This document shows, one piece after another, positions 1-64,000 of a DNA stretch of 64,000 nucleotides. The DNA lies in the NCBI RefSeq assembly GCF_023055435.1, contig NW_025963835.1:3720001-3784000 (forward strand), given 5' to 3'. Every line of letters begins with the position of its first letter. Position 1 is the stretch's first letter. The position numbers and the translations under genes are program-made. Below the pieces are notes generated by a model. It did not search any database. It had not been told where the DNA came from and worked only from the letters and a program-made list of their open reading frames with translations. Source of the DNA: Haliotis rufescens. Its lineage: Eukaryota.

Positions 1-62
1 AACAGACTTTCGTTAATTTGAACATTTATATACAATAATTTAAACCATCATATAAATACTGG

Positions 63-332
63 GGGCACGGGTGGCCCAGTTGTCTGAGGCGCGCATTTCG
101 TGCATCCTTTGGACACGCCATAAACTTATGATTGTGGGTTCTAATCCCGGTTCGCCCCGATTATGTTTCTAGGTTTGTCAGCACCATACCCGCGCTCGTG
201 GGTTTCACCGAAGTGGTAAACGTCTGAGACCTGCATCACTTCAGGCTTTCCTCCCACATTAAGCTGACACGCCGTGATATAACTGGAATACTGTTAAAAG
301 CGGGGTGAAATGCAACTCACTCAATTACTCAC
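63..332 (+). mobile_element. SINE family D (tRNA-like head, RUDI/V-like body, shared tail)
   Basis: A box TGGCCCAGTTGT, B box GGTTCTAATCCC, body GGCTTTCCTCCCACATTAAGCTGACACGCCGTGATATAACTGGAATACTGTTAAAAGCGG, ACTC tail; matches copies at 30.6, 44.4 and 57.6 kb. Confidence 0.85.
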
Positions 333-1260
333 TGTCTTTAAGGATAACTCACTCACTCATTCATATGATTATAGGTAGGATTCCGGACTAATGGAGTTCA
401 GAATAATGATTCAGTCCCAGACGAATTCTGCGGTAAATTGATATGCACCAATTATAACTCGACGTTTCAGACGATTCTATTCACTGAGAAACAGCGTCTG
501 TGCATCAACCACTTTCGGACAAAACTCCACTCCGCTCTGTTCAACCCACAGGCTTGGAACTGGAATTACTAGTTTCACTAGTTTACATTACTATCACACT
601 ATACAACACAGTCTAAAGACATTTATGATTATCATATCTGTTGCAAACTTAGTTTTTATTACACCTTACAAAATCTTTTCTCAAAAACGAACGTCACGTT
701 GTACGAACTACTATGTGCGGACGGATCGGTAGGTATGCGGTTTACACTGAAGTCATAATATCACTACGCCATTGTTGACGGGGGATTATGCAGGTAACGA
801 CATAAGCGGAGGGCCCGGAATGGGAAAAGAAATCGTGTGCCATTGCGTCTATTCTTGTCCGTTCTGGAAGCCCCCTGCCCACATAGACGTGTAAATCCCC
901 AAGACACGTCTGGCTTACACGGTCTTACCCCTGACAGATGGATCTCCTCACAGCGATGACCGCGGCACCTCTTACATGACTAGGTTACACAAATATGATA
1001 TTGTCCTGACGTTAAGTCGTAGGTGTATATGACACTGAGTGGGAACAGCTGACGCATGAACGAGTAGCCGTGATATAAGCTGCTGGACAAGAGAAAGTGT
1101 TCACCTAAAAATTGGATTTGACCAAAAATTACAAAGTTTTACTCTAAGAAACGTTACCAGGCTGCAAACGTAGGATTCAGCAGTAATGGTATTCAGGGTA
1201 ATGTGTTTTCATTGTCTGCGTAAATCGCAAATTGGTGTCGTATTGACTGCATTCACTCAC

Positions 1261-2243
1261 TAGCCCAAGTTGCCCGAGTAACCCGAGTAGACCAAGTTGC
1301 CCGAGTAGCCCGAGTAGACCAAGTAGCCCGAGTAACCCGAGCAGCCCGAGTCGACCAAGTAGCCCTAGTAGACCAAGTAGCCCGAGTAGACGGAGTAGCC
1401 CGGGTAACCTGAGCAGCCCGAGTAGACCAAGAAACCCGAGCAGCCCGAATAGACCAAGTAGCACTAGTAGTCCTAGTAGCCCGAGGAGCACGAGTAGACC
1501 AAGTAGCCCGAGTAGACCAAGTAGCCCGAGTAGACCAAGAAGCTATAGTAGACCAAGTAGCCCTAGTAGCCCGAGTAGCCCAAGTAGCCCGAATAGCCCT
1601 AGTAGACCAAGTAGCCCGAGTAGACCAAGTAGCCCGGGTAACCTGAGCAGCCCGAGTAGACCAAGTAATCCGAGCAGCCCGAGTAGACCAAGTGTCACGA
1701 GTAGCCCTAGTAGCCCGAGTATACCAAGTAGCCCGAGTAGCCCTAGTAGCCCTAGTAGCCCGAGTAGACCAAGTAGCCCGAGTAGACCAAGTAGCCCGAG
1801 TAGACCTAGTAGACCAAGTAGCCCTAGTAGACCAAGTAGCCCGAGTAGACCAAGAAGCCCGAGTAACCCGAGCAGCCCGAGTTACCCGAGTAGACCAAGT
1901 AACCAGAGTAGTCCGAGTAGACCAAGTAACCCAAAAAGTCCGAGTAGGCGGAGTAACACAAGTAGCCCGTGTAACCGGAGTAACACAAGCAGCACGAGTA
2001 GCCGAGTAACACAAGTAGCCCGAGTAGCCCATGTAGCCGAGTATCCCAAGTAGCCCGAGTCGCCCTAGCAGCCCGTGTCGCCCAAGTAGCCCGATTTGCC
2101 CAAAAGCCCGAGTATCCCGGAATGCCTAAGTAGCCCTAGTAGCCCGAGTAGCCCGAGCATCCCAAGTTGTCCAAGTAGCCCGAGCAGCCCCAGTATCCAG
2201 AGTAGCCCAAGGAGCCTGAGTAGCCAGAGTAGCCAGAGTAGCC
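1261..2243. repeat. 9-bp minisatellite (AGTAGCCCG/AGTAGACCA), about 110 units
   Basis: Direct tandem periodicity; source of the GLL, TRATWS and VARVDQ ORFs. Confidence 0.95.
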
Positions 2244-2959
2244 ACTCAACACCATGTTGCCACGACGTTATATTACTGTAATACAAACTCATCTACTCAC
2301 ACTGGAAATAGCGATCAGGTGGCGCAGTGGTTATAGTGGCTTTGGCGCATTGGCTCGTTAACCCCTCGTTCGATTTCTCACGTGAAGACCGTTCTTGGTG
2401 ACCCCGTGATATTGCTGAAAACGTTTTAACCAAATTACTCACTTTCATTTGTACAGCACCAGTCGATTAACCAAAAAACATCATTCGTCAGCCGATCAAC
2501 CGCACAATACCTGTTCAATAATAGGAACTAAATTATTGCGATATCTCCACAACTGTAAAACCTTCATCACACACTGAACCCATCATCTCGTCAACCAGTC
2601 GCAGGAATGCGGCGAGGTCTTACCGTGCAACGACAAATTGGGAGCAGCTTTCAAGACCAAACATTTGGCACCGCCAGTCAAGGAAAAACGATCACATGGA
2701 ATTGAAGGTAGCAAAAGCATATGACAGATAATGACAAGACTATTAGAGGCACCGCAGCAGAAGCGATACAAGATCTGATGGTAAATTGATTTAAGAGACA
2801 CTGTCGGAAAATCTCGGCAATTTCCGTTAGCAAGTCTCATAAAGGATGAGTGAAAGTGTTGAGGAGTGAGAGCAGTCTTGCAATAAACGGGTTCTGCCTG
2901 TTGCATTGGAAACTGTTTGCGCATATGCATGATGACTCCCTGATGGACCAGGCTGAAAC

Positions 2960-3207
2960 GTGTGTGGGTGGGTGTGACTGTTGTTTTACGCCGCACTCAG
3001 CAATATTCCAGCTATATGGCGGCGGTCTGTAAATAATCGAGTCTGGGCCAGACAATCCTGTGAGTGACATCATGAGCATCGATCTATGCAATTGGGATAC
3101 GATGACATGCTTCAATCAAGTCAGCGAGCCTGACCACCTGATCCCGTTTGTCGCCTCTAAAGCCAAGCATAGTTGCTGAAAACCTGTTCTTACCCGGATG
3201 TTTACGG
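2960..3207 (-). mobile_element. Family B retroposon (non-tRNA structured head)
   Basis: Reverse complement of B consensus from head to tail. Confidence 0.85.
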
Positions 3208-3725
3208 TGGCCAAAATGATTTTGGTCATGGCAACTATTTTTATGCTGAACTGTGTGCCTTAGGTGTAATGACATATGTCTAAATTGAGTGATTGAATGG
3301 AATTATAAGTCACAGATAGAAATATTCCAGTTATACACGGACTTATGTAAATAATCGCGCGCGGACACTCTATTGCTGGTCGCAAAACAATTTGAATCGA
3401 TAGCCAGGCTCTGTGGTTTTGTGGCTCTGTTGACATTGTACGACGTTGCTCATATCAATCACTGGTCCAGACACAACTATTTACAGGCCGCCTTGATAGA
3501 CAGTAGAACAAAAGATAGTATACACTTGTAAACTTGATTTGACAAAAAAAATAGTAACATTATAAAAACGTTGCTAGGGTGAACAGTCGCCCAAACACTG
3601 CAAACATAGGTCCCAAACACAACAAGGATACCCGTATATGAAATCCATTGCCATCGAATAGCCATTTCTTGTTTGTTCCATTTTAGCCACCATCAAACAT
3701 AGGGGTATACTTTCTGGATGGAATA

Positions 3726-4243
3726 CATCTTCCCGAGGCAAGTGAGTTAACAGACTATAAAAGTCCTGTTTCCACCCTTGCCGAACTAGGCTGGTATTAT
3801 GGACTAACGAGTCTATGCATAGTCCAATCAAAATCGCGCAACGAAATCGAAATTCGGTCAGTAAACTGCCGTGCAGAAATCGGTCGATTGCAGGATTTGT
3901 AAAGCATGTGCACCGCCAACTCGTTGTCAACAGATATTTTCCAAGTCTTTTCATGGTTGTGATCAAGGTGCTCATGTGATTTGATGCACTTCGCGATGTG
4001 AGACCCGTTTTATCACAATCTAGATCTTGATTATCGATCAGATCGTCTTGACTGGGCGCCACCATTTTGTTTGAAACAAATGTATGTGATACGAAAGGTG
4101 GAATCTGACTGGTCCATAGGAGAGCCTTAGAAGGGACATAACCACTGGTGGCGCTAGGATCGAGCCCAGGAATTCCAGCCTAGTTCGGCAAGGGTGGAAA
4201 CTTAACTTTTAAAGTCAGTTAACTCCCTTGCCTCGGGAATATG
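3726..4243 (-). mobile_element. MITE family E, Mutator (MULE)-like
   Basis: About 69-bp TIRs CATCTTCCCGAGGCAAG...; exact 9-bp TSD GATGGAATA at 3717-3725 and 4244-4252. Confidence 0.9.
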
Positions 4244-5480
4244 GATGGAATAACGACGGGTGTTGAATGAGACACAAATATTTTGTATTTAGATAAATTA
4301 TTCTAGGTAAGTGAGTGAGTATTGTTTTACGCCGCTTTTAGCCACATTCCAGCAATATCACGGGCTTCACACTTTGTGCCCATAAAGTACAATAATGAAG
4401 AAGACTTTTTTAATCCCCAGTTTACGCTAAAATATTGCTTTCAAGGATATGCCTTCGTTTCATAGCACTGCTGCCTTCAAATTAAGCATGTTTACGTCTG
4501 TATGTGTATATATTTTTTTGCATTGCTTATGTGCATTTCAGCTCACCAACATTGTATACTCCATATTTTGTAAAGATATGTTTTGTATTCATTCAAGGTT
4601 ATTGCTTCGGTCGAAATGTTCCTTTGCGAGCAAATAAATCTTGGCCTCAAACCCCATTTTATGCAAACAGTTGTCCCTTTGGGCCCAACCCCTGACCCAA
4701 ACGACCCCTGCGCCACCCAGATTGTCCCCCTCCGACCCCCAGGCCGTGGTCGGAGGCAGGCCAGGCCCCATGGACAAAAAGTGATGCAAGTTTAACCCAA
4801 TAAGGGATCAATTGATCTGAAAGGCCTGGAATGGATCAGATGATAGCTGGTGCATGCGTTACGAAAAATCCCATTACATTGTTTTTATTTCCACTTTTTA
4901 GCCAATTCCATGGCTCCTAGTACCGTAACCAAGTTTCATGTCTGTGTGTCGTCTTTGTGTTGTCTGTTTGTTGTCTGCCTGTAGGGAAGACAAACATTTG
5001 GTTTAAATCTGATAAATGTTTGATTTGAAAATAGCCTTTTTTTATGCGGGAAGGATCGCCAACATGTAAGAAGGAGAGAGTGTGCGGTTGGCGCTTTATC
5101 GATATTTTTTACTGAAAGATAATTCTAGTGGAACGCAAAACAGAAGCCAGATGGTCCCCCCAGTGGCCGACGGTCTTGTCAGGAACAAACATCAAAGACA
5201 TACGAGTCAACCGATCGCTTAACAAGATTCGGTGGGTAATAATGAAACATTTACTATATATAAACTTTTCTCTAAGGGATATTTAAATGTAATGCACTTT
5301 GAGTGGATTGGGTTTTACTCAATTATCGACCACTTCTCGATGGGTAGCCAAGTGGTTAAAGTTCTTGCTTTTCACGTCGAAGGCCCGTGTTTGATTCCAA
5401 CTTGGACACAATATGAATCCGTTGATGCCTCCCCCCGACGTGTCAGTTTGAAGTCTAACGGCGAAGGGGGATTGTACTAT

Positions 5481-5733
5481 TGGTTGGTTGGTTTGTTGTT
5501 TAACGCCGCACTCAGCTATATTCCAGCAATATGACGGCGGTCTGTAAATAATCAAGTCTGGACAACACAATCCAGTGATTGATATCATGAGCATCGATCC
5601 ACGCAATTCGGATCGATAAGTCAACGAGCCTGACCACCCGATCCCGTTAATCGCCTTTTAAGACAAGCATAGTCACCTTTTACGGCAAGCATGGGTTGCT
5701 GAAGACCTGTTCTACCCCGGAATCTTCACGGGT
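5481..5733 (-). mobile_element. Family B retroposon, full length, duplicated-hairpin variant
   Basis: Matches consensus; TSD-like GTACT(A/G)TTGG on both sides. Confidence 0.9.
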
Positions 5734-5989
5734 CTCGTACTGTTGGATTGGAGTCTGTCTGATCAGTCTGTTTCAGTTGGATCAAAGGCAGATCTGATTC
5801 TTAATGGTATAGAATTAGTATTCACAACATATTACCAGAATGTTATTGGTCTCCGCATTTTTTAGTCATTATTCTTGCCATGTTACCTCCACAAAACCAT
5901 TTAGTGGTTTTAATAGGAGTGCTGTGTTGAGATCTTCGACTCAAAATGAAATAATAGCATTATCGAACTAAACCTAAACAAATCGTAAA

Positions 5990-6068
5990 ACGTGAAGCCC
6001 ATTGCTTGTGTCCCCCGCCGTGATGTTGCAGGAATATTGCTAAAAGCGGCGTAATAGCATACTCACTC
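5990..6068 (+). mobile_element. SINE family A, 3' half
   Basis: GAAGCCCAT...CCCCCGCCGTGATGTTGCAGGAATATTGCTAAAAGCGGCGTAA + ACTC. Confidence 0.8.
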
Positions 6069-6078
6069 GTTATATACG

Positions 6079-6205
6079 GAGTGAGTGAGTAATATTCCCA
6101 TAATATCTTGGCGGGGGACCCAATAATGGGCTTGATGTACCCATGTGGAGAATCGAACCTGAGCCTTTGACGAGCTAACGTTTTAACCACTAGGCACCAC
6201 CCTCC
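6079..6205 (-). mobile_element. SINE family A, degenerate, tail-to-tail with previous copy
   Basis: Reverse complement of A head and tail. Confidence 0.75.
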
Positions 6206-8559
6206 TTAAGACAAGACTAACATGGCCTAGTGATGAATGAAATATGAGTTGGGGTGGGTTGCTTAAAGGGGGTGCATAGGTTTTTTTGAAAAAGGGGAAG
6301 CACCTAAAATATTTTAAAAAATGTCCCAATGTGGGGAAGCGAACCTGGGCATCAGGCGTCGCGAATGAAGGCTTGAACCATGAGGCTACCAGAGCGCCCT
6401 ATTGTGCAGATATTTCTGCTCAAAATGATTATATAAATTAAATTCAAATACAATCAAACCCAATTGAACCCAACTTGTTGGACAAAATCGAAGATAAGGC
6501 ATCTTAAAGAACAGTTATAGAATCACAGTAAAATCCTCACTCACTCCCCGTCAGTCGGGATCCCGTTACCAGCAACATCATCCCCGCAGGCTGCGACAAC
6601 GTCTCCGGTGATGTCGTGGTCAACTACAATGTTACACAACAGGTACCGTATCAATCGGTTCTGGCAGAGACTAAATACCTCGGGGGTGCTTTAATTGCCT
6701 TCATGCTGCCGACGAGTCACTTTCGGAAAGGTGGGGAACTGCCCAATTTCTAAATGGAATCATCAAGATTCTAATCAAAGTAAATATTTGTACATTAGTA
6801 AATTATTTGGACAAGACTTTGTTTCATTGATTTACCCCACGGATGTTTTCCAACAGTCTCGGAGATCGGTCTACCGCCGCGCGTCGACGGGGCTGCATGT
6901 GCTCTTGCCGCACAGTTGATACGCTGAGCGCAGTCGCCATGGAATTGGTAGGGCGCCGTAGCTGAAGTTGTGTGGTGGTAAAGAACACGTCCTTCCGAAG
7001 TTTGGCGTAGTTTTTGGAACGTGAATATGATGTTATGTGAACACGTTTTCCAGTTGTAATAAAGGCGAAGTGTTCCTATTTTAAGTCTTCGAAGTTATGG
7101 GAACACGTTTTCTAGCTTAATGAAGGCGAATTGTAGCCGTTTTTTAAAGCCTTCGAATAACACGTAAAAAAGTTTCGATTTTCTACATTGGATCAACGTG
7201 TGACGTTCATTCTTCAAACTATTCGCCGTGATACTAGTGCAATACAGTTGTCAGAATTTGAATAAATTACGTGTCCAGTTATCGTAAATCGTTACCTTGT
7301 CGTCCTCGTTCCATCTCGTGAAGAGGTTACATGATAAATGTAAAAATTGCGATATATCGAATTCTGTTTTATATCGTAACATTCAGTGTGACGTAACAAC
7401 CGTTATATCGCAATAATCACTTCCTCGTAAAAGCAGTAATGTCATAATAATCAATAGGATTGTCGTTACTAATTTATGACTTAAAATCCATTTTGACGTA
7501 TTTATTCCGTTATATATGATCAATGACATTATTTAAGTCGTGATATGTTTTATATCGTAACTTCCGTAATGCCATGACATCCGTACGCTGGAATGGTTTT
7601 TTTCCGTTAGATCTTTTTTATATCGTAATATTCCTTATATCGTAAAAATACTTTTTCTTGAAATAGGTCATCACACATTCTGTTTCCCCGTTATATCCGT
7701 TGTCTCGAAATCTAACAATCCAAATCTTAATTCCAGGTTTGGTCGGGTCTTGACTCTATTATTCACGGTCGTCGCCATATAGCTGGAATATTGCGGCACA
7801 AAAAAATAAAGAAAGAAACAAATCCGGTGTCCTACGCAGGCTAATATAAAATAAACTCAATGTAATTCTATTAATCAATATCCGTTGTTTGTCTATGATT
7901 CAGTGAATAACAGACTCACGACATGTTCATCGAATCTTTTGCCTCCCTTTTTTCAATTAAAGTTTTCAATTAAGAGCCCAGTTTGACACACACGATACGC
8001 CACACGATAAGATACGACTGTAAAACAAATTAGCGAAACTTTGTTTTTTTCCACACTTATTTTGAATTATGACAACACCTAATATAAAGGTAAGGCAAAA
8101 CTGTGACAAATACTCATTCCAAATTTTCAGGAAGTGTTTTTTTGTTCTGGAGCAAGTCTTTGAATCTGCTGATTATTTTGGATGATGGCTTAAACAGTAC
8201 AATTATATGGAAAAACCCTTTTTCGGGGTCACGGAGTTCCTCATTGATGAAATAGAAAAATCGACCTTATAATCATGTTAGCAATATTTAAATACTCAAT
8301 TATCCAAAACTTCTGAGTGTAAGAATTACAAAGTAAAAAGGCGTCCTGCCTTAACGTGAACATAGGTATCTGCATAATTTCAAACAATATTCCTTACGTT
8401 TTAGGTTGTCATTTCCGGTGGACCAAAAAGGGCTATGATCTTAACTCGGCATATTTGTTCCAATAGTCGTAGTTTCAGTTCAATTATCTTTCTGTCTGTG
8501 TATTATAAGTTTTTTAGAGAATAGTTGCTCTATTGTCTAAGGTGCCGTTCATTTTCGTT

Positions 8560-8695
8560 GGTTTTACTCTGAGATAACGCAAACCACTGTGAAGACCTGG
8601 GCCTCTTAGTCGCCTCTTTTTCGTGGGTTCGAATCCCAGATGAACCTTGGTTCTGCCAGCACAATGGCCATGATCGTTCATGGACTTCACCAAAG
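8560..8695 (+). mobile_element. SINE family D-like 5' fragment
   Basis: B box GGGTTCGAATCCC followed by diverged D body (CAGCAC...TTCACC). Confidence 0.5.
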
Positions 8696-8697
8696 AC

Positions 8698-8915
8698 TCC
8701 CCGTAGGAGATCCAGATTAGTGAGTATGGTTTTAAACCGCGTTTAGCAATATTCCAGCCATATCATGGCGGGGAACACCAGAAATGAGCTGTGGGGAATC
8801 GACTCTGGCCTTTGGCGTGACGAGCGAACGCTTGAACCACTAGGCTACTCCACCGCCCCTTATCCGGATTAGAATAGGCCTCATCAACCTATGCTTGTAA
8901 AAAGCGATCAACTGA
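8698..8915 (+). mobile_element. Family B head interrupted by a family A SINE
   Basis: CCCGTAGGAGATCCAGATTAG [A] ATCCGGATTAGAATAGGCCTCATCAACCTATGCTTG. Confidence 0.7.
8721..8859 (-). mobile_element. SINE family A nested in family B
   Basis: A consensus on minus strand; TSD ATCC(A/G)GATTAG. Confidence 0.85.
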
Positions 8916-9041
8916 TAGACCGTTGGTGGCGGTTCATCCAACAAACATTCACCAAAGAGGTCGGATTTACTGTGCAGAGTTGCATCTCTTATCTGTGCCT
9001 GTCTCCGAACGGATACACTGTGGCCTTTCCTTCCACCTTAG

Positions 9042-9169
9042 GACCGCCTCCGTGGTCTAGTGGATAGAGCGTCTACCCGGAGAGCGGATACGGATGGTAT
9101 GGGGGTTCGATCCCCGCCGCGTCAAACCAAAAGACGCTTAAAGATGGCACATGTTGTAACACTGACACA

Positions 9170-9216
<47 letters not shown>

Positions 9217-9268
9217 ATGTGCGTCGCTTATACAAGTAAAATAATCATTTCACCCAACCTCACCACCC
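9042..9268 (+). mobile_element. SINE family C (Meta-like), internally deleted, with expanded (CA)n, inserted in a D copy
   Basis: Head GACCGCCTCCGTGGTCTAGTGG; start of Meta-like domain; D body ends at about 9040 and resumes at 9270-9345. Confidence 0.8.
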
Positions 9269-12200
9269 AGCATCTTAAACTGACACGCCGTGACAGGAAT
9301 AAAAAAAAGCTGTTCAAAGCGTCGTTAAACCGTCTCTCACTCACACACACACACACACATGCACACACACACACCTTTGCTTTCCTTCATCCCCGTGGTA
9401 GAAATTACTGATGAAATCAGACCTATGCACAGTTGGCAATGGCAGACAGAAGAAATTATGTGGAAATAATTGCAGTGGTCGGTCTTCGTTCATGAGTGAA
9501 TTGGGAGGTTTTGACGTCGCCACCAGCAATTTGCTAGCGACATTCCGACGACATTTTGTCAAAGAATTTTTAAAAGGCATGTTCCTGAACGCAGTATCTG
9601 ATAAATGATTCTCCTTCCCGCAGATTTCATTCGGTCAAATCAGATACCATCTAATCAGAGTCGTCATCTCGGAAAAGTAACAAATTAATTGGAAAATCCT
9701 TTCATTTCTGGGTATCAAATTTCGGAAGCAACTATAACTCTATTGACTAAACACCACTCAGTATCTCCATAATATGATTTGTCATTTTACTCAGACAATG
9801 GCCCCGAATGATTAAATCTGCTCTCCTCTGAATAATTCTTGTAATTAATGTTGTCATTGGAGAGACACGGATTTTTCTGCGAGCTCATTAAAACATGCTA
9901 TCGTATTAGAGCGTAATCGGATTATGAGGCCACCATATTGATATCGGCATTGAAGGCACGTTTGGAACATGCTGCACGTGCAGCACGAGTCTGGTCTGGC
10001 AGGTGCCCGGTGGTCAAACATAGCTGGACAAATAGCACGTGTCACCATGGTGACTCACCCACCTCCGGAGGGACACGAGATAGGAACGCTGGCCTCTTGA
10101 TGAAATGGGATTAAGTACAGAAGACCCACAGCGCAACAATGCATTTAGATTGGCAGGCTATATCATTTACATATATTGCATTAGTTATGTAGTAAAAAGG
10201 GACTTTCTAGGGTTGACCAACTTTTCACCGTTTGATAGTGTAAGTTTTATCTTTAAATTTATTTTTAGAAAGCAATTTCTTGTGTATTTTCCAACCTTGT
10301 GATTGTAATGATATTATTGTTTTCACTTTTCGTTTTAGGTTGGAATAATCGTCCAAGTCTACAGATATTTTCTGTATGTTTTGGCAATTCACTCCGCATA
10401 AAAAAAATCGATTCGGTGATTTTTTTTAGGGATTCGGTGTTTGAGTGACAGCTGATAGTCTTTAGCTGAAGAAAAGATTGGCAATTTACAACGATTGAAA
10501 ACCGTGATACCCTCAGATGTTATTCCGGCTCTTCCATTTAATACAAGTACATTTGACGAAATTACATTTGACGTTTATAACATTTTTTTCATTTTTTTTT
10601 ATTAATCTGGATATCTTCCTCAGCAGGTTGATGAAGATCACGAACGCCTGTCTCTCTGAGGTACATGTACTGTTATATTCCCATTTCATAGTGCTGCTGA
10701 ACTGAAACCTGATTTCGTCACGTCTTTATATTTCAGTTCAACAGAGAGCCATGTTTAAAATCTGTTACGTAAAAAACGATTGCCTGAGATCCATCCTTTT
10801 TTTCAGTTTTGATTCAAACATTATAACTTAATAATTTAATGAGGGTTTTTTCAAATTTGAGGTTTATACCAATGGACACATTTATTTAATTTCACAATAA
10901 TTGAAATTCCTTTGAATAATTAAGCTAAGTCACCTTAACCGTGCAGCTTAGAGTTCCAGTTGCAAATCTCGTATCCTAGAGATTTGGCGAGATTCCGTGA
11001 GACCTGGTATGAGGTTAAATGTCTGACAAGGAGACGAGGTCTCTTTAATGAGATGGAGTGTATGACTCAGAGGACATCGTCAAACTTTAATCTGTTTCGC
11101 CACAATAGTGTTCCTGATATCGTCGATCGGCCATTGCAATATCTCAGTCCACAAAACCATCAAATGGCCAACCCGTCAGATATAATAGTCTCGTGTAACT
11201 GACCTCCCATATAACGGACCGGTGTGGTGACTGTCGTGTCCGTTGAGGTACCCCGGGGGATACGCCCGTTTTTCACTGCACTGTGTACGTGCATCTGTGG
11301 CACTTGTGGAATGGAAAATGTGATTGGGGAAGAATCATTTGCATGCATCTCTTGAGTTAATGGTGTTTAATGACTTTATGTGTCCGTGCTTGCGTATGTA
11401 CGTGCCATTCTTCTTTGTTTTCATTCATTTATAGATATTGATATTTATTTATTTGTTTGTTTGTAGGGGTGTCAAATATATAACAATGATATATTCTAAA
11501 TAATCACTTATACGATGACACAGTTGACATCGTACAATGGGCTCTGATTTTAGCAGAGATTTCTTATGATAATGGCTTTAATTAATCAGACAAGCTGTTC
11601 AGTTCCAGCACGTTTAAGTCACTCGAAAACTGGCTTTTATATGACTGAAACAGAATTTTTTCCAACGTTAAAATCGTCATAACAAGTCAGATTTAAGATT
11701 TGTAATATTAATAATATAAATTTCAAACTGTTAAAATAAGTTTTTTTTAAAAGGCTTTAAAATGCATTTTATTAATTTTTTTCAACCTGCCGACCAATGT
11801 TTTCAGTACCAAAATCCGTAAACCAAAACAAGTCTGGCCGAAGGATATTCGACAGCATACGTTACATCGGTCGTCTTCAAGGATATATCGAGAAAAGGGC
11901 TTTCGAGATAACAGAGTTTTACGCTAAAAGTGCAAAGCTTAATGGAAGGCACGAAAAGGCGAATGAATAAATGCAAACGAGTGAGAAGGTTAAACTGAGA
12001 TCTTCTAGAAATGCACTAAATGGTCTCTGGGTGGAATCAGTTATTAGAAGCAGGAATAAATGACACCAATATGCAATTTCATAATAGCTCTCAGTGCAAC
12101 ATATGAGTTTGACCAAGCATATCGTATAACATAGTGCCAACTGTGAATGACAAATGGAGAAATCGGTCACACGTACCAAGGAGTCGAATAACTTATTTCA

Positions 12201-12332
12201 TTCTCGATGGAACGCACTTAATATCTAGAACGGAAACAGTTGTCCTCGTGTTCCGTGCTCTGGCTTATCACGTTGCAATATTTGCCGCCCGTAGGTAGCA
12301 CGTTATGTAACTACGTGAAATAATACAGTTTC

Positions 12333-12347
12333 AGCGCCATCTACTGG
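12333..12347 (-). promoter_or_regulatory. CTCF-like motif
   Basis: Minus strand CCAGTAGATGGCGCT fits CCASYAGRKGGCRS. Confidence 0.5.
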
Positions 12348-13865
12348 TGTAAATATTGCCTCCCTTGGGGTCACGTGATATCTCTCACGTGATGCCGCAA
12401 CTGTCAATCCCGACATGCAGTGCGCGAGGGGAGCATCACGTCTCGCTCGTGTCCTCACTTGATGCACCCAATTAAGAAAACCGATGACGCCTAAAATTGA
12501 ATAAAACAGGGTATTGAATCTGAAGGGGGGACCAAAGCGGCCTGTTGTGTGACCTTGACATTCCTTTGCGTCTCACGCAACAACAAATAATGTTTGGTCA
12601 AATCAACAATTGTATTTCCTGACTTTCAAAAATTTGATTTTCTAATTTGTTGCTTGAAATACTAGCTCTTATAACAATGTCACGTGGTGTCATGTGATGT
12701 CACGTGTGAGGAAAACATGGTCTCGCGACATAGGGGACAGTAGAGGTCAGTAGCGTTCCAAGAAGGGAGCAGTTAACGGTATTTATAATTGAACTGTGTG
12801 CACGATTTGTGAATGGCCGATGCTTTTGTTAGGACAGGACATGCTCACCTTTTCGCGAACACCTGGCGTCAACACTGCTTTTCAGTGATCCATTCATATA
12901 TTTTTCACCGCCATTTTGCTTTTTAGTCAGATAATCGAGACTACTTTCTGCGATCTATATCATTCTATAGGTACCTGTCTAAGTTCCGCGCATCTGTGAA
13001 TCGGAGACAATGTAAATAAAAGAGACTTAATCCTTTCCATAATCCAGAGACCGTTTACTGACTTATCGTCTCTGCATAACGAGGAGAAATCTTTGCCTGA
13101 GGCAGTCCATTGTACGATTACGACTTTATCACAAGCATGTGTTTATGAATCAGTATCAAACAGTGATGCTACCCGGTATTAGCGAAAAGGTATGCGTATC
13201 CTGCAACACCGGTGGCACGTGTCACAAACACACGCAAAGTCAATTGTTCGCGCGAAAATACTCGAGAACATGTGGTACAAGTTAAAATAGGTCATTTGCA
13301 TGAGACATCGTTTTGTCATTGATGCGCCAAACTTGGAAATGTTCTCAACATGTCCTTCTAAAAAACCTTTTGACGCAAACTGTGAGGTTAGGATAATCTT
13401 TACACTACTGGGTGGATATACATTATATTGAGTTAGACAAACTTAACTACCAGGAAATAGAAAGAATGCACTTGAAATTTGGATTTGACAAAACATTAAA
13501 CAAAGTTATCAAAATATAACTCGGCTGAAAACAGTCGCCGAAACACTGCACACTTAAAGTCCAAAACACAACTGTGATGATACCCGCATCAAATACATCA
13601 CCATCGAATAAACACTTCTTGTTTGTTTCATTTTTTGCTGCCGTCAAACATAACTTTCTTTTGCCAGGCAGTTAATGTTGGTTTTAAAATTCATCAAACC
13701 TGCCACAACTGCCGATTAACCCTATCCTCGCACTCTTTCAAAAATAAATCATGATTAAAAAGAAACTTGAAAAAAAATAAGTTTGATCATTTCGTTAAAT
13801 GGTTGACGCGGTAAACGAGATGGGGACAGTTTTAAAAGTTAAAGCGTCTTGTTCTTTAAAGAAGT

Positions 13866-14029
13866 GGGACGGTGGGGTAGCCTTGTGGTTAAAGTGTTCG
13901 CTCGTCACGCCGAAGACCCGAGTTCGATTCCCGACATGGGTACAATGTGTGAAGCCCATTTCTTGTGTCCCCTACCGTGATATTGCTGGAATATTGCTAA
14001 AAGCGACGTTAAACCGTACTCACCCACTT
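13866..14029 (+). mobile_element. SINE family A, full length (tRNA-Asp-like head)
   Basis: A box TAGCCTTGTGG, GTC loop CTCGTCACG, B box GTTCGATTCCC, shared tail. Confidence 0.9.
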
Positions 14030-14561
14030 ACCCAAAGTGGACAAAGACAATCTGAAATAGCCAAATATATTGCATTTTTAAAGATTTACCAAAAAGTTCA
14101 CTCAAACACCAACCCCACTTAAGAAAATCAAGACAAAGAGACGAGTTCAAGCTATGCGCTTCTAAAATGTCACAGTATTTCATAGATAAGACCAGGGTCA
14201 TTGTTTATTTTGCCAATGAGTATGTACCATGTTACACTGTGATGCTCTCGGTGTAGTATAAAAGTGTAAACTACATATACACACGACCTTTCTATGATGA
14301 CGGAAGTAACCCAGCTGGTATTCAAGGCTTTAGATTTCATCTAAGCAATATCTGACAGATTTATGACATAACTGCTTTATCGTGGCTTTGAAGGTCAAGG
14401 GAGATAACTCTTCCCTGCTGTGCCTGGCCGCTGTCATGGCCGACTTGCAACGGAAACAAACTAAAAGTTTAGAGACATAAACACGCAAATAACGTGGAAG
14501 CTCCGATCTACGTCTAATTATTTTCCTTCTCCTAAAGCGGGGATATTTACTCGTCAAGGTT

Positions 14562-14702
14562 GGCAGTGTTTATCGTAAAAATTGTCAAGCAAATTATATC
14601 GCTGTTGAATGCATCATTAGCAACGCGGGAGCGTTTTAACTTGAAACGGCCTGGCATGCTTTGAACGGAGGTTTGCTTGACAATTTAATTAGAAACACTG
14701 CC
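14562..14702. mobile_element. Small foldback/MITE
   Basis: Imperfect TIR GGCAGTGTTT...AAATTGTCAAGCAAA / TTTGCTTGACAATTT...AAACACTGCC; no TSD seen. Confidence 0.55.
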
Positions 14703-17024
14703 TTGGAACAGAGGCTGCATGGTGATCCGTGTTGACTCATAATATAGAAAGAGGATAATAGTGACAGAGACTTAGGTAATCTCACGGAATATACATATTG
14801 AAAGAATTACCTACATTCTTACTTACTTTTTCAGGCACATGAAAAAACACCTTTTTACATTTTCCCTCTTTTTTTGTGGTATTGTATTGCCAAAAAACCC
14901 GATTTCAATTATGCATTTTTAGGTTGTAGATTCTTTTGGGTAAGAGTTGTAGGTTAGGAGGAATTGATGGGTGGGTGTTATGAGGGGGTTCAAACAGCGA
15001 AACCTCGTTAATCTACACGTTACTATATATTCCAAGCTAAATTGTTCGGATAAGCAAATGTCCGAATAAATGAATTACACAGTGGTGAAGACGTGTCTTA
15101 CACCGAATTTTCAGTGACCCATTCGTATCATTTTCACCGTTTTTATGCTTCTTTACGCCTAGTGGAATCTGTTTCGACGCAAAATCGAGACTGGTTATTA
15201 TGTATTACTTACAGTAATAGATTTGAATGTGAATTTTCCGGATTAACTGTATCATGTGTAAATCGGGGTCTAACTAGGTATGCGTTCTGTCACAACCCGG
15301 CGGCTAGGGCCAGGACTTGACCATCGTCTCCATCATCGCCTCCAAGCGACTGGACATAGGCTAGCCACTAACAGTACCACGCTACTAAACAGCTTCATAT
15401 AATATTACACGCATTGACCTTTAATAAAGCTTATAATTGATAAATAACAGAATGTTCATTTATAACCGTAAAGGCGACAAAAAACTTTTCATACCTACAA
15501 GAAATCTCTGCTAAAACAGTGTATGGTTCAAATAAAATCAAACTTCCTCTATTTAAATACAGAATCCACTCCTTTCTCATCAAGGATCATAAAACACACA
15601 TTTACTGGAATCCATTTTGTAAGTCAACGACTAAGTTAAGTGAAATATGATATTTACATAAGTATCGCTTTGAAATCGGATTCTTTTCTCAAATTCTTGA
15701 TATATGTAGTTCAACGTGGTTTGTAGCACTTTGACGTACTCAGTTCTATTTAAGGGAGAAGGCGGACAGTATCAAGTCTTTAACGGCCCGTGCGGTGTCA
15801 GCTTTCAAGCGTATTTGGTTTCAAACGAAAATGTCAGCGAGACAGGAGAAAACTTTAAAAAAATGGAACAATACCGAAACGAATAAATGACGACAGGTTA
15901 AGTCATACGGAATAATGGCTTTGTTTTGTTTACAATGTAATAAAGTCCAACAAAAGTATTGTTTATACCACTTAACCTAGCTTTAATAACTTTAATGAGG
16001 CGGGTTTTCAAATGTTTTGATTTCTAAATTCAAAACACAGTGAATCAGCGTAGATTAATATGACTTGGCATTTCTTTTACGTCAAATTCCGGATTGTATA
16101 AACTTAAACCAAAAACAATCTACAGCTGATTAAAGAATGTCAATGGTAAGGTACATAAACAGAGATGGGAAGTCAATTAAATCTCGCGGCTTCTCGAATA
16201 CCGCGAGACCAAGGTAACATCTTCTGTACCAGACAAAAGTAAATATATCGCGCGAGTCAAGGCGGCTATTTCAGACGATTAGTGAAAAATAATGTATTTT
16301 GCCAGCTGTTGTTACAAGTTCGAACAGTCTCCCAGGTGTAAAATACCCCTTTAACCCCTTTCTCCCCCTAGCCCGTGATCCCTATTAATGTTCGCTTGTT
16401 TCACAATCGCGGTTTCTTCAAAGAGACGCCATATGTTTCGAATTTAAAAATTCCACGTTAAGAGCTTTAAATCCGAGAAAACACCCCAAAGGTTAAGTGC
16501 GCATGTCAGAACATTCGCAGCTTTTATAAAATTTTGGCATTTGTATAAATACAATTACTTGTTTTGGAGGCGTGATTCAACATATCTTATCAACAAACAA
16601 CGATAAGGCATTCACTCGTGCATTGCATGGATGTGAACATGGGTACGCTGCCATTTTGGTTTTTGTTTATCTGTGTGAATATTATATTTCACTTATCTAT
16701 TGATTTTTATTAATTTGGACATCATTAGGTAAAACAGATGTGAGAAGGGGCTAGAGGGTTCAAACTGCATTTGAGTAATCTAAAATACCCTCTATACCCT
16801 CGTTGGCTTATCGTTGTGATAAAATGGTGTACACACGATGCAAACATGACGGGAAAGAAATTCCGTAGAATCCAACCAATGTGCGCGCTTTTGTCATGCA
16901 CGCGAATACCATATCAGAAAATGATAAAATATCCTCGTTTCATTTGCAATTGGGTATTAAAAATTATCTTTTTATCAGAAACTTCCAAAATATTTAACAC
17001 AACTTCCTAAGCATACATTTTATC

Positions 17025-17357
17025 TAGGTGAAGAATTTGTCTTCAGTAACCCATGCATGTTGTAAGGGGAGACTAACGGGATCGGATTGTGAGGCTCGCT
17101 GACTTGGTTGATACATGCCATAGTATCCCAATTGCGTAGATCGATGCTCATGTGACTAACGGGATCGGATGGTCAGGCTCGCTGACTTGGTTGATGCATG
17201 CCATAGTATCCCAATTGCGTAGATCGATGCTCATGCGACTAACGGGATCGGATGGTCAGGCTCGCTGACTTGGTTGATGCATGCCATAGTATCCCAATTG
17301 CGTAGATCGGGTCCAGTTAAAATAGTGTTGAGTGCGGCGTTAAACAACAACCAAACA
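17025..17357 (+). mobile_element. Family B copy with internal triplicated 83-bp segment
   Basis: GACTAACGGGATCGG units start at 17071, 17154 and 17237. Confidence 0.85.
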
Positions 17358-18169
17358 TACTGTGCAGAGGAAACAAAAACGTTATAATTTTTGCTGATTA
17401 CTTTGATCAAACTATGTACAAGAACATTATTTCAACGAATAAAGCGTTTGTTGTTTTGTATTTGAATACAATTACTTCAACTTCAATGTGCTTATTGTAC
17501 CTTCTCGTTAATCTAACGCTTTCATTTACTTCCAAACTTGTATAACAATAGATACACTTTCCAAACAATTAACGTTCAGTTTTGATTGTCCGTGCTGTTG
17601 CTTTGGTGCTGCGGGCTTTATAATACACCAGAGCAAGCTTTGCCATAATGTCTTTCCCAACGCCTGCTTGTAAACTCCGCACATCGACAAGGCGGGTAGC
17701 ATCTTCGCGTCAATCGATACTAAAAGCTTCCCCGACAATTGCTACTGTAAACATGAGCATTGAACAGATAGAAGATCAGCTGTAGGTAAATATTATCACA
17801 GTGACAATATGTCGACAGGGGAATGTGATGGAACAGGGCTGCCTCCACGTGAGATGAGCTCCACCTTGTGGTAAAGCTGAGCAGCAGAGGAAGGGAGCTT
17901 GTTTGGTGATGGAGTGAAGTGTATTGTCGACATTATTAGTCATGAAATCATTCTTTGTTATAATTATCAAGAATACAAATTTCCCAAGCTATAGTGGTTT
18001 ACGATATAAGATTCGTCTGGTTTCAGTAAAATCAATTATTAAGGAATATTAATTGTAACTATGATCAAATGAAATAACACAGGTTATATCATAATCTCCC
18101 AAAATGCTATATAGTATGTGATTAAGGGTTTAAATCGCTATCGGTAGTGACTTATTCATAGAAGAGGGA

Positions 18170-18330
18170 TGAGTGAGTGAATGTTGTTCAACGACGCAGT
18201 CAGCAATGTCCCAGCTTTGTTAGGGGGGGGGGGGGGGGGGGGGGGGGGGCTGTAAATGATCGATTCTGGGCCTGACAAACCGGTGACTGAGTGGACAACG
18301 ACCGATGACGTCGGGGTATGACAAGGACAA
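18170..18330 (-). mobile_element. Degenerate family B 3' part containing a poly-G run (18223-18249)
   Basis: Tail remnants flank 27 G. Confidence 0.6.
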
Positions 18331-18551
18331 GGAAAGACAAGGAATCTGGCAGGTCACACACCCTAGATTTCACGGCGCCTCGGATCAAGGTTCAGATGTG
18401 CTCCCCTTATTCTGTGCCAGGATCCGCTACACATTCTGTTGTTCCCAGATTCCCCCTGTTATGATCCTTGGTATGAGAGCACTGTCTGGGTGTCAAATAG
18501 TTGTAAACATCTACGTCATGTGGCACTTTAGCTTTTCTGTCCCGTCGCTGC

Positions 18552-19060
18552 CATCTTTATGAGTCAAGGGAGTTAACTGGCTATAAAAGTCCAGTTTCCA
18601 TCCTTGCCGAACTAGGCTTGAATTACAGAGTTATAAATTGTCTTGAATAACGAATCTATGCATAGTCCAACCAAAATGGCGAAACGAAATCTGGTTCGTA
18701 AACAACATGGCGACTGCCGTGTAGGTTGACGTCCATTGCAGGATTTGCAAAGCATGTGTACCATCAACTGGGGGTCGACAGATATTTAAAAGAATGATCA
18801 TGTTTTTAACCAAGGTATTCAAGTCATTTGATGCACTTCGCAGGGTAAGACCCGTTTTATCACAAGAAAGATCTTGATCATCAATCAGATCATCTTCATT
18901 GTCAGACGCCATTTTGTTTGAAGCAAATGCAAGTGCAACTGAAAGATGGAATCTGATTGGTCAATAGGAGAGACATAGAAGGGACATAACTCGTGATAGT
19001 CACTACGATCGAGCCGTTAAATTCCAGCCAAGTTCGACAAGGATGGAAACTGGACTTTTA
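18552..19060 (-). mobile_element. MITE family E, diverged, right TIR truncated
   Basis: Colinear with 3726-4243. Confidence 0.85.
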
Positions 19061-19110
19061 TTAAATGCATTATAAAATTGTTTGCATAACTGTTTCAGCG
19101 GCATTAACCT

Positions 19111-19289
19111 TAACTGAAATTTAGACTCAGAAAAAGGTTATCTGATTTAAAAATATATATCTACAAAATAAAAATAATAAAATCGAAATGGATAACAATC
19201 CTTAATGCAATCTGGACCTTCCCAATCATTCTAGACTTGAGTTGGACTCTTTTTAAAAATATATTATCTTGGGTCTGGGTGACAGACTA
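19111..19289. mobile_element. Family F (AcademH-like) degenerate copy
   Basis: Ends GGGTCTGGGTGACAGACTA; internal TCTAGACTTGAGTTGGA shared with the 38.2-kb copy. Confidence 0.55.
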
Positions 19290-20015
19290 CGTTAAACCCA
19301 ACTCCCTCATTTCTAGCTTCAAAGCATACTGGCATAAAAAAATACAGGCTTCCTTTTTTCTCCACGCGCCCTCCATCACGGATGTGGATGCAACAACCTG
19401 GAGCAGCTACTTGATGGAAGGGGGTACACCCGCGTTGTCATGTTGCCTGTCTCAAGCTGTGTAATTGTCGACTGAAGAAAATCTTTGTTCGTGTGATCTT
19501 TTTCTCAACAACGACGAGCATCACGCATTCAATACGCCATTATATATACAAAAATATACTTTTTCTCCCCTGTACATCACCTCAATAAAACATAGCGTTT
19601 GTTCTGTCTGGGTTTCTTTTGCTCATGGCAAACCAGGGTCACTTTCAGTAGGACCCGGAGTACAGGTACGAGCTGAGTGAGTAGGCGAGTGTAGTTTTGG
19701 GCAGGGTGCTCAAAGAAAGGGCCCATGTTTTCACCAACACTTGTTACTACATACTAGGGTACTGACCCGCCTCTCTCTCTGACCCGCCTATATACACACA
19801 GTATACCCCAATACCCACCTTGCCTTTGATTTTATTAAACCGTCAAAAGAGAAGGTTTACTTGGTGCATACACTTGTCACTGAGTTCAAGCGAATATTGT
19901 AAAGCAAAAACATTCTTTTCATATCTAAAAAGTTGTTTGAGCTTGTCATCGAATCCTTTGAGCTGTCTCAGAGGTTTTTTTGACCGGAAAGACACACATA
20001 GATAAAAATCATTGG

Positions 20016-20500
20016 CTAAAATTCATAGATGTCTTCACTGGTGTTTTCAATTATTTCTTCATTGTTGTCGTCACTGATTACTTCACTATTATTTTCAATA
20101 ATTACTTCACTGTTATCATCACTGATTACTTCACAATTTTCTTCGCTAAATATTCACGGTTATTTTCAATGGTTACTTCACTGATTTCTTCATTAGTTTC
20201 ACGGACTATATCACCGTTATCTTCACTGATTACTTCACCGTTATCTTCACCGATAATTTCACCGTTATCTTCACCGATATTTTCACCGTTATCTTCACTG
20301 ATTTCTTCACCGTTATCTTCACTGATTACTTTACCGTTGTTTTTAATGATTACTTCACCGTTGATTTTAATGATTACTTCACCGTTGTTTTTAATGATTA
20401 CTTCACCGTTGTTTTTAATGATTACTTCACCGTTACCTTAACCGATAAGTTCATCGTTATCTTCACTGACTACTTCACTGTTATTTTCACTGGTGGCCAT
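20016..20500 (-). repeat. Degenerate 24-bp (2x12) minisatellite; disrupted acidic octapeptide ORF on minus strand
   Basis: Minus-strand unit AGTGAAGATAACGGTGAAGTAATC; ATG at 20500, TAG at 20016-20018, internal TAA at 20438-20440, frameshift near 20150. Confidence 0.8.
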
Positions 20501-21374
20501 TGGTGTCTTGCTTCACGTATACGTGTCCCAAATCTGCTCGAGACAAGGAAAGAACCGATGTTCGTCTTTATGAGCTTTGAGCTGCAGCCCCTGTCGGACA
20601 TTGACCTGATAGTTAGCGTAGCAGGCTTCCACCCTATCTGCTACGCTACCATGCCGCCCGAAGTAATATAGGGAATCCCTCTGTATGCAGCAACATCTGC
20701 GTCCATAACTCTATTACCAAGCTCAACATGAAATCCTGGGGCCCAAAGGCATCTACCTCATTCACGCTCCGATGGCAGCCGTATTGCGGTGGTTCTCGAC
20801 TTACAGGTGAACGGTTAACACAGGTAGAACTTAAATCAAGTCATTGCAGATACGCCATTAAAATACCGTTCTATTTTCCCCACCGATGAATAAAACGTAC
20901 TCTGCAGCCCTGTTCCGAAACCTCATTTGCTACATTTTTTATCCTACGGTTCGGTTTTTATCCTTCGGAGTATTTGACGCGCTGCGTTTCACGTTAGCTA
21001 TTTATGAGAGGTACTTGTAGTATGGAAATAGATGTTGTGTACAATTAAGTTTGCAGGTCTTTCCTTAAAACGCTTTAAGGACTTTGTAGGTTTTTGTGTC
21101 AAAAAAGCAATCTTTCAACACTCTCTTAAGCACGTCAACACTGTGAAAAATCAAGCTAGACTTTATTATGCATAATGCTTTCAGGGTGTAGAGCGGTTGC
21201 GGCTGACACGGTGTATTGACCACTGGAAGCAGCACAGTATGGGTATTGCAGTATTCTGCAGCTGACTCTTAAGTATTCTAACCATCCTCATGGGCTTCAT
21301 CAACGAGGTAGATGTCTAAAAAAAGCATCACAGTGGACTGTCCTCTCGCATGAAGCTGGCACGCCGTGATAATA

Positions 21375-21436
21375 CTAAAGAGATGTGATAGAGGGAGAGG
21401 ATAGAGAAGGAGAGGGAAGAGAAACGTAGGAAGCAA

Positions 21437-21486
<50 letters not shown>

Positions 21487-21892
21487 CAAGGGGAGAGAAA
21501 AATAGAGGGGACAGAAAGATGTTGGGATCCGACAGGGAGAGAGGCTGGGGTAAAGAGAAGAAGAGGGAAGAAATACGTTGGAAGAAAGTGAGAGAGAGAA
21601 AGAGTGAGAAGAGAAAAGAGACGATGTGGGTGAAATAAGAGGGGAGAGAAAGATTGCGGGATGAGATAGAGAGAGTGTTTGGGGTGAAGAGAGGGAATAG
21701 AAACGTTGGAAGAAAGTGAGAGAAGAGAAAAGAGACGATGTGGGTGAAATAAGAGGGGAGAGAAAGATGGTGGGATGAGATAGAGAGAGAGGAGATGAGG
21801 GTACAGAGGTTCGGGAGAAAGCGGGAGGAAGAAGTAGAGGTAGGAGGAGAGAAGGTGAGAGAGACAGAGAGGGGAGGAGGGAGAGAGGGAAG
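21375..21892. repeat. Polypurine (GA-rich) tract with (GA)n and an internal ~100-bp duplication
   Basis: GAGAAGAGAAAAGAGACGATGTGGGTGAAATAAGAGGGGAGAGAAAGAT occurs twice. Confidence 0.85.
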
Positions 21893-22308
21893 TATCATTC
21901 AATCATTCATTACCAAATCACACACATTCACCCAGGAACGGTTTGCCAAAAATATGATTTGGTTTCAGAAACTCCCAAGAGATGAGAATTATGATAAACC
22001 ATCACATTTGCACATAGACCTAATCTTCTTTAGTTACGGATTAATATACCATATCCTTCAGGGCAGCTAATGTGTATTGCATTTGTTGAAAGCAACAAAC
22101 ATGTTTATTGGTATTTAAGGATGTGCGTCCTTGTCGGGAGCCAGGTGCCTCCCGTCATTGGTCTAATATATGAAGCTGAAACTTCGTTCCCCGCCATGAT
22201 ATAGGTAAAATTTTAAATAAAAACGACAAAACTTTTTCCACAAAAAAAATAAATGTTTGCTAAAGGCAGAGTCCAATGTACCATTCCGACTATTTCATTA
22301 TCATATAC

Positions 22309-22685
22309 GACCGCCTCCGTGGTTAGTGGTAGAGCGTCCGCCCGGAGAGCGGAAGGTCCGGTGTTCGATTCCCGGCCGCGTCATATCAAAAGACGTTAAA
22401 AGATAGTACTTGTTGTTACCCGGTCTGGCGTTCGGCATTATGGGGCTAAAACAAGGCCTGGTCGGCTCGGAGTCTGTATTCTGCGTCTGAGTGGGGTATT
22501 CATGTTAAACTGCGGCATGGTATCTCAGTGAGCTAGCGCTATAAATCGGCATCAGTCCGGACTAGTACAAGCAACCACACACACACGTGCATGCACGTCG
22601 CAATATAAGTGCAATAATCTTACATCCCATTTCACCCCCACCTCACCATAATCCTATAGAAGCAGCGTCAAACCCAGCCAACTCA
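22309..22685 (+). mobile_element. SINE family C (tRNA head + Meta-like domain), full length
   Basis: A/B boxes; GTCATATCAAAAGACGTTAAAAGATAGTACTTGTTGTTACCC...GGCGTTCGGCATTA resembles the MetaSINE core. Confidence 0.9.
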
Positions 22686-23869
22686 CTTTATTAGCAGGAT
22701 TGGAAAATATGACCTGACCAAGACTCTCACATCCTTCATCGCATGGTTAATGATTCCACACACATTCCTTTTATACAACATTCCATGATTCATTTATACT
22801 TCAGCCTGCATATTGACAGACAATATCGCAACTGTTTCGTCCAAATTGAGGCCAAGTGCTCGCTTTACGACCTGACCAGCTGCAGCTGTTCTCAAAGCAG
22901 CAGAAAACGAACACTCTAGTTTAATGAATACGTAACTATTTTATTCAAACACCATTCTAATCTACAATTATAATTGCTGTTTACCCTCCCTGGTTCTGTT
23001 GAGTTGATACTGACTTACCACAATCAGAGTTTAAACCCCCTTGAAGAAAAACAGGAATGTGAATGCTCCAGGTTATAAACACAAACCGGATCAAATAAAC
23101 CGGACCGCTTTGAAGAGATTGCTGGCGGACGTGTTGCGCTACAGTGAGAAGTAAGGGTCATGACCGGTTAACTTTACTGTTTGAACCTTCGAGGGTCCTT
23201 AAAACACGGTGTAACATCCTATAACCCTGGGAGGGTGTGTTTATGTTACTCAATAAACACGCCGGGGCTCCTTAAATAGCCGCATTGCAAGTTCCACATT
23301 CAACGTTATGCAGTGTGCTATCTGGGGCCATCTGTTAAAATCTATCCGCGACATTTATGAAATAAAATTATCTCGGTTTATCGGGAAATGTCGTATGTGT
23401 CATACTTTTATGATGACGTATGTGTGATATTATGTTTGCTCATATCGGTGTTAACATATGTTTTAGGGTCAATAAATCAGTTTTGGGCGGTTATTAGAGA
23501 TTTATCAAACAGAGATGTATTTACGGCGGTTTGAATGACCGATGGTAGAGCGATTGGATGGTTGGTTGCCGAACGGGACATTGATGCAATGTGATTGCAG
23601 TCTAAAGGGGGTGGGTGTGTTGGATGATTTGTTGGGTGTTGGTGTGTTGATAAAGGAAATGCGCATGTTGGCGGATGATAACTGAAATTTAGTTTAGTTT
23701 AAGTCTTTGATAGGCACTTAAAACTTGGAAGAACATGAATAAATGACGTTTGTTATAGATAACAACTTCTTTCTATTTTGTAATGTTGTCTCGAAGGACG
23801 TCTTGATTTTTAATCAGCTGAGCGATGTATTGAGTTTATGAAAGTAAGGATACCTAGCACTTCCGAATA

Positions 23870-24133
23870 TTTGTTTGTTTGTTGTTTAACGCCGCACTCA
23901 CCAATATTCCAGCTATATGACGGCGGTCTGGAAATAATCGAGTCTGGACCAGACAATCCAGTAATTGACATCATGAGCATCGATCCAAGCAAATTGGATA
24001 CGATGACATGTATTAACCAAGTCAGCGAGACTGATCACCCGATCCCGTTAGTCGCCTTTTACAACAAGCAAACTCGCCTTTTACGGCAAGAATTGGTTGC
24101 TGAAGACCTATTCTACCCCGGATCTTCACGGGT
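23870..24133 (-). mobile_element. Family B retroposon, full length
   Basis: Consensus match; TSD-like ACTTCCG(A/G)AT. Confidence 0.9.
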
Positions 24134-25021
24134 AACTTCCGGATGTAGAATGGGGTTCAGGGTGTGAGACGATAGATTGATGGATGGCACATTTGAGACT
24201 GAAAGGAGGGATGATAAAGGTGTTAAAGAATGAGTTGAATGATGCTTGTTTTTTGGCGTACAAAACGTTTTTATTAGATTCGTCCCTTCTTCAAAAGCCT
24301 GGCTTTTGTCCTGCATCCGGGCAATACAAAGGTCACCCAACCTGTCATGTCAAGGTTACACTGTTCTCGCAGCGGCCGCCATGACGAACCCAACTGTATT
24401 TAACATCACCGTTCAACTACACACCCACACCCCAGATCCAAATATTCAAAGATAACGGGTTCCTATGGAATCTTCACCATCCGGTCACGTGATATCATAC
24501 TCTAGACGGTAGTCCCATCAAGGACATCAAACGCACCTTGCGGAAAGTCACATAATTTGCTCCACGTGTTGGAAACATTTCACAAGATTGCATGATCCGA
24601 GAATTACCTATCAGCGTGTATGTGTCTATGAAACGAAGCACGGTTATTAGAAGCACGTGCAGTGTGTTTATACCCTATTGACTTTGCTTCCTCCGCGCTG
24701 CACGTGATGTGGGCAGCTCGTCTCAGTGGAAATTGGCTGTTAAGATCTCTCACTGTGGCGTTATGTTCAAGGCAAATAAATACATCCATACGTTTGTTGT
24801 GCTGTCTGTAACAAAAATAAAACAAGTTTTGGGTTACAGAATCTATTAAGCTTGTCATGTCTTTGAAACTAGGCTCTTTGTGGGATGGGAGGATTAACGT
24901 ACTTTGTAATGCTAATTTGTTTGGCAGACATGTAGGAAATTGTGAGACACAGACTTGATAAGTCTGTTGTGATTAATCTCAAACGTTGATCGTGTGGCAT
25001 CAGTGACTAGTTCTTCTTTCA

Positions 25022-25101
25022 CAATGATGATGATGATTATGATTGTGATGATAACGACGACAACGACGACGACGACGATGATGATGATGATGATGATGAT
25101 G
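25022..25101. repeat. (GAT)n/(GAC)n microsatellite
   Basis: Direct. Confidence 0.9.
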
Positions 25102-25778
25102 GAAAGTATATTTTTCTTCAGTTTCCTTTCTATCACATATTAGAAGACAACTTAATTTCAAAACATGTAATTACAATATATATAAAATCTTTTTCTGAAA
25201 AATAATTTCAGAGATGTCATGCTGGAGAGAGCTGGGCAAACAGATTCGGATAATGAACAGTGATGTGCACTTTGTCGTAAACATGTTTAGAATATTGTAA
25301 TGTTGTGTTTAGGTGGTGTTTAGGCTGTGAGACGAATGCTTGTTTAATGTGTTTAGACCCTAAACGTGTTCAGATAGAACACACTAAATGTGTATTGCGT
25401 TTAGGATTGAAACACATTCCTAAACATGTTTAGATCAAACATTATTGTGTGCCTTCTCACACATTATTTACAGTGTATTAGAACATGGTAAATATAAGAT
25501 ACTACATGCATCTAAGACTTGACCAGATACACAATAAGACGGACTACCTGCTATCATGTCGACCTCAATCAACGACAGACTTGTGTTCTGCACGACTATT
25601 ATCAATGATAATTGGACTTTATGCTTTTCACAAAGATACAACCACAGTCATTTATTGTTCTCTAATCAATATGTAATCTCATGAAACAATATACTGCAAA
25701 CTTGTAATGTAAAACCTTTATGTTTGTAATTCTCCTATGGGGGAATGATCAATATACATGTAAAAGAGACTTCGACGT

Positions 25779-26180
25779 TAGTCTGTCACACAGATCTAGA
25801 CTTCGACTGTCTCCCAGGCCCTATATGTTAAATCAAAATTGAATCCAACTCAGGTCTAGAGTGATTTGGCAAGTCCAGAAATTGAGCATTGTTCTGGGCG
25901 CCATTTGGACTTTTTTATTTTATCTTATTTATATATATTTTCAAATAAGGTAACTTTATTTCTGGGACTAAATGTTAGGCTAATACAGACCCTGAAACAA
26001 ACAAAGGTATCCGAAAAATCCCAAGCAATCCTACATTACTTGGGCAAGTCTAGATTTCTTCAATGATTTTATATATTGGGAGATTCTTCTGGGTTCCTTT
26101 CTAGTATAAATCACAATAAAAAATTTACACATAAAGAAACACCTAAAAAGGTTTTAATTTCTGAGACTAAATGTAAGGGT
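25779..26180. mobile_element. Tandem cluster of family F (AcademH-like) units
   Basis: Repeated TAGTCTGTCAC, TTGGCAAGTCYAGA and CTGRGACTAAATGT motifs. Confidence 0.5.
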
Positions 26181-26224
26181 TGTTCCCGACGAACAAGATA
26201 AGTTGTTGACAAACTCCAAAATGA

Positions 26225-26890
26225 TTGCCAACTTTTTTCTTCACACGACAAAATGTTTGTCAACTTGTGTCTTCACACGACAAAATGTTTGCCAGCTTGT
26301 GTCTTCACACGACAAAATGTCTGCCAGCTTGTGTCTTCACACGACAAAATGTCTGCCAGCTTGTGTCTTCACACGACAAAATGTTTGCAAGCTTGTGTCT
26401 TCACACCACAAAATATTTGCCAACTTGTGTCTTCACACGACAAAATGTTTGCCAGCTTGTGTCTTCACACGACAAAATGTTTGCAAGCTTGTGTCTTCAC
26501 ACGACAAAATATTTGCCAACTTGTGTCTTCACACGACAAAATGTTTGCAAGCTTGTGTCTTCACACGACAAAATGTCTGCCAGCTTGTGTCTTCACACCA
26601 CAAAATGTCTGCCAGCTTGTGTCTTCACACTACAAAATGTTTGCAAGCTTGTGTCTTCACACGACAAAATGTCTGCCAGCTTGTGTCTTCACACCACAAA
26701 ATGTCTGCCAGCTTGTGTCTTCACACCACAAAATGTCTGCCAGCTTGTGTCTTCACACCACAAAATGTTTGCAAGCTTGTGTCTTCACACGACAAAATAT
26801 TTGCCAACTTGTGTCTTCACACGACAAAATGTTTGCCAACTTGCATCTTCACACGACAAAATGTTTGCTAACTTGTGTCTTCACATAACA
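26225..26890. repeat. 32-bp minisatellite CTTGTGTCTTCACACGACAAAATGTTTGCCAG, about 21 units
   Basis: Direct tandem periodicity. Confidence 0.95.
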
Positions 26891-27534
26891 AAGACGTGTT
26901 GTGTTTTTCTCAGTTCATCTTCACTTCTCTCAAATGCCGACGCCATTTTGTAGCAGACCTCAGTACAAACCCAGCCTGGTTCACAAGGTAGACTGCGCTT
27001 GCGCTTGCGCTACAGTACATGGAACCTGGCTGGTACAGATCATGTGATATCTCCGTTTCTGACTGTTTGTAAGCGACCAGCAAGTCAGACAACCCTTCAC
27101 AGGTCAAAGTTTGAAAACACTAACACGTTGCCAATATACTGGTGAGAATAGACACATGTCGCGATTCTATTTTCTTAACTTTGTTAAACTCCACAAACTT
27201 ATTTTGCAAACAGTTTTCGCAATGTACACACACAAACTTATGTTTGTTAACGTAAAGAGTCAAACTACGTCAAACCTTGAGAGATGCAGATCAAGACAGA
27301 CTACATCACCTGCATGCATAGTGTTAACAGCGACTGCAGACGACAGACAGGTGAAGACATAACTTTGTCACCAGCTGATAAGCACCGGCTTACATCATAG
27401 CAAGGTCACGGTCGGCGAGTATACGTGTTCTGGTATATGTTCCTTGCTGTGCAGTATATCTGTGTGTAGCTTGTCATCTATACTGTACCCTCGCATGTGA
27501 CGTTTCAAGAGCTGGAGAGTTCCATTGAATGATT

Positions 27535-27604
27535 GAGGGGTTTCAACGTCATTTTAACGTCACAACGTCAACATTATTGCACTTATACAGCGACGTGCAT
27601 GCAT

Positions 27605-27667
<63 letters not shown>

Positions 27668-27867
27668 AGTCCGGATTAATGCCGATTTCATAGTGCTAGC
27701 TCACTGAGATACCAGTCCTTGTTTTAGCCCTTTAATTCCGAGCGCTAGGCAGGGTAACAATAAGTACCATCTTATAACGTCTTTTGGTATGATGCGGTAT
27801 TGGGGATCGAACCCCGGATCTTCCGCTCTCCGGGCGGACGATCTACCACTAGACCACGGAGACGGTC
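27535..27867 (-). mobile_element. SINE family C with expanded (GT)n at 27607-27664
   Basis: Reverse complement of C consensus. Confidence 0.85.
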
Positions 27868-27874
27868 ATTTTGA

Positions 27875-27982
27875 AGAGTATTCCAGTAATATCACGGCGT
27901 GTCAGCTTCATGTTGGAGGAAAGCCTGAACCGATGCATATCAAAGACGTTTGCTTTTCTTCCGTGAAACCCACAAGCACGGA
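27875..27982 (-). mobile_element. SINE family D 3' fragment
   Basis: TATCACGGCGTGTCAGCTT...GGAAAGCCTGAA. Confidence 0.7.
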
Positions 27983-27983
27983 G

Positions 27984-28140
27984 AGCGCCTCCGTGGTCTA
28001 GTGGTGGAGCGCCTGTCTGGAGAGCGGAAGGTTGATGGTTCGATGCCCGGCTGCGTCATACAAAAAGACGTTAGATTATGGCACTTGTAGTTTTCCTGCC
28101 TGGCGCTCGGCATTAAAGGAATACAACAAGAACTAGTCAG
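27984..28140 (+). mobile_element. SINE family C 5' part
   Basis: CGCCTCCGTGGTCTAGTGG head plus Meta-like domain. Confidence 0.8.
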
Positions 28141-28962
28141 CACAGAGTGGTGAACCCACGATAAACTGCAGCATGGTATCGCTGTGGGTTTGCAATATAG
28201 AACCGACAATTGGTCGGACTGGTCCAAGCAGACCCCGTTAATCAGGGCACATCCGGATAACAAGTCTTGGGCTCATAGAAAAAGTACATCATATACAGAC
28301 AGTAATTGTCTAGAGAGGGTTTCCAGTCTAACGGGGTCCGTAATAACCAGGCTACAGTGTATGCGTATTGTGTGATGTATTAGGGAGAGATCAAATCTCG
28401 CAGATCGCACGGAAGTTGTTCAGACCATGTTAAACTTAATCAAGTAAACAAAAAAATCAACAAAAATGTGAAACATTGTTGAAATGAACAGAATGGATAA
28501 AAGAGTGTTTCCCATGTTTATGAATTCGGAACACACCAGGAACGAGGGAAGATATATTTCAGATCTGTTGAAAAAACAATTCATTTTGCGAAAATTTCAG
28601 TCAAATGCAAGTGATGTCAAAATGTGACATTCGAAGTAGATCTGAAGAGACATCGTTCCGAATACCATCTCCAGAAACAGTATAGCAAATAAACTACAGC
28701 CGCTGGAAAATGTTGCCTCGCAAAAAATGCCGATTCCTGTCTGACAGTACAGTAATAAAATTGTCAACAGTCTGCGTGCACCGATTACCACCAACGCTAT
28801 ACCACCTGGTGGCGGGAGGCGAGTATATGTGCCCCTCGTCTGAGTGTTATCACAGAGGAAATGTGGAAATAGATTGGGTAATGGTTCTTGTTTATGCGTC
28901 TTAGGAACTCGGGGTGGATTCTCTGATGGAAGATCTGTGTGTCCTGACCACGGATTGGGATA

Positions 28963-29076
28963 TCAGACGAGAGTTGGTTCAGTCGGTAATCGGGAGATTG
29001 TCTCTGGTTCAGTGATGTCAGGACTGGAGCCATGTGAGCGGTAGGCGATAAGAGGAGCATCAGTTGCAACATATCG
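28963..29076 (-). CDS. Possible terminal coding exon RYVATDAPLIAYRSHGSSPDITEPETISRLPTEPTLV*
   Basis: Acceptor CCCATCTTCCAG, open frame to TGA, C-terminal T-L-V resembles a class I PDZ ligand; no homolog recognised. Confidence 0.25.
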   Translation of the reverse strand, partial: RYVATDAPLIAYRSHGSSPDITEPETISRLPTEPTLV

Positions 29077-29095
29077 CTGGAAGATGGGTTCTAGG

Positions 29096-29272
29096 TAGAC
29101 TAACATTTAGTCTCTGAAATCTTATACTACACAATATCCTTCTTGACTCTAAAAAAAATAAAAATTCCCTATGCTGATTCCAGCTTGAGCTGGCTAGACT
29201 TGCTTTTGTATGCATTTCTAGATTTTGTTTTATCATAAAATAAATATATTCCATGGTCATGGTGCAAGACAA
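29096..29272. mobile_element. Family F (AcademH-like) non-autonomous element
   Basis: Starts TAGACTAACATTTAGTCTCTG; exact 9-bp TSD GGTTCTAGG at 29087-29095 and 29273-29281. Confidence 0.75.
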
Positions 29273-29304
29273 GGTTCTAGGCTACTGCATGTACAGCTAT
29301 TAGT

Positions 29305-29469
29305 GTGAGTGAGTGAGTATGGTTTTACGCCGCTTTTAGCAATATTCCAGCAATATCACGGCGGGGGACACCAGAAATGTGCTTCATACATTGTACCCAT
29401 GTCGGGAATCGAACCCGGGTCTTCGGCGTGACGAGCCAACGCTTTAACCACTAGGCTACCCGACCGCCC
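29305..29469 (-). mobile_element. SINE family A, near-consensus full length
   Basis: Clean A/B boxes and tail. Confidence 0.92.
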
Positions 29470-29637
29470 GTGCGTGTGCGTGTGTGTGTGTGTGTTCGGA
29501 CTTTCCGATTTTATACTGCTAGTCTACTGAGATACCATACAGAAAACGGCAGTTTTTGATATGACGCTGCCGGGGATCGAACTCCCAAACATCTGCACTC
29601 CGGGCAGACGCTTTACCCACTAGACCACGGAGGCGGG
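29470..29637 (-). mobile_element. SINE family C, internally deleted
   Basis: Head CCACTAGACCACGGAGGCGG and (GT) seed. Confidence 0.75.
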
Positions 29638-30303
29638 CACAACGAGTGGAAAAGAAAGCGGCCAAGGGATCCATTCTGCCCAGGGATCCATGCGGTTAGA
29701 AAATCTTAAAGCCCAGTGGCGCAGCATGTATTGCCTGACACAAGAGGTCCAGTTTGTCATAGCAGGAAATACCTTTAGATACCGTCCTAATTCAACGGGG
29801 GGTGCGGGACACATCTGAACTTAGCCAAAGCGCTTCTGTGGGCTCAGGGCAAAGGTCGGATGTAGTCCGAGGATCCTAACAAATAGAAACGAAAGTGACC
29901 TGATGACCTATCCTGCAACAGGATACGGGTAGAAAAGCATACAGTACGGTCAACCCCGGATCCTGCCGCTATATAAGGAATTTTTTCTGCCTTGGGAGCG
30001 GAGCGACTGACAACTGGAACTCGGTGCACGAGATGCGCGTATGGTATCAAGCTACCATCAAGTGCATTGTATTTTACGTTGTGTTGACGCAGAAGTGTCA
30101 ACACATATTTGACACGACAGGTACGAACATAAAGTTGTCAACACCTGATGTGCACTGGTTGCCATGGGCACCAGAAACCTAGCATGTTCGCGGGTGTTGT
30201 TGCAATGTATCAATGTACATATGAAAACTTCCACTGTGAAACGCTCTAAGCAGATTTCAGTATTTCATTAAAAGCTGGACTCTCATTACGGGTGGTGGGC
30301 GGT

Positions 30304-30466
30304 GGGCGGTGGGGTAGCCTTATGGTTAAGCGTTCGCTCGTCACGCGGAAGACCCGAGTTCGATTCCCGACATGGATACAATGTGTAAAGCCCATTTCTG
30401 TTGTCCCCCGTCGTGACATTGCTGGAATATTCCTAGAAACGGCGTAAAACCATATTCACTTACTCA
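30304..30466 (+). mobile_element. SINE family A, full length
   Basis: Consensus; TSD CTCATT(A/G)C(G/A)GGTGGT. Confidence 0.9.
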
Positions 30467-30576
30467 TTGCAGGTGGTAGGGTCTCCTTTCGTTTTAGACA
30501 CCACGGGGGAGATTCGTGTGTTGGTAGAATTGACAGGCTTAGGGCCAGTGAATTGAGAGAGTTGGCTGTGTGTGTG

Positions 30577-30812
30577 TGAGTGAGTGGGTCCGGTTATCTC
30601 AACATTCCAGTTATATAACGGCATGCCAGCTTAATGTGGCAGGACAGCCCGAACTGATGCAGGTCTCAGACGTTTACTAATTTGGTGAAACCCACGAGCA
30701 CAGGGTTGGTGCCGACAAACCTAGAAACATAATCGAGGCGAACCGGGATTCGAACAAACGATCAATGATGTCTGACGTGCCCAAGGGACGCAACTCTTCA
30801 CAGCGAACTTCG
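30577..30812 (-). mobile_element. SINE family D
   Basis: Reverse complement of D. Confidence 0.85.
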
Positions 30813-32915
30813 GCACCTTAGTGTTAGACGACGAATGTTCAGTTCAAAACCTGATAATCGATTATAGTAACAAGATGGATCATCACTGTATGTAGAATTA
30901 AAACAATCCTTAGAAGGATTATCAAACAATTTAAACTTTGGCCAAATTTCCTGATGACCCGTGTCACGATAGGAACGCAAAACTAACTTTCATTAGCACC
31001 GAAACGATTTTAAGACTGAAAAAAATGAATATGTGTTGATAGTGGTTTTATACATGCTTAGCAAAAGACTTAACATTTTATGATATTACGCGGCTGTTGA
31101 ATAGTCGCTCCCCCAGGATGGTATTAAAAAAAAGATGAAAAAAACCATTATTCAGATGAAATGGACTTGCGATTAGGTGACTTTAATTATCCTTATCATC
31201 TTCCAATCATTGAAAGGTGTTATCAAATATCATCCAGATTAGACGTGTTTATTATTCAAATTCAGTTCCATCATCTGGTTAATTGCAGACACATTGCCCG
31301 TCTAGACTTAAAATTTGTGCAAATGAGGTTACTATGATAATTATATGGATTAGGACTGATGTAATGTCTGGCGGGTTTTCCTCCTTAATTCTCGTCTGTA
31401 CATCTCAATTTGTCACATTTGTCCAATGGCTGAGACCCCCTCAGCAACGGCGCATCGTGCTAGCGCAACCAGTCTACAGGGGTGGGGGGGTTGTTGCGAA
31501 CCGGAAGTCATATAAAAGGATTTGACACGGAAGTCATAGAAAGTGCAGCTGAATAAAGTGATGACGGCGTTTTCTTTCATCTAGTTTGACATCCACATTA
31601 TGTGTTTTCTTGTCAATCTTACTAGAGTTCGGTTTTCCGTCTTGGAGAAGCCTTTTGGGGAGACACGTGATGAAATCACGTGACATACACACCCGACTTG
31701 ATTGACATCGTTACAAAATAGCCTTGGCATGTCTTTTCAGGGGAACAAAATACAGGGTTCTTTTTGCAGCATTATTGTGTTTTCCAAAGAAATAAACTCA
31801 ACACAGTAGTAGGAAAAAAGTGAATTTAGCTGGACAGTTGAGCCGTGAGAACGCACACTGATGCCAAGGCGATTCTATTTAACACATGCGTCCTCCAATT
31901 TTATATTCCATGGGGCCCTGGAATTTTTCGAGACATACACATTTTTTCAGGAAATACAGGAGACCAGTTTTATTTATTTGTTCCTTCTTTTTGCTATTTG
32001 TGAGGGGAGGTTATTTTTCAGAGCAAATGAAGTTCTTCTTTTCAACACCGTGCTCTGAAAAGTCTAGCGAATGTCCGTGCCGTTGGGATACGGCCTATTT
32101 TGATCCCCATAACGGTCACTCATAGAGTACCGGACGCCTGTCATAACCCCCCGGAACGACAGATGATTTAGGGGAGGAGGTTTCAGCTTTTTACAGAAAT
32201 GTTCTAGTAGTGTGGACATATACAAATATAACACGTCAACGCCAGAGACTAACCAGTCTCGATTATCTCCTGTAACAGATTCCATTAGGAGTAAAAGGAA
32301 ACTTAGTGGGGAAAATTATTTGAATGGATCATATACATATGGACATTTGCTGGTCTTTTTAGAGCAATGTTTTGAAAAGACGAAAATTATTTGCTCCTGC
32401 AAAGTATCCCAAACCTAGCAACAAGAATAAATAAATAAATATAAATTCATAACGCAAGGAAAGATAACTCTTCCAGTAAAATCCGGAAAATCGCTATTCT
32501 CAGATGGTATTTTTTTCGAACACAACCACAAAGTATTGAATGACGTGCAAAACAAACAATTCTCACTGTGTGCTTTAAATGACCCGAAACATTGTTTCAA
32601 CTTTTCAAGACCTAATAAAGACGTGTCGTGTTTTCTCCATGCAGACAGCCATGAATGAAGAAGACATGTGTCACGGCAAGTGCCTCTCGCTAACGTTAAT
32701 CTAAACTCAGTCTCGGGGCTCACAAAACGTATCTGCCGATATCGTTACACACCGAGCACAGCCAAAAACAATGACAGTAAATCAAACGATAGCTAGCCCG
32801 CTTCCCTGGAAATGTACGGGCAGTTATCTCAATGAAGATAATACATCACCTGGTATACTCTGTGTACAAGAGTGTTCCATGTGCTGTTATACTTGAAGAA
32901 GCGAACGTTTATAAT

Positions 32916-33070
32916 NNNNNNNNNNNNNNNNNNNNNNNNNNNNNNNNNNNNNNNNNNNNNNNNNNNNNNNNNNNNNNNNNNNNNNNNNNNNNNNNNNNNN
33001 NNNNNNNNNNNNNNNNNNNNNNNNNNNNNNNNNNNNNNNNNNNNNNNNNNNNNNNNNNNNNNNNNNNNNN
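32916..33070. other. Assembly gap (155 N)
   Basis: Run of N. Confidence 1.
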
Positions 33071-33409
33071 TCACATCAATGGCATCCTGCAAATACTTTT
33101 GTTTTAATGAAAGTATACATCGGCGGTTGCGTACATTATCACAGCCCTCGCTGGAGTACTGACAAACAACAATACCTCATTCGGAACGTCGTGTCGGGTC
33201 GAATGAAACATTTCCGCTTCGCTTATCAGGGAGAAAATAATCGTTATCTATCATAGAATGGAACTTCTTCATGGATGGTTTATCACAGAATGAGTGAATG
33301 GATGGATATTCATAAAAGTTCATATAAATAGGTTTACCGCTATTGTCGGCGATATGAAAGATGGGATGCTTAACTAAGAAAGTACATTGGCAGTATTTTA
33401 TGTTGTTAG

Positions 33410-33529
33410 TTAGATTTTAGGCAGGTCTTAGCAATATTCCAGCACCATTACAGGGGGACATTCTACCCATATGGGAATCGAACCGGCTTGACGAGATGAC
33501 GCTTTAACCACAAGGTTACCCTGCCGCCC
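33410..33529 (-). mobile_element. SINE family A, degenerate
   Basis: TTAGCAATATTCCAGCA...GGGAATCGAACC...CTGCCGCCC. Confidence 0.7.
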
Positions 33530-33600
33530 TAGCATACTATACCCATGCGGAATGACGTTATCATTATACGCTTTAACCCGCTAGGCTTACTCCGCACGGG

Positions 33601-33843
33601 ACCCGTGAAGATCCGGGGAAGAATAATGCTGTAAAAGGCGACTATGCTTGTCGTAGGAGGCGACTAACGGGATCGGGTGGTCAGGCTCGCTGACTTGGTT
33701 GATGCATGTTATCGTATCCCAATTGCGTGGATCGATGCTCATGATATCAGCCACTGGATTGATTGGTCCAGACTCGATTATTTACAGACCGCCGTCATAT
33801 AGATGGAATATTGCTGAGTGCGACGTTAAACAACAAGCAAACT
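33601..33843 (+). mobile_element. Family B retroposon, full length
   Basis: Starts ACCCGTGAAGATCCGGGG; TSD TACTC(C/T)GCAC. Confidence 0.9.
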
Positions 33844-34051
33844 AATACTCTGCACAGATAGTTGGAACACCTCCTTCAACTTAGTTATTGTTTCCCCATT
33901 ATGTAGCATTAATTATGACATACAGAAAGGGAGTTGGTGAGTGAGTTTGTTTTTCCAGCGCTTTGAGCAATATTCCAGTCCTATCAAGACGAGATCAACC
34001 AGAACTAGGCTTCACATATTATACTCATTTGGGGAACAAACACTCGTAGTT

Positions 34052-34212
34052 GGGTCGGTAGGGTAGCCTAGTGGGTAAAACGTTCGTTCGTCACACCGAA
34101 AACCCGGTTTCGAATATACATGGGTACATGAAACCAATTTATGGTGTCACCGCTGTGATGGTGGTAGAATTGTGTTAAAAGCGGCGTAAAGCGATACTCA
34201 TTCGTTCACTCC
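34052..34212 (+). mobile_element. SINE family A (a further degenerate minus copy lies at about 33937-34035)
   Basis: Head and tail match. Confidence 0.75.
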
Positions 34213-34247
34213 TCAATGGAGCTCATCACTGACTGTTTTTTGCCACG

Positions 34248-34547
34248 TTTGTTTGTTTATTGTCTTGTTTGTTTATTGTTTAACGCCGCACTCAGCAATA
34301 TTCCAGCTATATGACGGGGATCTGTAAATAATCGAGTCTGGACAAGACAATCCAGTGATTGACATCATAAGTAGCTATCTATGCAATTCGGATACGATGA
34401 CATGCATCAACCAAGTCAGCGAACATGACCACCCGATCCCGTTAGTCGCCTCTTACGAACGGGATCGTGTGGTCAGGCTCGCTGACTTCGTTGATGCATG
34501 CCATCGTATCCCAATTGCGTGGATCGATGCTCATGATGTCAATCACG
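34248..34547 (-). mobile_element. Family B copy fused to an inverted duplication of its own body
   Basis: Minus copy 34248-34457, then plus copy 34458-34547. Confidence 0.85.
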
Positions 34548-34789
34548 GTATAAGGGTCATTTGGCCATTTTCCCATCTTCACAATGTAGTAGCGTCACGG
34601 CTCCGCGGGAGTGCCCCATGGAATAAATGTCACATTGATTTCATGTCCGTAAAGTGCGTAAATCTCGAGATAAAACGCCTACTACATAAAGGCCTGTCTG
34701 AGATAGTTATATAATTAATTTCTGAAACCATTGATTCTCCATAACCTAATGGTGTCAATCTAGCACCATAGTCTGTTTCAATGCGTGAG

Positions 34790-35220
34790 GTGTCATGTTC
34801 TGAATTTTCTCCGTGTTTCTGTCACTTCCGCCATCAAACCTGTCATCACCGCCTTATCCCCCATCTGTGACGTCACGGCTAGGTGCAATATGGCTGATAA
34901 TGCGCGTCGAGCCGCAATAACGCCACCTGGCGGAGGATGGAGGAACTGTAGTCTGACACGCGAGTAACCTCCCTCTGTGTAAAAAGACGGGCAGTGATTG
35001 GCTGGTAATTACATCGTCTCGCGTGTTACGCGACGAGAGACGGGCGTGTGTTGAAGCGATCACGCCGGAAGATAAGAAGCGCAGTATAAACATGCGCAGT
35101 GCAGCGATGTAAGGAAGATAAATGATTCTAGGTCCTGGGTAGAAATAAGAGGCAGGGGCGGACCAGACGTGACATGCACGTGTTAGATATACGCATGTGA
35201 GGCACGTGCAGATAACACTG
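34790..35220. promoter_or_regulatory. CpG-rich promoter-like segment
   Basis: CACTTCCG and CCGGAAG (ETS), CATGCGCA (NRF1-like), GGGGCGG, ATTGG, CTCF-like 34920-34933. Confidence 0.35.
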
Positions 35221-35499
35221 TGTATATATCCAGTCTCGTGAGATCACGATATGAGGTAAATATTGCCGACTGAGAGATATCGAAAAGTGCCATAGATAAT
35301 GATAACGCTCATTTGATGAACTTCAAAGATTCAACCGTGAAATGATAATACACACATTACTGGAAAGGTTTTATTCGACTTAAAAGTGATGATGTATTAA
35401 TGATAAGCAGAAATCACGGATAATACTGTTTATTTAAAGATAATTCTCAGTTAACAGGAACACTTTGTAGGTTCAATCGAAACTCATACTCACGTCTGC

Positions 35500-35757
35500 A
35501 TTTAGTTTGTTTCTTTACGCCGCCCTCAGCAATATTCCAGCCATATGACGGCGGTCTGTAAAGAATCGAGTCTGGACCAGACAATACAGAGATTGACATG
35601 ATGACCAGATTGATACGATGACATGCATCCTTCAAGTCAGCGAGCCTGACCATCCGATCCTGTTATTCGCTTCTTACGACAAGCATCGTCGCCGCTAACG
35701 ACATACATGGGTTTCTGAAGACCAAATTCACCAACTCTATCCCTGATATTCACGGGT
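35500..35757 (-). mobile_element. Family B retroposon
   Basis: Consensus match; head abuts the 33-bp array. Confidence 0.85.
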
Positions 35758-35763
35758 TTTCCT

Positions 35764-37112
35764 TTACTTCTTATTACAGAATACAAATGTTGAATATAAC
35801 TACTTATTACAGAATACAAATGTTGAATATAACTACTTATTACAGAATACAAATGTTGAATATAACTACTTATTACAGAACACAAATGTTGAATATAACT
35901 ACTTATTACAGAATACAAATGTTGAATATAACTACTTATTACAGAATACAAATGTTGAATATAACTACTTATTACAGAATACAAATGTTGAATATAACTT
36001 CTTATTACAGAATACAAATGTTGAATATAACTACTTATTACAGAATACAAATGTTGAATATCACTACTTATTACATAATACAAATGTTGAATATAACTAC
36101 TTATTACAGAATACAAATGTTGAATATAACTTCTTATTACAGAATACAAATGTTGAATATAACTACTTATTACAGAATACAAATGTTGAATATAACTACT
36201 TATTACAGAATACAAATGTTGAATATAACTACTTATTACATAATACAAATGTTGAATATAACTACTTATTACAGAATACAAATGTTGAATATAACTACTT
36301 ATTACATAATACAAATGTTGAATATAACTACTTATTACAGAATACAAATGTTGAATATAACTACTTATTACAGAATACAAATGTTGAATATAACTACTTA
36401 TTACAGAATACAAATGTTGAATATAACTACTTATTACAGAATACAAATGTTGAATATAACTACTTATTACAAAATACAAATGTTGAATATAACTACTTAT
36501 TACAGAATACAAATGTTGAATATAACTACTTATTACAGAATACAAATGTTGAATATAACTACTTATTACAGAATACAAATGTTGAATATAACTACTTATT
36601 ACAGAATACAAATGTTGAATATAACTACTTATTACAGAATACAAATGTTGAATATAACTACTTATTACAAAATACAAATGTTGAATATAACTACTTATTA
36701 CAGAATACAAATGTTGAATATAACTACTTATTACAGAATACAAATGTTGAATATAACTACTTATTACAAAATACAAATGTTGAATATAACTACTTATTAC
36801 AGAATACAAATGTTGAATATAACTACTTATTACAGAATACAAATGTTGAATATAACTACTTATTACAAAATACAAATGTTGAATATAACTACTTATTACA
36901 GAATACAAATGTTGAATATAACTAAAAAAATACAAATGTTGAATATAACTACTTATTACATAATACAAATGTTGAATATAACTACTTATTACAGAATACA
37001 AATGTTGAATATAACTACTTATTACAGAATACAAATGTTGAATATCACTACTTATTACAGAATACAAATGTTGAATATAACTACTTATTACAAAATACAA
37101 ATGTTGAATATA
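35764..37112. repeat. 33-bp minisatellite TTATTACAGAATACAAATGTTGAATATAACTAC, about 41 units
   Basis: Highly homogeneous tandem array. Confidence 0.97.
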
Positions 37113-37299
37113 AATTAAATCTAAAACGTCAACGGAATAAAATAATCAGTGAGGAATATTTGCCGAAACAGGTTGCACTCGATGGAAAAGGTAAAAATAG
37201 TGATGTCATTTATATGAATGGATTAACGAAAATCAGTGGCGACACCAGGAGTTCGCGAAACAACGTAACAACGTCCTAGTCTACCAGTAGCACACAACA

Positions 37300-37509
37300 T
37301 AGTCTGTCTTACAGACCCTGATACAAATATATATCAAATACAGCCCATGCAAGTCTATAATGTTTGGCAAGTTTAGATCACTGCAGTATTCAGTATCTGA
37401 AAATGAAGAGACTCACTGGGCTCCTTTTTATTATATTTTTATTAGGATAACAGAACAACTGGGTTTTTTCTGTACGATATGTTCATCTCAGAGACTAGAT
37501 GTTAGTCTA
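37300..37509. mobile_element. Family F (AcademH-like) non-autonomous element
   Basis: TAG...CTA termini; 9-bp TSD CACACAACA / CACCCAACA. Confidence 0.75.
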
Positions 37510-37591
37510 CACCCAACACTCACATGTTCAGTAAAAACTAAGAGTACTGAGGTGTGGAAACTCCATGTTAAGGTCACAGCATGGGAAATCA

Positions 37592-38137
37592 CATCTTCCC
37601 GAGGCAAGAGAGTTAACTGATTTTAAAAGTCCAGTTTCCACCCTTGCCGAACTAGGCTGGAACTATGAGGCTCGATCGTGGCGCCACCAGTGGTTATTAC
37701 GAGTTATGTCCCTTCTAAACCTCTCCCATGGACCAATCAGATTCCACCTCTCGTATCACTTGCATTTGATTCAAACTAAATGGCGGAGCCCAGTCAAGAC
37801 TATCTGATCGATAATCAAGATCTATATTGTGTTAAAACGGGTCTTACATCGCAAAGTGCATCAAATCACGTGAGCACCTTGATTAAAATCATGAACAGAT
37901 TTGGAAAATATCTGTTAACAACGAGTTAGCGGTGCACATGCTTTGCAAATCCCGCAATCGATCGAAATCAGAAAGGACAGTTTACGAACCGGATTTCGAT
38001 TTCGTTACGCGATTTTGATTGGACTATGCATAGACTCGTTAGTCCAGCCAAAACGTAACTCCATAATACCAGCCTAGTTCGGCAAGGGTGGAAACTGGAC
38101 TTTTATAGTCAGTTAACTCCCTTGCCTCGGGAAGATG
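37592..38137 (+). mobile_element. MITE family E, Mutator-like
   Basis: About 69-bp TIRs; exact 9-bp TSD GGGAAATCA at 37583-37591 and 38138-38146. Confidence 0.92.
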
Positions 38138-38163
38138 GGGAAATCATCGCGTACCTTATTGAC

Positions 38164-38290
38164 TAGACTGACATTTAGTCGCAGAAATATAGTTATCTTA
38201 GTTGAGGCAATCTAGACTTGCCAAATCATTCTAGACTTGAGTTGGACGCCTTTTTTATTATTTTTTCTCTTGGGTCTGGGAGACGGACAA
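38164..38290. mobile_element. Family F degenerate copy
   Basis: TAGACTGACATTTAGTC start, GGGTCTGGGAGACGG end; weak 9-bp TSD (6/9 match). Confidence 0.55.
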
Positions 38291-39426
38291 CATGGTGACA
38301 ATTCAACGTGTTCAGTAAATTCCTCTGAATGTTTACCCTCACATTTCTGAAATGACATGACCGGAGATTTGATGGTGAAACTTTGATTCAGAAGTTATAA
38401 GCAAAATGCGTTTTTACGTGATATTTGAATACAATGCCGTACATGCTCTAGAGTGCCAAAGAAAAATTCAAAATCGAAAGCACCTCTCTTCTCGCACAGC
38501 TTGAATTGCAATGCGCAGACCCAGACAAGAAACTGGCTATGGTTTCTGTGTTGTTTCCTTGTTTCTCTTGACCCTGGGCGAACTGGTCTACAACGTCCAC
38601 ATATATACTGAACAAAATATGTTAGGGATCATGAATATATTAGGAGTGAAGTCTGAGCACACAATTTCATAAAAATATCCCCAACATTTTCATGATGCCT
38701 TCCATTTTTTGTTTAGAGATTTACAGCGACGGTATTTTGCACCCGTGTCGTTAACCCGGACAATATTTAATCTGGACGATTTCACTAGGAACAGTGCCGT
38801 CTAGATTAACGAGGTTTCGGTGTATGATCATTATCCATGACAGTTAAACCCTACTTATCCGAACTTCTTTAATCTGGACACCCCATTTCTGGGTGATTAT
38901 TGACGAGAATGTCAGCATAAGAATAGATATTTCTTCCTTAATCCATCACTCGTTAACCCAGAACCATGCTGAGACGATACACCGCCCGGATTAACGAGTT
39001 TGTAATTGTTTATAGCCCTTTAAGGTGATTGAGTGAAACTTTCAATTGTTAAACCAATTTAGTTAATACGTGTTTCGTTATAAAGTGAGTTTTTATACAT
39101 AGTCATATGTCAATACTGAAACTGGGGCGTTTTAGGTATAGGCTTTGATAAAACACATTGCTTTTGACACAATAAGAAGAGTCGGATTGTAAATGGCAAA
39201 TAAAATATTCTCCATGTGCTTAAACAATGACACTGAATTGAATATCTTGATAAAAAATATAGACTCTGAAGAAAATATACAACATTTATTATATTAAAGA
39301 AAACGGCTATGCCTATAGAACTGGTCGATGACTTTGTTGATGTGTGAGTGAGGAGGTTAACGTCGCTTTGAAAAGTGATTCATCTATACCAAGGCATGTC
39401 ACTTTGATGATAGGAAAGTCATATGA

Positions 39427-39681
39427 TTTGTTTGTTTGTTTGTTGTTTAACGCCGCACTCAGCAATATTCCAGCTGTATGACGGCGGTCTGTAAATAATC
39501 GAGTCTGGACCATACAATCCAGTGATTGACATCATGAGCATCGATCCACGCAATTGGGATCGATGGCATGCATCAACCAGGTCAGCGAGCCTGACCACCC
39601 GGTCCCGTTAGTCGCCTTAGTACAAGCATAGTCGCCTTTTAGGTCAAGCATCGGTTGCTGAAGACCTATTCTGCCCCGGAT
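39427..39681 (-). mobile_element. Family B retroposon
   Basis: Consensus; TSD GAAAGTCAT. Confidence 0.9.
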
Positions 39682-39799
39682 GAAAGTCATTTAATGGTTA
39701 TCCCATTGCTGAATCCCTCGATCACGGACTTGTTACAATACTAGTTATTTTAATCGGGGCATTTATTTGATTTACTATTCAAATATTAAGTAAATTTTG

Positions 39800-40330
39800 A
39801 ATGTCAACATAGTGTTTAAAATTATTAAGTATGGAGTCGCAAAGATATCCATATGAATGTTATAAACTACTGAAAGATCTTGATGACAATGGTAAAAAGA
39901 ATTTGGTGTCCAATGTCTGATATTTATTATGTTCATGTGGTTATTTATGGGTGTGATAGTACTTGAATCATTGAAACAAAGGTTAAATACAATTATTTAT
40001 ATTTATAGTCAAAACTGGCATGGTAGATTTCTTCTACACGTTTCCTTAATCATTACAGTGATATTAAGTCTGCTATAGAGCCCCAAAAGTATATCAGTGT
40101 GTTAGAAGATAAATCGCTCATTAGAGCTCTATGTGAGTCCAGTCATTACACAATCTCAGACTTAGATGTTGAAATGAGTTTTTGTAGAAACTGTCAATTA
40201 GGGGAGATTGAGGATAAATTTCACGTTTTATTAGTTTGTGATAAGTATGAAAAAATGTATTCCGAAGTTAAACAGTATTCATTAAACCAAGATGTTAATG
40301 ATCAGTCTTATAAAATCCAACTACTCTAAT
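39800..40330 (+). pseudogene. Decayed non-LTR retrotransposon ORF2 C-terminus (RTEX/CR1-group-like)
   Basis: Fragmented translation KYPYECYKLLKDLD...LKQRL...QNW...EPQKYISV...CRNCQLGEIEDKFHVLLVC (CCHC-type terminal motif). Confidence 0.7.
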
Positions 40331-40354
40331 ATACGTTCACTGGTCATAGTGTTA

Positions 40355-40541
40355 AGACACTCAGACACAGTATACTGACTCCGAGCCGACCAGTCCTTGT
40401 TTTAGCCCCTTAATGCCGAGCGCCAGACAGGGTAACAACAAGTGCCATCTTTTAACGTCTTTTGGTATGACGCGGTCGGGGATCGAACCCCGGACCTTCC
40501 GCACTCCGGGCGGACGCTCTACCACTAGACCACGGAGGCGG
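40355..40541 (-). mobile_element. SINE family C 5' half, near consensus
   Basis: Head plus Meta-like domain. Confidence 0.88.
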
Positions 40542-41997
40542 AATGTTTGTATTAACACGATGGTATATGGTGTAGTGACGACAAGGATGAAGTCTAGGCA
40601 AGATCATGAAAGCCCAATGAACACATTTAACGCTACGTGAGTCTGTCGAAAGAACGTTGATTCAGCATGCACGGAGAGCCGAACATACCTGTGGAGTCAT
40701 AAAGAGACGACATTAAGCAAGTCTAGGAAAGAAAATATACACGAAAAGAGCAAGGCCGCGGAAAATGGGCCTCTCATTAAAACACGGGTGATACGACATG
40801 CATGCAACTCCTCACATTCCTGTGATGTCGTATGGAAACATGCACGCTGCAAACGATGCCTACAGGTCTACATCAAACAGAAAAAAACGAACGCCAAGCT
40901 GCACCAAAAAATGTAAATATGGTCAGCTATGCTCAATATGGCGATCCCTACACCCAAACACAAAGACGGTGTGGTTACAACCGCTCTTTATTTACTTATA
41001 TTGACTATAAGGTAGAACTCGACTGTGAAATATATATCGTTATATGTTGCGCACGTGCAGCATTAGACGCCGTACGGAGTTTGATCTCACAACCAGGCAT
41101 CAAAGCCGGATGGACTTGTGTGGTCTACAAAAACAAATATTCAGGATTGGGAACTTCCTTAGGATTCCCCCTCTTCCCGGAATATATTGCCAGATTGACA
41201 AGCCATAGACAGGACTAGTTTTGTGGGAAATACTCCCGAATAATAACACCCCACCGCATCTGTTCGGGTCTCTCAAACGGGCGGATATTCGAATATCAAG
41301 CATAGCTGTTTCGAATATGACATACCTCCATCGAACCACTTGTTTTTACCGTTAGTCTCTTTCACGATAAGCCGCACAGCCTTGTAAATCTGTCGTTCAG
41401 CTGGCGTTCGAAACTAATGGTGCGCGATGGTTTTTTATTTTGGTTGCAATCTCTTGATGAATCCCTCACGTGTCCCACAGCTGAATTGTCATGACTGGGA
41501 AATGGGTAAATAAAGACTGAATTCGTCCATGCGGGTCCGATTGTGACGACTATTAATTCTTACAGTCGTAAACACCCGTCCTGTGCTAGTTGTCACATTT
41601 ATCACGCCTGTGATAACGCCTAAGTAAATATGTAATCAATGTTTCTGCTTGGGATTTACTACTGCTGTGCACGTGAATCAACAAATCTATGTAATTATTA
41701 TAAGTCGTTAGGGAAACACTCCGCTTGTTGAATCACATGACCGGAAGTCGAGAAGCGTAACTGCACATGTCAGATCGCTAAACCACTTGCCGATTTCCCG
41801 TGAGTAGATTAGTCGTTGCAAGTGGATGGGTAATTACCGGAGTAATTAATCACAGTTGCATGGAGTTGTAGAAAAACGGAATTACAATGTTTAATACTGG
41901 TGTGAGCTGCCGTAGATCGCCGTGGGGAAAGTGCTGCGCCGGGATACACTGGTTCTGGGTTCGAACCCCTGATTCCCACCGATTGTTGTGGTCATGT

Positions 41998-42442
41998 GGC
42001 CTCAGACCACAGTTATCCCCCTAAGTTTTATCATGAACCGGAAGGAAAATAGGAGAATATAGTGCCCTGTTCAAATGGGCTGTTCAGCCTGTGCAAATTG
42101 TTTTGGAGTGACTTGTGATAGCTTAAATGAAAGATTAGACATTGTACTATGTTGCCATTTTCTTGTTAGCCACATGCTGTGAAGGAATTGATTCCAGCCT
42201 CCCATGACTTGACCCCCAAGTTGAAGGCCGCTCTGTGTGTTTCGGCTCGAAACTTCCGGTGAGCACTGTTGACAGTGGTTACCGCGAAAGGGAGCTGGTC
42301 AATGCAGGCCGAAACTTTGTGTATTAAGTGACAAGTGGCAGGTTGGTAAGCATGCAACAGGAGAACGGCCTACGACCGATACTAATTATGGTGGGCTGTC
42401 ACTGTAGATAGCAAAGAAGGAAATTAATTGTGGTCTGAGGCC
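41998..42442. mobile_element. Unclassified non-autonomous DNA transposon with 4-bp TSD
   Basis: TIR GGCCTCAGACCACA(G/A)TTA; ATGT at 41994-41997 and 42443-42446. Confidence 0.7.
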
Positions 42443-42499
42443 ATGTATGCAGCATACCTCGCCAATGGGGGAGACTGGACATCGGTGGTACATCCTATG

Positions 42500-42687
42500 G
42501 TCGAGTCCTCTCAAAAAGCATTAAAATAGTACTTGTTGTTATCCTGCCTGCCGCTCGGAATAAAATGGGGGTAAAAAAGGATTGGTTGGTTTCAAGTCAT
42601 ACGTGTGTTTGAGTGGGGTGTACAATCATGTATATGCATGTATGCTACTCTGCGGCAGGGTATCTCAGTGGGCTAGTACTACAAGCA
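42500..42687 (+). mobile_element. SINE family C, degenerate Meta-like body
   Basis: AGTACTTGTTGTTATCCTGCCTG...GTATCTCAGTGGGCTAG. Confidence 0.65.
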
Positions 42688-42922
42688 ACCCGTGAAGACT
42701 CGGGGTAGGATAGGTCTTCAGCAACCCATGCTTGTTGTAGTAGGCGACTAACAGGATCGGGTGGTCAGCCTCGCTGACTTGGTTGATGCATGTCATCGTA
42801 TCCCAATTGCGTGGAACGATGCCCATAAATCCCTGGACTGTGTGGACTCGATTATTTACGGACCGCCATCATACAACTGGAATATTGCTGAGTGCGGCGT
42901 TGAACAAGAAACAATAAAAACA
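42688..42922 (+). mobile_element. Family B retroposon
   Basis: Starts CCCGTGAAGAC; full consensus. Confidence 0.88.
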
Positions 42923-43088
42923 AGTACAACAACCCACATCGGTCTAACGCTTAGTATCTGAAAAATATACTTTTGCTATAAACAAGCTACAATATTTAAA
43001 CTGACATGGAGCCCCAGTGAGATGGGAGATTCAGAAACTGTATGTACAGAAACTGTTATAAAACAAACCGTGTATGCTCAAACATGGA

Positions 43089-43257
43089 TACTGAAACCCC
43101 GTTAATCCAGACACCCAACATTTCGGACGATGTTGCTCGGAATGTATCTAAATAATTACAGAAATATTAGTATGCATCCATAATTCACAAAACCGGAAAT
43201 TATTCAACTCGAAATAAAACCGGGAACGGCATCACCCTGATTAACTAGGTTCACTGA
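43089..43257. mobile_element. Old Tc1/pogo-like MITE (related remnants near 15.0, 28.2, 38.7-39.0, 51.6 and 52.3 kb)
   Basis: Recurrent CCCCGTTAATCCRGAC / CGGATTAACGAGGTTTC ends. Confidence 0.45.
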
Positions 43258-44005
43258 AGGTATTTAAATTTTAACGGTTTTTCTCAACTGAAAATCTTTA
43301 CCGTTAAACACCAATTGTTGATACAAGCTCCGCCAAACTGCTGCTCGGTGAGGCAGCGTATAATACCAATATTTTTTGTTGTGTTTCTAAACTGAACCAT
43401 CTTCTATTTTAAGATACAGGGAATGAGTTTCTTACGTCAAATCAATGTCTTTATAGCCTAACGATCAACCTCACTTGAGCCTGTTACTCATGCTTCGTGT
43501 GTATCTCTTAAACGATGAAGGAGAATTCGATACTACTGACTGACAACTGCTTCAACCTTTCCTTACAGAAATGATATATATTTCAATATCACTGTGATTA
43601 GACTGTGGAACAAACAGGAGGCACCTTATAAAGACATTAATATAGATAATTAAACGTAGATTGTTCCTATCCTGTAAGTAAAACGCAGATCTGATCTCTG
43701 GTGAAGTTCGATGAAGCACATCACTGCAAAACGCAATGGGACAAAAGTGCGTGCAGCAAAAGTCAGAGAGTTTCTAATGGACTCATTGGGTCTTTTGGAG
43801 GGTTTTGTGGTAGACAGGTGGAGGAAATTTCGCATCAGAGGCGAATGAGAGATAAAAAATTATGTCTGATGCAATTCCACATTTTGACTTATTCCATATG
43901 TACCGTGGTTTACTTTCTGGTGTTCAATAAATATTGACTTGCCTTTGCATGTGTTTGTGACGGGTGCCACGGGACAGGACACTCTCACCTTTTCGCGAAC
44001 ACCTG

Positions 44006-44112
44006 GGCCCACTTGCACAAAGCGATCTTAGCGCTAAGGCTATCGTAAGTCTATGTTAAAGTATGGGAGTTACGATTACCTTAGCGCTAAGATCGCTTTG
44101 TACAAGTGGGCC
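44006..44112. mobile_element. 107-bp palindromic MITE, PIF/Harbinger-like (CTG TSD)
   Basis: About 31-bp TIR GGCCCACTTG(C/T)ACAAAGCGATCTTAGCGCTAAGG; CTG on both sides; empty paralogous site at 12832-12876. Confidence 0.85.
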
Positions 44113-44394
44113 CTGGTGTCATCACTATTTGGTAGTGCTTCCTAAACACTTGATTATGATACAGTCGGAATCGTTCAATTCCTCCAAATAAATTCCTGTT
44201 TCTGTCCGTAAGATGAAAGTGGCTTTCAATATGAAACTGACAAAACATGAAAAAATTGCTTAAAAAACCCATCATGTTTATCTTCTAAAGATAATGTATT
44301 TTTATACCCCTGTTCCTCAATCTGTTAAATGACTCTCTTGATTCTCTATAATGTGTGACCGCTTTCGTGGTGTAGTAGATAAAGTAAAAATGAT

Positions 44395-44657
44395 TGAGTG
44401 TTGAGTTGGGTTTATCGCTGCTTGCTTTGAACAGTATTCCAGTTACATCAGGACGTGTCAGTTTGATATAGGAGGAAGTGATGCAGGTCTGAGACGTTTA
44501 CCACTTCGGTGAAACCCAAGAGCACGGTTATGGTGCTGAAAGACCTAGAAACATAATCGGAGCGAACCGGGATTCGAACCACTATATGTGATTTCTGGCG
44601 TGCCCAAGGGACGCAACTCCGCACAGCGAATTGCGGCTTCTTAGACGACTGGGCTAC
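44395..44657 (-). mobile_element. SINE family D (a second 3' fragment at about 44712-44838)
   Basis: Reverse complement of D. Confidence 0.85.
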
Positions 44658-45456
44658 TTTTGTCCCACAGAAGAAACAAAAGGTGGTGTAGGGATTAACT
44701 CCTCTCTTAGTAAGTTTGTTTTTTAACGCCGCTTTCAACAGGATTTCGGTTACATCACGTGTCAGCCTAATGAGGGATAAGAGCCTGAAGTGATGCGGGT
44801 TATAGACGTTAACAACTTCGAAGAAATCCATGCGCACGAATATAGTGATCTTACTCTACATTAAACTGCTTTAAATACATGAAACATTTATAAACATTGA
44901 CTGATAGCCCCGATTTGTATACAAAAGCCCAAATGATTTCCAACCTGTTTTAGGAAGGAAATAGAAACGTGTAGCTTTAGGTCAAGGTCGTATTGACTCC
45001 CGATGACGTGAACGTCACTCAAACGTCGAAAATCCAACTGAAGTGTCATGTAATACTGCTTGGGTGCCGATCTCTCAAGCAACTCAAATTGAAGATCAGT
45101 GTACAAACGCTTCTGTGAAAAAGACGGGATTGAATTGAAAAAGCTGATTCTCATTTTTTATTTGTTGCAGAGCGGCACATTTCATATTTGAGTGTGTCAT
45201 GTACGCTAGGTTGTAAAAGGGTATTAAGTTGTTGAGATGAGAGTGGCAGCCACTTGTGATGATGACATATTTCATTTCCAGATCATATTCGGTGAATTGA
45301 ATAAAAAGTTTAAAGTGATATTTTGAAACTGGTCTTTGTTGAAACCTCACTGCCGACTGTTAATGCTATATGTGTTTCGAATCGTCTTCGCTTAAAGAAC
45401 AGTACAAAAACTGCAATCGCATTCCAATTTCTGCATATCGTTAAAACATATATACG

Positions 45457-45683
45457 TGTTTGTATGTTGTTTGACGCCGCACTCAGTAGTATTCCAGCTG
45501 TATGACAGCGGTCTGTAAAGAATTGAGCCGGGACCACACAATCCAGTGATTGACATCATGACCATCGATCTACGCAATTGGGATACGATGACATGCATCA
45601 ACCAAGTCCGCAATCCTGATCACCCGATCCCGTTAGTCGCCTAAGCAGGGATGCTGAAGATCAAATATAACCTCGTCACGGGT
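45457..45683 (-). mobile_element. Family B retroposon
   Basis: Consensus match with head deletions. Confidence 0.85.
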
Positions 45684-45779
45684 TACATGTAACAGGACCG
45701 TAAGGACCGATAATATTCTATCCTGATGTTCTTTAGGCTTGCAAGAAACGTGTGATTGTGGCTTAGATTATATTTCTTG

Positions 45780-45922
45780 GTACGCCAAACCTTGCACCAT
45801 TCCCGTGTGGGTTTCATCAAAAGTGTTAAACGTCTAAGACTCGTATCATTTAGGGTTTTCCTCCCATTGCACATCAAGCTGACACGCCGTGAAAATATCA
45901 AATACTGATCATAGCGGCGTTA
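45780..45922 (+). mobile_element. SINE family D 3' part
   Basis: GGGTTTCA...AAGCTGACACGCCGTGA...GCGGCGTTA. Confidence 0.7.
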
Positions 45923-45959
45923 GCAGTCGTAAGGCTAAGATTGATTTGAAGAACATTGG

Positions 45960-46135
45960 TAATCTGCCATACAGACCAAGACACAAATATACCCAATATG
46001 GCCCATGCAAGTCTATAGTCTATGGCAAGTCTAGATTACTGCTGAATCTGAACATTAAGAGTCTCTGAGACTTCTAGACGTAACTATAATTTTTATCTTT
46101 AAATATTTTCATTTCAGAGACTAGCTGTTGTTCTA
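45960..46135. mobile_element. Family F copy
   Basis: GCCCATGCAAGTCTA...GGCAAGTCTAGATTACTGC...TTCAGAGACTAG shared with 37.3 and 57.1 kb. Confidence 0.65.
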
Positions 46136-46491
46136 AAGCCTCGGCAGAAACTTTTTTGTAAAATGATATCTGTTTATTGCCGTTTCATGAAACTCTAATT
46201 CAACGCGTATGGTGTGTGCAGGTGGATAGACACAAACAATCGCAGGAACCGGTCCAGACAGGAGGGCACATCGGGGGAGAAACAGAGGACATCAGCTGAT
46301 CACGAACCTTATTAACCCGGGCGAATTCATTATTGAAGGTTTCGGCAAGAATATCTGGGTTTCAGTGTATTTCACAGTGTTAGCAGGTTACAGTATTAGT
46401 TTTGTATCATTTACACAAAAACACTTTTTATTCACCAAGACACCCGCACGCGAGCACTTACACACCCCCGCTCACTCACCCCCATCCCCCT

Positions 46492-47880
46492 CCACACACA
46501 CACCCGCGCACTTCCAGACGCAGACGCACACGTACCCACACCGGCGCACTCCCACACACACACACCCGCGCACTTCCAGACGCAGACGCACACGTACCCA
46601 CACCGGCGCACTCCCCCATACACACACCCGCGCACTTCCAGACGCAGACGCACACGTACCCACACCGGCGCACTCCCACACACACACACCCGCGCACTTC
46701 CAGACGCACACGTACCCACACCGGCGCACTCCCACACACACACACCCGCGCACTTCCAGACGCAGACGCACACGTACCCACACCGGCGCACTCCCACACA
46801 CACACACCCGCGCACTTCCAGACGCAGACGCACACGTACCCACACCGGCGCACTCCCACACACACACACACGCGCACTTCCAGACGCAGACGCACACGTA
46901 CCCACACCGGCGCACTCCCACACACACACACCCGCGCACTTCCAGACGCACACGTACCCACACCGGCGCACTCCCCCACACACACACCCGCGCACTTCCA
47001 GACGCAGACGCACACGTACCCACACCGGCGCACTCACCCCCACACACACCCGCGCACTTCCAGACGCAGACGCACACGTTACCACACCGGCGCACTCCCA
47101 CACACACACACCCGCGCTCTTCCAGACGCAGACGCACACGTACCTACACCGGCGCCCTCCCACAAACACACACCCGCGCACTTCCAGACGCAGACGCACA
47201 CGTACCCACACCGGCGCACTCCCACACACACACACCCGCGCTCTTCCAGACGCAGACGCACACGTACCCACACCGGCGCACTCCCACACACACACACCCG
47301 CGCACTTCCAGACGCAGACGCACACGTACCCACACCGGCGCACTCCCCCCCAAACACACCCGCGCACTTCCAGACGCAGACGCACACGTTACCACACCGG
47401 CGCACTCCCACACACACACACCCGCGCTCTTCCAGACGCAGACGCACACGTACCCACACCGGCGCACTCCCACACACACACACCCGCGCACTTCCAGACG
47501 CAGACGCACACGTACCCACACCGGCGCACTCCCCCACACACACACCCGCGCTCTTCCAGACGCAGACGCACACGTACCCACACCGGCGCACTCCCCCACA
47601 CACACACCCGCGCACTTCCAGACGCAGACGCACACGTACCCACACCGGCGCACTCCCACACACACACACCCGCGCACTTCCAGACGCAGACGCACACGTA
47701 CCCACACCGGCGCACTCCCACACACACACACCCGCGCACTTCCAGACGCAGACGCACACGTACCCACACCGGCGCACTCCCACACACACACACCCGCGCA
47801 CTTCCAGACGCAGACGCACACGTACCCACACCCGCGCACTCCCACACACACACACCCGCGCACTCCCACACAAACACACA
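46492..47880. repeat. 62-bp CA-rich minisatellite, about 22 units (some 56-bp variants)
   Basis: Unit CACCCGCGCACTTCCAGACGCAGACGCACACGTACCCACACCGGCGCACTCCCACACACACA. Confidence 0.95.
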
Positions 47881-48964
47881 TACACACACACTCCCATACC
47901 CACATTGTGGGTAGAACATCCCCATCCCCGCATCCCGCACCTCCCACCCCCCAATACCCCACTGAACTTACAAATGGCCCAAGTGGAAACCTCCCTTTTT
48001 AAAAATCCTCGACCCGCCCCTGGAGTACTTGGATGAAGCATCTATCTGCAAATGCTAACCTTCCCCTCCCGTTCCCTTCGCCTGATTCTGTTACGTGTCC
48101 CGCTGCATGTGGACATGCAGCGACCTCGCCTTCCATTCTATATTAATATCACTTCCAGCTTTGTTTGAATTATTATATGTGTATTTGCATATCATTTCTT
48201 TGCGTGTTTACATATCTATATGCCAAGGTCGTAAATTGCTCGCTCATAACCACAGTCACAAGCATTCAGTTATGCCCAAATATTCCAAATATTGACATAT
48301 TCCCATCCCCATCTGATATAACACAACTCGCTGCGTGGTATTCTGGTCACGTCAGCTTAAAAGCCGCCGGGGAAAGACAGGCACAAACATTCGCCAGGGG
48401 CCCGGTGTAGATGTCAGATGATATAACAAGTCGTCACCTTACCAGCATGAAGTAATCTCCGAAGCCGGGTCAGCATTCAGAACATCCTTTTGCCATTTGG
48501 CGGTCTATTAGCGCCAGATCTTCACGAAACACGACACAGACGGGTTGGTTCGACACAATTGTAGTCAGATGTAGACCAGTGACCATAATTATCGGGACAA
48601 AACATCCCCCTTCCCGCTACAACTCGCCAGTAATTGCGCGGCCATTTAAATTACTTTTGTAGATTAACGCCATACCTAATTCGACGTTGGCGTGTGAAGC
48701 GGCTAGTAAATGCTACTTGCTTACGACTGGCGCTCTTAGAAAGTGGATGTATAAGTCTGGTTTGGTCGAATTGCCAAGAAGCATACGGTACTTAGAACAA
48801 GTCATTTTATATCGTCAGGGGCCCTCTGATGGTTCCTACTCTTATAATGTTGATGTTGGGTGTTTCAGGTTCTGAGAAACTTTCTCCATTCGGCTTGATT
48901 TGTCTTCTTGCATATTATGCTGGGCGGGCGCATTGATTTTTTTCCAAATACAACCATCTCGTGT

Positions 48965-49160
48965 TGCAATGTTCAAATGTTCATTTGGGCAGGATTGGCA
49001 TTCCTCTCTATTTAATTACCCCCAAACAAGGAATTAAACTTTTTTTTGGGTGCATTCAGAACAGAATTGTATTTATAGAATATTACACTTTCAAAATTCC
49101 ATTGCTTGTTACAATTTCGCTGTAGTTCTCATCGACTGAAGACAGAGATCGGTATACATA
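48965..49160 (+). pseudogene. Second decayed LINE ORF2 C-terminal fragment
   Basis: ...QDW...QFRCSSHRLKTEIG motif typical of the same LINE region. Confidence 0.55.
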
Positions 49161-49204
49161 GTATGATTATGTTTGTTGTTTTTGTTGACCGCTGCACCCT
49201 TAGT

Positions 49205-49392
49205 CGTGCCAAAATCCGATCATGGGTTCGAATCCCGATCGTGATTCTTGGTTTGTCAGCACCATGTCCGTGCTCATTGGTTTCATCAAAATCTTATACT
49301 TACATGACATCCGGGATTCCCTCCCTCATGAAGCTGACACGTGGTGACTCGCTGTTCAAAGTAGGGTTAAACTCAACTCACTCACTCACTCA
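49205..49392 (+). mobile_element. SINE family D, 5'-truncated
   Basis: B box, GGTTTGTCAGCACCAT body, ACTC tail. Confidence 0.75.
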
Positions 49393-49437
49393 CCCTTGCA
49401 TGTATGCAAAGTCAAGGATACTTCTATTGTTTTCAAG

Positions 49438-49562
49438 GGGGTGGTAGGGTTGCCTCTCTCGTAGGCTTCGACTCCCAACATGGGAACAACGTGTGAAGCT
49501 ATTGTTCGCCGCCGTGATATTGCTGGAATATTATTGAAAGCGGCGTGAAACTCAACTAACTT
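49438..49562 (+). mobile_element. SINE family A, degenerate
   Basis: Head remnant plus shared tail. Confidence 0.7.
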
Positions 49563-50691
49563 ACTGTCAATTTTTGTACATACGATGAGAATGACTTTAT
49601 ATTGAGTGAATATCCACTTAATAACCACATTGTTCCCGAAATTGTATTCCATTTGTGAAAACCATTGACTTAAGGCATGCTTTTAGAAAAACGCTAAAAC
49701 CTCTGTTCAAAATCAATCAAAGATTGAGAACGTACGACGCAAAACACAATTTCAACAAAGCTGAAAACAGAATCAATTCGGTAGATGAAAAATACAAGTT
49801 TCCTCGAATGTCAAAATTACCTCGTCTATGTTACCAAAAAAATCAAACCACACAATCTTGACGAAAAACATATTCTAAATGGAGCGTCTTATTCAGCGAT
49901 CAAGTTACTCATTTCATCGAGTTTAAAACGTTATACGGTAATATTTGTATCAATATTTGCCTTGATCGAACACATCGGTGGAACTCAGCACAGCAAAACG
50001 AAATCCTTTTCCGCTTTTTCTCAACATCCTTCAGACCGGGATTTGGACAATTTTGGAGCCTACTCGTGTACGACTGAAAAACTAGCGTATTTAACTTGAT
50101 AACAATTTAATGGTGAGATGGTCTTTGAAGTAAACCATGTAAACCCTAACTAGCAACGACATCGATTCCTCCGTGGACGACAGCGTCATCTTTCATCGAC
50201 ATATCAAATACTCCGCGCTTTTGCTTCCTCAACGGCCGGTGGGGATGAAAGAAGCCCTTAGCACATTTATATCGTTGAAGACGTGGTAGAAAGGCTAAGT
50301 TTGTTTTAGTTCTCGGTATGATCTTTATGATGGCCCCATGTTTCATCATTTATTTAGCTTGATCGGATCAATGTCAGATAGCTCGCTTCAAACAAACTCA
50401 GCATGTCCACGAGGTTGCATCATATGGTCCTGGCTCGACTGGGACACCGTCTAGTGATGACTTCATTCTGTTTGTCTGGATTTGTGGCCGAGGAATGGCG
50501 TTTGTCTGTAAGTTATGATACACCTCTGCCGGAATCTTGAAATGTAAAGGGTAGGCGGTGTGGCGAATTGAATTGTACGACGCAGTTGCAGGATGGTCGT
50601 TATGTAATGCTTCGTGGTCTGTACATGGTGTGGGTTTCGGAGAACCAGTCTGGGATTCGAACACACTATCATAGTTATCCAATTGTTGAAA

Positions 50692-50835
50692 AGAGTGAGT
50701 ATCATTTTACGCCGCTTGTAGCAATCACGGCGGAGGAAGCTGACAATGGGCTCCACACGTTGTATCCATGTAGGGAATCGAACCCGGGCCTTCGTCTTGA
50801 CGAGCGAATGCTTTAACCTCTAGGCTACTCCACCA
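50692..50835 (-). mobile_element. SINE family A
   Basis: Reverse complement of A. Confidence 0.8.
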
Positions 50836-52097
50836 TCACAATAGAACTATGAAGGGATATTCACGTTTCAACGAACATTCCGACATTACGCCTTTTATTT
50901 TGCAGCAGTGCAGTAGCTGAGTGGTTAAAGCAATTATTCAACGCGCCGAATGGGTTCAGTGTGCATAGTCAATTCTCGATGTTGCTTGTCTTGCTAGTAT
51001 ATCACTCACTCACTCACTCCATCACTCACTCACTCACTCACGCACTCGGTCGGTCGGTCGGTAGTTATGTGGGAACTGGTTAATGTGCAGTTGTTGACCG
51101 CGCTCATGCTGTTGACCACTGGTTGCCTTGTACAGACTTGATCACAATTTGAAATCAACATTAAATGTTAAGATATTAGGAGGTATTCTATAGACGGTGC
51201 CCGGTAAATATCGTTTACCTCTTCGCTGGTAGTATGAGGCAACACGTTTGGTTCTGGTGGTCCGGCTCTGTCAAAAAGGTTGACTGCTGGACGTCGAGAT
51301 ATAGCTTGAATATTACTGACTGTGGCATTAAACAACATTAATTCCCTCACTCACTCAAGGTATATTTAAACAGGTACTGACAAAATGACATTCGTTTTCT
51401 AACTTTTGTATAAATGTCCCAAGGCGAGACTTGCAGTAAAACACAGAATTAAAAAATCTCTTTTTTAGTGTAAATATTACTTTATTTCAAAAATGTGTTA
51501 CAGGTGTTCAGAGCAGAGATTGGTCATGTCGATTGTTTGTTTCTAACCAAACATGTGGATCAAATCTCCAAATGTATTTGTTCATAGCAAATAACAGGGA
51601 CCCCGTTAATCCGGAAACGTCGCATTCTGGCCATTTACTGTGGGGAACGTCTATAGAGGTTAACGTGACATTACAATGTACTCCTAATTCGTTAATCCGG
51701 ACTCTTCCAATGGGAACTGTACCTTTTGGATTAGCGGGATTTCGCTGAATCCTCGACTGCATGGAGATAGTGCGATACACAGACACACTTTCCCAAGTAG
51801 ATGTACGTCCCGCTCTTAGTTTGACCTTGGTTAAAATGCGGGAGAATGTGTTGGCATTATTCACTTCCTTAGTTTTTCACCACCCCCCCCCCCCCCCCCT
51901 CTCCACCAAACATGCGACATTTTATTACTGTGATGAATGCCACACGCATAACGCCACTCTCATTAATTCCCGGAAATACAGGGTGTAAGAATGCCTTGTT
52001 TTATATTCTTAAGTGTAATTCCTTAAAGAACAGCACATTGCTGTGAATGAGAGAGGTTAAAAAATAGTGGAGCTGACACGGGAATGACATTTATACA

Positions 52098-52237
52098 GTG
52101 AGTGAGTAAGATTTTACGCCGTTTTTAGCACTATTCAGCAATATCAAATCTGAGGAAACGACAAAAGGGCTTCACACATTCTACCCATGGGGAATCGAAC
52201 CCCAGCTTCATCGTGACGAGCAAACAAATTAACCACT
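52098..52237 (-). mobile_element. SINE family A, degenerate
   Basis: Reverse complement of A. Confidence 0.7.
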
Positions 52238-52712
52238 TTTTATACAATGCACACTGCCTAAACCGTCATCTTAGTACACTGAAACCCCTTTTATCGGGAT
52301 AGTACAGTTCTAAGTGTAAATACCGCAAGAGTATCCGAGGTTTCCGGATTGACGGGGTCCGGAATGGCAGGGCCCGGTCTAATGATGTCCAGACTAACGG
52401 GAGTTCATTGTATTTTTATTTTAATTGTACATAGTCCTCTGTTAACCAACGGTATATGTTGGTATTTTATCGTGTCGTTAAGTTAGTCGTTCAAAGTGTT
52501 GGAATAACCACAGACCTGTTATGTCCGTAGGATAACAGTAGTTCAGTAACAACGGGTAGATCAGGAAAAAAGGATCCAGTAACAATTTTGGGACCCAATG
52601 ACAATGGTAATGGTGCTGATGGACCAAGGTTCATGACTGGACAAATCTTGGATTCGAACCCATTGTCTGGCAAACGGATGTGACAATGCACAGCGTTTGG
52701 CGACGCCTTAGA

Positions 52713-52914
52713 TGGTTGGTTTGTTGTTTAACGCCGCACTCAGCAATATTCCAGCTATATGACGGCGATCTGTAAATAATCGAGTCTGGACCACACAATC
52801 CAGTGATTAATATCATGAGCATCGATCCACGCAATTGGGATCGATGAACGCATCAACCAAGTCAGCGAGCCTGACCACCCGATGCCGTTAGTCGCCTCTT
52901 ACGACAAGCATGGG
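52713..52914 (-). mobile_element. Family B retroposon, 5'-truncated
   Basis: 14-bp TSD GGC(G/A)AC(G/A)CCTTAGA. Confidence 0.9.
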
Positions 52915-53342
52915 CAACACCTTAGACCAATATTCCACCTGACTTTCTATTGATTAAATATATTATTTTTTTCTTCTTCTACTTCTTCTTTTGTAAAGAA
53001 ATGGTCTGCTTATTCAGCCGTATGGGTGTTGCTGTATGTAAGTTAGGTGGACACGGGACATGAAATACAAGAACAAGCTCCATTAAGTAAATGACAATGA
53101 TTAATTTGAAAGGAAATGTGTCGAATCATTACTTAAATTACGTCACTATGTCTTTCGCTCGTTTGTGATGCTCCACCGAACCGACGTCCTTCACGTTTGC
53201 AATTGTAGCAAGACAGTGTCAAACGATCTAAATTTTACCGTTAACGCAACAAGTGTCGCTCGCTTGGCATACTGCGCCCAATTGTACTTACAGGCCCCTA
53301 TTAGGAACGCAATAGACCGCAGTCTTTGTAGTCGTGGGCGAT

Positions 53343-53455
53343 TTGACGTGACACGAGTGACTAATGGGAACACACGGGTGACGTTACCGTAACCCTGACG
53401 TAACCTTGTAATCACCCTTGACGTAAATCCCGTTATATAGAAACCTATGACGTAC
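53343..53455. promoter_or_regulatory. Cluster of five TGACGT (CRE/bZIP half-site) motifs
   Basis: TGACGT near 53344, 53378, 53396, 53419 and 53448. Confidence 0.4.
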
Positions 53456-54567
53456 CCAAATGAGCAGGAAACATCACGATTATAATCTATTGATTCATTC
53501 AGTAGAGATTATATCTTTACATCATATTTCATGATTTATGAAAACACAGTTACAATCTCTAACTAACTGGTCCACTATCAAACATCCTGCGAAGCTTCCC
53601 ATCCTAAAGTCATCCCAGAGGCGAATCCATGATGTAGAGTACATCGCTATCAGTGCATAGCGCCATCCCCCAGCGCGCAGTAACAATATAACGAATTCCA
53701 TCTATTGCCACGTTTTTGTCACATGTTCGGCAGTTTCCCCTGCCTTGGTCTCAGTGGTACGAGCATTAATTAAAACTATGTTTACTCGGGAGCTTGACCT
53801 TTCGGATCATATTGGGCAGAACTGCTAAAAAGCTGCGTCTATGTATTATCGTAATGTTAGCGTGTCTTTCTAGGGCAACTGTCATTGTAAGAGTTTGAGA
53901 TCAGCGTATTCGACCATTGTATGCAGTAATTGACTTGGCGAGTACTGGATATTGCCATTAGATCGGAACTGATTGGAAACAAGGTTTTGTGTGTTTCTTT
54001 TGGTGGTATTGTGATGTGGAAAGTTTGAAAGGAAACGAAAATGTCAACTGTCAATCATTGTGACATTGTGTATAGTGGGACCTTACTAATCCGCACCTTT
54101 AAGTTCTCCCGTTTAAAGATTGCACGTCTGGACGCGTCAATGTTCTAAGGCAAAATATTGAACGAATGAACGATATTAACGTCATCCAGCAGTAGTAAAA
54201 CTCACTCATTCCCCAACCAACTCAACAACGCACCCAGTCACCCAACGCCCCACCCACTCACTCACCCGCATTCACCCATCCACCCACTCCCTACCCACCC
54301 AACGCCCCACCAACTCACTGACTCACCCAGCCACCCTATTAATACCGGCAACTTCTCAACTTCTCACTATAACAACACACTCAGAGTATACACACTCAGA
54401 GAAGACATGGAAGGGTCACTGTCTAAACATAAAAATGGTCTTTAAGAACCAAAATATATAGACAAGACATTTCAGTGTATTCAGTGTTTTAGTTAGTTAT
54501 TCCTTAACACAATATCAGTACAGTTATATTCGTCAATATATCCAGGAGTGTCTGTTTGCACTTGCCT

Positions 54568-54780
54568 ACCGGTGAAGATGCGGGGAAGATTAGGTCTTCA
54601 GCAACCCATGCTTGCCGTTAGAGGCGAATAACGGGATCGGGTGATCAGCTGATTTGGTTGATGGGTGCCATCGTATCCCAATTACGTCAGTCACTGGATT
54701 GTGTGGTCCAGACTCGATCATTTACAGACCGCCGTCATAAAGCTGGAATATTGATGAGTGCGGCTTTAAAAAACAAACAA
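54568..54780 (+). mobile_element. Family B retroposon
   Basis: Consensus match. Confidence 0.85.
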
Positions 54781-55229
54781 TATCTTTGCATGAAATATTT
54801 ACGACTGCCAACATACGTGGTGCTATACGTGCCTATCTTCATCACTGGGAATCAATGTCTGGGCTCCATCCTCAGACGCTCAACATCCACTCACCTGTGG
54901 TAATATACAGATCTGAAATAGAACAGTCCACACATGTTTACCTCCCAATCTTATACGCTGTCTATACTGTTAACTAAAGTGTTTTGCTTTCTATACAATA
55001 TTTACCCATCTTCCGCATCAACCGCCGGTGTATACGTCGTGTTAACCCCACGAAAGAAGGAAGTGATGCGACGGCACAAACTCCACGAAGTCTATACAGA
55101 TTTGTTTATTCATGTTTTTTCACAGCAAATGCTAAAGGTGTTATTTTGTTGATAACATATGTGCGCAAAGGATTTTCCATCTTTACGTAGATGTGCGCAA
55201 TGGGGATGGAAACAGATTGTTGGCACGGA

Positions 55230-55581
55230 AGAGGTGGGGTGAAATTGGGTTTAACGTCGCGTCCAAGATTATAGCACTTGTATAGCGACGTTATGCACGC
55301 GTGTGTTTGTGTGGCTGCTTGCACGAGTCCGCTCTGTTGCCGATTTATAGTGATGGCACACTAAAATACCATGCCGCAGTTGAACATGCATACCCCACTC
55401 AGACACAGTTTAATGACTCCGAGCCGACCAGTCCTTGTTTTAGTCCCTTAATGCCGAGCGCCAGACAGGATAACAACAAGTACCATCTTTTAACGTCTTT
55501 TGGTATGACGAGGTCGGGAATCGAACCCCGAATCTTCCTCTCACCGGGCGAACGCTCTACCACTAGACCACGGAGGCGGTC
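55230..55581 (-). mobile_element. SINE family C, full length
   Basis: Reverse complement of C. Confidence 0.9.
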
Positions 55582-55689
55582 ACTAAAGATAAAAATGATA
55601 TAAGTAATAATGAGTATAGTGCTAGTGCATACACAGTTGTAACACGCTGGATAATTATTCCCCCAGTGAACAGATCATTGTGGATTCTC

Positions 55690-55849
55690 GGGAGGTGGGG
55701 TAGCTTTGTGGTTCAAGAGTTCGCTCGTTACGCTGAAGTCAAAAGTTCGATTCCAAAAATGGGTACAATGTCTGAAGCCCATTTCCGGTTTCTATTGTGA
55801 TATTGCTCGACTATTGCTAAAAGCGGCGTAAAACCATACTCAGTCACTC
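55690..55849 (+). mobile_element. SINE family A
   Basis: Consensus; TSD TGGATTCTC. Confidence 0.85.
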
Positions 55850-56425
55850 TTTATGGATTCTCAGCTCTCTGGGAAGAACACAATCCAAGGTGCCTTGGTT
55901 TTGGAACTAGATGGCTCTGAAGTCACATTTCATTCTCATACTACCGGGTACCCATTCGCTGATTAGTGACTAGATGCACATGGAATGAAGAAGAAATGAT
56001 AATACCGCGTGCAACAAGAGAGTGGGTGTTATCGTCACGACGTTAGCAATCTGGGTGAGGGTATATTTGCTCAACAAAGACAACGTCCTACAAGACTTAA
56101 CATCCGTGTATGGATACGGGTTGTAAAGCCAAAATGGGTCCCCAATTCTCAAAGTGACTGCAGCATTTTGTCTACCGTAACTCCTTCACTTAAACATTGA
56201 CATTCCGTCGCAGCGCTGCTCTCGCTTTGTGAAACTTGTCCCATTTTCTTTGCGTTATTATAGAGGTGTTTGAATCAATGTTGTGGTTTCTTGCCACAAT
56301 CGTGTCGCCTTTAGGAAAACCAGTGGTTGATATCATGAGCACAATGAGGGAGACATGAGGCATTCTAAATATTGGATCGTCATTATGAACGGCTCTAACG
56401 ATACATTTTGGATACTGAGGACGGA

Positions 56426-57362
56426 CGAGGGGTGGTTGAAATGTTCTAAGCCTAACTATGATGCACTACAGTGATGGTCACTAATGTTTTTTTCAACATA
56501 ATCGCCTCCGACGTGGTGTAAAACGTCATGACAGAAGTGACATCAGAAATGACGTCATCTCTATTTGCTCCAAATGACGTACATTCTCACGAGAGATGAT
56601 AAACCCGGATCCTTTCTGATCAGGAGCCTTGGAACCCTGCGTGCTGAGACCTTTGTCATGCCCAGTCCATTCCCCAGAATGTGCTCAACTCTCTCAGAGA
56701 TGCCTACTGTGATGGCTATGTGACGTGGTGAGTCGTCGATCATCCATAAGCATGTCATGTATTTTATTAACATGTTCCTTAGTGGTGGCAGCTGAAGGTC
56801 TTCGATGTTCTCTCTTCCCCTCTTGAGCTCCAGTGCCCACATCTTGCCCTTTAAAGGAAGGAGCGTAATCGTGTAGAGTTGCTATCATGTACTCATGGAT
56901 GATGGAGTTAGCCCTCAGCTGAAGATGCTTGGTGACAGCGCGGTAGCCAATTCTTTCCATTTACATCAATAGCTATGACTACATGACTACAGAGAAAGCC
57001 TCGTCACATCGATGACAGCAGAAATATACTGCCCGGTTGTATATTTGGTTCGAAAACAGCCTATCGGCAGGGAACACAGTGAACTTCATACATGCAGACT
57101 GTTAAGTGTGTACCTAGACTAACATCTAGTCTCTGAAATGAACATATTTACAGAAAAGACAGTTGTTAAATTGTTGTAATAAAGTATAATCAAAAGGAGC
57201 CAAGGCTTTTTTTGCATTTTCAGATACTGCAGTAATCTAGACTTGCCAAATATTGTAGACTTGCATGGGCTTTATTGGGTATATTTGTTTCAGGGCTTCG
57301 TGATAGACTAGGGTACCATACATCCTTCGCAGTTAGGTTCAGAACGTTACAGCCATCCCTCG
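56426..57362 (-). mobile_element. Internally deleted mariner transposon with transposase pseudogene
   Basis: TIRs CGAGGGGTGGTTGAAATGTTCTAAGCCTAAC / GTTAGGTTCAGAACGTTACAGCCATCCCTCG followed by TA; fragments YRAV, ELKRGRENIED, MDDRRLT, KVSARRVPRLL (WVPxxL linker) and C-terminal GDYVEK. Confidence 0.88.
57115..57310. mobile_element. Family F element nested in the mariner
   Basis: TAGACT...AGACTA; flanks GTGTACC / GGGTACC. Confidence 0.75.
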
Positions 57363-57574
57363 TACTCTGTGCTGGAATTCCGATCGGGGATTGTTTCTTT
57401 AAAGGACGCATGTAGTATGTTTCTCCATGAAGTGTTCTTCGTTAAGTAATTAAGTTATGATCCCATAGTTAGTGAGTGACACCGCTTAACAGGATTTCAG
57501 TTATATCACGGCGTGTCAGCTTGGAGTGCTTAAAGAGGGACTCTATTCCATGATATAGGGCCTGCATTCTTACA

Positions 57575-57845
57575 GTGAGTTAGTGAGTGAGTTTGGTTAA
57601 CGCCAGTATTCCAGTTATATCGCGGCGTGTCAGATGAACGTCGGAGGAAAGCCCGAAGTGATGCAGGTCTCAGACGTTTACCACTTGGGTGAAACCCACG
57701 AGCACGGGTATGGTGAAGAAAAACGTAGAAACATAATCGGGGCGAACCGGGATTCGAACCAACAATCATAGGTTTCTGTCGTGCCCAAGGGACGCAACTC
57801 TGCACAGCAAATTGTGGCGCTTTAGACAACTGGGCCACCCATGCC
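57575..57845 (-). mobile_element. SINE family D, full length
   Basis: Reverse complement of D. Confidence 0.88.
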
Positions 57846-58203
57846 ACTCTTACAGTCAGTGTTTAGACGTTGTAAGTAATGTTCAGTGTGAAACATTGTC
57901 TCTCATTATCAAATTTATATACGACATAAAACGTGAACTAGAAGACAGATATGTGTTTAAATTATTTATATCACACGCGCCGAGTCTAGTCTTTATAGTT
58001 TGCACAAATGAAAAAAAAACAAGGTGCCCAGATTAACATGAAATGCATACGCAGAGATAACAATTTATTCTCCCCATCACAAACTCTGTTGTAGATGTTC
58101 TCCCACTGACGTAATATGATGAGGCAATATTTCATAGAAACAGACATCGACCTAGCGGAGTTGTGCTGCATTATCACACCCGTCATCTATGAAATCAGCT
58201 GCT

Positions 58204-58219
58204 AGCGCCATCTGGTGGC
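58204..58219 (-). promoter_or_regulatory. CTCF-like motif
   Basis: Minus strand GCCACCAGATGGCGCT. Confidence 0.55.
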
Positions 58220-59040
58220 GTCGGATCCTTTCTCTGCTTGCGACGGTGGAGTGTAACACTCACTTCGCAAGTTACCGTAAATCCTGGAATATATGCCGGA
58301 CGTACATTTGTCACTGCAGGTGATTTGTACTAACATATAGTCCCAGAAATAAAGTCATCCATAAGGTTAAAAACAAATCACTCTTGTATTAAAACACCCT
58401 CAAGTTTTGTTAAAGGGACTGTGTTTAGGCTGCTAGAGCTGAGGAGGGAGTGTTGTAGGGGTGAATGTTTAAAAAACAACTGACAAAGAAATTATACACA
58501 GATGTAAGATGGTGGCTTTAAATGAAATGGTTATTCGATAGTGATGTATTTGATGCGAGTACCATTGTTCGGTTTTGGTTTTGCAGTGTTTTGGTGACTG
58601 TTTTAAGCTAAGTAACGTTTTGATAACGTTTGTCATTGTTTGGTCAAGTCCAAACTTTCAAGTGTATAATCTCCTTTCGCAGGGCAGTTAAATGCTCTGA
58701 TGTTTGTAAGCGGGACCAAATGTCCCTAAACTCGGCGTCTGGATGATGCAGGCGTTTGCATCTCCGAGAGGCGTTTGCATCATGGGAACAGAAAAATTAT
58801 GTTTGGGATAAATCAAAGTTTAACGTGAAGTCCCCGAAATACAGTTATGCATAAGGTTAATTAGAAATGATTCTACAAGGAAATACGCGAGTATTAAGCA
58901 CCCTCTTAATGTCAGAGATGAATCGGCGGATGTGTGTAGCTACCTCCACTCATTGGCTGCTGGAGCTGATACGGGATGAACATGGGATACGGTTGATTAT
59001 TTATTCAATATAAATAATTTCTGTTATGCCTGAAAAAAAC

Positions 59041-59283
59041 ACCCAGATCCGGGGTAGAATAGGTCCTCAGCAATCCATGCTTGCCGTAAAAGGCGACTAA
59101 CGGGATCGGGTGGTCAGGCTCGCTGATTTGGTTAATGCATGTTATCGATCTCAATTGCGCGGATCGATGCTCGTGGTGTCAATCACTTGATTGAATAGTC
59201 CAAAGTCGATTATTTTACAGACCGCCGTCATGTAGGTGGAATATTGCTTGGTGCGGCGTTAAACAACAAACAAACAAACAAAC
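59041..59283 (+). mobile_element. Family B retroposon
   Basis: Consensus match. Confidence 0.88.
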
Positions 59284-59427
59284 CCACACCACTCCATTCT
59301 TTCAGTCTAATCCGGTTTATATCTAACAGCGGTAGGGGGCGTAATGTTCTCGTTGTTTTCAAGGCAGGTGTTGGTCGCCCTGATCTTAATTTATTGTCCC
59401 AATCCGACTGCATTAAAAGCTTTGTTC

Positions 59428-59660
59428 TCCGTGAAAATTCGGGTTAGAAAAGGTATTCAACAACCCATGCTTGTCGTAAGAAGCGACTAACGGGATTCGG
59501 TGGTCAGGCTCGGTGACTTGGTTCCTGGATGTCGTGGGATCCCAATTGCCTAGATCGATGCTCATGACGTAAATCACTGGATCGTCTGGATTATTTACAG
59601 ACCGCTGCCACAAGGGTGGAATATTGCCGAGTGCGGCGTTAAACAACAAACAAACAAAAA
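59428..59660 (+). mobile_element. Family B retroposon
   Basis: Consensus match. Confidence 0.85.
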
Positions 59661-60074
59661 ATATAAGAATGTGTTTATGGCAGGTTCTGTATATCAAGGC
59701 GGTCCTTTATTCAAGGCATTACGGTACGTTTTGAACTTGGATAACGGCACCGTCCATCTCCACCGAATGTCGGTGTATGAGATGGAATTGATGCTGAACA
59801 ACTGGAGATGTCCAGAACATATACAGATTAGTACAATGAATGATGGCTCGGAGCCACAAAGAGATGATGTGATTCACTTGAGGGAAAAACATGTTGACAA
59901 TATATTCATCTGACATCTTTTTTTGTCCCTAAGCTTTCTTTTTTCAGTCATGCATTCGTCCTACATAGCGAATGTTACGTTTTGTCGATGGAATTAGGAA
60001 AATACATGATACATTTGCACGGCATTCTCCAACATACTGGTGTTTATCAATACGGTCATCGCGTCCTTTTCCTA

Positions 60075-60175
60075 GGACGCGGTGGCCTAGTGGTCTATGG
60101 TGTCGCAATTTGATGTGCAGAATTTCGTCCCTTAGCTGCAAGGGTAAGGTGATCGATGGTTCGAATCGTTCAGAT
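60075..60175 (+). mobile_element. Diverged family D-type head
   Basis: GTGGCCTAGTGGTCTA...CGCAATTTGATGTGCAGAATTTCGTCCCTT...GGTTCGAATC. Confidence 0.55.
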
Positions 60176-61269
60176 TTTGATTTCATAAACGTGTTCAACA
60201 TCAGAGGCCGACATATATTTGGGTTTGAAACATTGTGGTAAATTATAACTGTTACGTGTCCAAATAATCAATTAGATTATCAGATAGAAGGGACCACATC
60301 CTACTTTGGGCCACGCTGGTCGTTGATCAGGACTCTCTGCCATGCCTGTAGGCGACTGAAGTCGACAATATTGAAAATAAATCGTTCTTCTGTGAATATG
60401 CCTCGTGATTAAAGAGTTTTTTCATCACGTCGAAGTTTGGGTTCCTAACATAGAAACAGCGTGTGAAGCCCATTCCTGGTGCCCTGCGCTGTGCCCAACT
60501 CACTCACTCACTCACTCATCTACTCACTCATTTCTCTGTTCGGCTGCCCCGCATGTCTGTTTGGACGGAAATTGCCGATCTTCAACGAGTATCATATGCG
60601 GGGTTGTTGTAATAACATCAATACAGCTATAGTGACATAGCATTAAAAAATTAACTCCAGAGAACAATACTAAAGTCTTACTAAAAGGGTTAAAACGTGA
60701 ACAGAAGTAAAATTTAATACAATATTTTTATGAGATGATGCCTCAGGCTTATATATCAGGAAACGTCAACGTGTCAGATTTAGTAGAAATACCGCTTTAT
60801 CTCGATGAAGCATTCACGTGATACCCTTTGCAATAATTTCAGATAATTGTAAAACCTCTTTAGACAGGTTTCGAAGATACAAATAAATAAAAAAAACAAC
60901 CTCTAGCATATTGGTTTCAAATGCGAAAAAAAAGCTGTTCTGTAAGCAGTCCCTCCTTAATGAGCATGATTGATTGAGAACTTTATGCCAGCGCTGGGAG
61001 GAACGGATTCCTTAAGGAAACCGTGATCCTTGTATATCATTAGACGAGGGCGACCGCTGGTTCAATCGCCCGCTGAAGTTCCCGCGTACATTATTCAACA
61101 CATGTATGCATAGAGTGTAATAGTAGACAGATCTCCTCCTTCAGCACGGGCTGTCTGGAAATAAAGCACGCATGTCGATAGATTTACCTTAAAAACGTGA
61201 CACAGATAAGTGTTTTGCGATGAAAGGCTTGTTTTACGTAATTTTGCTGCGCGAGTACCGAATACTCCC

Positions 61270-61490
61270 TCTGCAAGCGGCCGCCATCTTGAAAAGCCGG
61301 TAGAACATATTCGGTCTCCATTTTTTGTTCAGATGTTTCATTTCTTTTCTTTTTACTCTGCTAACATTTCTTGTGATGATAGTTATTGTTTCTTTCCATT
61401 CCCGTTCGATCTCGCTCTGCACGAGAGTTGATCATTATTCACGTCACGAGGGACGTCATGACGTCATTACGAAGCAGGAAGTTGTATAAT
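61270..61490. promoter_or_regulatory. Promoter/enhancer-like motif cluster
   Basis: GCCGCCATCTTG (YY1), TGACGTCA palindrome with adjacent ACGTCA sites, CAGGAAGT (ETS). Confidence 0.35.
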
Positions 61491-62107
61491 TGATGTGAGA
61501 GAGCATGATGGGACGGTCTATCCTCCATCCCCCTGCGTTGTAATCGGCGGGAGAACGTGATATGTGTAATTTGTTCACGATAGGATGTAATTAACACTCA
61601 TCTTTTTTCCTGACATCATTTTCGGGGATATCTACTGGGGATAGTGGCTGGTATTGATTGCAGTCGGTCCAAATTGGAAATCAAAAGTTTGTTTTTTTGT
61701 AAATTGATTCTACACTTTTTTTTAACTTTCATCGCCATTCTTACATCTGAAACTGTTCGTTACAACTCATCCTTTATTCAAACCATTTTAGGGAGATTTG
61801 CGTTGGGTTAATTCTAAAATTTCGATTCCCCCCTTGAATATAAGGTGTGAAGCCTAGGTTGGCGCCCTCTCCCACCCCGACCCCCCCACACACCCTCCAC
61901 CCTCACCCCTCATCACATCCCATCTACACTCACACACGACACGGCTTTAATAATGCTAACCATGGCTTGAAACTCGTTCACTTATTTCATGATAAGTGAC
62001 TTTAAAGAGTATTTACTTTTATCATTCGCATTTCAAAATTAGTGGTTCAACAGTTTTGTTGCCCTAGATGCATTTAATCACCGCTCCAAGTTCACACATT
62101 TACATAG

Positions 62108-62448
62108 GTGAGGTGAAATGGAATTTAACGCCGCATGCAAGATTATTGCACTTATTTTGCGACGTGCATGTACGTGGGTGTGTGGCTGCTTGTACTAGTC
62201 CGGACTGATGCCGATTTATAGTGCTAGCCCACTGAGTTACCATGCCGCAGTTTAACATGAATACCCAACTCAAACACAGTACACTGACTCCGAGCCAACC
62301 AGTCCTTGTTTTAGCCTCTTAATGCTGAGCGCCAGACAGGATAACAACAGGTACCATCTTTTAACGTCTTTTGGTATGATTTGGGGATCGAACCCCGAAC
62401 CTTCCGCTCTCCGGGCGGACGTTCTACCACTAGACCACGGAGGCGGTC
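62108..62448 (-). mobile_element. SINE family C, full length
   Basis: 13-bp TSD CAC(A/C)TTTACATAG. Confidence 0.92.
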
Positions 62449-63194
62449 CACCTTTACATAGACGCATGTAGGGAAGACAAGATCTGGGAAGAATAACTGT
62501 TAACAGTTTAGTATCATTAATGGTAACGAACTTTTAAAAGTATTTTAACCACATGTAGATAGCACGTTTATCTATAAGAAAATACTTCAATATATTCTAA
62601 AGAAGTGACTTTCACTTTGTGTGAGTTCATTAGAATATGAACCTTCATAGAGTGCTGTTCACGCTGTATGACCTTGCTACAAATACGTAGACAGCCATAC
62701 AACAACTGTATCGCGGAAAGAAACGAGAAATGACAGGAGCTTATGTATGCTCAAATTGCTTCACAGTAAAATTTATACAATGTCAGTCTTAGATGAGATA
62801 TGTCTGTTGAGAACTACCCCAGTTAGTCAGTCAGTGGGGGCGCGTCGTGATACATTCACGTCATGTACAGGACGTCATAACGGCCGACATGATGAACGTG
62901 ACGGGGGGTTTCCGACGTTGTCAGTGAACCCGTGGATTGATTAAAGGGTTTAAATGATAAAAAAGATTCTTCTGTATTTATTCGTGGTAGGGAATTCTCA
63001 TGGTTTATCCGGGAATGTGGAAGTAGTCAATCAGTGTTAACGTTATTTCAAGAATACAATCTCGTGAAAATGTGTCGTCCATTCGCTTATGAACGTCAGT
63101 TTCGCGATCATGAAGCCAGCATCTCGCCCTATGGAAAAGCCGCAAATTATAAGACTTAGTACATGCATGTGTATGTGCATATGGGTTCGAGCTT

Positions 63195-63982
63195 TCGTGC
63201 GTGTCTTTGTGTGTTTGTGTGCGCGCGTGAATGCGTCTGCGTACATGTGTGTTTGTGTTTGGGCGTGTGTGTGTTTGTGTTTGTGTGTGTGTGTGTTTGT
63301 GTGCGTGCGTAAATGCGTCTGCGTACATGTGTGTTTGTGTTTGGGCGTGTGTGTGTGTGTGTGTGTTTGTGTGTGTGCGTGCGTGCGTGAATGCGTCTGC
63401 GTACATGTGTGTTTGTGTTTAGGCGTGTGTGTGTTTGTGTGCGTGCGTGAATGCGTCTGCGTACAAGTGTGTTTGTGTTTGGGCGTGTGTGTGTGTTTGT
63501 GTGTGTGTGTGTGCGTGCATGAATGCGTCTGCGTACATGTGTGTTTGTGTTTGGGCGTGTGTGTGTTTGTGTTTGTGTGTGTGTGTTTGTGTGCGTGCGT
63601 AAATGCGTCTGCGTACATGTGTGTTTGTGTTTGGGCGTGTGTGTGTGTGTGTGTTTGTGTGTGTGTTTGTGTGTGTGTGTGCGTGCGTGAATGCGTCTGC
63701 GTACATGTGTGTTTGTGTTTAGGCGTGTGTGTGTTTGTGTGTTTGTGTGCGTGCGTGAATGCGTCTGCGTACATGTGTGTTTGTGTTTGGGCGTGTGTGT
63801 GTGTTTGTGTGTGTGTGTGCGTGCATGAATGCGTCTGCGTACATGTGTGTTTGTGTTTGGGCGTGTGATTGTGTGCGCACGCCTGTGTGTTTTTGTGTAT
63901 TTTTGGCCGCGTGGGTGTGCGTCTGCGTGCGTGCGTGCAAGCGTGTGTGTGTGTGTGTGTGTGTGCGTGTGTTTGTGTGTGT
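63195..63982. repeat. TG-rich minisatellite with constant core and variable (TG)n spacer
   Basis: Core AATGCGTCTGCGTACATGTGTGTTTGTGTTTRGGCGTGTG repeated about 9 times. Confidence 0.9.
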
Positions 63983-64000
63983 ATTCCAATGTCTCCATAC

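Follow-up and report, generated by a model that had tools for sequence, protein, structure and literature searches.

A short retroposon family of Haliotis rufescens with a fixed 5' end and a non-tRNA head of plausible RNA structure

Family B in the window and in the genome

The window analyzed here, i.e., the whole stretch of 64,000 nucleotides of Haliotis rufescens contig NW_025963835.1 from position 3,720,001 to 3,784,000, contains at 42687-42925 (+) one copy of a short repeat that we refer to as family B. With the region 42661-42960 as BLAST query, 19 further pieces of the family were found in the window, and the 22-mer singled out in the preliminary description occurs nine times at up to three mismatches, versus zero expected from 100 shuffles. 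The earlier observation of a repeated ~250-bp element with TSDs holds, the TSDs being 10-16 bp long. Head, body, and tail are common to 12 aligned copies from the window, and the element measures 235-260 bp. Its parts follow each other in the order of a ~72 nt head, a ~115 nt body, a 45-nt tail stem-loop (CGCCG...CGGCG), and (ACAA)n/(CCAA)n repeats. A consensus-like copy contains neither AATAAA nor a run of four T. The copies and the parts of the flagged copy can be found in Table 1.

Table 1. Positions of family B copies, of the parts of the flagged copy, and of a family A comparator in the window
Feature	Position	Strand	Remarks
Flagged family B copy	42687..42925	+	old, single-unit; head, body, tail stem-loop, A/C-rich end; ~85% identity to nearest relatives
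Head module of flagged copy	42687..42760	+	position 1 is A (G in 71% of copies); 3' strand of closing stem mutated, ACAGG
Helix S2	42694..42719	+	5' strand, 11-nt G-rich loop, 3' strand GGUCUUC; sole helix with compensatory support at subfamily level
Hairpin S3 AGCA/ACCCA/UGCU	42720..42732	+	ACCC loop able to pair with GGGU in S2 loop
Hairpin unit S4 UGYCGUAARAGGCGAC	42733..42749	+	most conserved stretch; duplicated as 22-nt unit in young subfamily
3' tail stem-loop CGCCG...CGGCG	42862..42906	+	common to tRNA SINE families
Family B copy, 22-nt unit duplicated, full 5' end	5491..5734	-	
Family B copy, 22-nt unit duplicated, full 5' end	23875..24134	-	
Family B copy, full 5' end, internal head deletion	33600..33840	+	
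Family B copy, full 5' end	35507..35757	-	
Family B copy, full 5' end, head degraded	45460..45691	-	
Family B copy, single-unit head	54567..54782	+	
Family B copy, single-unit head, GGGUU loop variant	59426..59659	+	
Family B copy, 5' end unrecognizable before S2 loop	59037..59281	+	
Family B copy, degraded single-unit head	2981..3210	-	
Family B copy, duplicated unit, disrupted 5' end	39428..39690	-	
Family B copy, 5'-truncated within head	52719..52914	-	
Family A tRNA-derived SINE	29310..29465	-	last ~45 bases (tail stem-loop) common to family B; comparator and positive control

Several other sequences in the window are related to these copies. At 17039-17354, sequence from inside the SINE has been amplified locally in tandem: three head-to-tail repeats of a segment of the family B body (model positions ~54-166) precede a tail fragment. 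A degraded piece of the head stands isolated at 8862-8914 (+), with no recognizable family B body after it, and at 34260-34534 two inverted body fragments adjoin (34451-34260 on the minus strand, 34455-34534 on the plus strand). A third abundant family of short retroposons is found at 150-310 (+), 57597-57750 (-), 30601-30740 (-), and many loci; it has a related tail stem-loop (CGCCGUGAUAUAACUGGAAUACUG...) and (ACTC)n ends as in family A.

Genome-wide, at least 5,918 first-look candidates of family B were counted in the assembly (1.33 Gb, 615 contigs), and almost all of the best 40 of these candidates start at base 1 of the query. The bodies of copies picked by a body search are 96-98% identical to one another, indicating that the family was recently active. 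Thousands of occurrences were also found in contigs of two other organisms, where the depth steps at the same two boundaries and unrelated flanks start at the same first base of the element. Family B is a LINE-mobilized retroposon with thousands of copies. In half of its full-length copies, including the youngest, a 22-nt unit is tandemly duplicated within the head, while the flagged window copy has a single unit; the head as it had been drawn in the preliminary description does not fit the copies with the duplication. The tail stem-loop is common to family B, to the tRNA-derived SINE of family A, and to the third abundant family, in agreement with the earlier statement that the 3' tail is that of the tRNA SINEs. 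It is presumed to be the recognition site for the reverse transcriptase of a partner LINE; a search for this LINE by way of the tail returned only SINE families A and B and the third one.

For the analysis of the 5' end, copies were chosen by their body alone, so that the selection was independent of the head. The same 5' end is reached by 27 of 31 body-selected copies. Among 69 bystander copies, i.e., those lying in retrieved flanks or in the window, 32 to 36 reach model positions 1-12 and the rest stop at scattered places. TSDs of 10-16 bp (mode 12-13) were detected at 50 of 97 full-length copies, compared to 3 of 97 in a control with mismatched flanks. Since the TSD directly abuts the G preceding ACCCGUG in 41 of the 50 TSD-bearing copies, we place the start of the element at this G (G1), with which 71 of 100 heads begin. 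The fixed 5' end that had been proposed therefore stands, but the start base had been placed one position too far downstream.

Small-RNA libraries of the same species (6 and 109 reads) contain no reads marking the 5' end; the reads mostly form a sense/antisense pair in the body. In the family B body at L040:1565-1607, small RNAs pile up on both strands, with the sense start at 1565 and the antisense start at 1607, and this pair looks like the siRNA/piRNA type.

Fold of the head and variation between subfamilies

The minimum-energy fold of consensus-like copies gives all four stems of the fold proposed earlier, with z-scores of -0.5 to -1.2. The flagged window copy folds differently (z-score +1.23), and the folding energies of the head are not better than those of shuffles. 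Across 37 single-unit copies, pairing reaches 90% and equals that of shuffled controls, i.e., no covariation beyond shuffling was observed. This absence of a signal among copies is uninformative, because it is expected for neutrally decaying copies. An RNAalifold analysis of five diverse heads was unusable since MAFFT misaligned the distant head, and the CM alignment of heads tracked sequence rather than structure.

Variation between subfamilies gave a different result for helix S2 (GAAGAUCC/GGUCUUC). An older subfamily of the same genome, B2, has GGGGAU...AUCCCC in place of the GAAGAU...GUCUUC of the main family, and it thereby carries two compensatory pairs (GGGG/CCCC), two A-U pairs having become G-C and one U.G having become U-A. 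With exact anchors, the combination GGGG+CCCC was matched 30 times (~24 independent) and the combination GGGG+CUUC, in which G.U pairs are kept, 26 times (~14 independent), while GAAG+CCCC, which has A.C mismatches, gave six real matches. Since several of the GGGG+CUUC copies carry the B2-type loop, this form is a real intermediate. The B2 and main heads differ at nine positions, and at least two compensated pairs among nine random substitutions with transition bias arose in 0.9% of trials (p ~0.009). Thus S2 is supported as a helix kept by compensatory substitutions between amplifying subfamilies.

The other elements of the proposed fold fared less well. In B2, the loop of S2 changes from GGGGUAG to GGGUUAG and that of S3 from ACCCA to ACCUA, and loop-loop pairing is possible after a shift by one base. 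Two of the five pairs of the closing stem CCCGU/ACGGG (S1) are broken in B2, where ACGGG has become AAUGG, while an alternative closing helix of nucleotides 2-6 with CGGGU at 72-76 is intact in both the main family and B2. The hairpin GUCGU/GCGAC (S4) is broken by a C.A mismatch in 16 of 36 copies, owing to one common U/C polymorphism; moving the register by one position, to UGYC/GGCG closing a GUAARA loop, accommodates 35 of 36. Of the four stems, S2 is hence retained, S1 and S4 as drawn are not supported, and S3 together with the loop contact is suggested by single cases. We regard an RNA structure of the head as plausible.

Parts of the head also occur in tandem arrays. At G000:C24:42604348-42607480 (L079-L081), a satellite consists of dozens of repeats of 11-bp units GGCGACUAAC(A/G)G, in which the 3' portion of the head hairpin is joined to the closing strand, and shorter arrays of head units are found at L033 and L074. 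Two further arrays have a period of ~49-50 bp, with a unit containing S2-S3 at G000:C46:5984083-5986416 and S3-S4 at G000:C594:22496314-22497106; as these two inflate pattern counts, each was counted once.

Known RNA classes and relatives of the head

Searches of the window against Rfam at the gathering threshold matched only the tRNA head of family A. When the family B element and its head alone were searched at E values up to 10, no tRNA, HDV-like, twister, twister-sister, hatchet, pistol, hammerhead, or SRP match was obtained, and only chance matches to snoRNAs and miRNAs appeared; the HDV, CPEB3, and drz models did not match the head at E up to 10 either. This agrees with the initial failure to map the fold onto HDV, hammerhead, twister, or pistol ribozymes, and self-cleavage is indicated neither by a match to any known ribozyme family nor by small-RNA reads at the 5' end. 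Layouts were also compared directly. An HDV layout, which requires the nested double pseudoknot P1-P2-P3-P1.1-P4 with the 3' strand of P1 in the middle of the motif, was rejected, as the only complement of nucleotides 1-7 lies at 65-71 or 72-76, at the 3' edge of the module. A twister layout was rejected because the conserved loops GUCCCAAGC, GUAAA, and GAGGG (PMC8501958) are absent and the P2/P4 layout is not reproduced. By-eye threading led to rejection of a tRNA layout, and an SRP-Alu layout bears by eye a loose resemblance only, in the form of two neighboring hairpins with a GG/CC loop contact.

Promoter motifs were likewise sought in a consensus-like copy. In line with the preliminary description, A and B boxes are both missing at up to two mismatches, and an Inr/DPE pair and a TATA-like motif were not found at the expected places. 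ARAGORN did not detect the family B head at normal or relaxed (70-80%) thresholds, while it found the family A head when relaxed. Family B thus lacks the tRNA cloverleaf with A and B boxes that characterizes SINE2 elements, and, as the preliminary description had it, a tRNA head; its first ~70 bases are a separable module.

The description of the head as uncharacterized does not hold for it as a sequence module, since the same kind of head was reported in 2016 for the LP-SINEs, Haliotis included (PMC4758252). These are TSD-flanked, repeat-ended short retroposons of Littorina, Haliotis diversicolor, H. midae, Ostrea, Saccostrea, and scallops (Matetovici et al., 2016; PMC4758252), and over their first ~70 bp (68-70) they share homology with the 5'-terminal ~70 bp of the LINEs Nimb-17_LMi, I-3_DR, and RTE-9_CPB (PMC4758252). 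Reports place the module on LINEs belonging to two clades, with hosts among the insects, fish, turtles, and molluscs, and in Saccostrea a body and tail that otherwise come with a tRNA head bear the LP head instead (PMC4758252). The authors proposed that it is a LINE promoter and drew a parallel with the promoter-ribozyme Pr77 of L1Tc/ingi (PMC4758252). A full-text literature search for LP-SINE terms returned only this paper, and a search with sequence words gave chance matches only. Family B shares with the LP-SINEs that it is short and non-autonomous, with variable TSDs, 3' tandem repeats, a head that is not derived from tRNA, 5S, or 7SL RNA, and a tail shared with tRNA SINEs.

Searches with the head pattern retrieved two contigs (L091 and L092) from a metagenome scan and none from the genome and viral collections. 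L091 (OBLZ010058271.1) carries a homologous head on an unrelated body, with a CM score of 25 bits; its match in S4 and the 3' strand is what the search pattern had selected. Its S2 reads GUUG.../...CAAC, and its S3 is formed by CCAG/CUGG around UACCC, compared to AGCA/UGCU around ACCCA in family B, so that the ACCC loop is kept. In its own minimum-energy fold, a longer closing helix is preferred and S3 is kept. In L092, the head is incomplete, and C-G takes the place of a G-C pair in its S3. The element in L091 lies at 1140-1337 (-), with the divergent head and a body containing CCUUCAGAUGAGACCGUGUAACGACCC, which we take to resemble the Nin-DC/Deu-type SINE domain, as in the Saccostrea LP-SINE. 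The mention in the preliminary description of a similar motif at the 5' ends of other invertebrate retroposons agrees with the Nimb and RTE LINEs of the literature and with one metagenomic contig.

A LINE carrying the head was sought in the abalone genome with a pattern for the end of the head without the body, and all 99 matches were deletion, truncation, or satellite variants. Two sequences considered as different head carriers turned out to be a truncated copy beside single-copy DNA (L077) and a B2 copy (L093). An RT ORF was not found in any of the retrieved sequences. A scan of the genome for RVT_1 showed that candidate LINEs are present. Two LINE families with dozens of copies have uninterrupted frames of 1260 and 1279 aa around the RT domain, examples being C556:46093961-46094716 (+) and C579:1818748-1819503 (+) in G000. 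These two families are evidently very young, and they are candidate partners of the SINEs described here.

Possible roles of the head and comparison with known systems

The head might be a self-cleaving ribozyme of an undescribed class that cuts just 5' of G1 from read-through host transcripts. This would be in line with a 5' end fixed at a G and abutting the TSD, with the lack of recognizable promoter motifs, and with a compact multi-helix fold that has possible loop-loop pairing, a compensated S2, and, in L091, an S3 re-made with another stem around the same ACCC loop. There are precedents in six LINE clades (PMC5786205), HDV-like ribozymes for R2/RTE, and twister variants in Perere-3 (PMC8501958). 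It is at odds with the missing matches to the HDV-like, twister, twister-sister, hatchet, pistol, and hammerhead families at E up to 10, with an HDV topology that cannot be threaded because the partner of P1 lies at the 3' end of the module, with a closing stem that is not conserved, and with an ordinary folding energy. In addition, the most prolific subfamily tolerates a 22-nt hairpin inserted in the junction. We consider such a ribozyme, and self-cleavage of the head in general, unlikely. Less probable again is that the head is a new 5'-terminal processing RNA, a four-helix junction with a G-rich/ACCC loop-loop contact that would be cut exactly at its first base by itself or by a host enzyme and shared by Nimb/RTE LINEs and SINEs from molluscs to insects and vertebrates. 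That the 22-nt unit is duplicated in the most prolific subfamily and that the folding energies are ordinary argues for a promoter, or against a compact catalytic core.

The head may also act as DNA only, as an internal promoter, either of pol II or of an unconventional pol III type, in which GAAGA...UCUUC is a palindromic factor site and the fold is incidental. A promoter is what the authors of the LP-SINE study proposed (PMC4758252), the duplication of the 22-bp unit resembles the multiplication of promoter units, and the folding z-scores are ordinary. The inverted-repeat symmetry of S2 could indeed stem from a dimeric factor that binds a palindrome in the DNA, and palindromic half-sites would change symmetrically, as seen. 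However, the G.U-keeping intermediate is represented by ~14 independent copies versus six of the A.C type, a difference that is not significant, the S3 of L091 is still a hairpin despite an entirely different stem sequence, and canonical Inr, DPE, and TATA elements are absent. The compensated helix with its G.U intermediates and the re-made S3 point to a role at the RNA level, and we regard the DNA-only reading as possible but doubtful. The 5' RNA of R2 controls second-strand cleavage. By analogy, the head could be an RNA platform for the partner LINE protein, a host nuclease, or a stabilizing factor that aids integration or RNA survival and does not set the 5' end, and the many full-length copies and the conservation of S2 and the loops are compatible with this. 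Short SINEs are mostly full length anyway, however, family A SINEs with the same tail spread without the head, and recognition by one LINE protein sits poorly with a head reported from two LINE clades as well as from SINEs whose tails differ (PMC4758252), so that a platform is quite improbable. Because the head is reported with various tails and on LINEs of more than one clade, and the tail occurs without it in family A, a host-directed function in transcription or processing is favored over binding of a LINE protein. A degenerated tRNA-derived pol III head of 72 nt with a cloverleaf-like shape, to which the size, the four-helix junction, and the by-eye resemblance of GGGGUAGA to a D-loop/A-box might point, is the least credible reading and is largely refuted already: the Rfam tRNA model does not match the 87 nt searched at E up to 10, ARAGORN at 70-80% finds the family A head and not that of family B, A and B boxes are missing even when two mismatches are allowed, and the junction spacing and loop sizes are unlike those of tRNA.

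The explanation that we prefer, and that we consider fairly probable as a whole, is an LP-SINE with a promoter-like head whose transcript folds; among the readings of the head, a promoter with a folding transcript is the most likely and a DNA-only promoter the next. A partner LINE would copy family B through the 3' stem-loop and the repeat end, and the head, replacing the tRNA-derived pol III head, would ensure that the RNA begins exactly with base 1 of the element irrespective of the insertion site. The mechanism that we favor is a promoter situated internally, downstream of +1, such as those of I/jockey-type LINEs and L1Tc Pr77; it would itself be transcribed and thus carried along in each round. 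For these elements, internal promoters in the first ~100 nt are established. The transcript would also fold, with the S2 and S3 hairpins and a contact between the G-rich and ACCC loops, and may in this form serve a step at the RNA level, i.e., 5' processing, stability, or translation-independent recognition. We lean slightly towards a functional RNA fold; that the head is a promoter has close to an even chance, and the two are not exclusive. As the literature reports the same ~70 bases from LINEs of two clades, some basic task in the formation of the 5' end must fall to the module. Against the preferred explanation stand the pattern search that retrieved no LINE with the head from this genome, the absence of an Inr, DPE, or TATA-like motif at the expected places, folding energies not better than those of shuffles, the lack of copy covariation beyond shuffling, a closing stem not conserved in B2, the 22-nt insertion tolerated in the junction by the most successful subfamily, and small-RNA reads that do not mark the 5' end.

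What defines SINEs is a pol III head acquired from a small RNA, and LP-SINEs are the exception. Should the head be a promoter, a SINE would here be driven by an internal promoter of pol II type, which is rare; should it turn out to be a ribozyme or an RNA processed by the host, a new class would be added to the 5'-processing elements of retrotransposons. The genome studied here offers natural mutants of the head in thousands of copies, with a young subfamily carrying the duplicated unit and an older one carrying the compensated helix.

Among known 5' modules, Pr77 of the trypanosomatid LINE L1Tc/ingi and its non-autonomous NARTc/RIME resembles the head in its length (~77 nt), in its position at the extreme 5' end, which it defines, and in being common to otherwise unrelated autonomous and non-autonomous elements. 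It differs in adopting the fold of an HDV-like ribozyme, with which the family B head is not compatible, and its promoter activity has been shown. The HDV-like ribozymes of R2, R1, R4, RTE, and LOA (Eickbush, 2010; Ruminski, 2011; as cited in PMC5786205) share with the head a G as first base, the same position, and the irrelevance of the upstream sequence, whereas the head has no nested double pseudoknot, has the partner of its 5' strand at the 3' end of the module, and has no Rfam match. The twister variants of Perere-3 in Schistosoma provide a ribozyme for a non-site-specific LINE of the RTE clade and are TSD-adjacent like the head (PMC8501958). Bipartite non-autonomous LINEs such as RTE-N, RIME, SIDER, and WALLSI3, a concept under which elements of this kind have been framed, combine a LINE 5' end with a LINE 3' end and have no ORF, and their transcription by pol II is presumed; six LINE clades with 5' ribozymes are listed in the same paper (Kojima, 2018; PMC5786205).

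The closest likeness is to the LP-SINEs (Hdi_LP/Hmi_LP, Lsa_2, Oco/Oed_LP, Sgl_LP, and the pectinoid MESC), which like family B are short, TSD-flanked, tandem-repeat-ended elements of molluscs with a non-tRNA head of ~70 bp at the extreme 5' end and a tail shared with tRNA-derived SINEs. As an element kind, family B has therefore already been described. By its anatomy, length, and host, and with the LP-SINEs compared by their description, it is most likely the abalone representative of this group, and it can also be viewed as bipartite non-autonomous LINE-like. No RNA structure is given in the LP-SINE paper (PMC4758252), and to this family B adds a partial, partly supported structural model of the head, a subfamily with a duplicated unit, and a compensated subfamily that provides natural compensatory variants.
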